Part shown: piece after piece, positions 1 through 64,000 of the stretch
Layout of the letters: each line of letters begins with the position of its first letter
How positions within the stretch are numbered: the stretch's first letter is position 1
Assembly (NCBI GenBank): GCA_951406725.2
Contig: OX597835.1
Coordinates: forward strand, 20,150,001-20,214,000
Length of the DNA stretch: 64,000 nucleotides
From: Octopus vulgaris
Taxonomy: Eukaryota
Reading direction: 5' to 3'
The notes under the pieces: generated by a model
The model's database searches: none
Seen by the model: only the letters and a program-made list of their open reading frames with translations
What the model was told of the DNA's origin: nothing
Translations under genes and position numbers: made by a program

Positions 1-1959
1 TATTCTATTACATATTGATCTTTCTATGCCGACTAATATCCGACGAGGTAAAAGAGCAATAATGATTATAATTTTGCTTTATTGCATACTCCATATAACG
101 TATTTATTACATGTCTGTATATGTGGTTTAAAATAAACAAATATTTGTTGACAGAAATACATAGCATAAATTCCTATGAGCGGTGTGCTGGCAAAGCAGT
201 AACATCAATTTGAGTCAGCGGTGAGAGAGATGGTGAGATAGAAAGCCGGGTAAAACGCTTAGCGATGTTTGTTTTTGCATTCTGAATGAAAATTCGACTG
301 AAACTGGCCTTACATTTCATTCTTTAGAGGTTAAAGATATAAGAACCAGTTGAGCAACGGGGTTGATCTCATCGAATAGTCCCCTGTCCTGAAATTTCAG
401 GACTTATTCATATACTAGAAAGGATAATGTATGCCCGACTTCATTCAATTTTGATCCTGAGGGGTTTGTCTGAACAGTGTTGATGTAGTAATCAATTTGT
501 CCATAACAGAATAGGAATAGATACTGTAGAGCATCAAAGGATCAGTGCCTTTCCGAAATCCTCATCGGATAGAGGACATTGCCACGCCTGTCTTATTTTT
601 CCCCCCAACCAAAAGCACAGCCATTTCATTTGTTGTTGGCATATTAAACCACCATGTTGACCAGCTGGTTTCTTATCTGACCTTGTATGTCCTGATGCCA
701 AGTGGAATTGTTTCAAGTGTAGTCTTGAAGGTTCTGATCAGGTTCTTGTTGTTCAGCATCTTTTGCAGAGGTACAACACTCTTCATCCTGATGCCAGAAA
801 TCTTCTTGTACTTCTCTTGCCCTTCTTGTTCAGAATCTTTTTGATACGAAAATAATTTAATTCCGACGATGCCATAAAAGAGGCCTGCCATAATTTTGCA
901 TATATATATATATATCTATATATATATATACACATACATACATACATACATACATACATACATACACATATATATATGTATGTATGTTTGTATGTATGTA
1001 GTCAAGATGACTCCTGTGCTCGCTCACGTGATTTTTTATATAAGTCTTAATCATCTGCATCCATCTATGTATGCGTGTGTAATTGTGATTCCCATATCAA
1101 ACATCTATATCTATGTGTGTATCTAACTGTCTCTACATTTCTAGTCCTCTTTCCATCCTCCTCCTCCTACTACTACTACACACCCACACACACAGATACG
1201 CACGCACACATACGTATGTATGAATTCACCTGAATGTATGTATATGTTTGTGTATGCGCCTAATTTTATATGCACAATCATATGTAATGTATATACCAAA
1301 ATACCCAATTTCTAGATATCCATATAGATGCTGGTGTGTACACAGGCACATGAATATATACTCATAAATATTTGTGATTGTGTGCGTGCGTGTCTGAGTG
1401 CATGTGTGCCAAATTGCTACAACATCAGTCAAACTTATGTTGACTTATGTTTGACCTGATGTGGCCTCAAATACTTTCGCAGAAGCCACAGTCCGTAGAG
1501 GTCAGAGGTTATTTAGAACTCAATAATAACACGTTCATTATTTAAACCAACTAATTCCAAATTTCTTTAAATCATTCCGACTTTACTTGATCTACTATTT
1601 ATTAAATTGCACAAATTTCAACGTTCGTGAAATCGTAATAGAGCTTCCTAATTCAAATCACTTTACAATAATTGTTCGTGTAAATATTTTCACTTCCGAA
1701 TTCAAATCACTTACAACTAGTTTGCCAGATATGTTATCGAAATGCTTTTATTTTTTATTTTTGCCAATTCAGAATAATTTTTTTTTTATGTGTTTGCATT
1801 TTTTTTTCACCATACTTTCTCTCTTATCTTTCACCAGTATCATTTAATGGAGTCGGATATGCTGTGGTCCTTCCTTAAAAGTTTAATCGAACAAATCCAC
1901 CCCATCAGTTAAGTGTTTAGAATCGTACTTCTTCTGTCGGCTAATTTTGCAGAAAACCT

Positions 1960-3300
1960 ATGTGTGTGTATGGTGGGTATTTTGAGAATGAGCTTATATG
2001 CTATGAATAAAAGCAAAAGTATCGTCACTCTGTAAGTAAGCTATTCATTTCGCTCTGCTCCTTCATTGAAATTGAAACTGAGAGGAAACTGATTACTTTC
2101 GACTCCTTTTTCTCTCCTTATGAAAGAAGTCTAGTCTCGTTCTCTGTTCAAAGTAATATAGATATACTAGCAGTATCCCCCGACGTTGCTCGGGTTTGTA
2201 AGGGAAATAACTATATAAGTATTTTTAGAGAGTTATAGCCAAAAAATAGCAAAAAAATACATTAAAAATGGAAAAAAAATTAATGGTAAATTTTTTTTTT
2301 TAAATCGTTGACTCATCGTAGACATTTTTAGAGAGTTACTTCCCTTATATAATAGCGAAAAAAATGCATTAAAATGAAAAAAATGATGGTAAATTATTTT
2401 TTTAAATCGTGGACTCATCGTAGACATTTTTGGAGAGTTATGTGCATTAAAATGAAAAAAATGGTAAATTATTTTTTAAATTGTAGACTCATCGTAGACG
2501 CACGGTAATACCCAGAAGGGCTCGATATGAATCACGACTATAAGATACCCGGTTTTGGTTAAACTGCACCGCAAAATGTGGGAGTAGTTAGGAATCTAAA
2601 TCGTAGGAGACAGACACACAACCTCACTTTTATATATAAACACTAGCAGTATCACCAGGCTTTGCTCGGGTTTGTTAAGGGAAATAACTATATAAGCATT
2701 TTTAGAGAGTTACTTCCTTTATAGATGCCAATTCGGGCTTTCTTAGCCATTTCTGTTTTGGTGTCTTCAAGTCATGAAGTCGTTGTTCTAAAAGAACGCT
2801 GGTCTCCTTGACAACGCATTACGACGTTGATTTCCTTAAACACCCTTCCCCACAGCTTCACGAGGGAGGGAAGAAGGGGGAGAAGCAAACACAGGTGCAG
2901 GTGTTTGAGCGTGGACGCCAACTTCGCCCCCATCGACACACGAAAAATTATGCATTAAAATGGAATAAAAAATTGTTAAATTATTTTTTAAATCGTAGAC
3001 TCATCGTAGACGCGCGCTAATAGCCAGACGGGCTCGATATTAATCACGACTATAAGATACCCTGTTTTGGTTAAACTGCACCGCAAAATGTGGGAGGAGT
3101 TAGGAATCTAAATCGTAGGAGACAGACACACAACTTCTCTTTTATATATAAAGATATCTCATAATGTCTTATCGAACATACTGTGGTCAACGGCCATCAA
3201 CTTTTCCTTGTCGCTTATCAGCAGGTTAGCTCTGTTCTCGTCTACCTTGACGTCTAGCTTGATTGTATACTCCAGTCATATGCATTGGATGATTCTATGT
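1960..3300. mobile_element. Interspersed repeat (second copy at ~7440-7700 in opposite orientation) split by Helitron-like insertions
   Basis: 2010-2166 and 3153-3230 are together the reverse complement of the contiguous 7450-7685. Confidence 0.6.
2167..3155 (+). mobile_element. Two tandem non-autonomous Helitron/Helentron-like (Lep1/HINE-like) elements (2167-2640, 2642-3155)
   Basis: Both start ACTAGCAGTATC..C.G.CGTTGCTCGGGTTTG (subterminal hairpin) and end GACAGACACACAAC..C.CTTTTATATATAAA. They share an internal block, and no TSD is evident. Confidence 0.55.
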
Positions 3301-4716
3301 AAGCATTTCAACTCCACTACATCACTTATTTCATTAAAGGTGGAAAGGAAATATATTTAAAAGCATATATCAAAATTAATCGATCTACTATCTTCATGCG
3401 AGAAATCTTTGTGAAATAAGCCCTATTAGAACAAAATATCTATCCTGGCTTGTAGACCATCAACAAAACTAGTAATGTTTAACTGTAATAGGCATAAATG
3501 CTATTGCCAAATTGTAAAAAAAAGAAAAAGAAAACAAAAAAGAAAAAACTTTCCCCCAGTCCTAAAGGATTTAAAACTACTTAAAAGGTTAATAGCCATT
3601 TCGATGAGTTTGTAAGTGTTCACGTATTCATTCAAGATGAATTTATCTTAAAGCAATAGATAATTCGTTGAGATCTAAGAATTAAACTATATCCTCTCAT
3701 ATTCATTGAGGAGATGAGACTAGTCAGCAATATACAATTAATGCAATGTGAGAATCAGAAAAATACGATTACCTCTGGAGAATCAAGTGAATATTGAAAA
3801 TTGTATACTATGAATAAGAGAAATATGCAAGCCGTCTCAGATGGCTTGCATATACAATATTATAAATATGGGTTTACGTGATATGAAATTGTTATAAAAC
3901 AAGAATGCAATTATTGTTATTTTTAGTCATCAAATCAAAGGTGATATTCAATGGATATATTTAACTCTGTACACACAGAGGCTATGGAAAACTGAGAGAG
4001 AGTGAGAGAGAGGGAGAGAGAGAGAGTGAGTGTTCTGTTACAAAGTATCGATATTGGGCTTAGAAACAGGTTAGATGTAAGAAGATAATTAGATCAGTGT
4101 AGTAAATGCGTTTAAAGTAAACAGAAAAAATTAGCACAAGGAATCCAACAGAAGGAAGATAATTCCACGCTAATAAGATCATGACACTTTACAAGAAACC
4201 AAGCATACAATTCTGTCGGAATTCCCAAATATAAAAATCCTGGAGTGAAAAATGCTCTAAGCCAGGACAAATGAAAGGTGGAATGAAAGCAAAACAATGG
4301 CTTTAAAACCAAGGAAGAATGGTCTTGTTTATCTGCAAAAAAATCGGTGTCCAGATTATAGTCCAAGAGAATGAATAGATCAAGCCCATATGATTACTAA
4401 GGCCTTACTAAAATTGATGTACTTTGATCAATGTTTTTTTTTTTTTGTTCAGGTCAACACATCATCTGCTGTCGAGAAGAAAATAGTGTAAGACCAAGTA
4501 TATCGTGGTTAGAATTGGCAGGATGAATGTGATGGACAGAAAGACGCTATCAATTCTAACTGGAGCTGTTGGTTTGCTAAAACCTAAGAACAAAATCATA
4601 GACGGTCACTATTAACCAATTCCGAAACTAGCTACGTGAGCCACGTGCTAGACACTTACAGACACTTAACAATAGAGGAGACTTCTACTATTAGACACTT
4701 GCACATTTATACTACA

Positions 4717-5092
4717 ACTAGCAGTATCGCACGGCGTTGCTCGGGTTTGTAAGGGAAATAACTCTAAAGCATTTTTAGAGAGTTATAGCCAAAAAATGGG
4801 GAAAGAATGATGGTATTTTTTTTTTTTGAGAGTTAAAAGGGTCGAGTTGCGTCCCCTAGACAGTCTGTGGTTTGTGTTTCCGATTCTCAACCCCATGTCG
4901 AGTTTATCGATTTTTTCAGAACTGGGGGAACTTTTCAAAATTTTCGCTGCGTTAGTTTTGAATTATGACATTGGGCTATGTGTGTGTCAAGTTTCATCAG
5001 AATCGGTTGAAAGCCGTGGTCAGGGTGAGGGTACAACCTAACAGACACACAGACACGCAGACAGACAAACTGCCGTTTATATAGAGAGAGAT
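4717..5092 (+). mobile_element. Helitron-like non-autonomous element, same family
   Basis: Same ACTAGCAGTATCGC..GGCGTTGCTCGGGTTTGTAAGGGAAATAACT 5' end and ACAGAC-rich/TTTATATAGA 3' end. Confidence 0.5.
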
Positions 5093-5409
5093 TGTATCTC
5101 TGAAACGTTTGTATAATATTTAAAACGCATAACTTGCGCAACAAAAATCACGTAATACGTACTAAGAATATATATATTTTTTAAATGCGCAGGAAACATT
5201 GCACGATATCTCAGAACTCACGAAAAGGATATGATATTCTGTAACAATTCTTAGCCGAAACAACATGAACCACTGAAAACAAATGCAAAACAGAAAACCT
5301 GTACATTCTTCTCAGATACAACATAACTCACACCGAAAATAACGAATGCTAACTCGATCACACAAAGTAGAAAGGTAAGTGATTCTATACAAGAAACAGA
5401 AGAAACGAA

Positions 5410-5815
5410 AATATATATTTCTTTACTGCCCGAAAGGGGCTAAACATAGAGGGGACAAACAAGGACAAAGGAATCACAATGACCCCAGTTGCAACACTGG
5501 TACTTTATTTATCGACTCCGAAGGATGAAAGGCAAAGTCGACCTCGGCGGAATTTGAACTCACAACATAACGACAGACGAAATACCTATTTCTTTATTAC
5601 TCACAAGGGGCTAAACACAGAGGGGACAAACAAGGACAGACATAGGTATTAAGTCGATTACATCGATCCCAGTGCGTAACTGGTACTTAATTTATCGACC
5701 CCGAAAGGATGAAAGGCAAAGTCGACCTCGGCGGAATTTGAACTCAGAACATAACGACAGACGAAATACCGCTAAGCATTTCGCCCGACGCGCTAACGTT
5801 TCTGCCAGCTCGCCA
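5410..5815 (-). mobile_element. SINE family C, tandem partial plus full copy
   Basis: Reverse complement of the GGCGAGCTGGCAGAAACGTTAG...GAGTTCAAATTCCGCCGAGGTCGACTTTGCCTTTCATCCTTTCGGGGTCG consensus seen many times in the window. Confidence 0.85.
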
Positions 5816-6024
5816 ACGAAAATATAGCTTTGCTAGAACGAGTCTGGAATTACTTGTTCCTGCTACGCAAGCAAGAGATGAAGCTTCACTATCAGATCAG
5901 ATAGTAAAACCCTGATTCTCATATAACTTAGTGATCCGGTTCTCTTTATAACACACATCATTTCCATGGGATTAACTAAAACCATATTAGAGCATATATT
6001 TATAATCTTTCAAACACACTCATA

Positions 6025-6459
6025 GGCGCAGGAGTGGCTGTGTGGTAAGTAGCTTGCTAGCCAACCACATGGTTCCGGGTTCAGTCCCACTGCGTGGCAA
6101 CTTGGGCAAGTGTCTTCTACTATAGCATTGGGCTGATCAATGCCTTGTGAGTGGATTTGGTAGACGGAAGCTGAAAGAAGCCTGTCGTATATATGTATAT
6201 GTATATATATATATGTATGTATGTGTGTGTATATGTTTGTGTCTGTGTTTGTCCCCATAGCATTGCTTGACAACCGATGCTGGTGTGTTTGTGTTCCCGT
6301 CACTTAGTGGGTCGGCAAAAGAGACCGATAGAATAAGTACTGGGCTTACAATAGAATAAGTTCCGGGGTCGAGTTGCTCAATTAAAGGCGGTGCTCCAGC
6401 ATGGCCGCAGTCAAATGACTGAAACAAGTAAAAGAGTAAAAGAGTAAAAGAGTAAGAGT
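6025..6459 (+). mobile_element. SINE family A (tRNA-derived), full length
   Basis: A box TGGCTGTGTGG, B-box-like GGTTCAGTCCC, internal (TA/TG)n tract, 3' CAGTCAAATGACTG hairpin and (AAAGAGT)n tail. More than 10 related copies in the window. Confidence 0.9.
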
Positions 6460-6872
6460 ACTCAATACTGCGCGACAACTTGAGCAAGTGACCTTCTTAA
6501 TCTCCAACCGAAAAGCGTTTTGTAAATGAAAATTATAAAAACCCGTCGTATTTTTGTGCAGTTGATGCGTGTAGGTGCGTTTTTACATTTGTAATTCACC
6601 CACCCCCACTCCAACGCATGGCAACTGTTCTCGTACCTGTAAATATACATTCACTAGTTCATTAGTGCCAGAAAATATCTCCCAGAAGTGAATATATGCA
6701 TTTCATTTCATTTTCGATTTTGTTTTCGAAGAATTCGCCAATCTTTGCAGGTGTGTGTATTCCATAAAGCTTTGGTCATTTCTTTTCCTGATATGGCAAA
6801 GTAAACTTGCAAGCCATCTTAAGTGTTTTCTTTCCGAATGAATTTTATTCGCTGAACATCTACACGGTGTTG

Positions 6873-7254
6873 AGTGGAGGCGCAATGGCCCAGTGGTTAG
6901 GGCAGCGGACTCGCGGTCATAGGATCGCGGTTTCGATTCCCAGACCGGGCGTTATGAGTGTTTATTGAGCGAAAACACCTAAAAGCTCCACCAGGCTCTG
7001 GCAGGGGATGGTGGTGATCCCTGCTGTACTCTTTCACCACAACTTTCTCTCATTCTTACTTCCTGTTTCTGTTGTACCTGTATTTCAAAGGGCCGGCCTT
7101 GTCACTCTCTGTGTCACGCTGAATATCCCCGAGAACTACGTTAAGGGTGCACGTGTCTGTGGAGTGCTCAGCGACTTACACGTTAATTTCACGAGCAGGC
7201 TGTTCCGTTGATTCGGATCAACCGGAACCCTCATCGTCGTTACCGACAGAGTGA
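6873..7254 (+). mobile_element. SINE family B (tRNA-derived), full length
   Basis: A box TGGCCCAGTGG, B box GTTTCGATTCC, flanked by the 12-bp direct repeat ACACGGTGTTGA. Confidence 0.9.
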
Positions 7255-7736
7255 TAAAAGAGACACGGTGTTGAATACATTCGTTTCTTATTGAGTCCCA
7301 ACGTGTTGAATTTTCGTTTAAAGAAGTGGCTCGACCAGTTTTATATGATCTTTTACTAATGGTCTGTTTTGAAAATTGTTTGATAAACAAAGAACAAGCG
7401 GTCAAGAATTTCCAGTGTTCGTAGGTCAACTCGTGCACTGACACAATCTCAGCTGACCTGCTGATAAGCGAGAAGGAAAAGTTGATGGTCGTTGGAAACA
7501 ATATGTTAGATAAGACATTATGAGATATATATCTATATTACTTTGAACGGAGAACGAGATTATACCTCTTTCATGAGGAGAGAAATATGAATCGAAAGTA
7601 ATCAGGTTCCTCTCAGTTTCAATTTCAACGAAGGAGCAGAGCGAAATAAATAGCTTACTTACAGAGTGATGATGCTTTTGCTTTTAGACAGTTTTGAAAG
7701 CCCATAGAAAATGCGAAACTTTTTATTATTGTTTTA

Positions 7737-7960
7737 ATCTTTTTTGTTTCAGTCATTTGACAGCGGCCATGGTGGAGCACCGCCTTTAATCGAGCAACTC
7801 GACCCCGGGACTTATTCTTTTGTAAGCCCAGTACTTATTCTATCGGTCTCTTTTTGCCGAACCGCTAAGTAACGGAGACATAAACACACCAGCATCGGTT
7901 GTCAAGCAATGCTATGTGGTTGGTTAGCAAGCTACTTACCACACAGCCACTCCTGCGCCT
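7737..7960 (-). mobile_element. SINE family A, internally deleted
   Basis: 3' tail joined to a 5' head fragment of family A. Confidence 0.8.
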
Positions 7961-8339
7961 GAAATTTGTGGATCTGTATAAAGGACACACAGATACGCAG
8001 ACATTTTGCCGTTTAAAGATGAACTGAGGATGAGAGATGGCAGTATCTTTAGTACGCTTGGCAAAATGCTTAGCTGCATTTCATCCATTCTTACGTTCTG
8101 AGTTCAAATTGCATCGGGAGTATCTCTGCCTTTTATCCTTTCGGGACCCATAGATGAATTTCCTATTGAGCACTGGAACCGTTGTAATTCCGTGGAAATT
8201 ACTGAACTTTAGCAAAAATGTTAAAATAATATTTAAACAAAAGGGATAGAAGCCACAAAAAATGGGCTTCGTCAACACCAAACATAGAATTCTTTATGCA
8301 TTAGATATAAAACAGACTCGGGCACGCATACACACATAT

Positions 8340-8900
8340 AAATCCTTAAATCCTTTAAAATGTTTTAGCCCGAAGGCCGCGGCCATGCTGGGGCACCACC
8401 GCTGAATGAGCTACACTAATATGTGAATCCACCTCTGATAAGTGGCACTTGATCAACAAGGGAGTTCGATGCTGCTACCCGCATCTGCGTCTCCTGTCGT
8501 GAGGTAGGTTCATCTGGGACTCCCGACAAGAAGAGATCCAGTTTAGTTTTAAAGAAACCCACATCCACACCATGTAAGTCTCTCAGGCATTTAGGGAAGA
8601 TGTTAAAGAGCTGTGGTCCTCTGAAACCCAAGCTGTTGCAGTATCTAGTCCTGTATTTTGATGGTGATGTTGGAATCTTTTGGTACCATGCAGTGGCGCC
8701 CCGTTTTGCGGTTGGGGTAACTTTGAATGCCAAAGTTTGGGACAAGACCCTCCAGGATTTTCCAGATGTATATCACCGCATATCTCTCTCGCCTCCGCTC
8801 TAGGGAGAAGAGGTTTAATACTTTCAGTCTTTCCCAGTAGCAGATATTTTGCATTGAGACGATCTTCTTTGTGTAGCTTCTCTGAATTGCTTCAAGTTCT
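8340..8900 (-). pseudogene. 3' end of a CR1/L2-group (Crack-like) LINE ORF2 plus 3' UTR, frameshifted and 5'-truncated
   Basis: YWERLKVLNLFSLERRRERYAVIYIWKILEGLVPN and RGPQLFNIFP...FKTKLDLFLSGVPDEP resemble C-terminal ORF2 motifs of CR1-group LINEs. Ends in a short (AAGGATTT)2 tail. Confidence 0.75.
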
Positions 8901-9519
8901 GCTGTTAGTTTTATATATGTGTGAGTCTGTATAAATTAATTTAATTAATTAATAATTAATTGTAATTATGTACGTGTGTGTGTCCAATATAAATTTCGAG
9001 TATATCTTGTGAAATGTGCTGAAAAAGCATTGTATTAGTATAGAACATTCAGAGCAATTATCAGCTTCCAATACAACAGAATTTTTATTTAAAGCTATCT
9101 GTAAATTATACTCTCCGAAACGACACTATTATATTTAACTATACCATACGCAGTTCAATATCCCATTATATTAAGCAAGTCCTATCCGTAACAAAAGACG
9201 ATCGTTATCCATTTGAAGCTATTTTCGTTGAAGATTTTACGTTGCCTCAGGGAACATTGTCGAGGAGTCCTTTGTAATCTGTCTTACAATGTTTAATATT
9301 TAATTGGAATTCACAGATGTGTTCACTGAATAATATGACTGAAAAATATAAATGAAAATAAAGGAGAAAAACAGAATTTTTATTAGTCAAGTCTGCGATA
9401 CTCGCATATGCGTGTTTCGTATGTGCAAGTGCGATGAGTTAGTATATGTATGTGTGTGTGTGCCTCTGTGCGTGTGTCTGTCTGCATGCACATATATATA
9501 TATATAAATATATACATAC

Positions 9520-9567
<48 letters not shown>

Positions 9568-9604
9568 ATATTTATATATATACAAACATATGTATATATG
9601 TATG

Positions 9605-9662
<58 letters not shown>

Positions 9663-9675
9663 TATGTACGTATGT

Positions 9676-9720
<45 letters not shown>

Positions 9721-10607
9721 TATATATGTACGTATGTAGATATATATATATATATACGCATGCATGAATATCTGCGTAGTTTATGTGTATAATACGTCCT
9801 TGTATGTATACATAAACTACTTATACATGCATATATACATATATACATAGACACACACCCATATATATATATATATAAGTATGTATATATTTATAAACAT
9901 AAAGACAAATAAATGTAGAAATATATATATAGAATATATATATAGAAATGTCTAACATACACGCACACTTAATTGACGTATAAAAACATACATCTAGTTC
10001 ATACTGCATCAGAGACCGACATGCATACACACCCGTATGTATTTGCGTGAATGGAGTCGATTTCAAAATTAGGAGATAAAATTAAATTTTAGTGATAAAT
10101 TTAACAACATAATTAACGCTGAGAATTAAGAATTAATGAGTAAAACATTAAAAATAATGATATTGCGAAAATTAAAGAAAAAAAGAATATATGTATACTT
10201 ACAATGAAATGTAATTAATATTGACAATTAACAAAACATTTGAAAAATATTAGAACTATAGGAGAATATGACAGGAATTGCAAAATACCGAAACCAGACA
10301 TGTTCTGTGTGGAAGCTTATAAAAGAAGGTGAAAGTATATTTATGTAAAACATAACATCCATTGAAATTCTTATAAGCTTGTACCTTTCGCACAAATTGA
10401 TGTTTTTCATGTTACCGATTGTTAATAACCATTGTTCAGCTTAGACCCATGAAGTCTGGGAATTCGCCACCGAGGAAAGAACATCATATCGAAACATCAT
10501 GGCTAATTATACAATACAGCATTGTAGGCAAAGCTCTGCGATTTTAACGTACACAACTCTGTTCTTGGAGGAATTTTCCGTAACAAAATATTACAACTCG
10601 TACCATT

Positions 10608-10810
10608 CTCTCTTTCTCTTTTACTTGTTTCAGTCATTTGACTGCGGCCATGCTGGAGAAACCGCCTTTTTAGTCGAGCAAATCGACCCCAGGACTTATT
10701 CTTTGTAAGCCTAGTACTTATCCAATCGGTCTCTTTTGCCGAACCGCTAAGTAACGGGGACGTAAACACACCAGCATCGGTTGTCAAGCGATGTTGGGGA
10801 GACAAACACA

Positions 10811-10889
<79 letters not shown>

Positions 10890-11051
10890 GACAGGCTTCT
10901 TTCAGTTTCCATCTACCAAATCCACTCACAAGGCTTTGGTCGGCCCGAGGCTATAGTAGAAGACCCTTGGCCAAGGTGCCACGCAGTGGGATTGAACCCG
11001 GAACTGTGTGGTTGGTAACCAAGCTACCTACCACACAGCCACTCCTGCGCC
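10608..11051 (-). mobile_element. SINE family A, full length
   Basis: Reverse complement of 6025-6459. Confidence 0.9.
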
Positions 11052-11487
11052 CATTGTATGTATATAGACTAAACACATTTACTAAAATATATTACTCTGT
11101 ATAAGTAAAATATATTGGTGATTATTATTGTTTCATTTAAATAAGAGTACTGAAATATTTATGATATTTTTAAAATGTCTTTATATTTCTTGATGATGTT
11201 AATAAATTCACTAATGTTATGCGTGTGCAATAGGAATATGCTAAAAGATGTCGAAACGCATCGCAATAATCTTGGACTGATGCGATCCTCTTTTAGTTAT
11301 TATATAAAAGCTGGAATCCTTTGGCGTTGAATGGTTATCTCTTCTACTTATGAATTCTATCCCTACTTCAAGCAGATTTAGACAACAGTGTCGTGTTTCT
11401 ATATTCTGTATGTCGAGAGAACACCTTTGCTGAAAAAAAGAGCATGTCTTAGATATAAAGTGGTTTATTATTCTATCTTTATTCAGA

Positions 11488-11650
11488 TGGTGGAATGGTT
11501 GTGTGGTATGAAGTTTGCTTCCCACCCACAGGGTTCTGGGTTCAGTCCTACTGCGTGTCACCTTAGACAAGTGTTTTGTACTATAGCCTCGGACTGACCA
11601 AAGCCTTTTGAGTGGATGTAGTAACTAGAAACCGAAAGAAGCCCGCCATG

Positions 11651-11688
<38 letters not shown>

Positions 11689-12090
11689 AAGGGAAAGTTT
11701 ACGAAAATAAACAAAAGACGAAGGCAGGTGGTGTACAAACAAACAGATGTATTAGTATAGAGCTCAGGAATAGAAAAAAATAATTCACGTTTCCAGCCTA
11801 CGCTCTTTTACAGAAAGACACACAGAAAAAACATTTGTGTAGTAGCTAACGATATATATATATATATATATATACTAGTTGATAAATTTATATATACATT
11901 TGTATGTATTTTTTGTGTTTGTGCTTGTCTCCCCACTATCACTTGACAACTAATATTGGTGTGTATAAGTACCCCGTAATATAGTGGTTCGGCAAAAGAG
12001 ACTGATAGAATAAGTACTAGGCTTACAATGAATACGTGCTGGGGCCGATTCGTTCGACTCAATATGGTGCACCATCATGGCCACATACTG
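11488..12090 (+). mobile_element. SINE family A, diverged, with a Penelope-type terminal-repeat fragment (~11690-11850) in its TA tract
   Basis: Head and tail align to family A. The insert resembles the reverse complement of 23025-23090. Confidence 0.65.
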
Positions 12091-13557
12091 ACAAAAAAGC
12101 AAAATAGTTACAGTTAACAATGAAATACTTGGGTTTATTTTTGCTTTTTGTTTTTTATTTTTTCTGTATCATGAAAGGTAGACATTAGACTCGATATGCT
12201 AGTGCTGTAGCATTATGGCGTTGGAGTTGACGACAAGAAATCGTGGATGTTAGAATTACTCGGAGATGGGAACTAAGACATCTTTGTGTATACGTGTGTA
12301 CCATATGTTTGACTGGTATAAATAGCTTATCTTTAAATCTTTGTCTAAATCTCCCTGTAATATTTGTTGACGTATTAGAGTTATTTCTCCTTGCTGGAAA
12401 GTGCTTATGTATTAGATTCACCTCCTGTACTGCATGAGAAACGGCATTTTAACAAAATTAGGTTTAAACCTAATGATTTCCCTTCTATTTATATCACTGA
12501 ATTGTCTTGCATTGTTGCAAATATTGTATAATGGCTTATAATTCACTCTGCTCAAACTATAATAAATAACACGGTGTTAGTCACTACGAATACATTTGAT
12601 GGCTGCGAATGCATTTCCTAATATTCGTTTCAAAGTTTTGTAGTAGACCAGCAGTGGTTAGGGAAGGTACAAGTCGATTACATTGATTCTAGTGCCCAAA
12701 TGTTACATATTTAATCGACTTATATTTGTATGTGCTTTTATCATTAATTAATAAATAATATTAGGGTAGGAAAAAAAATCTTAGAAAAATTCTCCGCTAC
12801 CCTAAGATTTATTAATTTTTTTTTTTTTGCTACCCTAAAATTTTTTTCCAGAATTTTTCTAAAATTTTTTTTTTTTGTACCCTAATTAATGATATATTCG
12901 TATGTGAGTACGTATGCGCGTGCATGCTTGTATTTGTATATGTGTATGTGTGTGGGGGGGAGGGGGGGTTCGAGCATCAGTATGTATATAGATGTATATG
13001 CCTGTGAGAGATTATGTATATGTATATATGGGTGTGTATGTATGTAGATGTATATAGATCGGTGTATGTGTACAAGTTTATGAACTGAATGACCGGTGAA
13101 TTCTTGCAGGTCAGCCAAGGAGAATGACAAGTGTAACCAACCATGAAGGATAAATCAGCAGTACAAAGAAACAGAATGACATTCCTATTCATATGGACCT
13201 CAGTAATTACCTTCCATAGTATACCCACCTCACTATTCCCTCAATACATTTAAGGCTGTTTTATCAACAGACTTTCAACCACAGCACATTTTTTGATACC
13301 CTTAGTGGTTACTACTATCTAGCAAGCCACAACAGACACAAAGGACGCGATCGAAGCTGAGAATTGCAATTTACGGAACACAGAAACAATATTTATTATA
13401 TATCACCTGAGGAACACACAAGATCTCATAGCTGCGATCCTGGAGAAGTAGGTTGCGTGGAAACAATTGAAGTGGTTACAAATAAATGTTCCTCTGCACT
13501 TCTTGTTGACTCCAACTTATTCAATTATATATATATATATATATATATATACATACT

Positions 13558-13930
13558 GGCGCAGGAGCGGCTGTGTGATAAGTAGCTTGCTTACCAGCTA
13601 CATGGTTCTGGGTTAGATCCCACTGCGTGGCAACTTGCCTCGGGCCGACCAAAGCCGTGTGAGTGGATTTGTTAGGCGGACACTGAAAAAAGCGCGTCGT
13701 TAGTACATATATGTGTGTGTGAGTGTGTGTATGTTAGTGTCTCTGTTCCTCCCACCCCACCAAGGCTTGACAAACGATGCTGGTGTGTTTGCGTTCCCGT
13801 AAACTACCCGCTCAGTGAAAGAGACTAATTGAATAAATACTAGGCTTAACAAAGAATAAGCCCTGTGGTCGATTTATTCTACCAAAGGCGATGATTCAGC
13901 ATGGTCGCAGACAAATGACTGAAACAAAAA
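13558..13930 (+). mobile_element. SINE family A, diverged
   Basis: Alignable head, body and tail. Confidence 0.8.
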
Positions 13931-14134
13931 TAATAAACGAAATACATATGTCCTGTACTCTATTTTTCTGTTGTAAAAAAAATGTTTTTTCCGTTTTCGT
14001 TTCTCGTTGAGTTCTACGTCTAGTTGTGGTGTCCTGTACTCACGTTTATATATATTTATATATGCATGTATATATACATGTAGATGTAGCTACGTACATA
14101 TATGTTTGTATGTATGCATATATATTATTTATTA

Positions 14135-14174
<40 letters not shown>

Positions 14175-15390
14175 ATAATGGTTGAATACATTTGTATATG
14201 CATGCCTGTTTGCATGTGTGAATGTGTAGAAGAACAAATCTTTGTTTTATCCGCCTTTCGTATTCCCAGTTTCCATGTCGACTGAGTTTCAACAACATCT
14301 TTATTGGACGCCTTGACTTCAAACGTCTTCAGTTTTTTTCTGCTGCGTTCAAGTGACGCATTTATAGTTTTAGCTATTTTCGTCATTTTACCATTCATTT
14401 ACGCTCCTATTTTTGCTGATGTTGTTGTTGTTGTTGTTGCTGTTTATTTTTTTTCGCTATTTTTTAATGATTTTATGAAATGACCAGATCGGATTCTTTT
14501 TGTGTAGTGTTGAATTTTGTTGTTCTTTCTTGCACTGTTTCGATTCGTTTTTTTTTTTAATTCTGTAAAGCAATAACACTTTGCAAAGATGATTTCAGTG
14601 CGAAGGAGAAGTAGTATGTCTGGAGGGGGTAAACAAGTAATGAATAACGGAAAAAGTAAGAAAATGTGATTGAAAGAAAGAAAGTAACTCTAAGAGAGAT
14701 ACAGCCATAGTGAAAGACAAACAGATTCAGGGCGAAAGAGAGTGTTGGAACGTCAGAGGGATATTGGGAATGTTCTTGTATGCACATATCAGTATATAAG
14801 CTTGTGTGCGCGTGTCTGTGTGAGTAGTATGTGGGTTTAAGGGTGACAGACAGGAACTAAACGTCAGAAAGAGTGAAGGGGCGAGGGGTAATAAGAAATG
14901 GTGATAAATATATTGGAAAGCGTTTGGTTACAATACTACATATGAAAAATTGAGGGAAAAAATAAAATGGAGTCTCAGAAGAAACATAATCAAAATGAAA
15001 TACAAGAGAAAAAGGAAAAAAAAAGAAGACTGTGAAGACTTAGGGAAAATAAACACAGATGTTAAAAGATAAAGAAGAGAATGTTACTAAATAGAGAAAA
15101 AAGGAGGAAAAAAACGATTTTTGAAAATATCATTTATGCGTGAGCATACAGGTGTAGTTAAGAGCTCCTCTTTTCAGTCACTTAGTTCGAGGTTCGATCT
15201 AATCTATATCAACATGGCTAAGTGCCTTTTCGTATAGCTTCGGGCTACTCAATAACTTGTAAGTGCAATTTTATCCTCGGTGTGTATGTCTGAGTGCATT
15301 TTATCCTTCAGTTAACAAAGACGACACACACACACTATCGAATACAAATATATAGATGCATGCATATACATATATGTATACCTATATTAA

Positions 15391-15474
<84 letters not shown>

Positions 15475-16244
15475 TGTGTTTGAGTGTATGTGTGTGTGTG
15501 TGTGTCTGGTATGACCAGCAGTGGGATATATGTTACACCGTATTCATTGAGAATCTGATATTTCGGTCACTCGGTCAAGTGACTTCACAAATATAAATTA
15601 TGTTAAATTCTTTAAAAGAAAAAACTGTTGCAAAACAGAAAATGTAACAAAATGTAAATGAGACGCGATGACGAAGATACGGGTAGAAGTAAAGAATTGT
15701 GAAAAGAAAGGAAATATTACACAAGGAACAAAGAAGGAAGGTTTCGGATATGATCTTTCTTAAAATATCTGCCCAATGAATTATATCCACCTCATCTTCG
15801 AACTGCTTATTTCATATTATGAATCGTTCAAAGCATAGAGAAATGTTTTTCTCAACTATGTATTTCGTCTGCGTTAATCTTAACATTTTAAGATTAGCAT
15901 TTTCTCAGTTATTAATCTCCTCTATAGAGGGCAAGTTTTCTCTATACCTCTCACGCTGGTTTCAGATTGCTTATCAACTGCGAACGTCATCAAGTACATG
16001 TGCTTTTCGTAGCTTTTGTTTTCTTATATTTTTGGATTCGAATATGAAACTATGATCTGTAAACAAATTCCTTCATAAGATCCACTGGGTTAGCTATTTT
16101 CAAGAAATATTAAGGGATTAATATTTCTACTTGTTGAGTATTTCGAGAATCCGTAATGTGCTTTCGAAAGATCTTTCGAAGCTGAAGACGATATAACGTC
16201 ATGTGAATAATAACTTTCTAGTCGATGAAATATCTATTACATTT

Positions 16245-16548
16245 CGTTTGTTCCTTCTCGAGCCATGCCTGGCTCAAAAGGGCCAGTTTCCCGGTTTCTT
16301 TGGCGTATATGTTCCCCACCTGGACGGGACGACGGTCCGTCGCAGGTGAGCTGCAAGATGCAGGAGGAAAGAGTGAGAAAAAGTTGTGGCGAAAGAGTCA
16401 GCAGAAGTTCGCCATTACCTTCTGCTGGAACCGCGTGGAGATTAAGGTGTTTCGCTCATAAACACACACATCGCCTGGTCTGAGATTCGAACTCGCGATC
16501 CCTCGACCGCGAGCCCGCTGCTATAACCACTAGGCCATGTGCCTCCAC
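16245..16548 (-). mobile_element. SINE family B-related head with alternative 3' tail
   Basis: Minus strand GTGGAGGCACATGGCCTAGTGGTTA head. The tail CCCGTCCAGGTGGGG...GAAACCGG is shared with 58978-59307. Confidence 0.75.
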
Positions 16549-16682
16549 TGTTTATTTCATCCTTTCGGGGTCGATTAAATAAGTACCAGTTACGCACTGG
16601 GGTCGATATAATCGACTTAATCCGTTTGTCTGTCCTTGTTTGCCCCCTCTATGTTTAGCCCCTTGTGGGTAGTAAAGAAATA
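16549..16682 (+). mobile_element. SINE family C, 3' half
   Basis: TTTCATCCTTTCGGGGTCG...TTTAGCCCCTTGTGGGTAGTAAAGAAATA. Confidence 0.8.
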
Positions 16683-17928
16683 GGTATTAAAATATTCAAT
16701 TGTATATTTCTTTTATATTTGGTATCATAAATATATTTAGTAGAAAATTACTCAACAGGAGTGGCTGTGTGGTAAGTTGCTTGCTAACCAACCACAAGGT
16801 TCCGGGTTCAGTCCCACTGCGTGACATCTTGGGCAAGTGTCTTCTTTAACTTAATTTCGACCTGCTAAATAAAGACGCAATCTTCGTTTATGGACAGTCA
16901 GTATAGCCCCATATTTTCAACGTTAGTTGCTTTATTAAATGTTATAGAACTGTAAGTTACGTGGAAAAGAGTTCTTCAGCTGAAAGTATTATTAAACATA
17001 AATAAACATTCAGTTCACGAAACGAAAAACGATAGAAATTTGTGATAAAATCTCCAGGTTGTTTGTCTGTGATAGCGACAGTGCATTAAAGCTTCCATGT
17101 GATGAGACGTATATTCTTGAATCAACTTCATGCTGACAAGGCTAGAACCTCTTTCTAGCAAAAATGTCGCCAATGCATCTCTTATTATAGCTGTCAAAAA
17201 AACCTGAAAAAAAAAGAGCGGCTTTGATTGGACCAATTTTGGTCTATTTATGCCAACGCAAGTTGTTGATAAGAAATTGCTGTATCGATACATCTTTATT
17301 GCAAACAAGTTATTTTGGCTAATGGGATGAAATATTAAGCATATCGACTACTACAACGATTCATGTTCAGTGTGGTTGGGATCTAACGGAAAAAAAAACT
17401 ACTATGGAAGAATAGTGATGCCAAAATTACTGAATATGCATCTAGATGTACTGCGCGGAACGTAAATAATTATTAATGACATAGAAACACTGATTTCATA
17501 TTTTTTCACAAGGTCAGCAATTGCGAGGAGTTGCTTAAATTGATTCGATTGACCCCACTGTTCAACTAGTACTTCTTTGATAGACTCCGAAGGGGGTGGG
17601 GCGGAATTTGAACTCAGAACGTAAAGACGTATGAAATGCCGGTAAGCATTTTCCCCCCGACGAGCTAACGACTCTGCCATCTCACCGAATGATATATATA
17701 TAACTATTAATATATAAAACTTTAAAATTTTATTTCGTCCCAAACGGCAACAATATGACTCTACCAGTTCACCACTGCGTCATTCTAGCAATGTGGCAAT
17801 GACATTTTTAAAATTGATAGCTATCTACTAAGACAGAGTAATTTCAAAGAAACTTAGAGACTGACATTCAGGAAAGAGAGAAACCACGTAGAGTCTCCCG
17901 TTTCACTCATTTGGTATTAAAATATTCA

Positions 17929-18276
17929 AAGGCGGCGTGTTGGCAGAATCGTTAGAATGCGGGCGAAATGCTTAGTGGTATTTCGTCTGCCTCTACGTTC
18001 TGAGTTCAATTTCGCCGAGGTCGACTTTGCCTTTCATCCTTTCGGGGTCGATTAAATAAGTACCAGTTACGCACTGGGGTCGATATAATCGACTTAATCC
18101 GTTTGTCTGACCTTGTTTGTCCCCTCTGTATTTAGCCCCTTGTGGATAGTAAAGAAATAGGTATTTCCTCTGACTTTACGTTCTGAGTTCAAATTCCGCC
18201 GAGGTAGACTTTGCCTTTCATCCTTTCGGGGTCAATTAAATACATACCAGTTACGCACTGGGGTCGTAAAGAAACA
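17929..18276 (+). mobile_element. SINE family C, tandem-extended copy
   Basis: Full copy plus partial repeat, flanked by the 17-bp direct repeat GGTATTAAAATATTCAA. Confidence 0.85.
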
Positions 18277-18380
18277 GGTATTAAAATATTCAATTGTATA
18301 TTTCTTTTATATTTGGTATAATAGTATATTTAGTAGAAGATTACTCAACATACTAATCCAAATTGACTGTGGTACTGTAT

Positions 18381-18615
18381 TGAGCTGGCAGAAACGTTAG
18401 CACGCCGGGCGAAATGAGTAGCCGTATTTCGTCTGCGTTTACGTTCTGGGTTCAAATTCCGCCGAGGTCGACTTTGCCCTTCATTCTTTCGGGGTCATTA
18501 AATAAAGTACCAGTTACGCACTGGGGTCGGTATAATCGACTTAATCTGTTTGTCTGTCCTTCTTTGTCCCTTCTGCGTTTAGCCTCTTGTGGGTAGTAAA
18601 GAAATATGTATTTCG
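18381..18615 (+). mobile_element. SINE family C
   Basis: Matches the family C consensus. Confidence 0.85.
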
Positions 18616-20170
18616 TGAGATATATTACATCGAGTCAATTATTAAAGAGTAAATGGCAAATTATGCTGCTTTTACATAGTAACACCAGGAATTGAACCCA
18701 CTACCTCACTGTTTCTGCAACTCTACTCTACAAAAAATACCTTGATATTATGTACACACAAGAAAGATATATAAAGTAGAATGGGAACATGAAATGTGTT
18801 CATCTGAAAAAGTTTGGCGTCGATTCTGTTAAGTTTGTGTTAGTGGGCGACCACTGTCCTTTTATTTACATCTTCACCTCTCCGACAAACATTTAGAAAA
18901 TGGAATATATACTACATCATTCATTCAATTGGACACCCTGCTTAATCTCAATATATAAAAATAGCTGAAGCAATTATATACGCGGGTGCGCGTGTGTGTG
19001 CTTATACACATAGATATAACGATACACACACATATACGTACACACGTATACACACACATACACTGACAGATACACATTCCTACATACATACGTTTATATG
19101 TTTGTTTATGATTTAATCTACTTTATGATTTAATCTACTATATGATTTAATCTTACTGCTTGATTCAATATATGGTGATAACATAACCAAATAAAAAGGA
19201 TACAGGCGTACTTTTATTTTCATTGAATATAATTCTGTTTGACACATTGGTGAAATTTGTCAAGCGTTATAATGTTTTTGAATTTACGGGGTCAATCAAT
19301 CTATGTCGAAAATATTTCTTCCTCTAATGGTTAAAGAAAAGCAAAAAAAAAAAAAATAATAATAATAATAAATAAATAAATAAAATACAAAAAATTAAGA
19401 AACAAAAACTTGCTATAAGTGATCAGATGTCGAAAATTTCAGCATCTGCCACTTCAATATTGGTAAATGTGTCTCTATTGGGATAAGTATTAAATGAATT
19501 TGTATATTTTTGTCGGTTGTGTATACTTATAATATTTTTCAGACATTGAACTGCAGCCACGCTGCGGTGCTAAATAGTAAGGGTTTTAGTAAATTATATC
19601 GAACCTGATACTTAGCTTTCTAATCAAATAATTGATCTCTGTTTACTTAATGTATAAGATACCTACAGAGAATTATGTCTCTTGAGTCAGTGAGGTTCAT
19701 TTACGAACGAGAATACCAGAAGGTATTTCATTCCACCTTTCTGTTGTACACCGGAATATACGAACTACGCAGAGGCAGAAGGAATGGAATAGAGAGTGCT
19801 AAACAATAGTAATCGGTGTTCTTCGTTGTCCAACGATTTAGATTTAGAATAACAATCAATTTTCTTTAACTTCCACTGTTAAGGACGGATGAATTCAATG
19901 CAGTAACGCAGAGTATAGAAACGACATAGGAAAATCAGTTCATTATAGGTTTGTCACATGACAATTGCTGACATTTGAAAGCTCTCTTTTTCTCTCTCTT
20001 TCTCTCTTTCACGCTCCTCCTCTCACTTTCTCTCTCACACACACACAAATATTTTCCAAAACGGTCAGATGAACATATACATGATAATGGATGTATAACG
20101 TATATATAAATATATATAATTGATGGTTAATTTGAATGCATACTTTATATACATACATACATACATACAT

Positions 20171-20233
<63 letters not shown>

Positions 20234-20305
20234 TAAATAAAACATATGCATATATATATACATATATGTACGTACCTACCTCTACATGTATATATACACG
20301 CATAT

Positions 20306-20475
20306 ATGAGTACAGGACACCAAAAAACGTCGAACACAATGAGAAACGAAAACATAGACACAAACTCAAGGAACTGGACATATTTATAAACAACAAAAAA
20401 ATAGAGTACAGGACAATTAGCACAAAGAAAAAACCCCTTCTTCAGTCGCCATGGTTTCATCTACTCTACGTCTAC
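20306..20475. mobile_element. Penelope-type terminal-repeat fragment (GAGTACAGGACA direct repeats); related copy at 13949-14047 in opposite orientation
   Basis: Both loci have paired GAGTACAGGACA / TGTCCTGTACTC motifs and lie next to TA tracts. The family assignment is an inference. Confidence 0.4.
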
Positions 20476-20482
20476 ACGATCT

Positions 20483-20775
20483 GTGGAGGCGCCATAACCC
20501 AGTGGTTAGGGCAGCGGACTCGCGGTTATAGGATCGCGGTTTCGATTCCCAGAGCAGGCGTTGTGTGTGTTTATTGAGCGAAAACACCTAAAAGCCCCAA
20601 GAGGCTCCGGCAGGGGGTGGTGGCGATCCCTGCTGTACTCTTTCGCCGCAACTTTCTCTCACACTTTTTTCTCTTGGCCTGCTCGCTTACCAGCGGGGTG
20701 GCGTCATTTGAAGGCTAAAACGATGCGAAGCGCACTGTGACCAGCGATGTGTAGCAACATCTGATAGCCTGGTCG
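20483..20775 (+). mobile_element. SINE family B head with a third type of 3' tail
   Basis: Head matches family B to ~20665, followed by an unrelated tail GCGTCATTTGAAGGCTAAAACGATGCGAAGCGCACTGTGACC. Confidence 0.75.
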
Positions 20776-21099
20776 CTCAGGTAGTGGTGGGGATATACGA
20801 TCTATGAAATTGGTGCAAGATATGCATCTATATACCAGCGATAATGGTGATTTCCTGGTTTGTTGATAATGAACATATAAAGATATTTAAATATACGTAC
20901 ACGTAAATGGGGGTACCAGTGAACATAAAAGCAGTTTTATACGAAAATCTTGCGGTCGTTTTAGGAATATGGATTTTCTGGGAGGAGAAGACTCCCAGTC
21001 CCCTCGCTTCTGCCCATTTTAGTCACTTCTTACACCCCGCAGGGAAGATGTCGACTGCATTCTCTCTCTCTTTCACCTAGCACACGACCCGCCGTTTCT

Positions 21100-21690
21100 C
21101 GTCTCCCGTTTCCCACTCACCTAGCACCCCACCAACACACCATTCTCCTGTGACTACAGTGCGACCCCTCCACTTCGCCAACCTACCCCTTCCCTCTTTC
21201 AAACGAGCCCATAACCTACGTGACTTTCTGGTCCACAGTTCCTTCCCGAACACCTCTTCACAGCCTGGCTCGCTCCCCTGCTCCTACCCACACTGCCGCA
21301 CTACCTCTCCAACACCACCATCCTCACAGGCAACCATCATCGTCGCTATCATATCACTGTCTTTCTAAACTGCACTTCTAGCAACGTCATTTACTGCATC
21401 TCCTTCTCTTTCCTTCCTTCTCTATACATTGGTCAAACGGGACGCCGCTTGGCTGACCGGTTCGCGGAGCACCTTCGAGACATTAGACTCAGCAATGATA
21501 CCCCGGTCTCGCGCCATTTCTGCTCTACCGGTCATTCATTACATCACCAGTCTCTGTTAGGATTGTTTTGCACAGGACTATCCGCACTCCCGCCTTCGCC
21601 ATGAACAAGATTTAATCTTCTCTTTTCGCTCCTTTGCGCCACATAGACTCAAATCCTCTCACAACTTCTCCATTCTTCACCTCCTCTCTT
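21100..21690 (+). pseudogene. Penelope-like element GIY-YIG endonuclease region, decayed
   Basis: PLPSFKRAHNLRDFLVHS linker, then from 21368 NCTSSNVIYCISFSFLPSLYIGQTGRRLADRFAEHLRDIRLSNDTPVSRHF (VIY...YIG..R..EH). Confidence 0.85.
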
Positions 21691-22210
21691 CATCTGGCAT
21701 CTACTTCTCTTCACACCTACCCGCCTATTCCCTTCATTGATACCAACTCCGCCCACCCCACCCTACCCCATATCATCACCCAACCCCACATTTTCACCCT
21801 CAAATCCTCCCCCCAAACCCACATCCACACCCTCACATCCTCACACTTCAACACCGCCAAACCACACCACACCAAACAACACTGCACCACCACATCACAT
21901 CACCCCAACACCACTACTTATACACTTGCACTGACCACTTCCCAGCGCCAACACCATCATCCACACACAGGCATATTACAGACGCACACATCCACACGTC
22001 AAAGTCACCAGCTCCTATCCATATGCACACACTTGCAATCTCTCACATGCACACACGCACACACACCTTCGTTTTGGGATCATCAGGACTTTATTATCTC
22101 CCTTCTTCCTGTATATGTATATTACACAAACAATCACACATACGGGAGCGTACATATTTTCCCGTATAATTCATGACTATTTAGCTTATATCTATTTATC
22201 TATGTATCTA

Positions 22211-22296
<86 letters not shown>

Positions 22297-22307
22297 TATA
22301 TGGATAG

Positions 22308-22359
<52 letters not shown>

Positions 22360-23109
22360 GGTGCAAAAATATATTTTAATATGTTTATCCTTGGTAAGTG
22401 CAACTCCTATATTTGACTAAAATTTGTAGGATTCGTAAAAATTATAATTCGCTCACTTGGTGATTTTTCAATACATTCCTTTGCACAATGTCAACTAAAC
22501 GATTTTTATGCATCTACACATGTTTATGAATGTGTGTCTCTGTGCGTCTGTAAATGTTCATTTTCAAGTAGGAAATACGAAAGGAAATGAAAATATTAAT
22601 TGCTATTTTATCTCTGTGCCCTGCAGCTAATTGTATGTGAACATCTAGATATTAGTTTGTCGATAATGAAAATTGCACAGCAATACACATATACAGCATT
22701 ATTTACAGGCGTATAGAAATGATGTTAGAATACTATATATAAATACTAACGGAATAAGTGAAGTGGTTACAGGTGCACACTGCTTGTTGTTTTGTCACAG
22801 TTTATAACGTATTTGGAAAGCTTGCTATAATGTACGCGGAAAATCCATCATTCCTTGGTTTCAGCGAACCTTTCCATTTTCTTTTAACACAAATCAAGTT
22901 CGTAACATAAATCAAGTCATTCAACTTTAACTTAACATTTTCTTAGCTACTATATCATTAATTTTACATATAAGGCGGTGAGCTGTCAGAATCGTTAGTA
23001 CGTCGGGCGAAATGGTCAGCAGTAACTAAAACACCTGCTTGTTGATTATACACATGTCTTCGTCTTTTGTTTTTCTGAAGATTTCAACTATATATATATA
23101 TATATATAT

Positions 23110-23375
23110 ATACAAAATTTAAAGGACTGACCACTAAAAGTGGACGGTCAATATGCTAGATATAGATGTCAAAATCACTATTTTCGAAGAAAAATCTGGA
23201 TTTTTTTCTTGAGAACACATTCTTCGTGGAAAATAGCGATTTTGACGTTTTTAGTGGTCAGTCCTTTAAATTTTGTATGTAAAAAATATTTTAATCTTCG
23301 GATGTTTTTAATATGCTAGGCCACTGGTTTTAATTGATTAATATCAATTCCTACCCTTATTTAATTATATATATA
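23110..23375. repeat. Fold-back element in a TA tract
   Basis: 30-bp perfect inverted repeat at 23110-23139 / 23249-23278, plus an inner imperfect arm GTCAAAATCACTATTTTC / GAAAATAGCGATTTTGAC. Confidence 0.7.
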
Positions 23376-23383
23376 TATACTTA

Positions 23384-23437
<54 letters not shown>

Positions 23438-24389
23438 TATATGTACGAGCAGAAGGCCCCCCCCCGTCCAATGGACGGTGCTGGTTGTAAAAATATCTAA
23501 ACCAATTTTTCTCAAAACAACTTGTGCGACCGTCCCATAGGCCTCCCCTTTGAGAAATACTGATTTAACCTAAACTTGAGACACCAGCAAAAGAAAAAAT
23601 AAAGATAGACGTTTTTCTATTCAAAAGAAAAACGATTTTATTCATTTTATCGATTGCATTCTCACCTGAAATCGATTTTTGTAATTTTTTCAAGACTTAT
23701 ACACGCCCTGATGCAGTCGGTATCAAATTTGAGCGCAACTGGATGCAGGATGCCCCAGATCCTAGAAGGCACACACATACACACAGGCAGACAGAACGGA
23801 TTTTATATTATAGACACACGCACACACACACACAACTTACAATGCATTGGCCACCCTGAAGCTATAATAGAAGACACCTGCTGAAGGTGGAACGTAGTGC
23901 AACTTAACTTGAACCGATGTGGTTGGGAAGCAACCTTCTTACCAAACAACCTACGCCTGTGTACATTCTGAGTTCAAATTCTACCGAGGTCGACATTACC
24001 TTATGGGGGGGGGGGGGCTCAATGAAATAAGTACCAGTTGAGCGCTAGAGGTTTATCTAATCGACCGTTCTCCACACACACACACGAAATATCATGCCTT
24101 ATACCAATTAGAAGAAAGAGAACTTTCTAGGTGCAATCTTGAGAGTGGTGCTACCACCACCACCATTACTACCACTACTGCAGCTGCTGCTGCTTCTACC
24201 ACCACCACCGCCACCACCGCCACTACTACTACTACTACTTCCCCTTCAAATCCCAGATTAACATTTGTGCTACAAAATGTAAATCTCACTTGGATTTAAT
24301 TTCCGATGTAATTCATTATTACCACAGTTTTCCCACGCCCTCATGTTGCCTGACATTTCTGGAAATTACAGACAAATAGACAGGCACGA

Positions 24390-24521
<132 letters not shown>

Positions 24522-25261
24522 TTATATATTTATATATACACATATATATATTAAATATAGAAATATATATATATACATACACATACACATATACATATTC
24601 ATCAGTTCATATATTCAACCAGGAAGAATGCACAGATATGAAAAGCTGTTAATCTACCTGGCCCGGTGAGATGCGAATACCTTTTACGTTTTAATATTCA
24701 GGTATCCACGGGAGGCCTTATTGACAGACCGAAGCGTGTTTAGTAAACATTAAAACGAAGGCAGTAAATTAGAACAATCTCTGCTGATTCAGTGCTTGAT
24801 TGTACCCTCTTCGTTAACACTGATTGGGCGTTTATTAAAGAGGCGGGCGTAGTGGATGCTGTTTTTGTTCAGCTCAATGTTTAGCTCACCATACACAGCT
24901 TCAAATGACTTCAATGAACAAAAGAAGCATTAAATATTTAAACGTTTCCACAGAAACCATGAGGATTTATTATTCAAGCAAAGATTTAAGCAATTACATC
25001 AGTAGCGTAAATATCATTAACTAAATATTCTATTAGTATATTAATTGATATACCCCAGTTGAATACAACAATAACGTGGTTCCATTGAGCAGTGAATAAT
25101 TATTTCTGAAAGCAGACAGCATTTCATATAAGGCCATACATACACTTGAATAAGCATAATTGTTTGGAATAACAACTTGTGAAATAAAATACACATGGTA
25201 CCTACGGATACGCCAATGAATAATGCAGTGTTGTACGAAGAAGGCAGGGTTGAGAGTGTGT

Positions 25262-25300
<39 letters not shown>

Positions 25301-25841
25301 TGTGTGGGTGAGTGTACGCATGCGTATGCTTGTATATTTTCTGGGTTCGGGTGTATGTGTGCAGAATCGTGGGCAAAGTTTCTATTATACCTTTAATGTG
25401 TTCGCATATTGCATTCAGATTGGAATTTGGTAAAGCAGAATCTCTTACTGATGACCCTCGAAAGCTCACGCACATCTATCTATCTGTATGCATGTATGTC
25501 TGCATATATATACATATTTATACTTACATACATACATATATATATTCTACACACACACACGCACACATATATATATACATATATATATATACATACATAA
25601 GTATATACGTGTATATATATATATATATATTCTTGCTACCTTAAAATTTTAATTAATGATAAAATGTTTATATATAACATAAGGGACTAAAGCCATCTGA
25701 ATATGGCTAGGGACAGGGCAGGGTGGTGGGGGTGTTACTGTTGCATTTAGCCCCAGGCGAACATCGACGTCACCAGAAAGGCTCGACACCGTCACGGTGT
25801 CCTTAACCTGCAAAGGGAGGTAATTCCCCGATGAAGCGGAA

Positions 25842-25893
25842 ACCACACACGGACCATGGTTTCAAGGTGTATTGCCTATCGTCGGCGTGTGGT
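25842..25893 (-). ncRNA. Type I hammerhead ribozyme motif, copy 1
   Basis: Minus strand reads AC-CACACG CCGACGA UAGG-CAAUACA-CCUU GAAAC-CAUG-GUC CGUGUG-UGGU. Stem I is CACACG/CGUGUG, stem II AGG/CCU, stem III AC/GU with palindromic loop. Predicted cleavage is between 25852 and 25851. Confidence 0.8.
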
Positions 25894-26201
25894 AGGCCTC
25901 CGCTTCCTCGACGAATTCTCACTCTGCAGGATATTCATATATAGATTTTCAAGCAAAATACATTTGCTGATTTCGAAAATCTGTTCGAAAGCAATAATAA
26001 TTCTCTAAAAGAGATATAGACAGTAACTGCTCGATAACATAAGGGACTAAAGCCATCTGAATATGGCTAGGGACAGGGCAGGGTGGTGGGGGTGTTACTG
26101 TTGCATTTAGCCCCAGGCGAACATCGACGTCACCAGAAAGGCTCGACACCGTCACGGTGTCCTTAACCTGCAAAGGGAGGTAATTCCCCGATGAAGCGGA
26201 A

Positions 26202-26253
26202 ACCACACACGGACCATGGTTTCAAGGTGTATTGCCTATCGTCGGCGTGTGGT
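26202..26253 (-). ncRNA. Type I hammerhead ribozyme motif, copy 2
   Basis: Identical to copy 1 and exactly 360 nt away. Predicted cleavage is between 26212 and 26211. Confidence 0.8.
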
Positions 26254-26588
26254 AGGCCTCCGCTTCCTCGACGAATTCTCACTCTGCAGGATATTCATAT
26301 ATAGATTTTCAAGCAAAATACATTTGCTGATTTCGAAAATCTGTTCGAAAGCAATAATAATTCTCTAAAAGAGATATAGACAGTAACTGCTCGATAACAT
26401 AAGGGACTAAAGCCATCTGAATATGGCTAGGGACAGGGCAGGGTGGTGGGGGTGTTACTGTTGCATTTAGCCCCAGGCGAACATCGACGTCACCAGAAAG
26501 GCTCGACACCGTCAGCAAATGTATTTTGCTTGAAAATCTATATATGAATATCCTGCAGAGTGAGAATTCGTCGAGGAAGCGGAGGCCT

Positions 26589-26640
26589 ACCACACGCCGA
26601 AGATAGGCAATACACCTTGAAACCATGGTCCGTGTGTGGT
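26589..26640 (+). ncRNA. Type I hammerhead ribozyme motif, copy 3 (inverted unit)
   Basis: ACCACACG CCGAAGA TAGGCAATACACCTT GAAAC CATG GTC CGTGTG TGGT. It differs from copies 1 and 2 only at the variable N7 core position. Predicted cleavage is after 26630. Confidence 0.8.
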
Positions 26641-26876
26641 TTCCGCTTCATCGGGGAATTACCTCCCTTTGCAGGTTAAGGACACCGTGACGGTGTCGAG
26701 CCTTTCTGGTGACGTCGATGTTCGCCTGGGGCTAAATGCAACAGTAACACCCCCACCACCCTGCCCTGTCCCTAGCCATATTCAGATGGCTTGTAGTCCC
26801 TTATGTTATCGATCAGCAGTGTTACATCCTGTACATATATATATACACATACACACACCCATATATATATATATAC

Positions 26877-26956
<80 letters not shown>

Positions 26957-27043
26957 AGGATGTAACACAAAGAAGGACACTTCAGCAGTCGTTAGCTGTC
27001 TATCTACTCCTAATTACGAGCATTGAATGACAATATAAGTATA

Positions 27044-27101
<58 letters not shown>

Positions 27102-27105
<4 letters not shown>

Positions 27106-27346
27106 CAGTTTATCATTAATTAAAATCTTAAGGAAGCAAGAGTATTCATGAAAAAATTCTTATTTACCAGTGGTCTAGCGAGAAAGAAAAAAATTAGTCA
27201 ATAGTCTATATATTATTCAAAGAAGAAAACACTGTATGTTCAAACACAAAAGTGATACCCGAAGAATAGGATATCTGATGGGTTGGAGTTTTAACTGCCC
27301 TTTCTAGCGTGTCAGATATCCTATTCTTCGGGTATCCCTTTTGTGT
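27102..27346. repeat. Fold-back element in a TA tract
   Basis: 35-bp inverted repeat (1 mismatch) at 27244-27278 / 27312-27346. A further partial arm copy lies at ~27605-27635. Confidence 0.7.
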
Positions 27347-27383
27347 ATATATATATATATATATATATATACATACATATACG

Positions 27384-27433
<50 letters not shown>

Positions 27434-27561
27434 CACACGCATACATATATATACATGTATATAAATACATAGAAAAGTATATATATATGTATATATATGT
27501 ATATATATGTATGTGTGTGTGTATATGTATATATATATATGTGTGTGTGCGTATATGTATG

Positions 27562-27609
<48 letters not shown>

Positions 27610-27899
27610 AAAGAGATACCCGAAGAATAGGATATATACATGTATATACGCATAGCGAAAGAATAAAAGCGAAAGTATTTCAATTGAAACAATATAAAAT
27701 TTAGATTATTGAAAGTGAAATAATATGTAATTGAAACAATGTATAACTTACTCCGCCGAAGGCCTCATTTTATTCTTTGAGTTTTGAGACATAATACGGA
27801 ACCAGTGCCAATGTTGAATTGTTTTAATCCCATAAATCTACATGTCGACGTTCCTGGTTTCTCATAGTATTACTATGTAAAATCTGATCTCATTTCCTT

Positions 27900-28250
27900 G
27901 AATCTTTGGAGTATACATTTGAAAGAGACAGATACAAAAGACGATATTGCTAGAGTATACAGGAGTGCTAGAAAGAAATTAGATAATATTATACGTAATG
28001 ATACCAGTGGTACCTGCCCCAGATATAGAAACAATGAATGAAATAGAATACAAAGAACTTTTGACAAAGCAAACACGGTGATCAAGTAATATAAAACCGA
28101 CAAATATCAAGGAGTGATGTTTGTAGAGACCACAGCCCCTGGAGAACTAGCCTGTAGATTTAGAAAACTCTGCTGGAGACCAAACGCAACATTAAGATTG
28201 TTGAAAAATCAGGGAGCTCAGTCAGATCACAACTATGTAAGATGTACCCC
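27900..28250 (+). pseudogene. Possible decayed Penelope-like RT C-terminal/linker fragment
   Basis: Discontinuous translation IIRNDTSGTCPRYRN...YKTDKYQGVMFVETTAPGELA resembles PLE linker regions. Judged by eye only. Confidence 0.3.
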
Positions 28251-28578
28251 TCTGAGAATACCATATGCACCAATGATAACTGCATGGTATGTAGGATTAG
28301 CCGTGGCATTAAATGTAGAACTAGAAATGTAGATTACAGCATAAGATGCATAGAAGGTGCTTGTGTTTACGCGGCAAAATGTTACTGCTCCCTCTGAGTT
28401 GATGTCTATATGATGAAACTCGTCCGCTTTTTTTCTATTCAATTAATTTGGAACATGGAGTCATTTTATTGTTACTCTTTCACAGTTTTATCTATCTTTA
28501 GAGTTTTTGTTTTCTTCATCCATACTCCTCGGAATAAATGAATCAATTTCCCATTGGTAAACATTGTCCAGTTATATA

Positions 28579-28636
<58 letters not shown>

Positions 28637-28645
28637 CACACACAT

Positions 28646-28690
<45 letters not shown>

Positions 28691-28720
28691 CATACATACA
28701 TACATACATACACACACACC

Positions 28721-28786
<66 letters not shown>

Positions 28787-29161
28787 TATATATATATATA
28801 CATATACAAGTTTCTATCGGGTGATGCATTTGTCTGTATAATTTTAGTTATCTATAAAACTATATATATATACACACACACACACACACTTATATATGTA
28901 TGCATGCATTTGTGTACGTATATAGAATCGAACAGCTTTGATATATACCTTTTAGCAGCACTTTGGAATGTATTAGGATATATTTGTAAATGCATTTAAA
29001 TAATAACATAAAAAGTCATTCAATTTAACAATTTTTTTTATAAATTTCAATGCAATCCGTGGCGTTAGTTTCTGTATCTACATATTATCTACCCATAATA
29101 GTGATGCTACTGTTGCTGCTGCTGCTGCTGGTGCTTCTGCTATTGATGCTGCTAAAGATTT

Positions 29162-29163
<2 letters not shown>

Positions 29164-29219
<56 letters not shown>

Positions 29220-29243
29220 GTAATAATAATAATAATAATAATG

Positions 29244-29307
<64 letters not shown>

Positions 29308-29359
29308 TAATAATAATAGTAATAATAATAATAATAATAATGATAATAATAATAATAAT

Positions 29360-29397
<38 letters not shown>

Positions 29398-29543
29398 TAA
29401 TAATAATAACAATAATAATAATAATGATAATAATGATAATAATAATAACAATAATAATAATAATAATAATAATGATAATAATAATAACAATAATAATAAT
29501 AATAATAATAATGATAATAATAATAACAATAATAATAATAATG

Positions 29544-29594
<51 letters not shown>

Positions 29595-29602
29595 GTAATA
29601 TT
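29164..29602. repeat. (TAA)n microsatellite with TGA/CAA/TAG interruptions, ~440 bp
   Basis: Direct reading. Confidence 0.95.
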
Positions 29603-30629
29603 AACAATGGCGTCAACGATAATAAATGTTATTATTACTTTAATGCTGTTGATATTTTTTTTTTTCTTACTGGCGTTGTAATTGCTATTGTTATTTTTGT
29701 TAATATTAGTGCTACTCCTAAAATCTGTGTTGTTTTAACGTTTGTTGTGATTCAATTTCGTTATCAAAACTATATAGATAATTTGAATCGATAGATGTAG
29801 CGTAGGAGGAAAACCTTTTGAACCGCGTTTATTTGTATGTTTACTATGCATAAATGTACATACATGCATGCATATATATATGTGTGTACAGAGAGAGAGA
29901 TAGAGATAGATAGAAAGTGAGAGAGAGAGAGCGACAAAACGTGGTAGGTACATATGCACGAATACGTGTAAGTGTATGTGCGTGTTCATGGTGAAATAAA
30001 ATTGCCCATTTTTTTTGGTAAAAACGTTATCTTCAATCTTTGAGAAAACTATCGATATTGTTGGTTGTTAATATCATTATCATTCATGAATTCTGGAAGA
30101 GAGAACTCTTTGCCTAATTGATCAGACGTCGACTCAAGACTAGTTAACTGGTTCAGAAATGGATTGCTTTGTGTCAGTGTCACGCGGTATAAACAAAGTA
30201 AAATGATTTTAATGAAATGTTACATCTTCTTCGAAATATAATTGCATAAATACGATACACATCTTTGTATGTGTGTAGATATGTATATATATACATATAC
30301 ACATGTGTGCGGCAATTTTTAAAAAAAAATTGTGTATGCAAAGTTATGTATAAAATTATTTCATATGGAAGTGAGGTGTGGTTCAAAATGAAAGTGGATA
30401 TTTTATTAAATTTTACAAGGAAAGCCTCGTCAGTGACTTCGAAGTTTTCATCTAATAATCGCTATCAAATTCAGCCTAAACGTCGATTTCACCGTGAAAC
30501 GTCTCCATATGAAAATATGTATATACATAAATGCACATATACACACTCACATACGCACATCTCCTCACTCATAAGCTCCCACATACACACACAAATGCAT
30601 ACACATACATCTATATATATATATATCTT

Positions 30630-30965
30630 TTATCTTTTACTTGTTTCAGTCATTCGACTCCAGCCATGTTGGGCGGTCTGAAAGGGTTTTATGCAAACAA
30701 ATCGACCCGAGGACATTTCCGTTTTTGAAGCCTTGGTCTCCTTCCATCGGGATCTCTCTTGCCGACACGCTATGTTATCGGGGGTGGGGGGGGCAAATTG
30801 AGGCCAGCATTAGTTGAGGCGGTGGGGGACGAACACAGACTCAAAGACACACACAGACACACGTTTACACACACATTGATGCACATGTTTACACCCACAT
30901 CCAAATCCATACACAAACACACAGGCATATGCATTCACACACACACACATATTTATATGTGTATA

Positions 30966-30997
<32 letters not shown>

Positions 30998-31012
30998 GGT
31001 ATATACATACAT

Positions 31013-31063
<51 letters not shown>

Positions 31064-31215
31064 TATTATACATACATATACACAACGGGCTTTTTCCAGT
31101 TTCCGTCTAACAGATGCACTCAAGGCTGTAATCGACCAAAGATTATAGTTGAAGAGGCTTGCTCGAGATGCCAGACAGTGGCACGGAAGCATGTATTCGA
31201 GAAGTAAGCTTTTTA

Positions 31216-31220
<5 letters not shown>
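30630..31220 (-). mobile_element. SINE family A, old diverged copy
   Basis: TTTTACTTGTTTCAGTCATTCGACT tail and TTTCCAGTTTCCGTCTA body match family A. Confidence 0.65.
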
Positions 31221-31255
<35 letters not shown>

Positions 31256-31949
31256 CACATATACATGCATAAATGAATATATTTATGAATGCAGGAATAT
31301 GAGTATGCCTATGCATATATAGTGAAAAAGAAAGAGACGATAAAAGAGGGAGAGAGACACGCGCATATAGTCAGATTAATAACATGGTTAGATTATGAAA
31401 GAGAGAGAGAGAGAGTGAGACTGTTGGGATAAGCGCGAGAGAGACATAAAGAGGTAGAGACAGACAGACAGACAGATAGATAGACATACAGAATAATAGT
31501 TAGCTGGATAAATAAGTTCGAGTGTGAAGTGTTTTTTTTTTCTCTTTTAGACTTTAAGAGAATACTACTACTAATACTACTTTTCGAAGGAAAAGCATTC
31601 CTTTCTTAAATTATACATATCTGCTGGATGAAGGAGTACTTTTTATCTTGTCTGTTGTCATCAAATTTAATGTATGCTGTTATAAGTTTCAGCACTCAAA
31701 TTTCTTTACTCAATTTTATTAGACAGCTGACATTATCACAAAAGAACTCCAAAAGAAAATCATTTGTATTTTGATGGTGATTAATTGAAAATCATTTTTG
31801 TTTTACTTTATTCAACTTCCTGTTGCATAGAAATTCTAGACACTACAAAAGAGAGAGACTTTTGTCTTTTAATATTTCAAATAACTGTAGTGAAAAATGC
31901 GAATTAAAAGGAATGTAATAAGTCGGTATTTGTACCCATAGAATTCATC

Positions 31950-32820
31950 CTATGATAGGCTGCATGAAAGGCATTCCAACCACTAGTTACAAAGCAAAAT
32001 GCGGATGTTATTAAAACTCGCTGCTTTCGATTCAGACGAGCTTTGATTGCAAAATCACGAGGAGTTTAAATGAAACAAGTCCTAAATCAATTTCCCGAAA
32101 TGATTAATTTTATTAAAAGCAGAGCATTAATAACTCGTTTGTTTCAAACATTCTGTATGGACATGCATCGAAGCACAGGTTTTAACATTCGCCCACTAAA
32201 AATGCGAATATTGCCAAGTTGGAAGCTGGTCTGTCCTGTGCATGATCTATGAAAAGATTTGTACGCATTTCTTCTTCAAGATATAAAGCGAAGACGTTTT
32301 GATCATCTTCAAAGCAGCGCATGCATTTCAAAACCTGAATATTTGACAAGGATTTCAGCTTCTTAATAACCTGAACAGATGTATTCAACGTAAAAACGAA
32401 GATACGGCATAATCGGCAGAGAAACTAAAAGAATATCAGGAAAACGTAATTTCCCGGAAAAGTAAACCAAGAATGGTGGTTTCGAAATATCTCTGATATC
32501 TATCGCTATCGAACATATGATAAATCTCGAGAAAAATGTAGCTTTTATTTCCTACCACTAAAGTGTAATATGAATAAATTTGAAACACTTTCGTGGTAAC
32601 TTTGACTGATTTTGGATATCAAATACACGAAGTTGGATTGTTGGCATCCATTTCCAGTAATCTTAGACTAACAATCAAATTTGAGGAAGTGTCTCTTGAA
32701 ATATTTTGGCTTTCCACCAGGAGAAAAAAATTCCTTCGGCTGATAAAATTGCTTTGTGTTTATTGATCAAATTTTCAGCACCAATCTATGTGAATTACGA
32801 TTTCATCGTCTGATATAATA
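31950..32820 (+). pseudogene. hAT (Buster/Charlie-type) transposase fossil
   Basis: VLNQFPEMINFIKSRALITRLFQTFCMDM resembles the VNFIKxRxLNxRLFxxLCxEM motif. IWLSTRRKK...DKIALCLLIKFS resembles the C-terminal dimerisation domain. Many stops and frameshifts. Confidence 0.65.
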
Positions 32821-32851
32821 TTCAGAAAGAAAATAAATAGATATAAATAAA

Positions 32852-32891
<40 letters not shown>

Positions 32892-33148
32892 TATATTCCA
32901 ACATGATGGGGGAAATTGTGAGTTTGTTTACTAAGGAAATTTCTCATGTTTCACAGAAACCTGATTAATAAAACAAGATAAACTGGATGTTATCAAATAT
33001 TCTTTGTAAATTTTAACATAAAGACAGTTTGCTTATTTAGCTTTGTAGAGCGAGTTTAATCACACACGTGTCTGTGTGTGCGTGCTTATGTGTGACTGGG
33101 TCTCTTTCTCCCTCTTTCTTTCCCTATCTGTATATGTGTGTATGTATG

Positions 33149-33203
<55 letters not shown>

Positions 33204-33220
33204 GTATGTATATATCTGTA

Positions 33221-33295
<75 letters not shown>

Positions 33296-33412
33296 GTGTG
33301 TGTTTAAATATGTATGTATATAGTAGGTTGAAAAGGAACACACGAGTTGATATGTATAAGGAAAGTAAAACAAGGTAGAAAATGCAAAAATAATTTTATC
33401 ATGAAGAATATG

Positions 33413-33450
33413 TTAGTACCGGTTTCAGGATTTGCGAATTTTTCAGATAA
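33413..33450 (-). ncRNA. Degenerate hammerhead-like motif in an inverted terminal repeat at the 5' end of the Penelope RT fragment
   Basis: Minus strand TTAT CTGAAAA ...13 nt... GAAAC-CG-GTA CTAA, with palindromic ACCGGT stem III. Core G8 and stem II are degraded. Confidence 0.35.
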
Positions 33451-33469
33451 TTACTAATGCCTGCAAATC

Positions 33470-34450
33470 AAATTCAGGTCTATACATAAATATCTGAACA
33501 CCAGAAGACTTAAGATTAATGCCTATTATAGCGGGCCCAGCCAGTGATACCCACCGCCTAAGCAACTTTCTGGACATACTATTGAAACCTTTCCTCAGAT
33601 ACATCAAAAATTTCATTAGAGACGATCTGGCCATGCTAGAACATCTACCAAAAACCACCAACGAAGGAGCACTATTAGTCTGCTCCGATGTCATCAACCT
33701 CTGCACTAGCATTCCACAGGTCTACGAAAGAGAGGCAATAAAATTCTGGTTAGAAAAATACCCCGAAGATCTCCTCACCGCATAAACCAGACCTATGTCA
33801 TTGAATCCCTGAAGTTCATCCTACAAAATAATTAATTACTTCCTATTCAATGCGACATACTACCGCCAAAAAATGCAATATTGCGATGGGACCGAAAGCA
33901 GCGCCTTTCCTTGCGAACCTAATAATCCGTTTCTTTGAATCTACCATATATGAACTTTCGCTCTAAACATTTAGACCCCCATTCCACCAGTATATAAAAG
34001 AAAACTGGAAAAGGTACATAGACGATTGTTTTATCATCTGGAATGAAACCTATGATAAACTCCTGGATTTCAAATCCACACTGAGTAATATAATCTCCAA
34101 TATTCAATTCACAATAGAATATAGCAAGGATCAGGTTCCATTTCTGGACATTTTGGTTATAAAATATCCAACAATCAAACTGTAAAACTGACATCTATTA
34201 CAAACCAACAGACTGAAAACACTATATCCTTTTCAGTTCATGCCATCATAAACACACTAAAATAAATATCCCATTCAATCTAGCTAAAAGGATCTGTACA
34301 ATTGTATCTGACACAACCACTGAGGTACTTCACCTACAAGACCTCAAAATAACATTCATTGAGCGTCAATACCAACCCACACTAATAGACAATGGAATTG
34401 AACGTGCCAAGAAATTGGACACAAACACACAAAGGACAAAAACGAAACAC
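33470..34450 (+). pseudogene. Penelope-like element reverse transcriptase, frameshifted
   Basis: PIIAGP...LSNFLDILLKPFL, DVINLCTSIP, AMGT..AP..ANL, WKRYIDDCFIIW, PFLDILV, TDIYYKPTD, FSSCH, NIPFNLAKRICTIV. Confidence 0.88.
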
Positions 34451-34489
34451 CATTTTAAATCACTCTCATACATATTAACACAGCATATT

Positions 34490-35250
34490 AAAGAACGGTA
34501 GCTTCCCAACGTGTCGTGTGTGTCAACAACAAAATGAAACTATTGATCATGTCTCCATGTGCAGTTTTCTTGCTCCAACAGAGTTTCTCAACAGGCATGA
34601 TAGAGTAGCACAGTATATTCACTGGGTAATTTGCAAAAACATGGACCTGCCCCATGATAAAAACTGGGGGGGAACACAAACCACCTCCAGCGCTTGAAAA
34701 TGATCACATCTCACTCCTGTGGAACTTCACCATTCAAACTGACAGAAAGATAGATGCAAATAAGCCAGACATTATATTGAAACGCATCAGACAAAAATCA
34801 TGCCTCCTCATTGATATGAATCTATAGAAACGTATCTGTCAAGACCTACCAAATACTCAGCAAGTATATAGTTCTTGAAATAGAAATTAGCAAAATGCGA
34901 AACCTGAAGTCTAGGTGCCCTATGAATGATAACAAAAGGAGCTGATTGCTACCTAGCTCAGATACCAGGAAACTCCAAAATGGCAGAAATTCAAAGGATA
35001 ATGCTCATGGGAACTGCCCATAATCCTACGTGAAATACTGACTATGTAATCTCAAATTTTAGAACAAACGCATAATTTTCTTAAGGTTTCTTAAGCATTC
35101 TGTAGAAGAATACTGTGTACAAAACCAAAACTGGCACTCTAAGCATAACACCAACATGAACTTCTAACGTGTTGTTTCTTGAAGTTTCTGGGTGAGACTT
35201 GGAGCCATCTTGTACAAATGCAAAGCAAAAGTCAAACATAAAATAATAAC
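34490..35250 (+). pseudogene. R4/Dong-type non-LTR retrotransposon 3' end (CCHC finger, restriction-like endonuclease, 3' UTR)
   Basis: CRVCQQQNETIDHVSMC, RHDRVAQYIHW, LWNFTIQTDRKIDANKPDII, CLLID. The 3' UTR is shared with 52819-53392. Confidence 0.85.
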
Positions 35251-36039
35251 AATAAGTGGCTAGCAGGCATAACATCGCAATAAAAGTAAAAATATTAATT
35301 TAAAACCAGGTTTCAAGATAGTACACAGCATTGCAAGAAATAAGAATCAAAACTGCTGAAAGCCACAGTTATCACCAATACACACAGGTGAATTCGAGGA
35401 AACGAGTAAATATAAAAGTCAACTTACCATAGTTATTTAGAATCGCAAATAAATTTACAGACGAGAACGTCTGTAATATTTTTTTCTGGAGAATAGCTAT
35501 ATCCCAAAACACAGTTATTTCGTCAATAACAATATTGCTATATTGAGCTCAAGTATATTAACCCCATTGGTACAAATATATATGATCATAAGTATATCTG
35601 TTTAAATGATCAATGCTGACCTGGGGCTGAGCAACCTCAACCACCATAACATCAGTGGTTACATACCATCACTGACGTAGTTATGCAGCCGAGATAATCT
35701 CACGTAAGAGCAGTCATGTGGCAAGAGGCTTAGACCAGCTTAATCTGTTACATATGTTTCAGCCAAACAACAGAGAATATATTGATTAATTTGTACCGAA
35801 AGTGGAATGCCAAGTCCAAGAACTTTACTTTAGATCTCGCAATCTTCTCTTTTCTAAATCATTAAGTTGCAAAATATAATTGTCAGTAGCAATCTTTTGG
35901 GAATAAATTGAATCAAGCCGGCCAGCAAGACGTCTGTAACCTGGATTAGATAATTTTTTTTATCTTAATACTAATAATATTACAAATAATAATAACAATA
36001 ACAACAACAACAACAAACATGATGATGATAATAATATCA

Positions 36040-36135
36040 ATACTACTACTACTATTACTACTACTACTACTTCTACTACTACTACTACTACTACTACTAC
36101 AACTAATAATAATAATAATAATAATCATAATAATC

Positions 36136-36227
<92 letters not shown>
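36040..36227. repeat. (CTA)n/(TAA)n compound microsatellite
   Basis: Direct reading. Confidence 0.9.
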
Positions 36228-36228
<1 letters not shown>

Positions 36229-36354
36229 TACTCCCCCAGCCTTCATCAGCTGTCTTGGGGAAATTTCGAATCTGGGTTCATATTCCTAATGTATTTTTAG
36301 ATGTTATTAATATTATTATTATTATCATCATCATCATCATCATCTTCTGTAGTC

Positions 36355-37530
36355 TGGGGTGCCGGCGTCTCTCCTTTCCCTGCCTACTGTCTTCGGCGCC
36401 TGATATTTTTACACAGAAACCATTTCTCATCACCAAAAAAGGTCAAAAAAAGGTTCATCCGTGAAACGTGACATCATTGAAGAGCACACATTCACTCTCT
36501 GCACGCGATAAGATTGGGAAAGTTTGCGTGGAACACATTGACTCAATTTGCTGACTCTTCCAATGGCATGCAGGTGTCGATGAATGGTTGAATGACCAAA
36601 TCCCAGATACTCTGCTAGTTCCTCAACAGTTAGGAGGGGTTTTTGTTCCATGAGTGTTTGCAGGACTCCCTCGTCGAACTCTACAGATCTTCCAGGATGA
36701 GGCTCGTCTTCTAGTCTGTAGTATCGGGCATCGAATTTCTGGAACAACACTGACTTATAATCCGATTCCCCTGTACTGCATTAATATTCCTTGCACTTTC
36801 CATTGCCTCTAGTGAACTCATAAAGCAAAATATGCCGAATATGGTCCTTTGTCACTTCCATTATAGCTTTGAAAGTGGAGGCGCAATGGCCCAGTGGTTA
36901 GGGCAGCGGACTCGCGGTCGTAGGATCGCGGTTTCGATTCCCAGACCGGGCGTTGTGAGTGTTTATTGAGCGAAAACGCCTAAAGCTCCACGAGGCTCCG
37001 GCAGGGGATGGTGGTGATCCCTGCTGTACTTTTTCACCACAACTTTCTCTCACTCTTACTTCCTGTTTCTGTTGTACCTGTATTTCAAAGGGCCGGCCTT
37101 GTCACTCTCTGTGTCACGCTGAATATCCCCGAGAACTACGTTAAGGGTACACGTGTCTGTGGAGTGCTCAGCCACTTACACGTTAATTTCATGAGCAGGC
37201 TGTTCCGTTGATTCGGATCAACCGGAACCCTCATCGTCGTAACCGACGGAGTGCTTCCACACTGTATTAATATTCCTCGCACTTTCCATTGCCTCTAGTG
37301 AACTCATAAAGCAAAATATGCCGGATATGCTCCTTTGTCACTTCCATTATAGCTTTGAAAATATAACTGTTAAAATCGGAGTGTACGTTTTAAAATTTTC
37401 ACTAAGAATAAGTACAAGTTAAAATTACTACCTGCTTCTATAGCAAGTTGATGCAGGTAGTTTATCCCATCCCCCTCCGACTTTATTTCATGCAAATGAA
37501 GAACAAAACCCGCATTATTTATGGGTTGAC
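36355..37530 (-). pseudogene. mariner transposase 5' portion, interrupted by a SINE
   Basis: LEDEPHPGRSVEFD...LTVEELAEYLGFGHSTIHRHLHAIG...CVPRKL (WVPxxL-like) and GDEKW. Confidence 0.85.
36875..37260 (+). mobile_element. SINE family B, full length, flanked by a 100-bp direct duplication
   Basis: Near-identical to 6873-7254. Flanks 36775-36874 and 37261-37360 match at 96/100. Confidence 0.9.
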
Positions 37531-38039
37531 ACGATACTTTCAAAATATCTTTGCTAATAACATTTTCATTAAGCATCTCCGATCTTTCTGTTAATAACGG
37601 TATTTTTTGTTTTATAATCTCGCCTCTACTATAACTAAGCACCACTCTCTAATGGCTTTTCCGAGAAGACTTCCTATACTCCAAACTCTAGGCTGAAAGG
37701 AAGTTTACAATTGCTACCTCCTCACAATGGTTAAGAATATTCTAGACGTCTCTCAACCTCGAACTCAACGAGTAGAATAGAGCCCAATACATCAGTTAGC
37801 GATAGACTCACTACAATCTCTGCAACTCGAGGAGGCACACATCTCGGTAATCATATTCTAACCCCTCTCACCACCCTATGAAGAATAGAAAAAAAAAAAC
37901 ACCTCCGTTATCCTTAGGCTTAAAATAACCCCTTAAAATCTCTGTTTACATCCTCAAAACTAAATTCTAAATGCAACTATTTCTTTTATTTTATAAATCC
38001 ACTATGAAAGTTTCCAATTTCACCATACCTAACTTCTAT

Positions 38040-38203
38040 GATGTCACGTTTCACGGATGAACCCTTTTTTTTTGGGGAACCGAATAGAGACTGGTGATGA
38101 GAAATGGTTTCTGTGTGAAAATGTCAAGCGCCGAAGACAGTAGGCGGGGAAAGGAGAGACACCGGCACCCCAAACGAAAGAAGAAGAAGAAGAAGAAGAA
38201 GAA

Positions 38204-38253
<50 letters not shown>

Positions 38254-38332
38254 GGAGGAGGAGGAGGAGGAGGAGGAGGATATTAATAACATCAAAAATT
38301 ACCGTAGGAATGTGAACACAGATTCGAAATTT
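38040..38332 (+). repeat. Inverted duplicate of 36262-36475 (mariner piece, trinucleotide tract, terminal-repeat piece)
   Basis: Reverse-complement alignment by eye across all three parts. Confidence 0.75.
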
Positions 38333-38551
38333 GAATCGACCAAAGTTAAAACTCTACTGAAGAACTCTAATATTTCCTAACGTGACACTCCTTATCATTC
38401 TAATAGGAATAACATGGTCTCTAAATATCACTCCGGTAGATGTTGTTAAAATTCATATTAGTCTATATATTGATCGTTAGATTCAGTTCTTCTCTTTTGG
38501 CTTCATCAGCGTTGTTATGCTTGGGAAAGATGTGGTGTTACATATAATACT

Positions 38552-38784
38552 TATTTCTTTATTACCCACTAGGGGCTAAACACAGAGGGGACAAACAAGG
38601 ACAGACATAGGTATTAAGTCGATTACATCGACCCCAGTGCGTAACTGGTACTTAATTTACCGACCCCGAAAGTATAAAAGGCAAAGTCGACCTCGGCGGA
38701 ATTTGAACTCACAACGTAACGCAGACGAAATACCGCTATGCATTTCACCCGGCGTGCTAACGCTTCTGCCAGCTCGCCGCCTTA
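38552..38784 (-). mobile_element. SINE family C with a 16-bp TSD
   Basis: TGTTACATATAATACT at 38536-38551 and 38785-38800. Confidence 0.9.
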
Positions 38785-39809
38785 TGTTACATATAATACT
38801 AACACCAAGCTGGGCTGCATGTTAGTATTATATTTTGGAATGGTAGTATCCGCCCATAGTGTCAATATAGTCAACCATACTTTTTGCAGAGATAACAACC
38901 ATAATGGAGCCATAACTGAAGACCCGAATGTAACGAGGTATGTAAAGAATGCAATTCAACTTAAAAACACATATAATTAAACTATGACCACCTTTCACTA
39001 CGGTAGCATCAATGCTAATAATACCAGCAATGGTATGGCAAACATGGCAGCTATATTAATTTAGGTATTTGTATCAGTAATAACAATAATTATAGTAGGC
39101 ATTATCCAAACTATTCTACCTGTAGCCACCCTAATAATGATGATGGTAGTATTCTTGACTCCAATCATAGGGCTGACAACCAGGCTAATGTTATTACCGT
39201 CGATGCGGTTAATACAGCACCACGGATATTCGTCGATAAAACGTGCAATTTGAAATTACTTACTAATTGCCTTTAAGTAGCAATTGTATACGCGATAATG
39301 TTGTTTACAAATGTACAATTAGCAACATACTGATTCACCGCAAAAGAATTTAAATTGGATGGAACGATCGGTTTTAATCGCCATTATCTTGCACATCTCA
39401 GAACTTATGTATTGTTAGAAAACATCTACCACATTGGCCAAAGACATTTAACATATCAAAACTCAAGCTTTTCCCTTAAAAATCTGCTCCATACTTCGTA
39501 GTAGAATTCCGTAAACGGCAATCTGAGGAATTCGCAAATTCTGTTACTGTAAGTTATTCAGTATAATAGGTCCGAAAGATGCTTTCATTCTTACTCGCTT
39601 CTCTCATGTTACTATCATGTACCCGCATAAATAGTGGTTTTAATTTTGAGCACAAAGCTAGCAGTTTCGGGAAAGGGGCTAAAATGATTACATTTCATTC
39701 TAGATTTTATCTCTCTCTCTGTTATTTTTGATGATCTTAACATGGATTTTCCATTACCGAATTTACCACTGGAACCCTCTTATACTTCCACTGTCCTACT
39801 TTGCCTCTA

Positions 39810-40018
39810 TGCTTCAAATTTCACCCCCACTCCAACATGGCGGCGAAATCAATTGCTTCGACAAAAGTTCTAAACTGGTACTTATTCTATCAAGCCCGAA
39901 AGAAGGCGAGGCAAAGTCGACCCTGGTGGCATTTGAAACAGAATATAAAGACAAACGAACGAAATGCCGCTAAATATTTTATCCGGCGTGCTAACCATTA
40001 TCCCAGATCACCGCCTTA
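39810..40018 (-). mobile_element. SINE family C-related, diverged
   Basis: GGCAAAGTCGACC...ATTTGAA...CCGGCGTGCTAAC...CCGCCTT. Confidence 0.6.
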
Positions 40019-40340
40019 GTGCTATTATAAATATTACAAGATATTTTCTCGTCGCCTTCAATGTTTATGTTCTAACTGTATTCATTAAATCTTTATTTTT
40101 AGTTTAAACCCAATTGTAATACAACCTCCTTTACGACAGTGTCCCTGCATTGAAAAATTAGACGCTAAAATTCCTATTTTATTGATCTCTGGACTTGCTG
40201 CGATTGAAACCCTGTTGGTCCTTTGATCACTTCTTCATTATTATCTTTTCTTACTTCCGTAACACACCTTAATTTACTTCACACCACACGCTCCGCTACA
40301 TTTCCTTACCAACTGCCTACGGCAGTTTTTATTAGTCACT

Positions 40341-40722
40341 GTGGAGGCGCAATGGCCCAGTGGTAAGGGCAGCGGACTCGCGGTCATAGGATCGCGGTTT
40401 CGATTCCCAGACCGGGCGTTGTGAGTGTTTATTGAGCGAAAACACCTAAAGCTCCACGAGGCTCCGGCAGGGGATGGTGGTGATCCCTGCTGTACTCTTT
40501 CACCACAACTTTCTCTCACTCTTACATCCTGTTTCTGTTGTACCTGTATTTCAAGGGGCCGGCCTTGTCACTCTCTGTGTCACGCTGAATATCCCCGAGA
40601 ACTACGTTAAGGGTGCACGTGCCAGTGGAGTGCTCAGCCACTTACACGTTAATTTCACGAGCAGGCTGTTCCGTTGATTCGGATCAACCGGAACCCTCAT
40701 CGTCGTAACCGACGGAGTGCTT
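40341..40722 (+). mobile_element. SINE family B, full length
   Basis: Near-identical to the other B copies, with AGTCACT on both sides. Confidence 0.9.
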
Positions 40723-40755
40723 CAAAATCAGTCACTATATATCAGTCACTATATA

Positions 40756-41176
40756 GGCGCAAGAGTGGCTATGTGGTAAGTAGCTTGCTTACCAACCACA
40801 TGTTTCCGGGTACAGTCCCACTGCGTGGCATCTTGGGCAAGTGTCTTCTGCTATAGCCCCGGGCCGACCAATGCCTTGTGAGTGGATTTGGTAGACGGAA
40901 ACTGAAAGAAGCCTGTCGTATATATGTATATATATATATATATATATGTATGTGTGCTTGTTTGTGTGTCTGTGTTTGTCCCCTTAGCATTGCTTGACAA
41001 CCGATGCTGGTGTGTTTATGTCCCCGTTACTTAGCGGTTCGGCAAAAGAGACCGATAGAATAAGTACTGGGCTTACAAAAAGAATAAGTCCCGGGGTCGA
41101 GTTGCTCGATTAAAGGCGGTGCTCCAGTATGGCCGCAGTCAAATGACTGAAACAAGTAAATGAAATGAAATGAATG
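40756..41176 (+). mobile_element. SINE family A, full length, followed by (GATA)n at 41187-41272
   Basis: Near-identical to 6025-6459. Confidence 0.9.
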
Positions 41177-41185
41177 AATATATAT

Positions 41186-41250
<65 letters not shown>

Positions 41251-42190
41251 GGATAGATAGATAGATAGATAGTATGCAAACTTATATAATGGTGTATGTG
41301 CAATAATTAAAAACACGTCTATATTATCGAGAACTTTTATTAAACATTTATGTGTCGAATATTTGATCATTGATGGTAAAATGAATTAGAATACTTAATA
41401 CTCACACAGTCAAGTATTAATACGCTAGTCATGTGGGTGGGTGTGATTATGTGCGAGCAGGTGCGTATGCTCTTATATTCGTATGTATGTAAAATAGATT
41501 GACGGATAGACAGTAAAGGAAAATACCGAATATGTTTAGCGATTCGAATGATTAATTAAATATAATTAATATGTAGATAGATTATTTGTTAGCTAGAAGA
41601 TTGATGGTGGTATGAGTATATGAAATGGCGTAGCAAGGGGACAACATCAATAGATATGTCAAATTGTTAATGTAATTAATTTAAACTTCCTTGAATATAA
41701 TATCTCAAATTAATGCTTTAAAAAGTGTCTTGCTGTGTTGGATAGCCATTATGATTCTAGTTTTAAAGATGTCCTCTTACATTTAGATTATCCTGGGTTC
41801 ATATCTTCTTTAAAACTAGTGGAGCATAGCCTCGAATCGTTCAAAGTCTTGTCAGCCCTATATATTTGAAGAAAAGTATATGAAAGTAAATTTATAAGAC
41901 TTGTCCCCAAGTTTGCGGAGTATATTTAAATCGTCACCCGATTTATGGTAACTGTAGTAAAGCCTATTCGTCTATTTCGACGTTCATGACTTCATTTCAA
42001 ACCGTTTCTTTTATGGAAAGTTTCACAAGAGTCATTCACACAGTCATTGGACAAGAGCCGAACATAGTGCCCTATTTAAGAGAACTTCAACATAGCAACG
42101 AGTACCACAATGTCCTGAGACACAAATGTAGCTGAAGGAATATACATCTATGACATAGTATGTGCATCTATAGTATGTATATGGTATGTG

Positions 42191-42425
42191 AAGGCAGCGA
42201 GCTGGTAGAAGCGATAGTACGCCGGGCGAAATGCTTAGCAGTTTTTCGTCTGCCGCTACGTTCTGAGTTCAAATTCCGCCGAGGTCGACTTTGCCTTTCA
42301 TCCTTTCGGGTTCGATTAAATAAGTACCAGTTACGCACTAGGGCCGATATAATCGACTTAATCCGTTTGTCTGTCCTTGTTTGTCCTCTCTATGTTTAGC
42401 CCCTTGTGGGCAATAAAGAAATAAA
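42191..42425 (+). mobile_element. SINE family C
   Basis: Matches the family consensus. Confidence 0.85.
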
Positions 42426-42560
42426 AAATCACTGGGTATCCTATTTATACGTGTTTTCTATAATGATACGGAGTGACTGATAATGTATTGTGTACTATTA
42501 ACCACATGTCGAGTGCAAAAAGTACGTCCTCTCTTTCTCTCGTAAATATTCAGACTTCTT

Positions 42561-42945
42561 GTGGAGGCGCAATGGCCCAGTCGTTAGGGCAGCGGACTCG
42601 CGTTCGTAGAATCGCGGTTTCGATTCCCAGACCGGGCGTTGTGAGTGTTTATTGAGCGAAAACACCTAAAGATCCACGAGGCTCTGGCAGGGGATGGTGG
42701 TGATCCCTGCTGTACTCTTTCACCACAACTTTCTCTCACTCTTACTTCCTGTTTCTGTTGTACCTGTATTTCAAAGGGCCGGCCTTGTCACTCTCTGTGT
42801 CACGCTGAATATCCCCGAGAACTACGTTATGGGTATACGTGTCTGAGGAGTGCTCAGCCACTTACACGTTAATTTCACGAGCAGGCTGTTCCGTTGATCG
42901 GATCAACCGGAACCCTCGTCGTCGTAACCGACGGAGTGCTTCCAC
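42561..42945 (+). mobile_element. SINE family B, full length
   Basis: 12-bp flanking direct repeat ATTCAGACTTCT. Confidence 0.9.
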
Positions 42946-43694
42946 ATTCAGACTTCTACATAAGAACACTCCGTCTTTATACGAGTCAAAGTCAATCTAG
43001 AACTAGAATACAGTATGATTAAATATTTCCTAAAATAATACGAGGCGGTTTGTGGTCTTCGAGCCATTTATCTGAGTACTGGTTTGGTCATTAGGGCGTG
43101 ATAGTTAAAATCCTGCTGGCAGATTGTATGAGAAATAGATAAACACTTAGGGATTAGATCCATGAGCATTATACACAAATGTTAACCATGTTAGAATAAT
43201 GACTGAAGGAAATATTCAATGTTGCCTGACGCATGAAAATAAAAGAGGAGTTTGAGCGCTAAAATGTTTAATCTATCGGAGATAGAAATTTTAATTAATT
43301 TTAATTCATTAATAAAAAAAAAAGCATATTTTATAACTAATTATGTTCAAATAAAGGATGGAGAAAGACCTCGATTTCAAATTAATTGAAATTAATTAAA
43401 ATTTTTATTAATTGAAATTAATTAATTACTGTAACAGACTACAGTGAGAGCAGACCATACAGAACATCAAATGAGTTCGGCTTTCAGAAAACCAGTTAAT
43501 ATGTTAACTACGTTTTATTTCTTTTCAACAGAGAAGAGAATAGAAACCCGATTCTATACACGTGTTGTAAATCAAAACAAAGCATATAACCGTTGCTTTA
43601 TTGAGCGCATTCAAGATAATGGAGGCTTTATTACAAATGAATGTAACGTACAAAATATCAGTTTTGCATCTCGTAAATAATATAAAGGATTAAT

Positions 43695-43922
43695 ATATAT
43701 TTCTTTATTGCCCACAAGGGGCTAAACATAGAGGGGACGGACAAGGACATACAAAGGGTTTACATCGACCCCAGTGCGTAACTGGTACTTAATTTATCGA
43801 CCCCGAATGGATGAAAGGCAAACCCGACCTCGGCGGAATTTGAACTCAGAACGTAACTGCAGACGAAATACCGCAGAGCATTTCGCCCGGCGTGCTAACG
43901 TTTCTGCCAGCTCGCCGCCTTA
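43695..43922 (-). mobile_element. SINE family C
   Basis: Reverse complement of the family consensus. Confidence 0.85.
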
Positions 43923-44362
43923 ATATATGAAGAAGTCGTTAACAATTCTGATAGCCATAAGCCAGGCACAAATAGACTTACAAAGTGTTGATGCATTTGA
44001 GTTTTAACTCTCGACTAAGGGCCCTCAACTGGGGCCCATAAGACCCTTGGAGGCCCATAAAAGATTTTGCTGTTAAAAATTAGGGGTTATACTTCTACAA
44101 TAAATGAAATATTTTAACAATTCCAAAAAATACTTAATTCCTAAAAATATTTAATTCTAATGACATAACAGGATTTTTTAAAGCGTGGAATGGTTGTAGG
44201 GGGTCTACCACCTAGAAGAAATTGGAAAGGTTCTTTGGAGAAAAAAAGGTTTGAGAACTACAGCTCTACACCAGTGGCCGCCAACTTTTCGCAATAATTT
44301 CCACCAGTGGTTCCCAACGATTTTATTTAAATGAGTTTTGTTTTCCTAAGGACACTTTTCAA

Positions 44363-44396
<34 letters not shown>

Positions 44397-44406
44397 CATA
44401 CATACA

Positions 44407-44456
<50 letters not shown>

Positions 44457-44949
44457 AACATAATCAAATAGGGTAATAAAATAAATTATTATTACCATTG
44501 GCCTAGTACAAAAGACGAGTTGGTCGTTAGACTATATATTTTTCGTATAGGAATATAATAAAAGACTTCCAAATAAGGAAGTGTAGTGCTAGAACCACAA
44601 AAAGGGATAAATTCATGAAAGGAAAGAAAATTAAAAACATTTACCATCTCAGCTATATCCCAGACCGAACGGTTTCTACCTATTTTTAGCAAACACGCGG
44701 AATATATTTGCCAGGCCAGGTTCTTCAGTGGGAAGCCTTCGTAATCCTAGACGCACAGACTGTTAGAAGCACATGTAGATCTAACGGTTTGTATATCCTA
44801 ACTTTTGAAACCTCTGCGCAGACGCAAATCATACCCACATGCTCATTGTATAGTAGAGTCTGTGACTGTTTCGTATTTTTTATTTCGCGCATGCTCACAG
44901 TATAGTAGACTCTGTTGGGCACCATCTTTGAGAAGACTGGTACCATAAC

Positions 44950-45650
44950 GTAATTCACCGTGTCAGAAATTTGGAACCAACAAACTCTATTGCTTGGCAT
45001 TCGCGCCGGAAGCTCCCATATGGACATTTCTGAATATCTGGGTGTCAATCTGAGAAGAGCGCATTGTGCGGACATGTACCAAGCGTGATAAAAATCAAAC
45101 ATGATATTTGGGGTGATCACTAATGATGGCGACGTTAGGCTTACTTTCATCTTCCCACACGGCCTCAGACTCAATACGAAGTCCTACATCAAGTGCCTCG
45201 AGAAAGTAGTGCTGCCCTGGGTCAAGAAAGTGGCTTCTGGAAGACACTATGTCTGGCAACAGGACTCAGTACCACGCCACATAAACAGGAGAAACCAGTC
45301 ATGGCTGTTAGACAATTTCTGCGACCACATCACCCCTAACGTCTTTGTCACCAAACTCCCCAGATGGCAACCCCCTTTTATTATTATATGAGGGACGAAG
45401 TTCAGCTAGAACCCAACAAAACTTATAACACCAAGGATGAACTGAAAGCAAGAATTGTGGCAGCATTCACCAAATTAATCAAGGAGACTATCCAGAAGAT
45501 TTGCAGGAGATTGCGATTTTATTGAATAAATTCACTCGTTAGTATTTCAAGATATTTTAATGTAATTTTGGTAAATATATCTGTTAAAATGAGATATTAG
45601 TGTTACTTTCATTTTTGCGTATTTTAGACGGCATTTTATTCGCCACCCCT
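44950..45650 (+). pseudogene. Tc1/mariner-superfamily (maT/DD37D-like) transposase fossil, internally deleted
   Basis: MIFGVITNDG...FIFPHGLRLNTKSYIKCLEKVVLPW...YVWQQDSVPRH (QQDxAPxH catalytic-Asp motif) and a downstream DELKARI segment. Confidence 0.75.
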
Positions 45651-46692
45651 TTTGTGAGTGTGTGTATGTATGTAAGTATATGTATTTATATATATATATA
45701 TATATATATATGTATTTCTGTATATATACTTATGTGTCTGCGTATTTGTGTAGATGTATTTGTATGGGTTTGTGACGTAGTCAATGACGAAAAATAGTAC
45801 TGATGAGGTATATTTTCATTAGTCCACCTCCTACGTTGGTGAGAGGAAAATAAATTTCATTCAGACCGCAGACATGACTCCCATTCTCCTGGTAGTGTGA
45901 AGACCGCTAAGTACAGAGAATGAATCGATGTTATTTTCGTTTAGTTTGAAGAGAAAGTGTGTCTATGAGAGCTTCACAAGTACTCTGCGATTTGTAGATG
46001 AAAAGTCTAGAGGAATGCATTTTCAAGAAAGGACCAGCTCTGAATACTTGTAACAAACAAAATTCCGAGAAAATCTTCCGATGTTCCTGGTGGTTGTTTT
46101 AATTTGTGCGGTAATTAGTTCATGGTGGTCTTTGGACTTAGAATGCAAAGAATCGGAAACAATGTAGCAAGAAATATTTGGTCCGCTATTCATACAATTC
46201 CGCATATACACTACTGTGGATACGTACCGTATAGGGTATTGACCTCAAATTGCCAAAGCTGGATAACTCCGAGGCATTATGTCGACGTTCTAACGACTCT
46301 CTGAACTCGCAAATTATTCATTTTGACATTCCTACTTAGCTATTTGTAACGTTTAGCTATAGTGTCTGAAGATATCGGTCTCACAGGTATTTTTCTAACT
46401 ATTTCATTGCTTTATTTAAAGAAAGAAAATAAAACTTGATTTTAATAAAGCTTTTCAAAGTCGATATGTTACAAACAAAACCGGTCCCTTAGAATGCTCT
46501 TTGCCTTATATACCCTGAACAGAGTGTTTCTCTATCTCCGAATATCAGATAATATAACACTATTATGCAACGCATAACGTGATTCGTTCAGGATTGTGTA
46601 TAAAATAAATCTAGCAGCCAGGAACAGTGTTAAGTGTATTACACACTGAAGACATACATACATACATACACACACAAACTCACACACACACA

Positions 46693-46747
<55 letters not shown>

Positions 46748-46820
46748 ATACACATATATGGTGTGTACCGTTGGAGATTTTTTTCCTCTGTCTTCCCTTC
46801 TCTGGATCTTTCCTTCTCTT

Positions 46821-46856
46821 GTTTCCGACGAAGAGCTCCGCTCGAAACGATAAAAC
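46821..46856 (+). ncRNA. Minimal hammerhead motif (cleavage triplet mutated) in a Penelope-type terminal repeat (~46770-46955)
   Basis: GTTT CCGACGA A GAGC-TCC-GCTC GAAA CG AT AAAAC. Stem I GUUU/AAAC and stem II GAGC/GCUC pair, but the expected GUH reads GAU. Confidence 0.55.
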
Positions 46857-46979
46857 CTCCTTCTTTCCTTCTTCCCTGAGCGTCCAACAATATTATATTT
46901 GTTCCACGTCCTCGCGTTGTTGTGTTTTTTTTTGCTTTCTTGTTTGGATTAACTTTATATATATATATATAAAGGTCTC

Positions 46980-47100
<121 letters not shown>

Positions 47101-47111
47101 AATATATATAA

Positions 47112-47174
<63 letters not shown>

Positions 47175-47654
47175 TATATAAATCTTATGCCACTTCGTTA
47201 ATTGAAATGCGCACGAAAATAGAAGAAAATGTCGTATCTGACGACTCCTAAAACATTTTATCGTATAAATAAATTAAAAATGTACGAGGTAAAGACGAAA
47301 CGATTTCATTGGATGAAGATTTGGTTACAAAAAATTTATGATTAAATGTTGTGGTAATATACATGTGCAGAGAGTAAATAGAGAGTTATGGCGACGCATA
47401 AATATAAAAGTATATGCATAAGCGAACGCCCAGCCATCTTAACAGGTATGCGTAGTTCAACGTAATGTAAGCATGTGTATACAAAATACTGATAGAGTCT
47501 CAAGCACGCACGCAAGCATTAGACAGGTGATCACCTACGAAAGGTAATACGCACAAAACCACAGACATGCACACACACATATGGATAAATATGTTTCCTA
47601 ACTGAATATCTCTTTAAATACACACACACAGATGCACACACACGCACACTCACA

Positions 47655-47712
<58 letters not shown>

Positions 47713-48033
47713 CACTAATATATCTTCTATATATATGCTATATGAGCATATATGTATATGGCATATGCATATATATATATACATACACAACAAATATATG
47801 TTTATATATAAATATATATACATACATACATTCATAAATACAGACGTAACTGAGTGGCTTTCACGGTATTTCGTTGAGTGTATGTACACACACATGCAAT
47901 GACACACCCACGCCCACATACATACACAAGCACACATACATACACAAGCACACACACTCGCATATGCCTGGCACCTTGGTCAAGAGTCTACTACTACAAC
48001 CTCAGGCCGACCAAAGCCTTCTCAGTGATTTTG

Positions 48034-48080
<47 letters not shown>

Positions 48081-48082
<2 letters not shown>

Positions 48083-48474
48083 CGCAGGAGTGGCTGTGTG
48101 GTAAGTAGCTTGTTTACCAACCACATGGTTCCGGGTTCAGTCCCACTGCGTGGCACCTTGGGTAAGTGTCTTCTACTATAGCCTCGGGCCGACCAAAGCC
48201 ATGTGAATGGACTTGGTAGACGGAAACTGAAAGAAGCCCGTCGTATATATATATATATGCATGTTTGTGTTTGTGTGTCTCTGTTTGTCCCCCCTAGCAT
48301 TGCTTGACAACCGATGCTGGTGTGTTTATGTCCCCATCACTTAGCGGTTCGGCAAAAGAGACCGATAGAATTAGTACTAGGCTTACAAAAGAATAAGTGC
48401 TTGATTAAAGGCGCTGCTCCAGCATAGCCTCAGTCAAATGACTGAAACACGTAAAAGAGTAAAAGTGTAAAAGA
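48081..48474 (+). mobile_element. SINE family A, full length, preceded by a fragment at 47968-48036
   Basis: Near-identical to 6025-6459. Confidence 0.9.
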
Positions 48475-49374
48475 ATATATAAATTACTATGCTGTCTGGA
48501 GAGAGTAAGTCTCTTTTAGGGCATTATTATTTAACACACGCACCGGTTCGATTTATTTTCTCTAAAAGTTTCTTTCCGGCTGGCTACTTCTTCAATAATC
48601 GGTGACTGTCTGTTATCGGCCCTGTGTTCATTTTGATTGTTTGTTTGTGCGCATATGTGTGGGTCATTCTGCGTGAACATAAACACACACACACACACAC
48701 ACAGATGATTATAAACATTTCTGTTGCTTCAGGAGGTGGAGGGCGGCATTGAAGGGCACAGATAGAAATCGATAATATCGATTTCCGACCTTATCCTGAT
48801 ATCTGCCACTTACCCTATTACTCGTTATTTATGGAACCGCTAAGCTGTGGGTTATGCAAAAAGTGGGACCCCTTCTCAGGTAATGTTTTCGAAAAGTAAC
48901 ACTGGGGTCGTAGGCACACATACAGATGCAAAACCACAAATATAAGTATCCGCATTTATTACATATCTGTCCAAATACACATATATATATACATGTATTA
49001 TGTATATATAGAAGCACACATTTGCATATGTGTTTATCTATTGACGTATGAATGTGTGTGTCCATATACATTCGTATGTATATATGCCTATACATACCGA
49101 TATATTCATATACATACACATCAATAGTATTACATACATTCATATATATATATATATATATATAAACATATCGCTATGTGTCTAAATACATCTAGAAAGA
49201 AATAATTCGTAGCAATCATTCTCCCGTATAATTTTTGATTCGGTATTTTCTATAATCTTAATAAAAACCAATATAACCATATATTATAATCGCAAACGAA
49301 TCCCATTATCTCCGTATAATATACAAAATCCAAATATATCGTAGCTGAGGTGATGTATGATACATATTTGAATA

Positions 49375-49541
<167 letters not shown>

Positions 49542-49995
49542 ATGCATGTATACGTTTGGGTGTGTGAGTGTGTGTTTATGTAATTATAGGTATACATACA
49601 TTTGTCCTTATCCGTATAGATGCGCGTAAGCATTTACGCTTAGTTCTTAGCTCGCATTTACAAATGTAAGCATAAATATTATGAATATATATTTATACGT
49701 ACACGTTCATATGTCTGTGTCTGTATGTGTGTGTGCGTTTGCGTCTGTGTCTCTGTTTGTGAGAGGGTGTAAGTGCCTCTGTACGTCTAGGGCGAGTGGT
49801 CGTGTTTGTGTGTGTGTGTATGTGCGTGTGCATGTGTGTCAGGATATATTTACGTATGAAATATGACTTTCTAAGTCTTTTCACATTAATGACCAAAAAG
49901 AAATAGTTGACATTGAGAGATATTGAAATAACCAGAATGTATGCCCCTACCCATATTAATGCGTGCAAAAATGCTATATGATATATATATGTATA

Positions 49996-50032
<37 letters not shown>

Positions 50033-50108
50033 TTATATATACATATATATATAAGCATATATATACATATATATATATATGCATATATATATATATATAA
50101 TATATATC

Positions 50109-50205
<97 letters not shown>

Positions 50206-50562
50206 TATACATTTATCATACATATGTATATCATGCATACATGCATATGTATATATATATATATATGTGTGCGTGCGTGTACAGTCGGGTGTATATTAGA
50301 AAAACAAATACACAAGTATCTCAAGATGATTACAAAGGTGCATGCAGGCAATAAACTATTACAAACACTCATGACTGTATATAGATATATCTATGTGTTT
50401 GTGTGTGTATGTGTCTGTGTGTTTTTGTGTTTACTGCATATGTATTCCTCTTTAGAAAGGCACGAATATATTCTGCTGTGAGAGACCTATCTGCATACGA
50501 GTGAGCAGAATAGGTATGCACGTAGTTATATGTGTGTGTATTACGCATACATACACACACAT

Positions 50563-50713
<151 letters not shown>

Positions 50714-50849
50714 TGCATATTCATAACTGTATGTCTACATAGATATATGCATATACATGTGTGTGTATGTGAGTCAGTGTGTGTGTGTGTGTCTGCACAT
50801 AAATTTTTTCATGTGTACATATATATATATATATATATTTATGTATATA

Positions 50850-50905
<56 letters not shown>

Positions 50906-52056
50906 TATGCCTGTGTGTATATGCATTATTAAACATATAAGTATATATTTTATTTTCATATGCTTATATATATAATAGTGTATATAGAAATATATATACT
51001 TATATATATATATATGTATGTATGAGTGTATAAATAGATACATGTGCACATACCTAGATTCATGCATACAATCGTAGATAATTCTCTGCATATATACATC
51101 CTTCCATACAAATTTACCGAGATTCATGCATACATACGTGCAATGCTATATACGCTCCTCCATATGTATTATTTTTTCTAATCATTTCTGACAGCGTACG
51201 ACAAAACAAACTGCAACAGTCTTGATGTAATAGGAGGCTACGGTTTCATTTCATTGCAACTCAGTTTAATGTCTAATATTCTGTCTTCCTCTTCATTTTC
51301 AATCTTCCTTTTTTTTCTTCTCTTTTTTCTTTTTTTTTTCTATTTCGTCTTCTCCATCTTTTTTTTTTCTCTATCTTCTTCAGCCTTATATAGCCAAGAA
51401 CTACTTTCTTTCCTCTTTCGATAATATAATGTTTCCGAATGCCAAATAAAGCTGCATAATCTTTATCGACAAAAGAATTAGACGAGACAGATTTTAAATC
51501 GTTCGAAAATGAAATTGTACAGTTTGTTGTGCAATAGACAGTATATTTGTTACAGGCCCTTTTTTCTTTTACTTTTCTTTTGTAGCATTTATATTTTTAT
51601 TTACTATTATTGCTACTTTATTTTTGGTCTTTGTTTTCGTCTAATATATCTAAATATATATTAGGAGTACGTTGGCAGAAAACCAAGGAAAGCCATCTAG
51701 GAAGTGCATCATATTGAATAGCAGGAACGGTATTAAATTATTTCATTTTAAAGAAGCTGACCGAACAAAATAGTGAGTATGTTACAGAAAATGTTATAAA
51801 ATGGCTGTTATAAAGATGTATAAAGTCTTACATACGTACGTAAGCATTTGACTATGTCTGTCTGCCAGTCTATCTATCCAGTTATATGAGTGAATGTGTG
51901 TCTGCGTATATGCCTGTGGATGTACACTCAGATAAAGATATGTGTATGTCTATATAAATATATTTATGCATACACATATACACGTTCATAGACACACACT
52001 TCTATATATATATATACGTACATATATATACGTGAGTGTGTGTGTGTGTGTCTATA

Positions 52057-52094
<38 letters not shown>

Positions 52095-52685
52095 TATAGA
52101 CTTATATGTACATACATGCTTATACACATATATGCATGTGTACTTATATAACCATACGCATACATAAATACATACAAGTGTACGGAAGGAGATACAAAGA
52201 GAGCCTGAACGAAAATATACGAGCTATTTCATTACATGCGATGCTTTAGTTTTAAAGAGCAGCATTATTCCTGTCGCAAGAGTAGCTGTAGAATTTACTG
52301 AATAACAATACTGGAAAACATATCCCATTACAAAATAGATTGTCGTAGTATGAAATAAACGAAGAGGGAAAATTTTCTTTTCAGCGTTCTAAACTGTCCC
52401 AAGAATATACTTCTCATTTCGAATTTTCTGTTGGAGTATACTTCTTTAGAAACGAGTGCTGGCCAAATGTATTGGTTAAACTTAGAGAAAGGTGGTATGG
52501 AGACCCTAACTCTGGTAAGGTTAGTGCAAATTAGAAAATTAGATGAGATTCTTCCATAATACAGTGCTATATTTAAGAGATGAGGAAGTATGTACATTAT
52601 TTATATTATTTACATAATTTACATTTGATGGATATTTGTCCTCATCTTGTTTGTTGTTAACACAATTTTTCGATGCTGTTGTTAG

Positions 52686-52719
<34 letters not shown>

Positions 52720-52739
52720 CAGGTCACAGCCTGGAATCG

Positions 52740-52813
<74 letters not shown>

Positions 52814-52818
52814 AATCT

Positions 52819-52971
52819 ATGTATTAGACATTCACTAGTACAACACCAAAAACCCCCCAAATATATGGCACACTAGGCATAACAACAACGTGAACTTCCA
52901 GCCTGTTGTCTCTTGAGGTCTCTGGGTGAGACTTGGAGCCAACTTGTACAGACATAAAGCAAAAGTCAAAC

Positions 52972-53038
<67 letters not shown>

Positions 53039-53392
53039 AATAGGTGCCCTGGGAATGATAACGAAAGGGACTGATTGCTACCTAACTCAGACACCAGGAA
53101 ACCCCAAAATGGCAGAAATTCAAAAGATAGTGCTCATGGGAACTGCTCATATCCTACGCAAAATACTCTCTATGTAATCCCAAGGTTTAAAACAAACTTT
53201 TTTTTTTATTCTTATTTTTTTTTTGTTTTGTTTTTTTACTTTTTTTTTGTTTTTTATGTATTAGACATTCACTAGTACAACACAAAAAAAAACCAATATA
53301 TGGCACAGAACTTCCCACCTGTTGTCTCTTGATGTCTCTGGGTGAGACTTGGAGCCAACTTGTACAGACATAAAGCAAAAGTCAAACATAGA
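52819..53392 (+). mobile_element. Two 5'-truncated R4/Dong-type 3' ends embedded in (TAA)n (52819-52975; 53040-53392)
   Basis: IGALGMITKGTDCYLTQTPGNPKMAEIQKIVLMGTAHILRKILSM* plus a 3' UTR ending GCAAAAGTCAAACATA, matching 34910-35240. (TAA)n tracts flank each piece. Confidence 0.8.
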
Positions 53393-53418
53393 ATAATAAT
53401 AATAATAATAATAATAAC

Positions 53419-53498
<80 letters not shown>

Positions 53499-53560
53499 CA
53501 ACAACAACAACAACAACAATAAAAAAATACCTTAGGAACCCAGGTTCGAAATTTCCCCAA

Positions 53561-53606
53561 GACACTTGATGAAGGCTGGAGGTGACATCAGCCGAAATGT
53601 TGTGTT
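53561..53606 (+). ncRNA. Minimal hammerhead motif (decayed) in a Penelope-type terminal repeat (~53520-53665)
   Basis: GACAC TTGATGA A GGCTG-(10 nt)-CAGCC GAAA TG TT GTGTT. Stems I and II pair. A related copy at 36228-36300 (-) has the canonical CTGATGA. Confidence 0.55.
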
Positions 53607-53883
53607 AACAACAAACAAGATGAGGACAAATATTCGTTAAATATAAATAATGTAAATAATGTAATCTTCTATAAAGTTTAATAAAACTCTTAAGGAAAAT
53701 AAACAGGATGCCTTCGTGGATGATAGGAATAAATAGATAATTGAATTCATGTCAATTTTGTGAAAGTAGAGTGGATGTCATGAGAGTTGTTGGACTACAT
53801 ACATCTCGAGTTCTAGCTTCTCACATGAGGTGCTTATAGTGCCCAAGGGTAATAACTCTTCTTGTGAAAATTGGTACATTCTC

Positions 53884-54326
53884 GGATCTTTTCGGTTTGA
53901 ACGGGAGTTTTTCTAGCGGTGTCATATGAAATTGTCACCCATAATTATGACCCTAGTATCGATCTATTGCATTTCAATCTGTTTTAGCGTTAGGGTTAGT
54001 TCGGGTTACTTAGGATTAGGTTTAGGTCTAGGGGTGGGGGGATGGGTATCTTTTTTTCTTCACAAATGTAAATAAATCCAATCTGTTTCTTAAACGAGGG
54101 ACATATTCATACGGCACAGAATGTTTTTTTTTACCTCAATAGACGTCAGTAATGGTTGAAATTGAAGAAAAAACAACAACAAATATCTTACAAACTATAG
54201 AATTTTCTCAATAAAACCAAGAGAAAAAGATGTTTTATAAACACATTCTACTCGTATACGAAGTATAACAGTGTTTAGTTACGTGGAAATTATGTTAAAA
54301 AACTGCCGTCCAAACCGAAAATATCC
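53884..54326. mobile_element. MITE-like element with ~29-bp imperfect TIRs and internal TTAGGG-like repeats
   Basis: GGATCTTTTCGGTTTGAACGGGAGTTTTT (53884-53912) / AAAAACTGCCGTCCAAACCGAAAATATCC (54298-54326). Confidence 0.7.
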
Positions 54327-55041
54327 ACATTTTCTATAGGCGTTAAAATGCGTCTTAAGGATCTGAAGATCTTAGAAATGAGATCCATAATGAGAACTTG
54401 AAGTGAATATCATTACGAATTATACAAATATACGACACATCTACTAATTTTCTGTTCCTGTCACTACTCATCAACTACCCACCACCGCCTCGAACTCCCT
54501 TAGAGCAATACCAATCATCTTTATGTTTTTGTGGTCCTACAGTTTTACGCTGACGACATCCGCTTGTGGAAAAGCAGATCTACCCCATCCTAGTTCTCGG
54601 ACGATGCTCGCTAAAACCTCCAAATCCTTACTTAACAGGAATAGTGGTTTTAAATTATGCATAATTTCTACATTCTTTTATGTTTTCCTGGTGGCACACA
54701 TTTGTATGTCTGCGTGTGTATTTGCGTATGCTTACGTTAGGTTATTACGACAGAATTATGCAGACGGGAAAGAGATTTATACGATGTTCTGCTGTCATAT
54801 CTTACCACAAGCAATTGAAGAGGTAAATAGAAATAGCTACAATTATGAATTAACATCTGTTCATGATTTTCGTTCTATTAGACATTTGAGTCTATGTCTC
54901 TCAACGTTTCTGTGTCTCTTTCTTTTTAGGTTTGTTTCACTGTCTTCTTCCGTCTCTACATTCTTGTGGTGCATATATCTCTGTAAGTTGGTAAACTTCA
55001 CTTTCAGACACCCCCACACCCCCACGCATGCACACATACAC

Positions 55042-55084
<43 letters not shown>

Positions 55085-55187
55085 AAATATATGTATATAT
55101 TTGCAACTTTATTGTTGTTGACGTCAATGGTATATGAACTGTATTCATACAACACTGCACTCTCGCACGCACACAGACGCGCACACT

Positions 55188-55218
<31 letters not shown>

Positions 55219-55402
55219 TCATACACACACGTACGCATATACAGTATAGAATTAGGATCGGACACATGCACACACAATTACAGTTTATACTAAACAATAA
55301 GAATCTAAAAAATGTCTGATTGCTTATTTCGTTATTACAAGTCTCATAGAATATCTTATATCTCTGTCTCATAGTCATTCTCTGAGACTCTTTCTTTCAT
55401 TC

Positions 55403-55670
55403 TTTTATCTTTTACTTGCTCCAATCATTGGACTGCAGCCATGGTGATGTACTGCCTTGAAGAGTTTAATGTGAACGAATTGACCACAGTGCTTATTTTG
55501 CTTCCAGAATTGTACTTATTCAATCGGTCTTTATGCCGAATCGATGAGTTACGCGAAAGTGTAGAACCGGTTGTCAATCGGTGGTGTAAAGACACATGCG
55601 CACACATACATATATTCTACGGGGTTCTTTCAGTTTCCGTCTACAGAGCCCACTTACAGGCTTTCATCAA
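55403..55670 (-). mobile_element. SINE family A, old diverged copy
   Basis: Tail and body fragments align to family A. Confidence 0.55.
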
Positions 55671-56231
55671 CTCGATGTTTTACCACCCACAGACCTTTTT
55701 TATTTTTATTTTTCCTATTTCTCTTCCTTTCTAATCGCTCTTCATTCTTGTTTGTCTGTGTTTAAATGTGCTCAAAATTTCCTATATACTTTCTTATACC
55801 AAAAAAACAAAAATAAAAAGTCATTGCTGAGTCACACAATATCTCATACCTCTTATCACGTAAGCATTGAATTTCTGTCTCCTTCCCCGAAAGCTTATAC
55901 ATAACACTGCACATCTTACCTAGCACATTTCGCATTAGTTTTTTCCAGTTCTCATCTAAACCCCCAAGCTACCACATCTCGTTAACATTGTTCATCTCTC
56001 ATCTGAACTCCAGCTCCCAGTCCCAGCAAATATTCCATTAACAACTCTGTTACTTTTTAAAATTTTTTTATCTAAACCCTAAATCATCAATCCTTTTAAC
56101 ACCACTTGACACAACCGCTTTTTCCAACGATTCCTTATCACTTGTGATTGATAATCATGAATCCAAAGTTAACATTTTTAATGCCCTAAGTTTGATGAAC
56201 CAATTACTGTTCTCCTCCATTTTCTTATTTG

Positions 56232-56652
<421 letters not shown>

Positions 56653-56710
56653 ATGTGTTTGCGTGTGTATGTATATACAGACGGAGAGAAAAAGTTGGAG
56701 AGTGTGAGAA

Positions 56711-56741
<31 letters not shown>

Positions 56742-57296
56742 TTATATTCCTACACCTGAATTTTTGCAATACAATCTTTCAGACGGAAATACGGATTATA
56801 TTTGCATTTCTCACATTCTACCTGAAGCTATGTATACTACAAGCGAATGGAGATGGTGACAATTAGAAATTAACACCTGGTCCGAGACCTCAGTTCAAAA
56901 CAATCCTCATCTTCTATATTTCTCTCAATCTTTCTCTCTTTCTCTCTTTTAGCATCTCGGTCTATGATTGTTTTTCTTACGTTTATGTGTTTGCAATTCA
57001 CTGTCTATGACGTCATTGTGACAAAAATATTGCGTCTGAATTTGCCATATACATATATAAAGTCTAGCAAACAAAATTCAAGGCTATCACAAACACGCAT
57101 TTACGCACACACAGACACACACATACGCACACACCACATACAGCGTTCATACGATATACCGCGAAAAATACTTGACAGAATTATGAATAAAAAATCTATC
57201 AGGCCCTCTCCGTTTAATCTCATTTGACCTCTAGCGAACTCTTCCCTTCTTTCAAATAATGACGGCCATCTTCGATTTCTCTTTGCTATTAAATCG

Positions 57297-57510
57297 CTTC
57301 TTCTTCTTCTTCTTCTTCTTCTTCTTCTTCTTCTTCTTCTTCTTCTTCTTCTTCTTCTTCTTCTTCTTCTTCTTCTTCTTCTTCTTCTTCTTCATCTTCT
57401 TCTTCTTCTTCTCATTCTTCTTCTTCATCTTCTTCTTCTCCTTCTTCTTCTTCTTCTTCTTCTTCTTCTTCTTCGTCGTCGTCGTCTTCTTCTTCTTCTT
57501 TTCATTCTTC
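57297..57510. repeat. (TTC)n microsatellite, ~210 bp
   Basis: Direct reading. Confidence 0.95.
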
Positions 57511-57946
57511 AAATTTCCTTCCGTTTCTCGCCGAGAGCTTTCTGTACACCTAGATCATTGTATGCATTCCCAGATAACACACGCAAATTCACAGGAAAAA
57601 TATGTATTTAAAAAAATTAATAAATATATAAATTCATGAATGGATGTTATTTCAACAGCGATAATGCTCTTCTCTGTACATGAGTCGTTCCAGTTGACAC
57701 GATTTTTTGCACTTCCTGTAGGGATGGTAAGCTTGGTATGAATTTGAAATAGGTTTCAGTAACATTTTTTTTTTTATCATCCCTACACATCCTACAATGA
57801 CTTCAGATTCCACATTTTTTGAATTTCTATTAGCAAGTCTTTATATTTACTGATCTTGTCAAAATCTTTCTCCTGTATATTGTGATCGCAAGGAATACTC
57901 ATGTCAATTAATAAATACACCTTTTTAATCTTATTATTATTATTAC

Positions 57947-57995
<49 letters not shown>

Positions 57996-58005
57996 GTTGT
58001 TGTTG

Positions 58006-58058
<53 letters not shown>

Positions 58059-58069
58059 GTTATTATTAT

Positions 58070-58382
58070 GAGAGAGCAGTGCATGCCATCAAAGGGGGTA
58101 AAATATTCGAAGACCAATATACCCATCATGACTACCCGTCTGATAAGTGTACACTAGACATATGCATCACAACCATATGTGCGCCACATGGTGATCCCAT
58201 ATCAAGATAAACAGTACATGACATTGCAGGTGGGGTCCAGTTAGAATTTTCTTCATGTCGAGTAACCCATCTCTCTCAAAATGTCCCTGAATAAGGGTTG
58301 TTTAAGGATGATGAACAAAACACCCATGTTTCCAGAGGTGAATTATCCAAACCCCAAAGAATCCCTGCGGGATCGAGCAGAA

Positions 58383-58451
<69 letters not shown>

Positions 58452-58468
58452 CACCACCATCATCATCA

Positions 58469-58514
<46 letters not shown>

Positions 58515-58760
58515 AATATTCTTCAGGTCGAGTAGCCCATCTCTCTCAAAATGTCCCTGCATAAGTGTTCTTTAAGGATGTTGAAGGAAACAACCCCGTT
58601 TCCAGGGGTGATTTATTGAATCCCCAAAGAATTCCTCTCAATACATGGCTATGATGCTCCCCGCCTCACTACTTCAGCTTGTGATCAGAAATGTACATAT
58701 CGTCACCGGTTAAGTGACATGCCTAACGAATTAAGGTCAAGCAATTGACCACATTTACCT
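58070..58760 (-). mobile_element. Two overlapping pieces of one retroelement-like repeat embedded in (TTA)n tracts
   Basis: 58245-58365 is repeated at 58516-58635 (TTCTTCA.GTCGAGTA.CCCATCTCTCTCAAAATGTCCCTG). Both pieces abut (TTA)n. Confidence 0.5.
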
Positions 58761-58977
58761 CTTGCATAACCGTCGTTGCTTTGGTTTATACCATTTGTTT
58801 CACGCTGCACCCAGAGACTTCACCTAGCAGCAATTTGGATGTTTTACAAATAGATGCTTTTTTGTGTTTAGCAATGATTCAGCTTATGTGTAGAGGACCA
58901 GAATTTATTAAATTTATCTATATTACTAAGTTTTGCGAATCTTTAATTCAGTTTATCCGTTATAAAACGATAAACGT

Positions 58978-59307
58978 CGCCCTTTTTAGGCCTAGCCAGA
59001 CTCATGTGCCCGGTTTACCGGTTTCTGTGGCGTATGTGTTCCCCCCACCTGGACGGGACACCAGTCCATCGCAGCGTTACTCAAAATGCAGGAAAAATGA
59101 GTAAGAGAAAGTTGGGGGCGAAAGAGTACAACTGAGGTCGCCATCACACACTGCGAGAGCCTCGTGGTGTTTTCGCCCAATTAGGTGTTTTCGCTGAATT
59201 AGGTGTTTTCGCTCAATAAGCACACACAACGCCCGGTGTGGGAATCGAAACCGCGTTCCTCCGACCGCGAGTCCTCTGCCCTAACCACTGGGCCATTGCG
59301 CCTCCAC
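58978..59307 (-). mobile_element. SINE family B head with the alternative tail (as 16245-16548)
   Basis: Minus strand GTGGAGGCGCAATGGCCCAGTGGTTAGGGCAG head and CCCGTCCAGGTGGGGG tail. Confidence 0.8.
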
Positions 59308-60132
59308 TTATCAGTTATACCTGAATGTTAAACATAAAATGTATCGAATGCCTTTTTTATTTAAATATTAAACCGTTCTTTCAATAATTTCAGCGAAGTA
59401 CGATGGGATGCTTTGTTTGGGGGGAATCCAAAATAGCATTAAGTTTTGAGACGCATTGTAGGAACGCAATCACTAACTAAATGATGTGAACGTTTTAATT
59501 TCAACACTCAGTAGTTGCTATTATATTTCCTAGCCGTCATATCGTGTACTCATATTATGTTATATATCTCCTATGTTTTAGCTATGATATATTGGTTTCA
59601 TGATATATCGTAGTCATTATATATTGTAAATATCATAGATCGTGGCCCTTCCGTATTACTTTGATATAAATCTTAGCCATAACATTTTAATAATCGAGAG
59701 CCAATACCTTCTATAGAAGTACGTTAAAGCGTTTCTTTACCTTGATATTACAAAATAACCTGGACGCGGCTTTGCCTGTTATGATTGCAAGAGCTGTTAC
59801 GGTGAATGTTGTAGGAATAAAAAGGGCTACCATGTTCTGAATGTATATTAGGAATCATATTTCGAAATGCAACATTTATTTGGATGTGTAAAAAAAATAA
59901 TATTTACCGAGGGAATCTATAAACGGATGTTATTAATAAGTATGAACGCTTTATAGAGCAGGTCTTACAGAAGGAGAACGGATAAGGAATGAAATGGTGG
60001 ACAAACACTAAGGATGATTTATATTTTGAATAGCATTAACCTTGCAAGTTGACATGGCACCTGGCGATTGTTGCAGAATTAGAGTCACTTGAATAAGCCT
60101 CGGAGCATACGTGTGTACTTACATACTGACAT

Positions 60133-60186
<54 letters not shown>

Positions 60187-60204
60187 GTAGATATATAGAT
60201 ATAT

Positions 60205-60251
<47 letters not shown>

Positions 60252-60347
60252 TTATATATATATATATATGCATGCAAATATATATATATATATATGTATA
60301 CAAATATATATATATATAGATTACTAGATAGATAGATAGATAGATAT

Positions 60348-60390
<43 letters not shown>

Positions 60391-60501
60391 TATAGATGGA
60401 TAGTTAGATATACATGTTTGGGTGTGTGTACGTATGTATATGCGGTATTCAAGCTTCACCACAAATTTTGAGCTGAATTGTATGAGAGTATAATGTATCT
60501 C

Positions 60502-60552
<51 letters not shown>

Positions 60553-60821
60553 GTGTGCCCGTGCATGTGAGTATGTGCGTATTTGTGTGTTTATTCATGT
60601 ATATGTAGGAAAAAATGTAGCAACTGGTGAATAAGAAAGAAACATATCAAAATTATTGTTTTTAAATCAATTATACGCTTCAGTTTTAGCTTTAGACATT
60701 ATTGCTAATACTTCTTCATGTTTAAAACACTACACTCATATTTTCAAAGAATGGAAATACAACAACAACAACAAATACAACAACAACAACAGTAATAATA
60801 ATAATAATAATAATAATAATG

Positions 60822-60904
<83 letters not shown>

Positions 60905-61034
60905 CTAAACATGGAATTAATGTTTGGATGCGTTTTGAGGATACTTTATGCCTCAACAATATTATTGCGTGCATCCAATGTAATATCTGGTAGCTGTTAC
61001 AGAATCATTGGCAGATGAATAATATATATAAATA

Positions 61035-61134
<100 letters not shown>

Positions 61135-62074
61135 TATATATATATACATATATATATAGTATATATATATATATGTATGTATATGTATATATATATATAT
61201 ATATATGCTTTCATGTATTTTGTGTGAACTCGCGCGGCGTGTGTTAGGAGTGGTGTAAGAAAGTTTAATTGTTCACGTCAAGCCTACCATTGATCCTTAA
61301 TCTTATGGAGCCCTTTGTTAACAAATCTTGATGCTTCAAGGATTTCGTTCTTATCGGAACAACAAGAGCAACAACAATAATAAAGTAAAAGCATGGCAAA
61401 GGCTCTAAGTATTATTTCTGTTCCAACAACCTTATTGCATGCAAGTAATAATATCTGGCTGTTATTGGGAGATTATTGACATTTTAATCATTTATATATA
61501 CATATGTAACATCATATATTTCTTTGCATCAAATATATACACCTTACCCTTCTATAAGCTGAAAAATACCAATAAATATTTTGTTTATGCATATTGATAA
61601 TTTTGCTGTTGGATTGTTAATGGTGCCTTCATGTCCAACGATATTTTTGTGTGTTCTGCCTACGAAAACAATGCAACAAATATATGCTAATAAAGTCTTG
61701 ACATCTGATATAAGACGCATGGTAATTCTATACTGTATGCAATATAAAGTTCTAAGGATGCTGAGTATAAAATCTAATTTATAACTACACGCCTGATGCC
61801 AACAAAGAAAAATGATATTTAAAGAGTGTTCTTATGAGGAACTTCTACATAGTAAGATGATTCTGAATTCTCTGCGTCCTTTCAGTGGATTTGGGGGCAT
61901 TGTACTCTCAGATTGATTCTAATTCTTCGATTTATATAAATATCCGTTTTACGAAGAACTTGACTAGGGACTACTTCGTTGAGCTAAGGTCACAAAAAAA
62001 AGGGAGGATATTTATATGCTTACGTGCACAAATATAGACACACACATACACACATATATTCTTTTAAGCTTTAA

Positions 62075-62254
62075 TTCTTTTATTTGGTTCAGTCATTTGA
62101 CTGAGGCCATGCTGGAGCACCGCCTTTAGTCGAACAAATCGACCCCAGGACTTATTATTTGTAAGCACAGTACTTTTGTTGAAACGATAAGTTACGGGGG
62201 ACTGACACATACCAACATCGGTTGCAAAGCGATGGTGGGAGACAAACGCAGACG

Positions 62255-62260
<6 letters not shown>
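62075..62260 (-). mobile_element. SINE family A, 3' half
   Basis: TTCAGTCATTTGACTGAGGCCATGCTGGAGCACCGCC. Confidence 0.8.
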
Positions 62261-62285
<25 letters not shown>

Positions 62286-62424
62286 ACACACACAGAGGAA
62301 CATCTGAATGCTATTGCTAGTTTAACACCAGGCGGGGGCTACCCGACTTACTATTTGCTATACTTTACTTCTCTATATATTTCTTGAAATTTTATAACTA
62401 GACATGTTGCTTATGTATATATAT

Positions 62425-62575
62425 TTTTTTACTACCCACAAGGGGCTAAACACAGAGGGGACAAACAAGGACAGACAAAGCGATTAAGTCGATTTCATCG
62501 ACCCCATTGCGTAACTGGTACTTAATTTATCGACCCCGAAAGGATGAAAGGCAAAGTTGACCTTGGCGGAATTTG
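62425..62575 (-). mobile_element. SINE family C, 3' part
   Basis: Matches the family consensus. Confidence 0.8.
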
Positions 62576-62992
62576 CTTATGTATGTGTGTGTGGGGGGGG
62601 GGGACCGCAGAAATTCTTCCGACCGTCCGGTACAATATCGTCGGTCAGTCGATTTTCTTGGATGTGTTTTAGTAAAGACTACAGCTTTAATTAAGTATGC
62701 ACTGAGTTGCCTCTTTTAGGTATTTCCTCTATATTGCGACCAAAGAGCTACAAATGTGTCGGGGAATCCAACAGGCGGCAGAACTGGACAAATATCATGT
62801 TTTTACACCGTTTTTTAAAACCAAAACAGATTCGTTGCAGTTTAATTTGCCTTTGTCACAAACATTTTAACTAACCTAAATTTTGCTTCCACACACACAC
62901 GCTTACACGCACGCGCAAACACACATACCCGCAAACACACAAACACACACAAACGCACACACATACCCGCAAACACACAAACACACACAAAC

Positions 62993-63050
<58 letters not shown>

Positions 63051-63051
<1 letters not shown>

Positions 63052-63245
63052 CTCTTTTACTCGTTTCAGTCATTTGACTGTGGCCATGCTGGAGCACCGC
63101 CTTTAGTCGAGTAAATCGACCCCAGGACTTATTCTTTATAAGCCTAGTACTTATTCTATCGGTCTCTTTTGCCGAACCGCTAAGTTACGGGACGTAAACA
63201 CATCGGTTGTCAAACGATGTTGGGGAGACAAACATAGACTCACAA

Positions 63246-63298
<53 letters not shown>

Positions 63299-63462
63299 CC
63301 ACATGCTTCTTACAGTTTCCGTCTACCAAATCAACTCACAAAGCTTTGGTCGGCACAAGGTTATAATAGAAGACACTTGCTGAAGGTGCCACGCAGTGGG
63401 ACTGAACCCGGAACCATGTTGTTTGTAAGCAAGCTACTTACCACACAGCTACTCCTAAGCCT
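63051..63462 (-). mobile_element. SINE family A, full length
   Basis: Reverse complement of 6025-6459. Confidence 0.9.
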
Positions 63463-63667
63463 ATATATATATACACACAATAACTATGAGTCATCGGTTT
63501 GAGCTCATAGCATGGCATGTTCAGCAATTTTCTTCATAGATTATAAATTGAACTGTAATGGAGAACGCTCTACATAAGCCAATAAGATACACAGCATCTG
63601 TAATTCTAAATCTACAGCCTTTTCAGAAGCAGTGAATTGCAGATTCTTCGTGGTAAGAACTAGTTAT

Positions 63668-63906
63668 ACCTATTTCTTTATTACCCACGAAGGGCTAAAC
63701 ATAGAGGGGACAAGACATAGGGGACAGACATAGGTATTAAGTCGATTACATCGATCCCAGTGCGTAACTGGTACTTAATTTATCGAACCCGAAAGGATGA
63801 AAGGCAAAATCGACCTCGGCGGAATTTGAACTCAGAACGTAACGGTAGACGAAATACGGCTACGCATTTCGCCCGGTGTGCTAACGTTTCTGCCTGCTCG
63901 CCGCCT
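63668..63906 (-). mobile_element. SINE family C, full length
   Basis: Reverse complement of the family consensus. Confidence 0.88.
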
Positions 63907-64000
63907 TCGCCAACTCAAGAACCACTTATACTGCAATTCAGTTGTTCGGACCAGTGTCCACTCTTCGACGAAAGACTGGGATCCACGATGCGTATAAGAG

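Follow-up and report, generated by a model that had tools for sequence, protein, structure and literature searches.

A young 360-nt non-coding element with a variant hammerhead fold and Penelope-type insertion ends in Octopus vulgaris

The tandem repeat described here, from a 64,000-nt stretch of the Octopus vulgaris genome (the window), is one insertion of a young, non-coding and dispersed family of 360-nt elements. We give a probability of roughly two in three to a reading in which this element, with its variant hammerhead fold and Penelope-type ends, makes an RNA that is predicted to self-cleave and likely circularises, and in which a reverse transcriptase (RT)/GIY-YIG protein borrowed from a Penelope-like element (PLE) likely copies the circle into (TA)n tracts. 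The element is most probably a metazoan non-LTR retrozyme whose core is a variant one, the cleavage and the circle being the predicted part of that assignment. An initial annotation of the window had proposed a retrozyme linked to PLEs. The dispersed family, stem covariation, two-ended insertions and one haplotype per array support that interpretation, whereas its argument from Penelope fossils nearby does not hold.

Tandem Repeats Finder places the repeat at 25674-26514 of the window, with a period of 360, 2.3 copies and 100% matches. No letter differs between the two full units or along the 121 nt of the third, and the GC content of the unit (46.7%) exceeds the 25-42% found in most 1-kb bins of the window, in agreement with the relatively GC-rich, identical head-to-tail units and inverted copy initially annotated. 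With the monomer numbered from the predicted cut, this 841-nt left arm (25674..26514, minus strand) runs from monomer position 58 across two junctions to a "short" 3' end at 178, where it adjoins ATAT at 25673. The right, inverted arm (26512..26816, plus strand) joins it head-to-head with a 3-nt overlap, runs from monomer position 242 across one junction to about 185, and matches the unit at 302 of 305 bases (two substitutions and one insertion). It leads into the garbled start of a 44-nt tail (26810..26836, plus strand); compared letter by letter with the monomer, the matching blocks are split by short insertions, and the sequence continues into a (TA)n/(CA)n target. Such a garbled right tail is atypical for the family. 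As a whole, the window copy is two-armed, its left end being short and its right tail garbled and truncated. Elsewhere in the window, a short inverted/direct repeat pair of about 40 nt (27235-27350 and 27596-27635, 361 nt apart) flanks a long TA tract and is perhaps what remains of the ends of another two-armed insertion.

Using a relaxed scan of both strands of the whole 64-kb window, we found three hammerhead matches, all inside the 360-bp repeat, with cores starting at 26245(-), 25885(-) and 26597(+). The type I hammerhead-like motif of copy 2 (26206..26251, minus strand) has its predicted cut at 26212|26211 and the same motif in copy 1 (25846..25891, minus strand) at 25852|25851, exactly where the initial annotation had put them; the motif of the inverted arm (26591..26636, plus strand) adds a third predicted cut at 26630|26631. 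The exact 360-nt monomer between the two minus-strand cuts (25852..26211) has a predicted rod-like fold with both ends paired. The complete type I layout claimed for each unit is present, whereas the core is not canonical: in copy 2, a 6-bp stem I is followed by the core CCGACGA, in which C replaces U4 (U4C), a U.U mismatch closing stem II, GAAA, and a 2-bp stem III with a palindromic loop. The Rfam comparison that had been suggested gave no hammerhead match to the window repeat at the gathering threshold, nor up to E=10, most likely because core position 4 is C and a U.U mismatch opens stem II. Of the core positions (C3 U4 G5 A6 N7 G8 A9 ... G12 A13 A14 A15.1, U16.1 H17), all match except for U4C in the window subfamily or C3U in older subfamilies, where U3 stands opposite G8 without a compensating A8. 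Genome-wide, pattern searches match the canonical core 8 times and the U4C core 1,242 times, and each reversed control gives 0. The variable core position 7 is C in 133 units and T in 64; the A of the inverted arm is found in 1 of 198 units, and may for that reason be an RT or assembly error.

The hammerhead fold appears to be under selection across subfamilies. Stems I-III form one type I hammerhead per unit, with compensatory changes between subfamilies, and despite 28% divergence the stems, catalytic G8, G12, GAAA, GUC and the palindromic loop have been retained. The initial annotation had proposed a search for stem covariation, and covariation is present: among 16 distinct hammerhead regions picked to span the subfamilies, 97.8% of cells pair, against 18-51% in slid controls. 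Both partners have changed at 5 of 20 pairs: one belongs to stem I, two belong to the distal extension, and the remaining two are the pairs of the loop palindrome. Because the 16 rows represent only about three or four lineages, this amounts to a handful of events. Counted by eye, 97 of the first 100 matches listed have a palindromic stem III loop (CAUG 62, UAUA 20, CUAG 15), all of them from one contig and many from the same arrays. A short helix III with a palindromic loop has been described as a mark of hammerheads acting as dimers (PMC4209133). The linear monomer folds better than 100 of 100 shuffles (z -4.8), and the circular monomer is 63% paired, with z -6.7 for the window subfamily and -3.0 for subfamily B against 40 shuffles. 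The active fold of the monomer, at -3.0 kcal/mol, lies 17 kcal/mol above the minimum-energy fold (-20.4 kcal/mol). U4C is reported to lower in vitro activity considerably yet to support viroid infectivity, and a U10.1-U11.1 mismatch to be the best-tolerated mispair (PMC3088659). Since the core deviates at positions that lower in vitro activity according to the same source, cleavage may be slow or dimer-dependent; overall, we predict that self-cleavage is likely but weak.

A DNA search of the 2.8-Gb genome for the dispersed copies that the initial annotation had suggested looking for returned 931 candidates, and the 40 that were scored gave 181 matches; among those of full length, identity is mostly 98-100%. 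A stem II/III pattern that does not depend on the core, and takes in the older subfamilies, matches 2,139 times genome-wide, with 0 matches in the reversed control. The 360-nt arrays occur on many contigs and contain up to 15 junctions. At least two older subfamilies are present, a close one with the core UUGAUGA and loop CUAG, and a more distant one (about 72% identity) whose period is about 355-359 nt and which has the core UUGACGA, loop UAUA and 376 matches to its diagnostic motif. Loci were chosen by near-identity or by hammerhead pattern, and the sample is thus biased to intact, multi-unit copies. At two loci, L081 (G000:C1:94319500-94329000) and L082 (C1:42998500-43006500), older-subfamily insertions were later duplicated together with their flanks, with periods of about 1.38 and 1.63 kb; tandem duplication after insertion also occurs.

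We mapped the insertion ends at 64 loci, dropping pieces under 40 nt and one fragmented, degraded locus (L158), which left 63. The outer 3' ends (n = 109) cluster at two monomer positions 44 nt apart: 49 lie at 178, 40 at 222, 18 within 164-185 or 218-221, and 2 elsewhere. TA repeats adjoin 93 of the 109. All 47 two-armed loci are oriented tail-out, and 41 of the 44 that could be fully classed combine a short end with a long one (p 7e-10). The 5' starts (n = 110) fall all over the unit, less often beyond position 240; the arms mostly join with 0-13 nt of overlap; and 86 of 109 arms are longer than one unit, the longest crossing 15 junctions. The 72%-identical subfamily has the same two 3' ends. 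Target-site duplications are unreadable in pure (TA)n, and two loci with mixed flanks (L027, L029) show 12-13-nt repeats. Craig et al. (2021, bioRxiv 10.1101/2021.04.23.441226) describe as PLE hallmarks partial tandems, a 5'-truncated copy in inverted orientation, a tail of 30-40 bp confined to one end and microsatellite targets; in their account the mechanism behind the tandem and inverted copies and the one-sided tail is called unresolved. Like a PLE, the 360-nt element ends at fixed 3' positions, is truncated to varying extents at the 5' side, includes a 5'-truncated copy that is inverted, and carries a tail on one end only. This two-armed shape with fixed ends likely points to a Penelope-type reverse transcriptase copying a small RNA circle.

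None of the 109 3' ends lies at the predicted cut (position 360). Likewise, a genome-wide pattern search, of a form that misses junctions preceded by C, found no pile-up of 5' junctions there: 1 exact case, against 7 inversion junctions among 30 inspected control-position matches. A possible enrichment of 5' starts at the cut in the mapped loci (5 of 110 within 1-4 or 358-360 against 2.1 expected, p 0.07) was not confirmed by that search and was set aside. A single short fragment of an older subfamily (L088:1470-1525) has a 3' end exactly at the predicted cut and is possibly a copied cleavage product. Among the contigs of 4 sequencing runs, four of those listed, drawn from two runs, stop a single base beyond the predicted cut. 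We rejected cleavage as the explanation: contigs end there because the 31-mer ending at that point begins exactly at the polymorphic core position 7, where the assembly graph branches. A run labelled with a second organism also contains a 390-nt contig (the unit plus 30 nt), which fits tandem DNA as well as a circle; assembled contigs of either origin look alike and carry neither end nor strand, and none of the runs listed with the unit is registered as RNA.

Variation among the units follows the locus. At 17 polymorphic sites, units disagree in 2.2% of comparisons within an arm (0.85% without one mosaic locus) and in 1.5% between the arms of a locus, against 32% between loci (119,789/370,692). 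We distinguished 14 full-unit haplotypes, each largely uniform inside its arrays. Seven locus-private variants are carried by all covering units, six of them spanning both arms; two further private variants are present in only some covering units, and 176 are singletons. The fixed ones indicate a recurrent bottleneck of one unit, from which a new variant comes to occupy both arms. One haplotype per locus, together with the lack of any 3' end at the predicted cut, fits rolling reverse transcription of a one-unit circle, which is our best inference. Such a circle accounts for the haplotype uniformity, the private variants and the 5' ends away from the cut, the 11-junction array L131 excepted. 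This array is a mosaic of several haplotypes, for which a single circle alone is insufficient and template switching or a multimer would be needed. Circular templates have been proposed before, for PLEs (Cervera and de la Pena 2014, PMC4209133) and, in a 2020 review, for retrozymes (PMC7761336).

The Penelope fossils in the window noticed earlier are real (21067-21436, 27931-28364 and 33450-34486), but they are degraded remains of three distinct Penelope-like groups, and none of them adjoins the repeat; since similar pieces number thousands of candidates genome-wide, finding some in the window does not argue for a link. The window also contains two transposase-like fragments, at 36433-36780 (minus strand; with HTH matches in Pfam) and 45092-45388 (plus strand), which may be of the Tc1/mariner type. 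Searches with the Penelope fossils uncovered three PLE groups. One is a young, intact Neptune-like family with an open frame of 753-764 aa containing RT and GIY-YIG domains (Pfam), which language-model neighbours of the 753-aa frame also carry, and a C-x4-C-x2-C linker like that given for Neptune/Nematis by Craig et al. (2021, bioRxiv 10.1101/2021.04.23.441226). Eight further loci of this family are 98.9-99.9% identical (the family as a whole was seen at L076-L080, L083, L084, L086 and L087, for example G000:C9:2164500-2174499). At 5 of 5 two-armed loci, the family has one short arm and one with a 45-nt tail, tail-out inverted and in (TA)n; the tail of the 360-nt element is 44 nt. From this shared geometry, we infer that the 753-aa family is the best candidate driver. 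The end region of the 360-nt unit aligns with that of the candidate driver no better than shuffles do (1,263 and 700 of 2,000 score as high), its similarity to the ends of another PLE family is not above shuffles either, no alignable DNA homology links the unit to the terminal repeats (pLTRs) of the three PLE families examined, and the terminal repeat of the 753-aa family holds no convincing hammerhead. A second young PLE family (L212-L223, for example G000:C1:35008500-35016500) is very abundant, with long open frames and direct tandem repeats, and its terminal repeat carries, by eye, a minimal-hammerhead-like motif with an A6U-type core. As a driver it is a poorer match and was rejected: its outer ends, in (TA)n, are of one type and tailless in 19 of 19 listed. 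No RT or GIY-YIG open frame lies within or contiguous with the 360-nt units, in which we found no B box and only weak matches to promoter motifs.

The preferred reading, retrotransposition through an RNA circle, can be set out as a series of steps. Transcription would cross an array of at least two units, and the RNA would be cleaved after GUC, probably through the palindromic helix III of two hammerheads; conservation of the fold is observed, and cleavage is its predicted activity. In Xenopus, only 1 of 9 retrozyme dimers is reported to have cleaved in vitro (Li, Clavereau and Pollet 2026, bioRxiv 10.64898/2026.07.22.740005). By analogy with coral, mussel and axolotl retrozymes, a host ligase would then close a 360-nt circle. 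An endonuclease would nick a (TA)n tract, and both DNA ends would prime cDNA on the same RNA species at the two fixed internal sites, monomer positions 178 and 222, which are seen in the insertions. Each cDNA would roll through the sealed junction 0-15 times and stop at a variable point, and the two would join head-to-head, often with a short overlap, as the geometry of the loci shows. In a more specific form, the insertions would record a Penelope reaction on a 360-nt RNA circle, with twin priming at (TA)n from fixed sites 44 nt apart and cDNAs rolling through the ligated junction; the hammerhead would be tuned weak (C3U -> U4C, the canonical core almost never being used), which would let circles persist and confine their cleavage to dimers; and an intact Neptune-like enzyme would be parasitised through structure and spacing, not homology. 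We offer this combination tentatively, as a possibility that stands well below the general reading.

The same Penelope-driven element could instead be copied from an uncleaved read-through transcript of a tandem array, with a weak or vestigial hammerhead and no need of a circle. The core is atypical in nearly all copies, ends would be just as absent from the cut if the RNA were never cut, a multimer would account for the mosaic array L131, autonomous PLEs also produce partial tandems (Craig et al. 2021, bioRxiv 10.1101/2021.04.23.441226), and a homogeneous uncleaved multimer predicts much the same geometry. However, arrays with up to 15 junctions would demand equally long source transcripts, 14 largely uniform haplotypes, like the private variants fixed in both arms, require a one-unit stage that recurs, and the hammerhead features listed above have been kept across 28% divergence. 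We regard a linear template as unlikely, while ranking it first among the alternatives. Far less probable is an origin of the unit as the terminal repeat of a coding PLE, a case that the initial annotation had itself raised against its interpretation; the repeat would have been left by 5' truncation and then amplified locally as a minisatellite through unequal crossover. Among Xenopus retrozyme families, 24 of 57 are homologous to annotated transposable elements, nearly all of them PLEs, and local amplification is favoured there (Li, Clavereau and Pollet 2026, bioRxiv 10.64898/2026.07.22.740005); the ends of the 360-nt element are also PLE-like. Against this, tblastn with three PLE proteins gave matches in 3 of 159 overlapping locus records, none contiguous with a unit, and DNA similarity to pLTRs of the young PLE families is lacking, as described above. 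Moreover, both arms hold whole units of one shared haplotype, so the tandem structure seems to have been present at insertion.

Two further explanations have very little chance of being right. Tandem copies and TA targets would suit a non-autonomous element of the Helitron-like, DNA rolling-circle kind, in which the hammerhead is incidental, as would the 70-75% identity that a 60-70-nt part of the unit shows to a section of a repeat whose end is a hairpin followed by CTAG. Helitron-like elements have a fixed 5' TC and a 3' hairpin with CTRR ends and are not known to invert; variable 5' ends, tail-out inversion and a one-sided tail are not among their known features. The 360-nt element, in contrast, has variable 5' ends, other 3' ends without CTRR, tail-out inversion and a one-sided 44-nt tail, and its covariation is that of an RNA structure. 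The repeat with the hairpin and CTAG, presumably a Helitron-like 3' end, is abundant, with examples at L009:2900-3360, L014:1940-2500 and window 2100-2600; in the L009 and L014 copies the similar stretch corresponds to monomer positions 104-176 and is possibly a captured 5'-truncated retrozyme end, and the window copy is without it. An assembly artefact in the window, for its part, would explain the perfect identity of the tandem units, the private errors in the inverted arm and the garbled end. It could alter the copy number in the window but not the family, in which the two-ended build is found again at 47 two-armed loci spread over many contigs, each locus with its own haplotype and junction.

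Copying of a circle by a Penelope-type enzyme, the reading we prefer, places the element within a class that is already known; what differs is the variant core and the documented two-ended, PLE-type insertion. As in the metazoan non-LTR retrozymes of Cervera and de la Pena (2020, PMC7229834), the unit is a non-coding tandem monomer of 150-450 bp, with GC under 50% and no LTRs, that carries one type I hammerhead and is predicted to form a highly self-paired circle. Retrozymes are described there from corals (220-245 nt), mussels (350-390 nt) and axolotl, and the mussel family is closest in size. Cleavage and circles were demonstrated for those retrozymes and are predicted for the octopus element, whose core is non-canonical in nearly all copies. 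The word "cephalopod" is absent from that paper, and we found no cephalopod retrozyme in the openly accessible papers searched. Nor did we find two-armed, tail-out insertions with two fixed internal ends described for retrozymes in those parts of the literature. The vertebrate non-LTR retrozymes of Li, Clavereau and Pollet (2026, bioRxiv 10.64898/2026.07.22.740005) are likewise proposed to be non-autonomous PLE derivatives. In the portions of that preprint available, the link is drawn from co-occurrence and pLTR homology, molluscs are not covered and insertion ends are not analysed, whereas for the 360-nt element the link is its insertion anatomy and no pLTR homology was found. As far as these sources go, the retrozyme-PLE link in print rests on co-occurrence and repeat homology. 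Here, the full PLE insertion anatomy is found on a 360-nt non-coding substrate at countable loci, with an intact, young candidate enzyme in the same genome, which makes the circle and twin-priming model testable with a minimal RNA.

With endonuclease-bearing (EN+) PLEs and their non-autonomous forms such as MRC1 (Craig et al. 2021, bioRxiv 10.1101/2021.04.23.441226; PMC4209133), the element shares 5' truncation, tandem and inverted copies, a tail on one end and (TA)n targets, and, according to PMC4209133, a hammerhead upstream of the 3' end with a palindromic helix III. It differs in having no open frame, the whole element being the repeat unit; in a tail of 44 nt, where those reported are 30-40; and in full stems I-III, where the PLE form is minimal. 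U4C and the U10.1-U11.1 mismatch have each been described from natural hammerheads that are active (Perreault et al. 2011, PMC3088659), whereas in the 360-nt family they occur together in over 1,200 copies; sister subfamilies set U3 opposite G8, whereas the covariation described in that survey is U3-A8. A very successful retrozyme family can thus have a core that escapes Rfam and strict hammerhead descriptors, and such families are probably undercounted.
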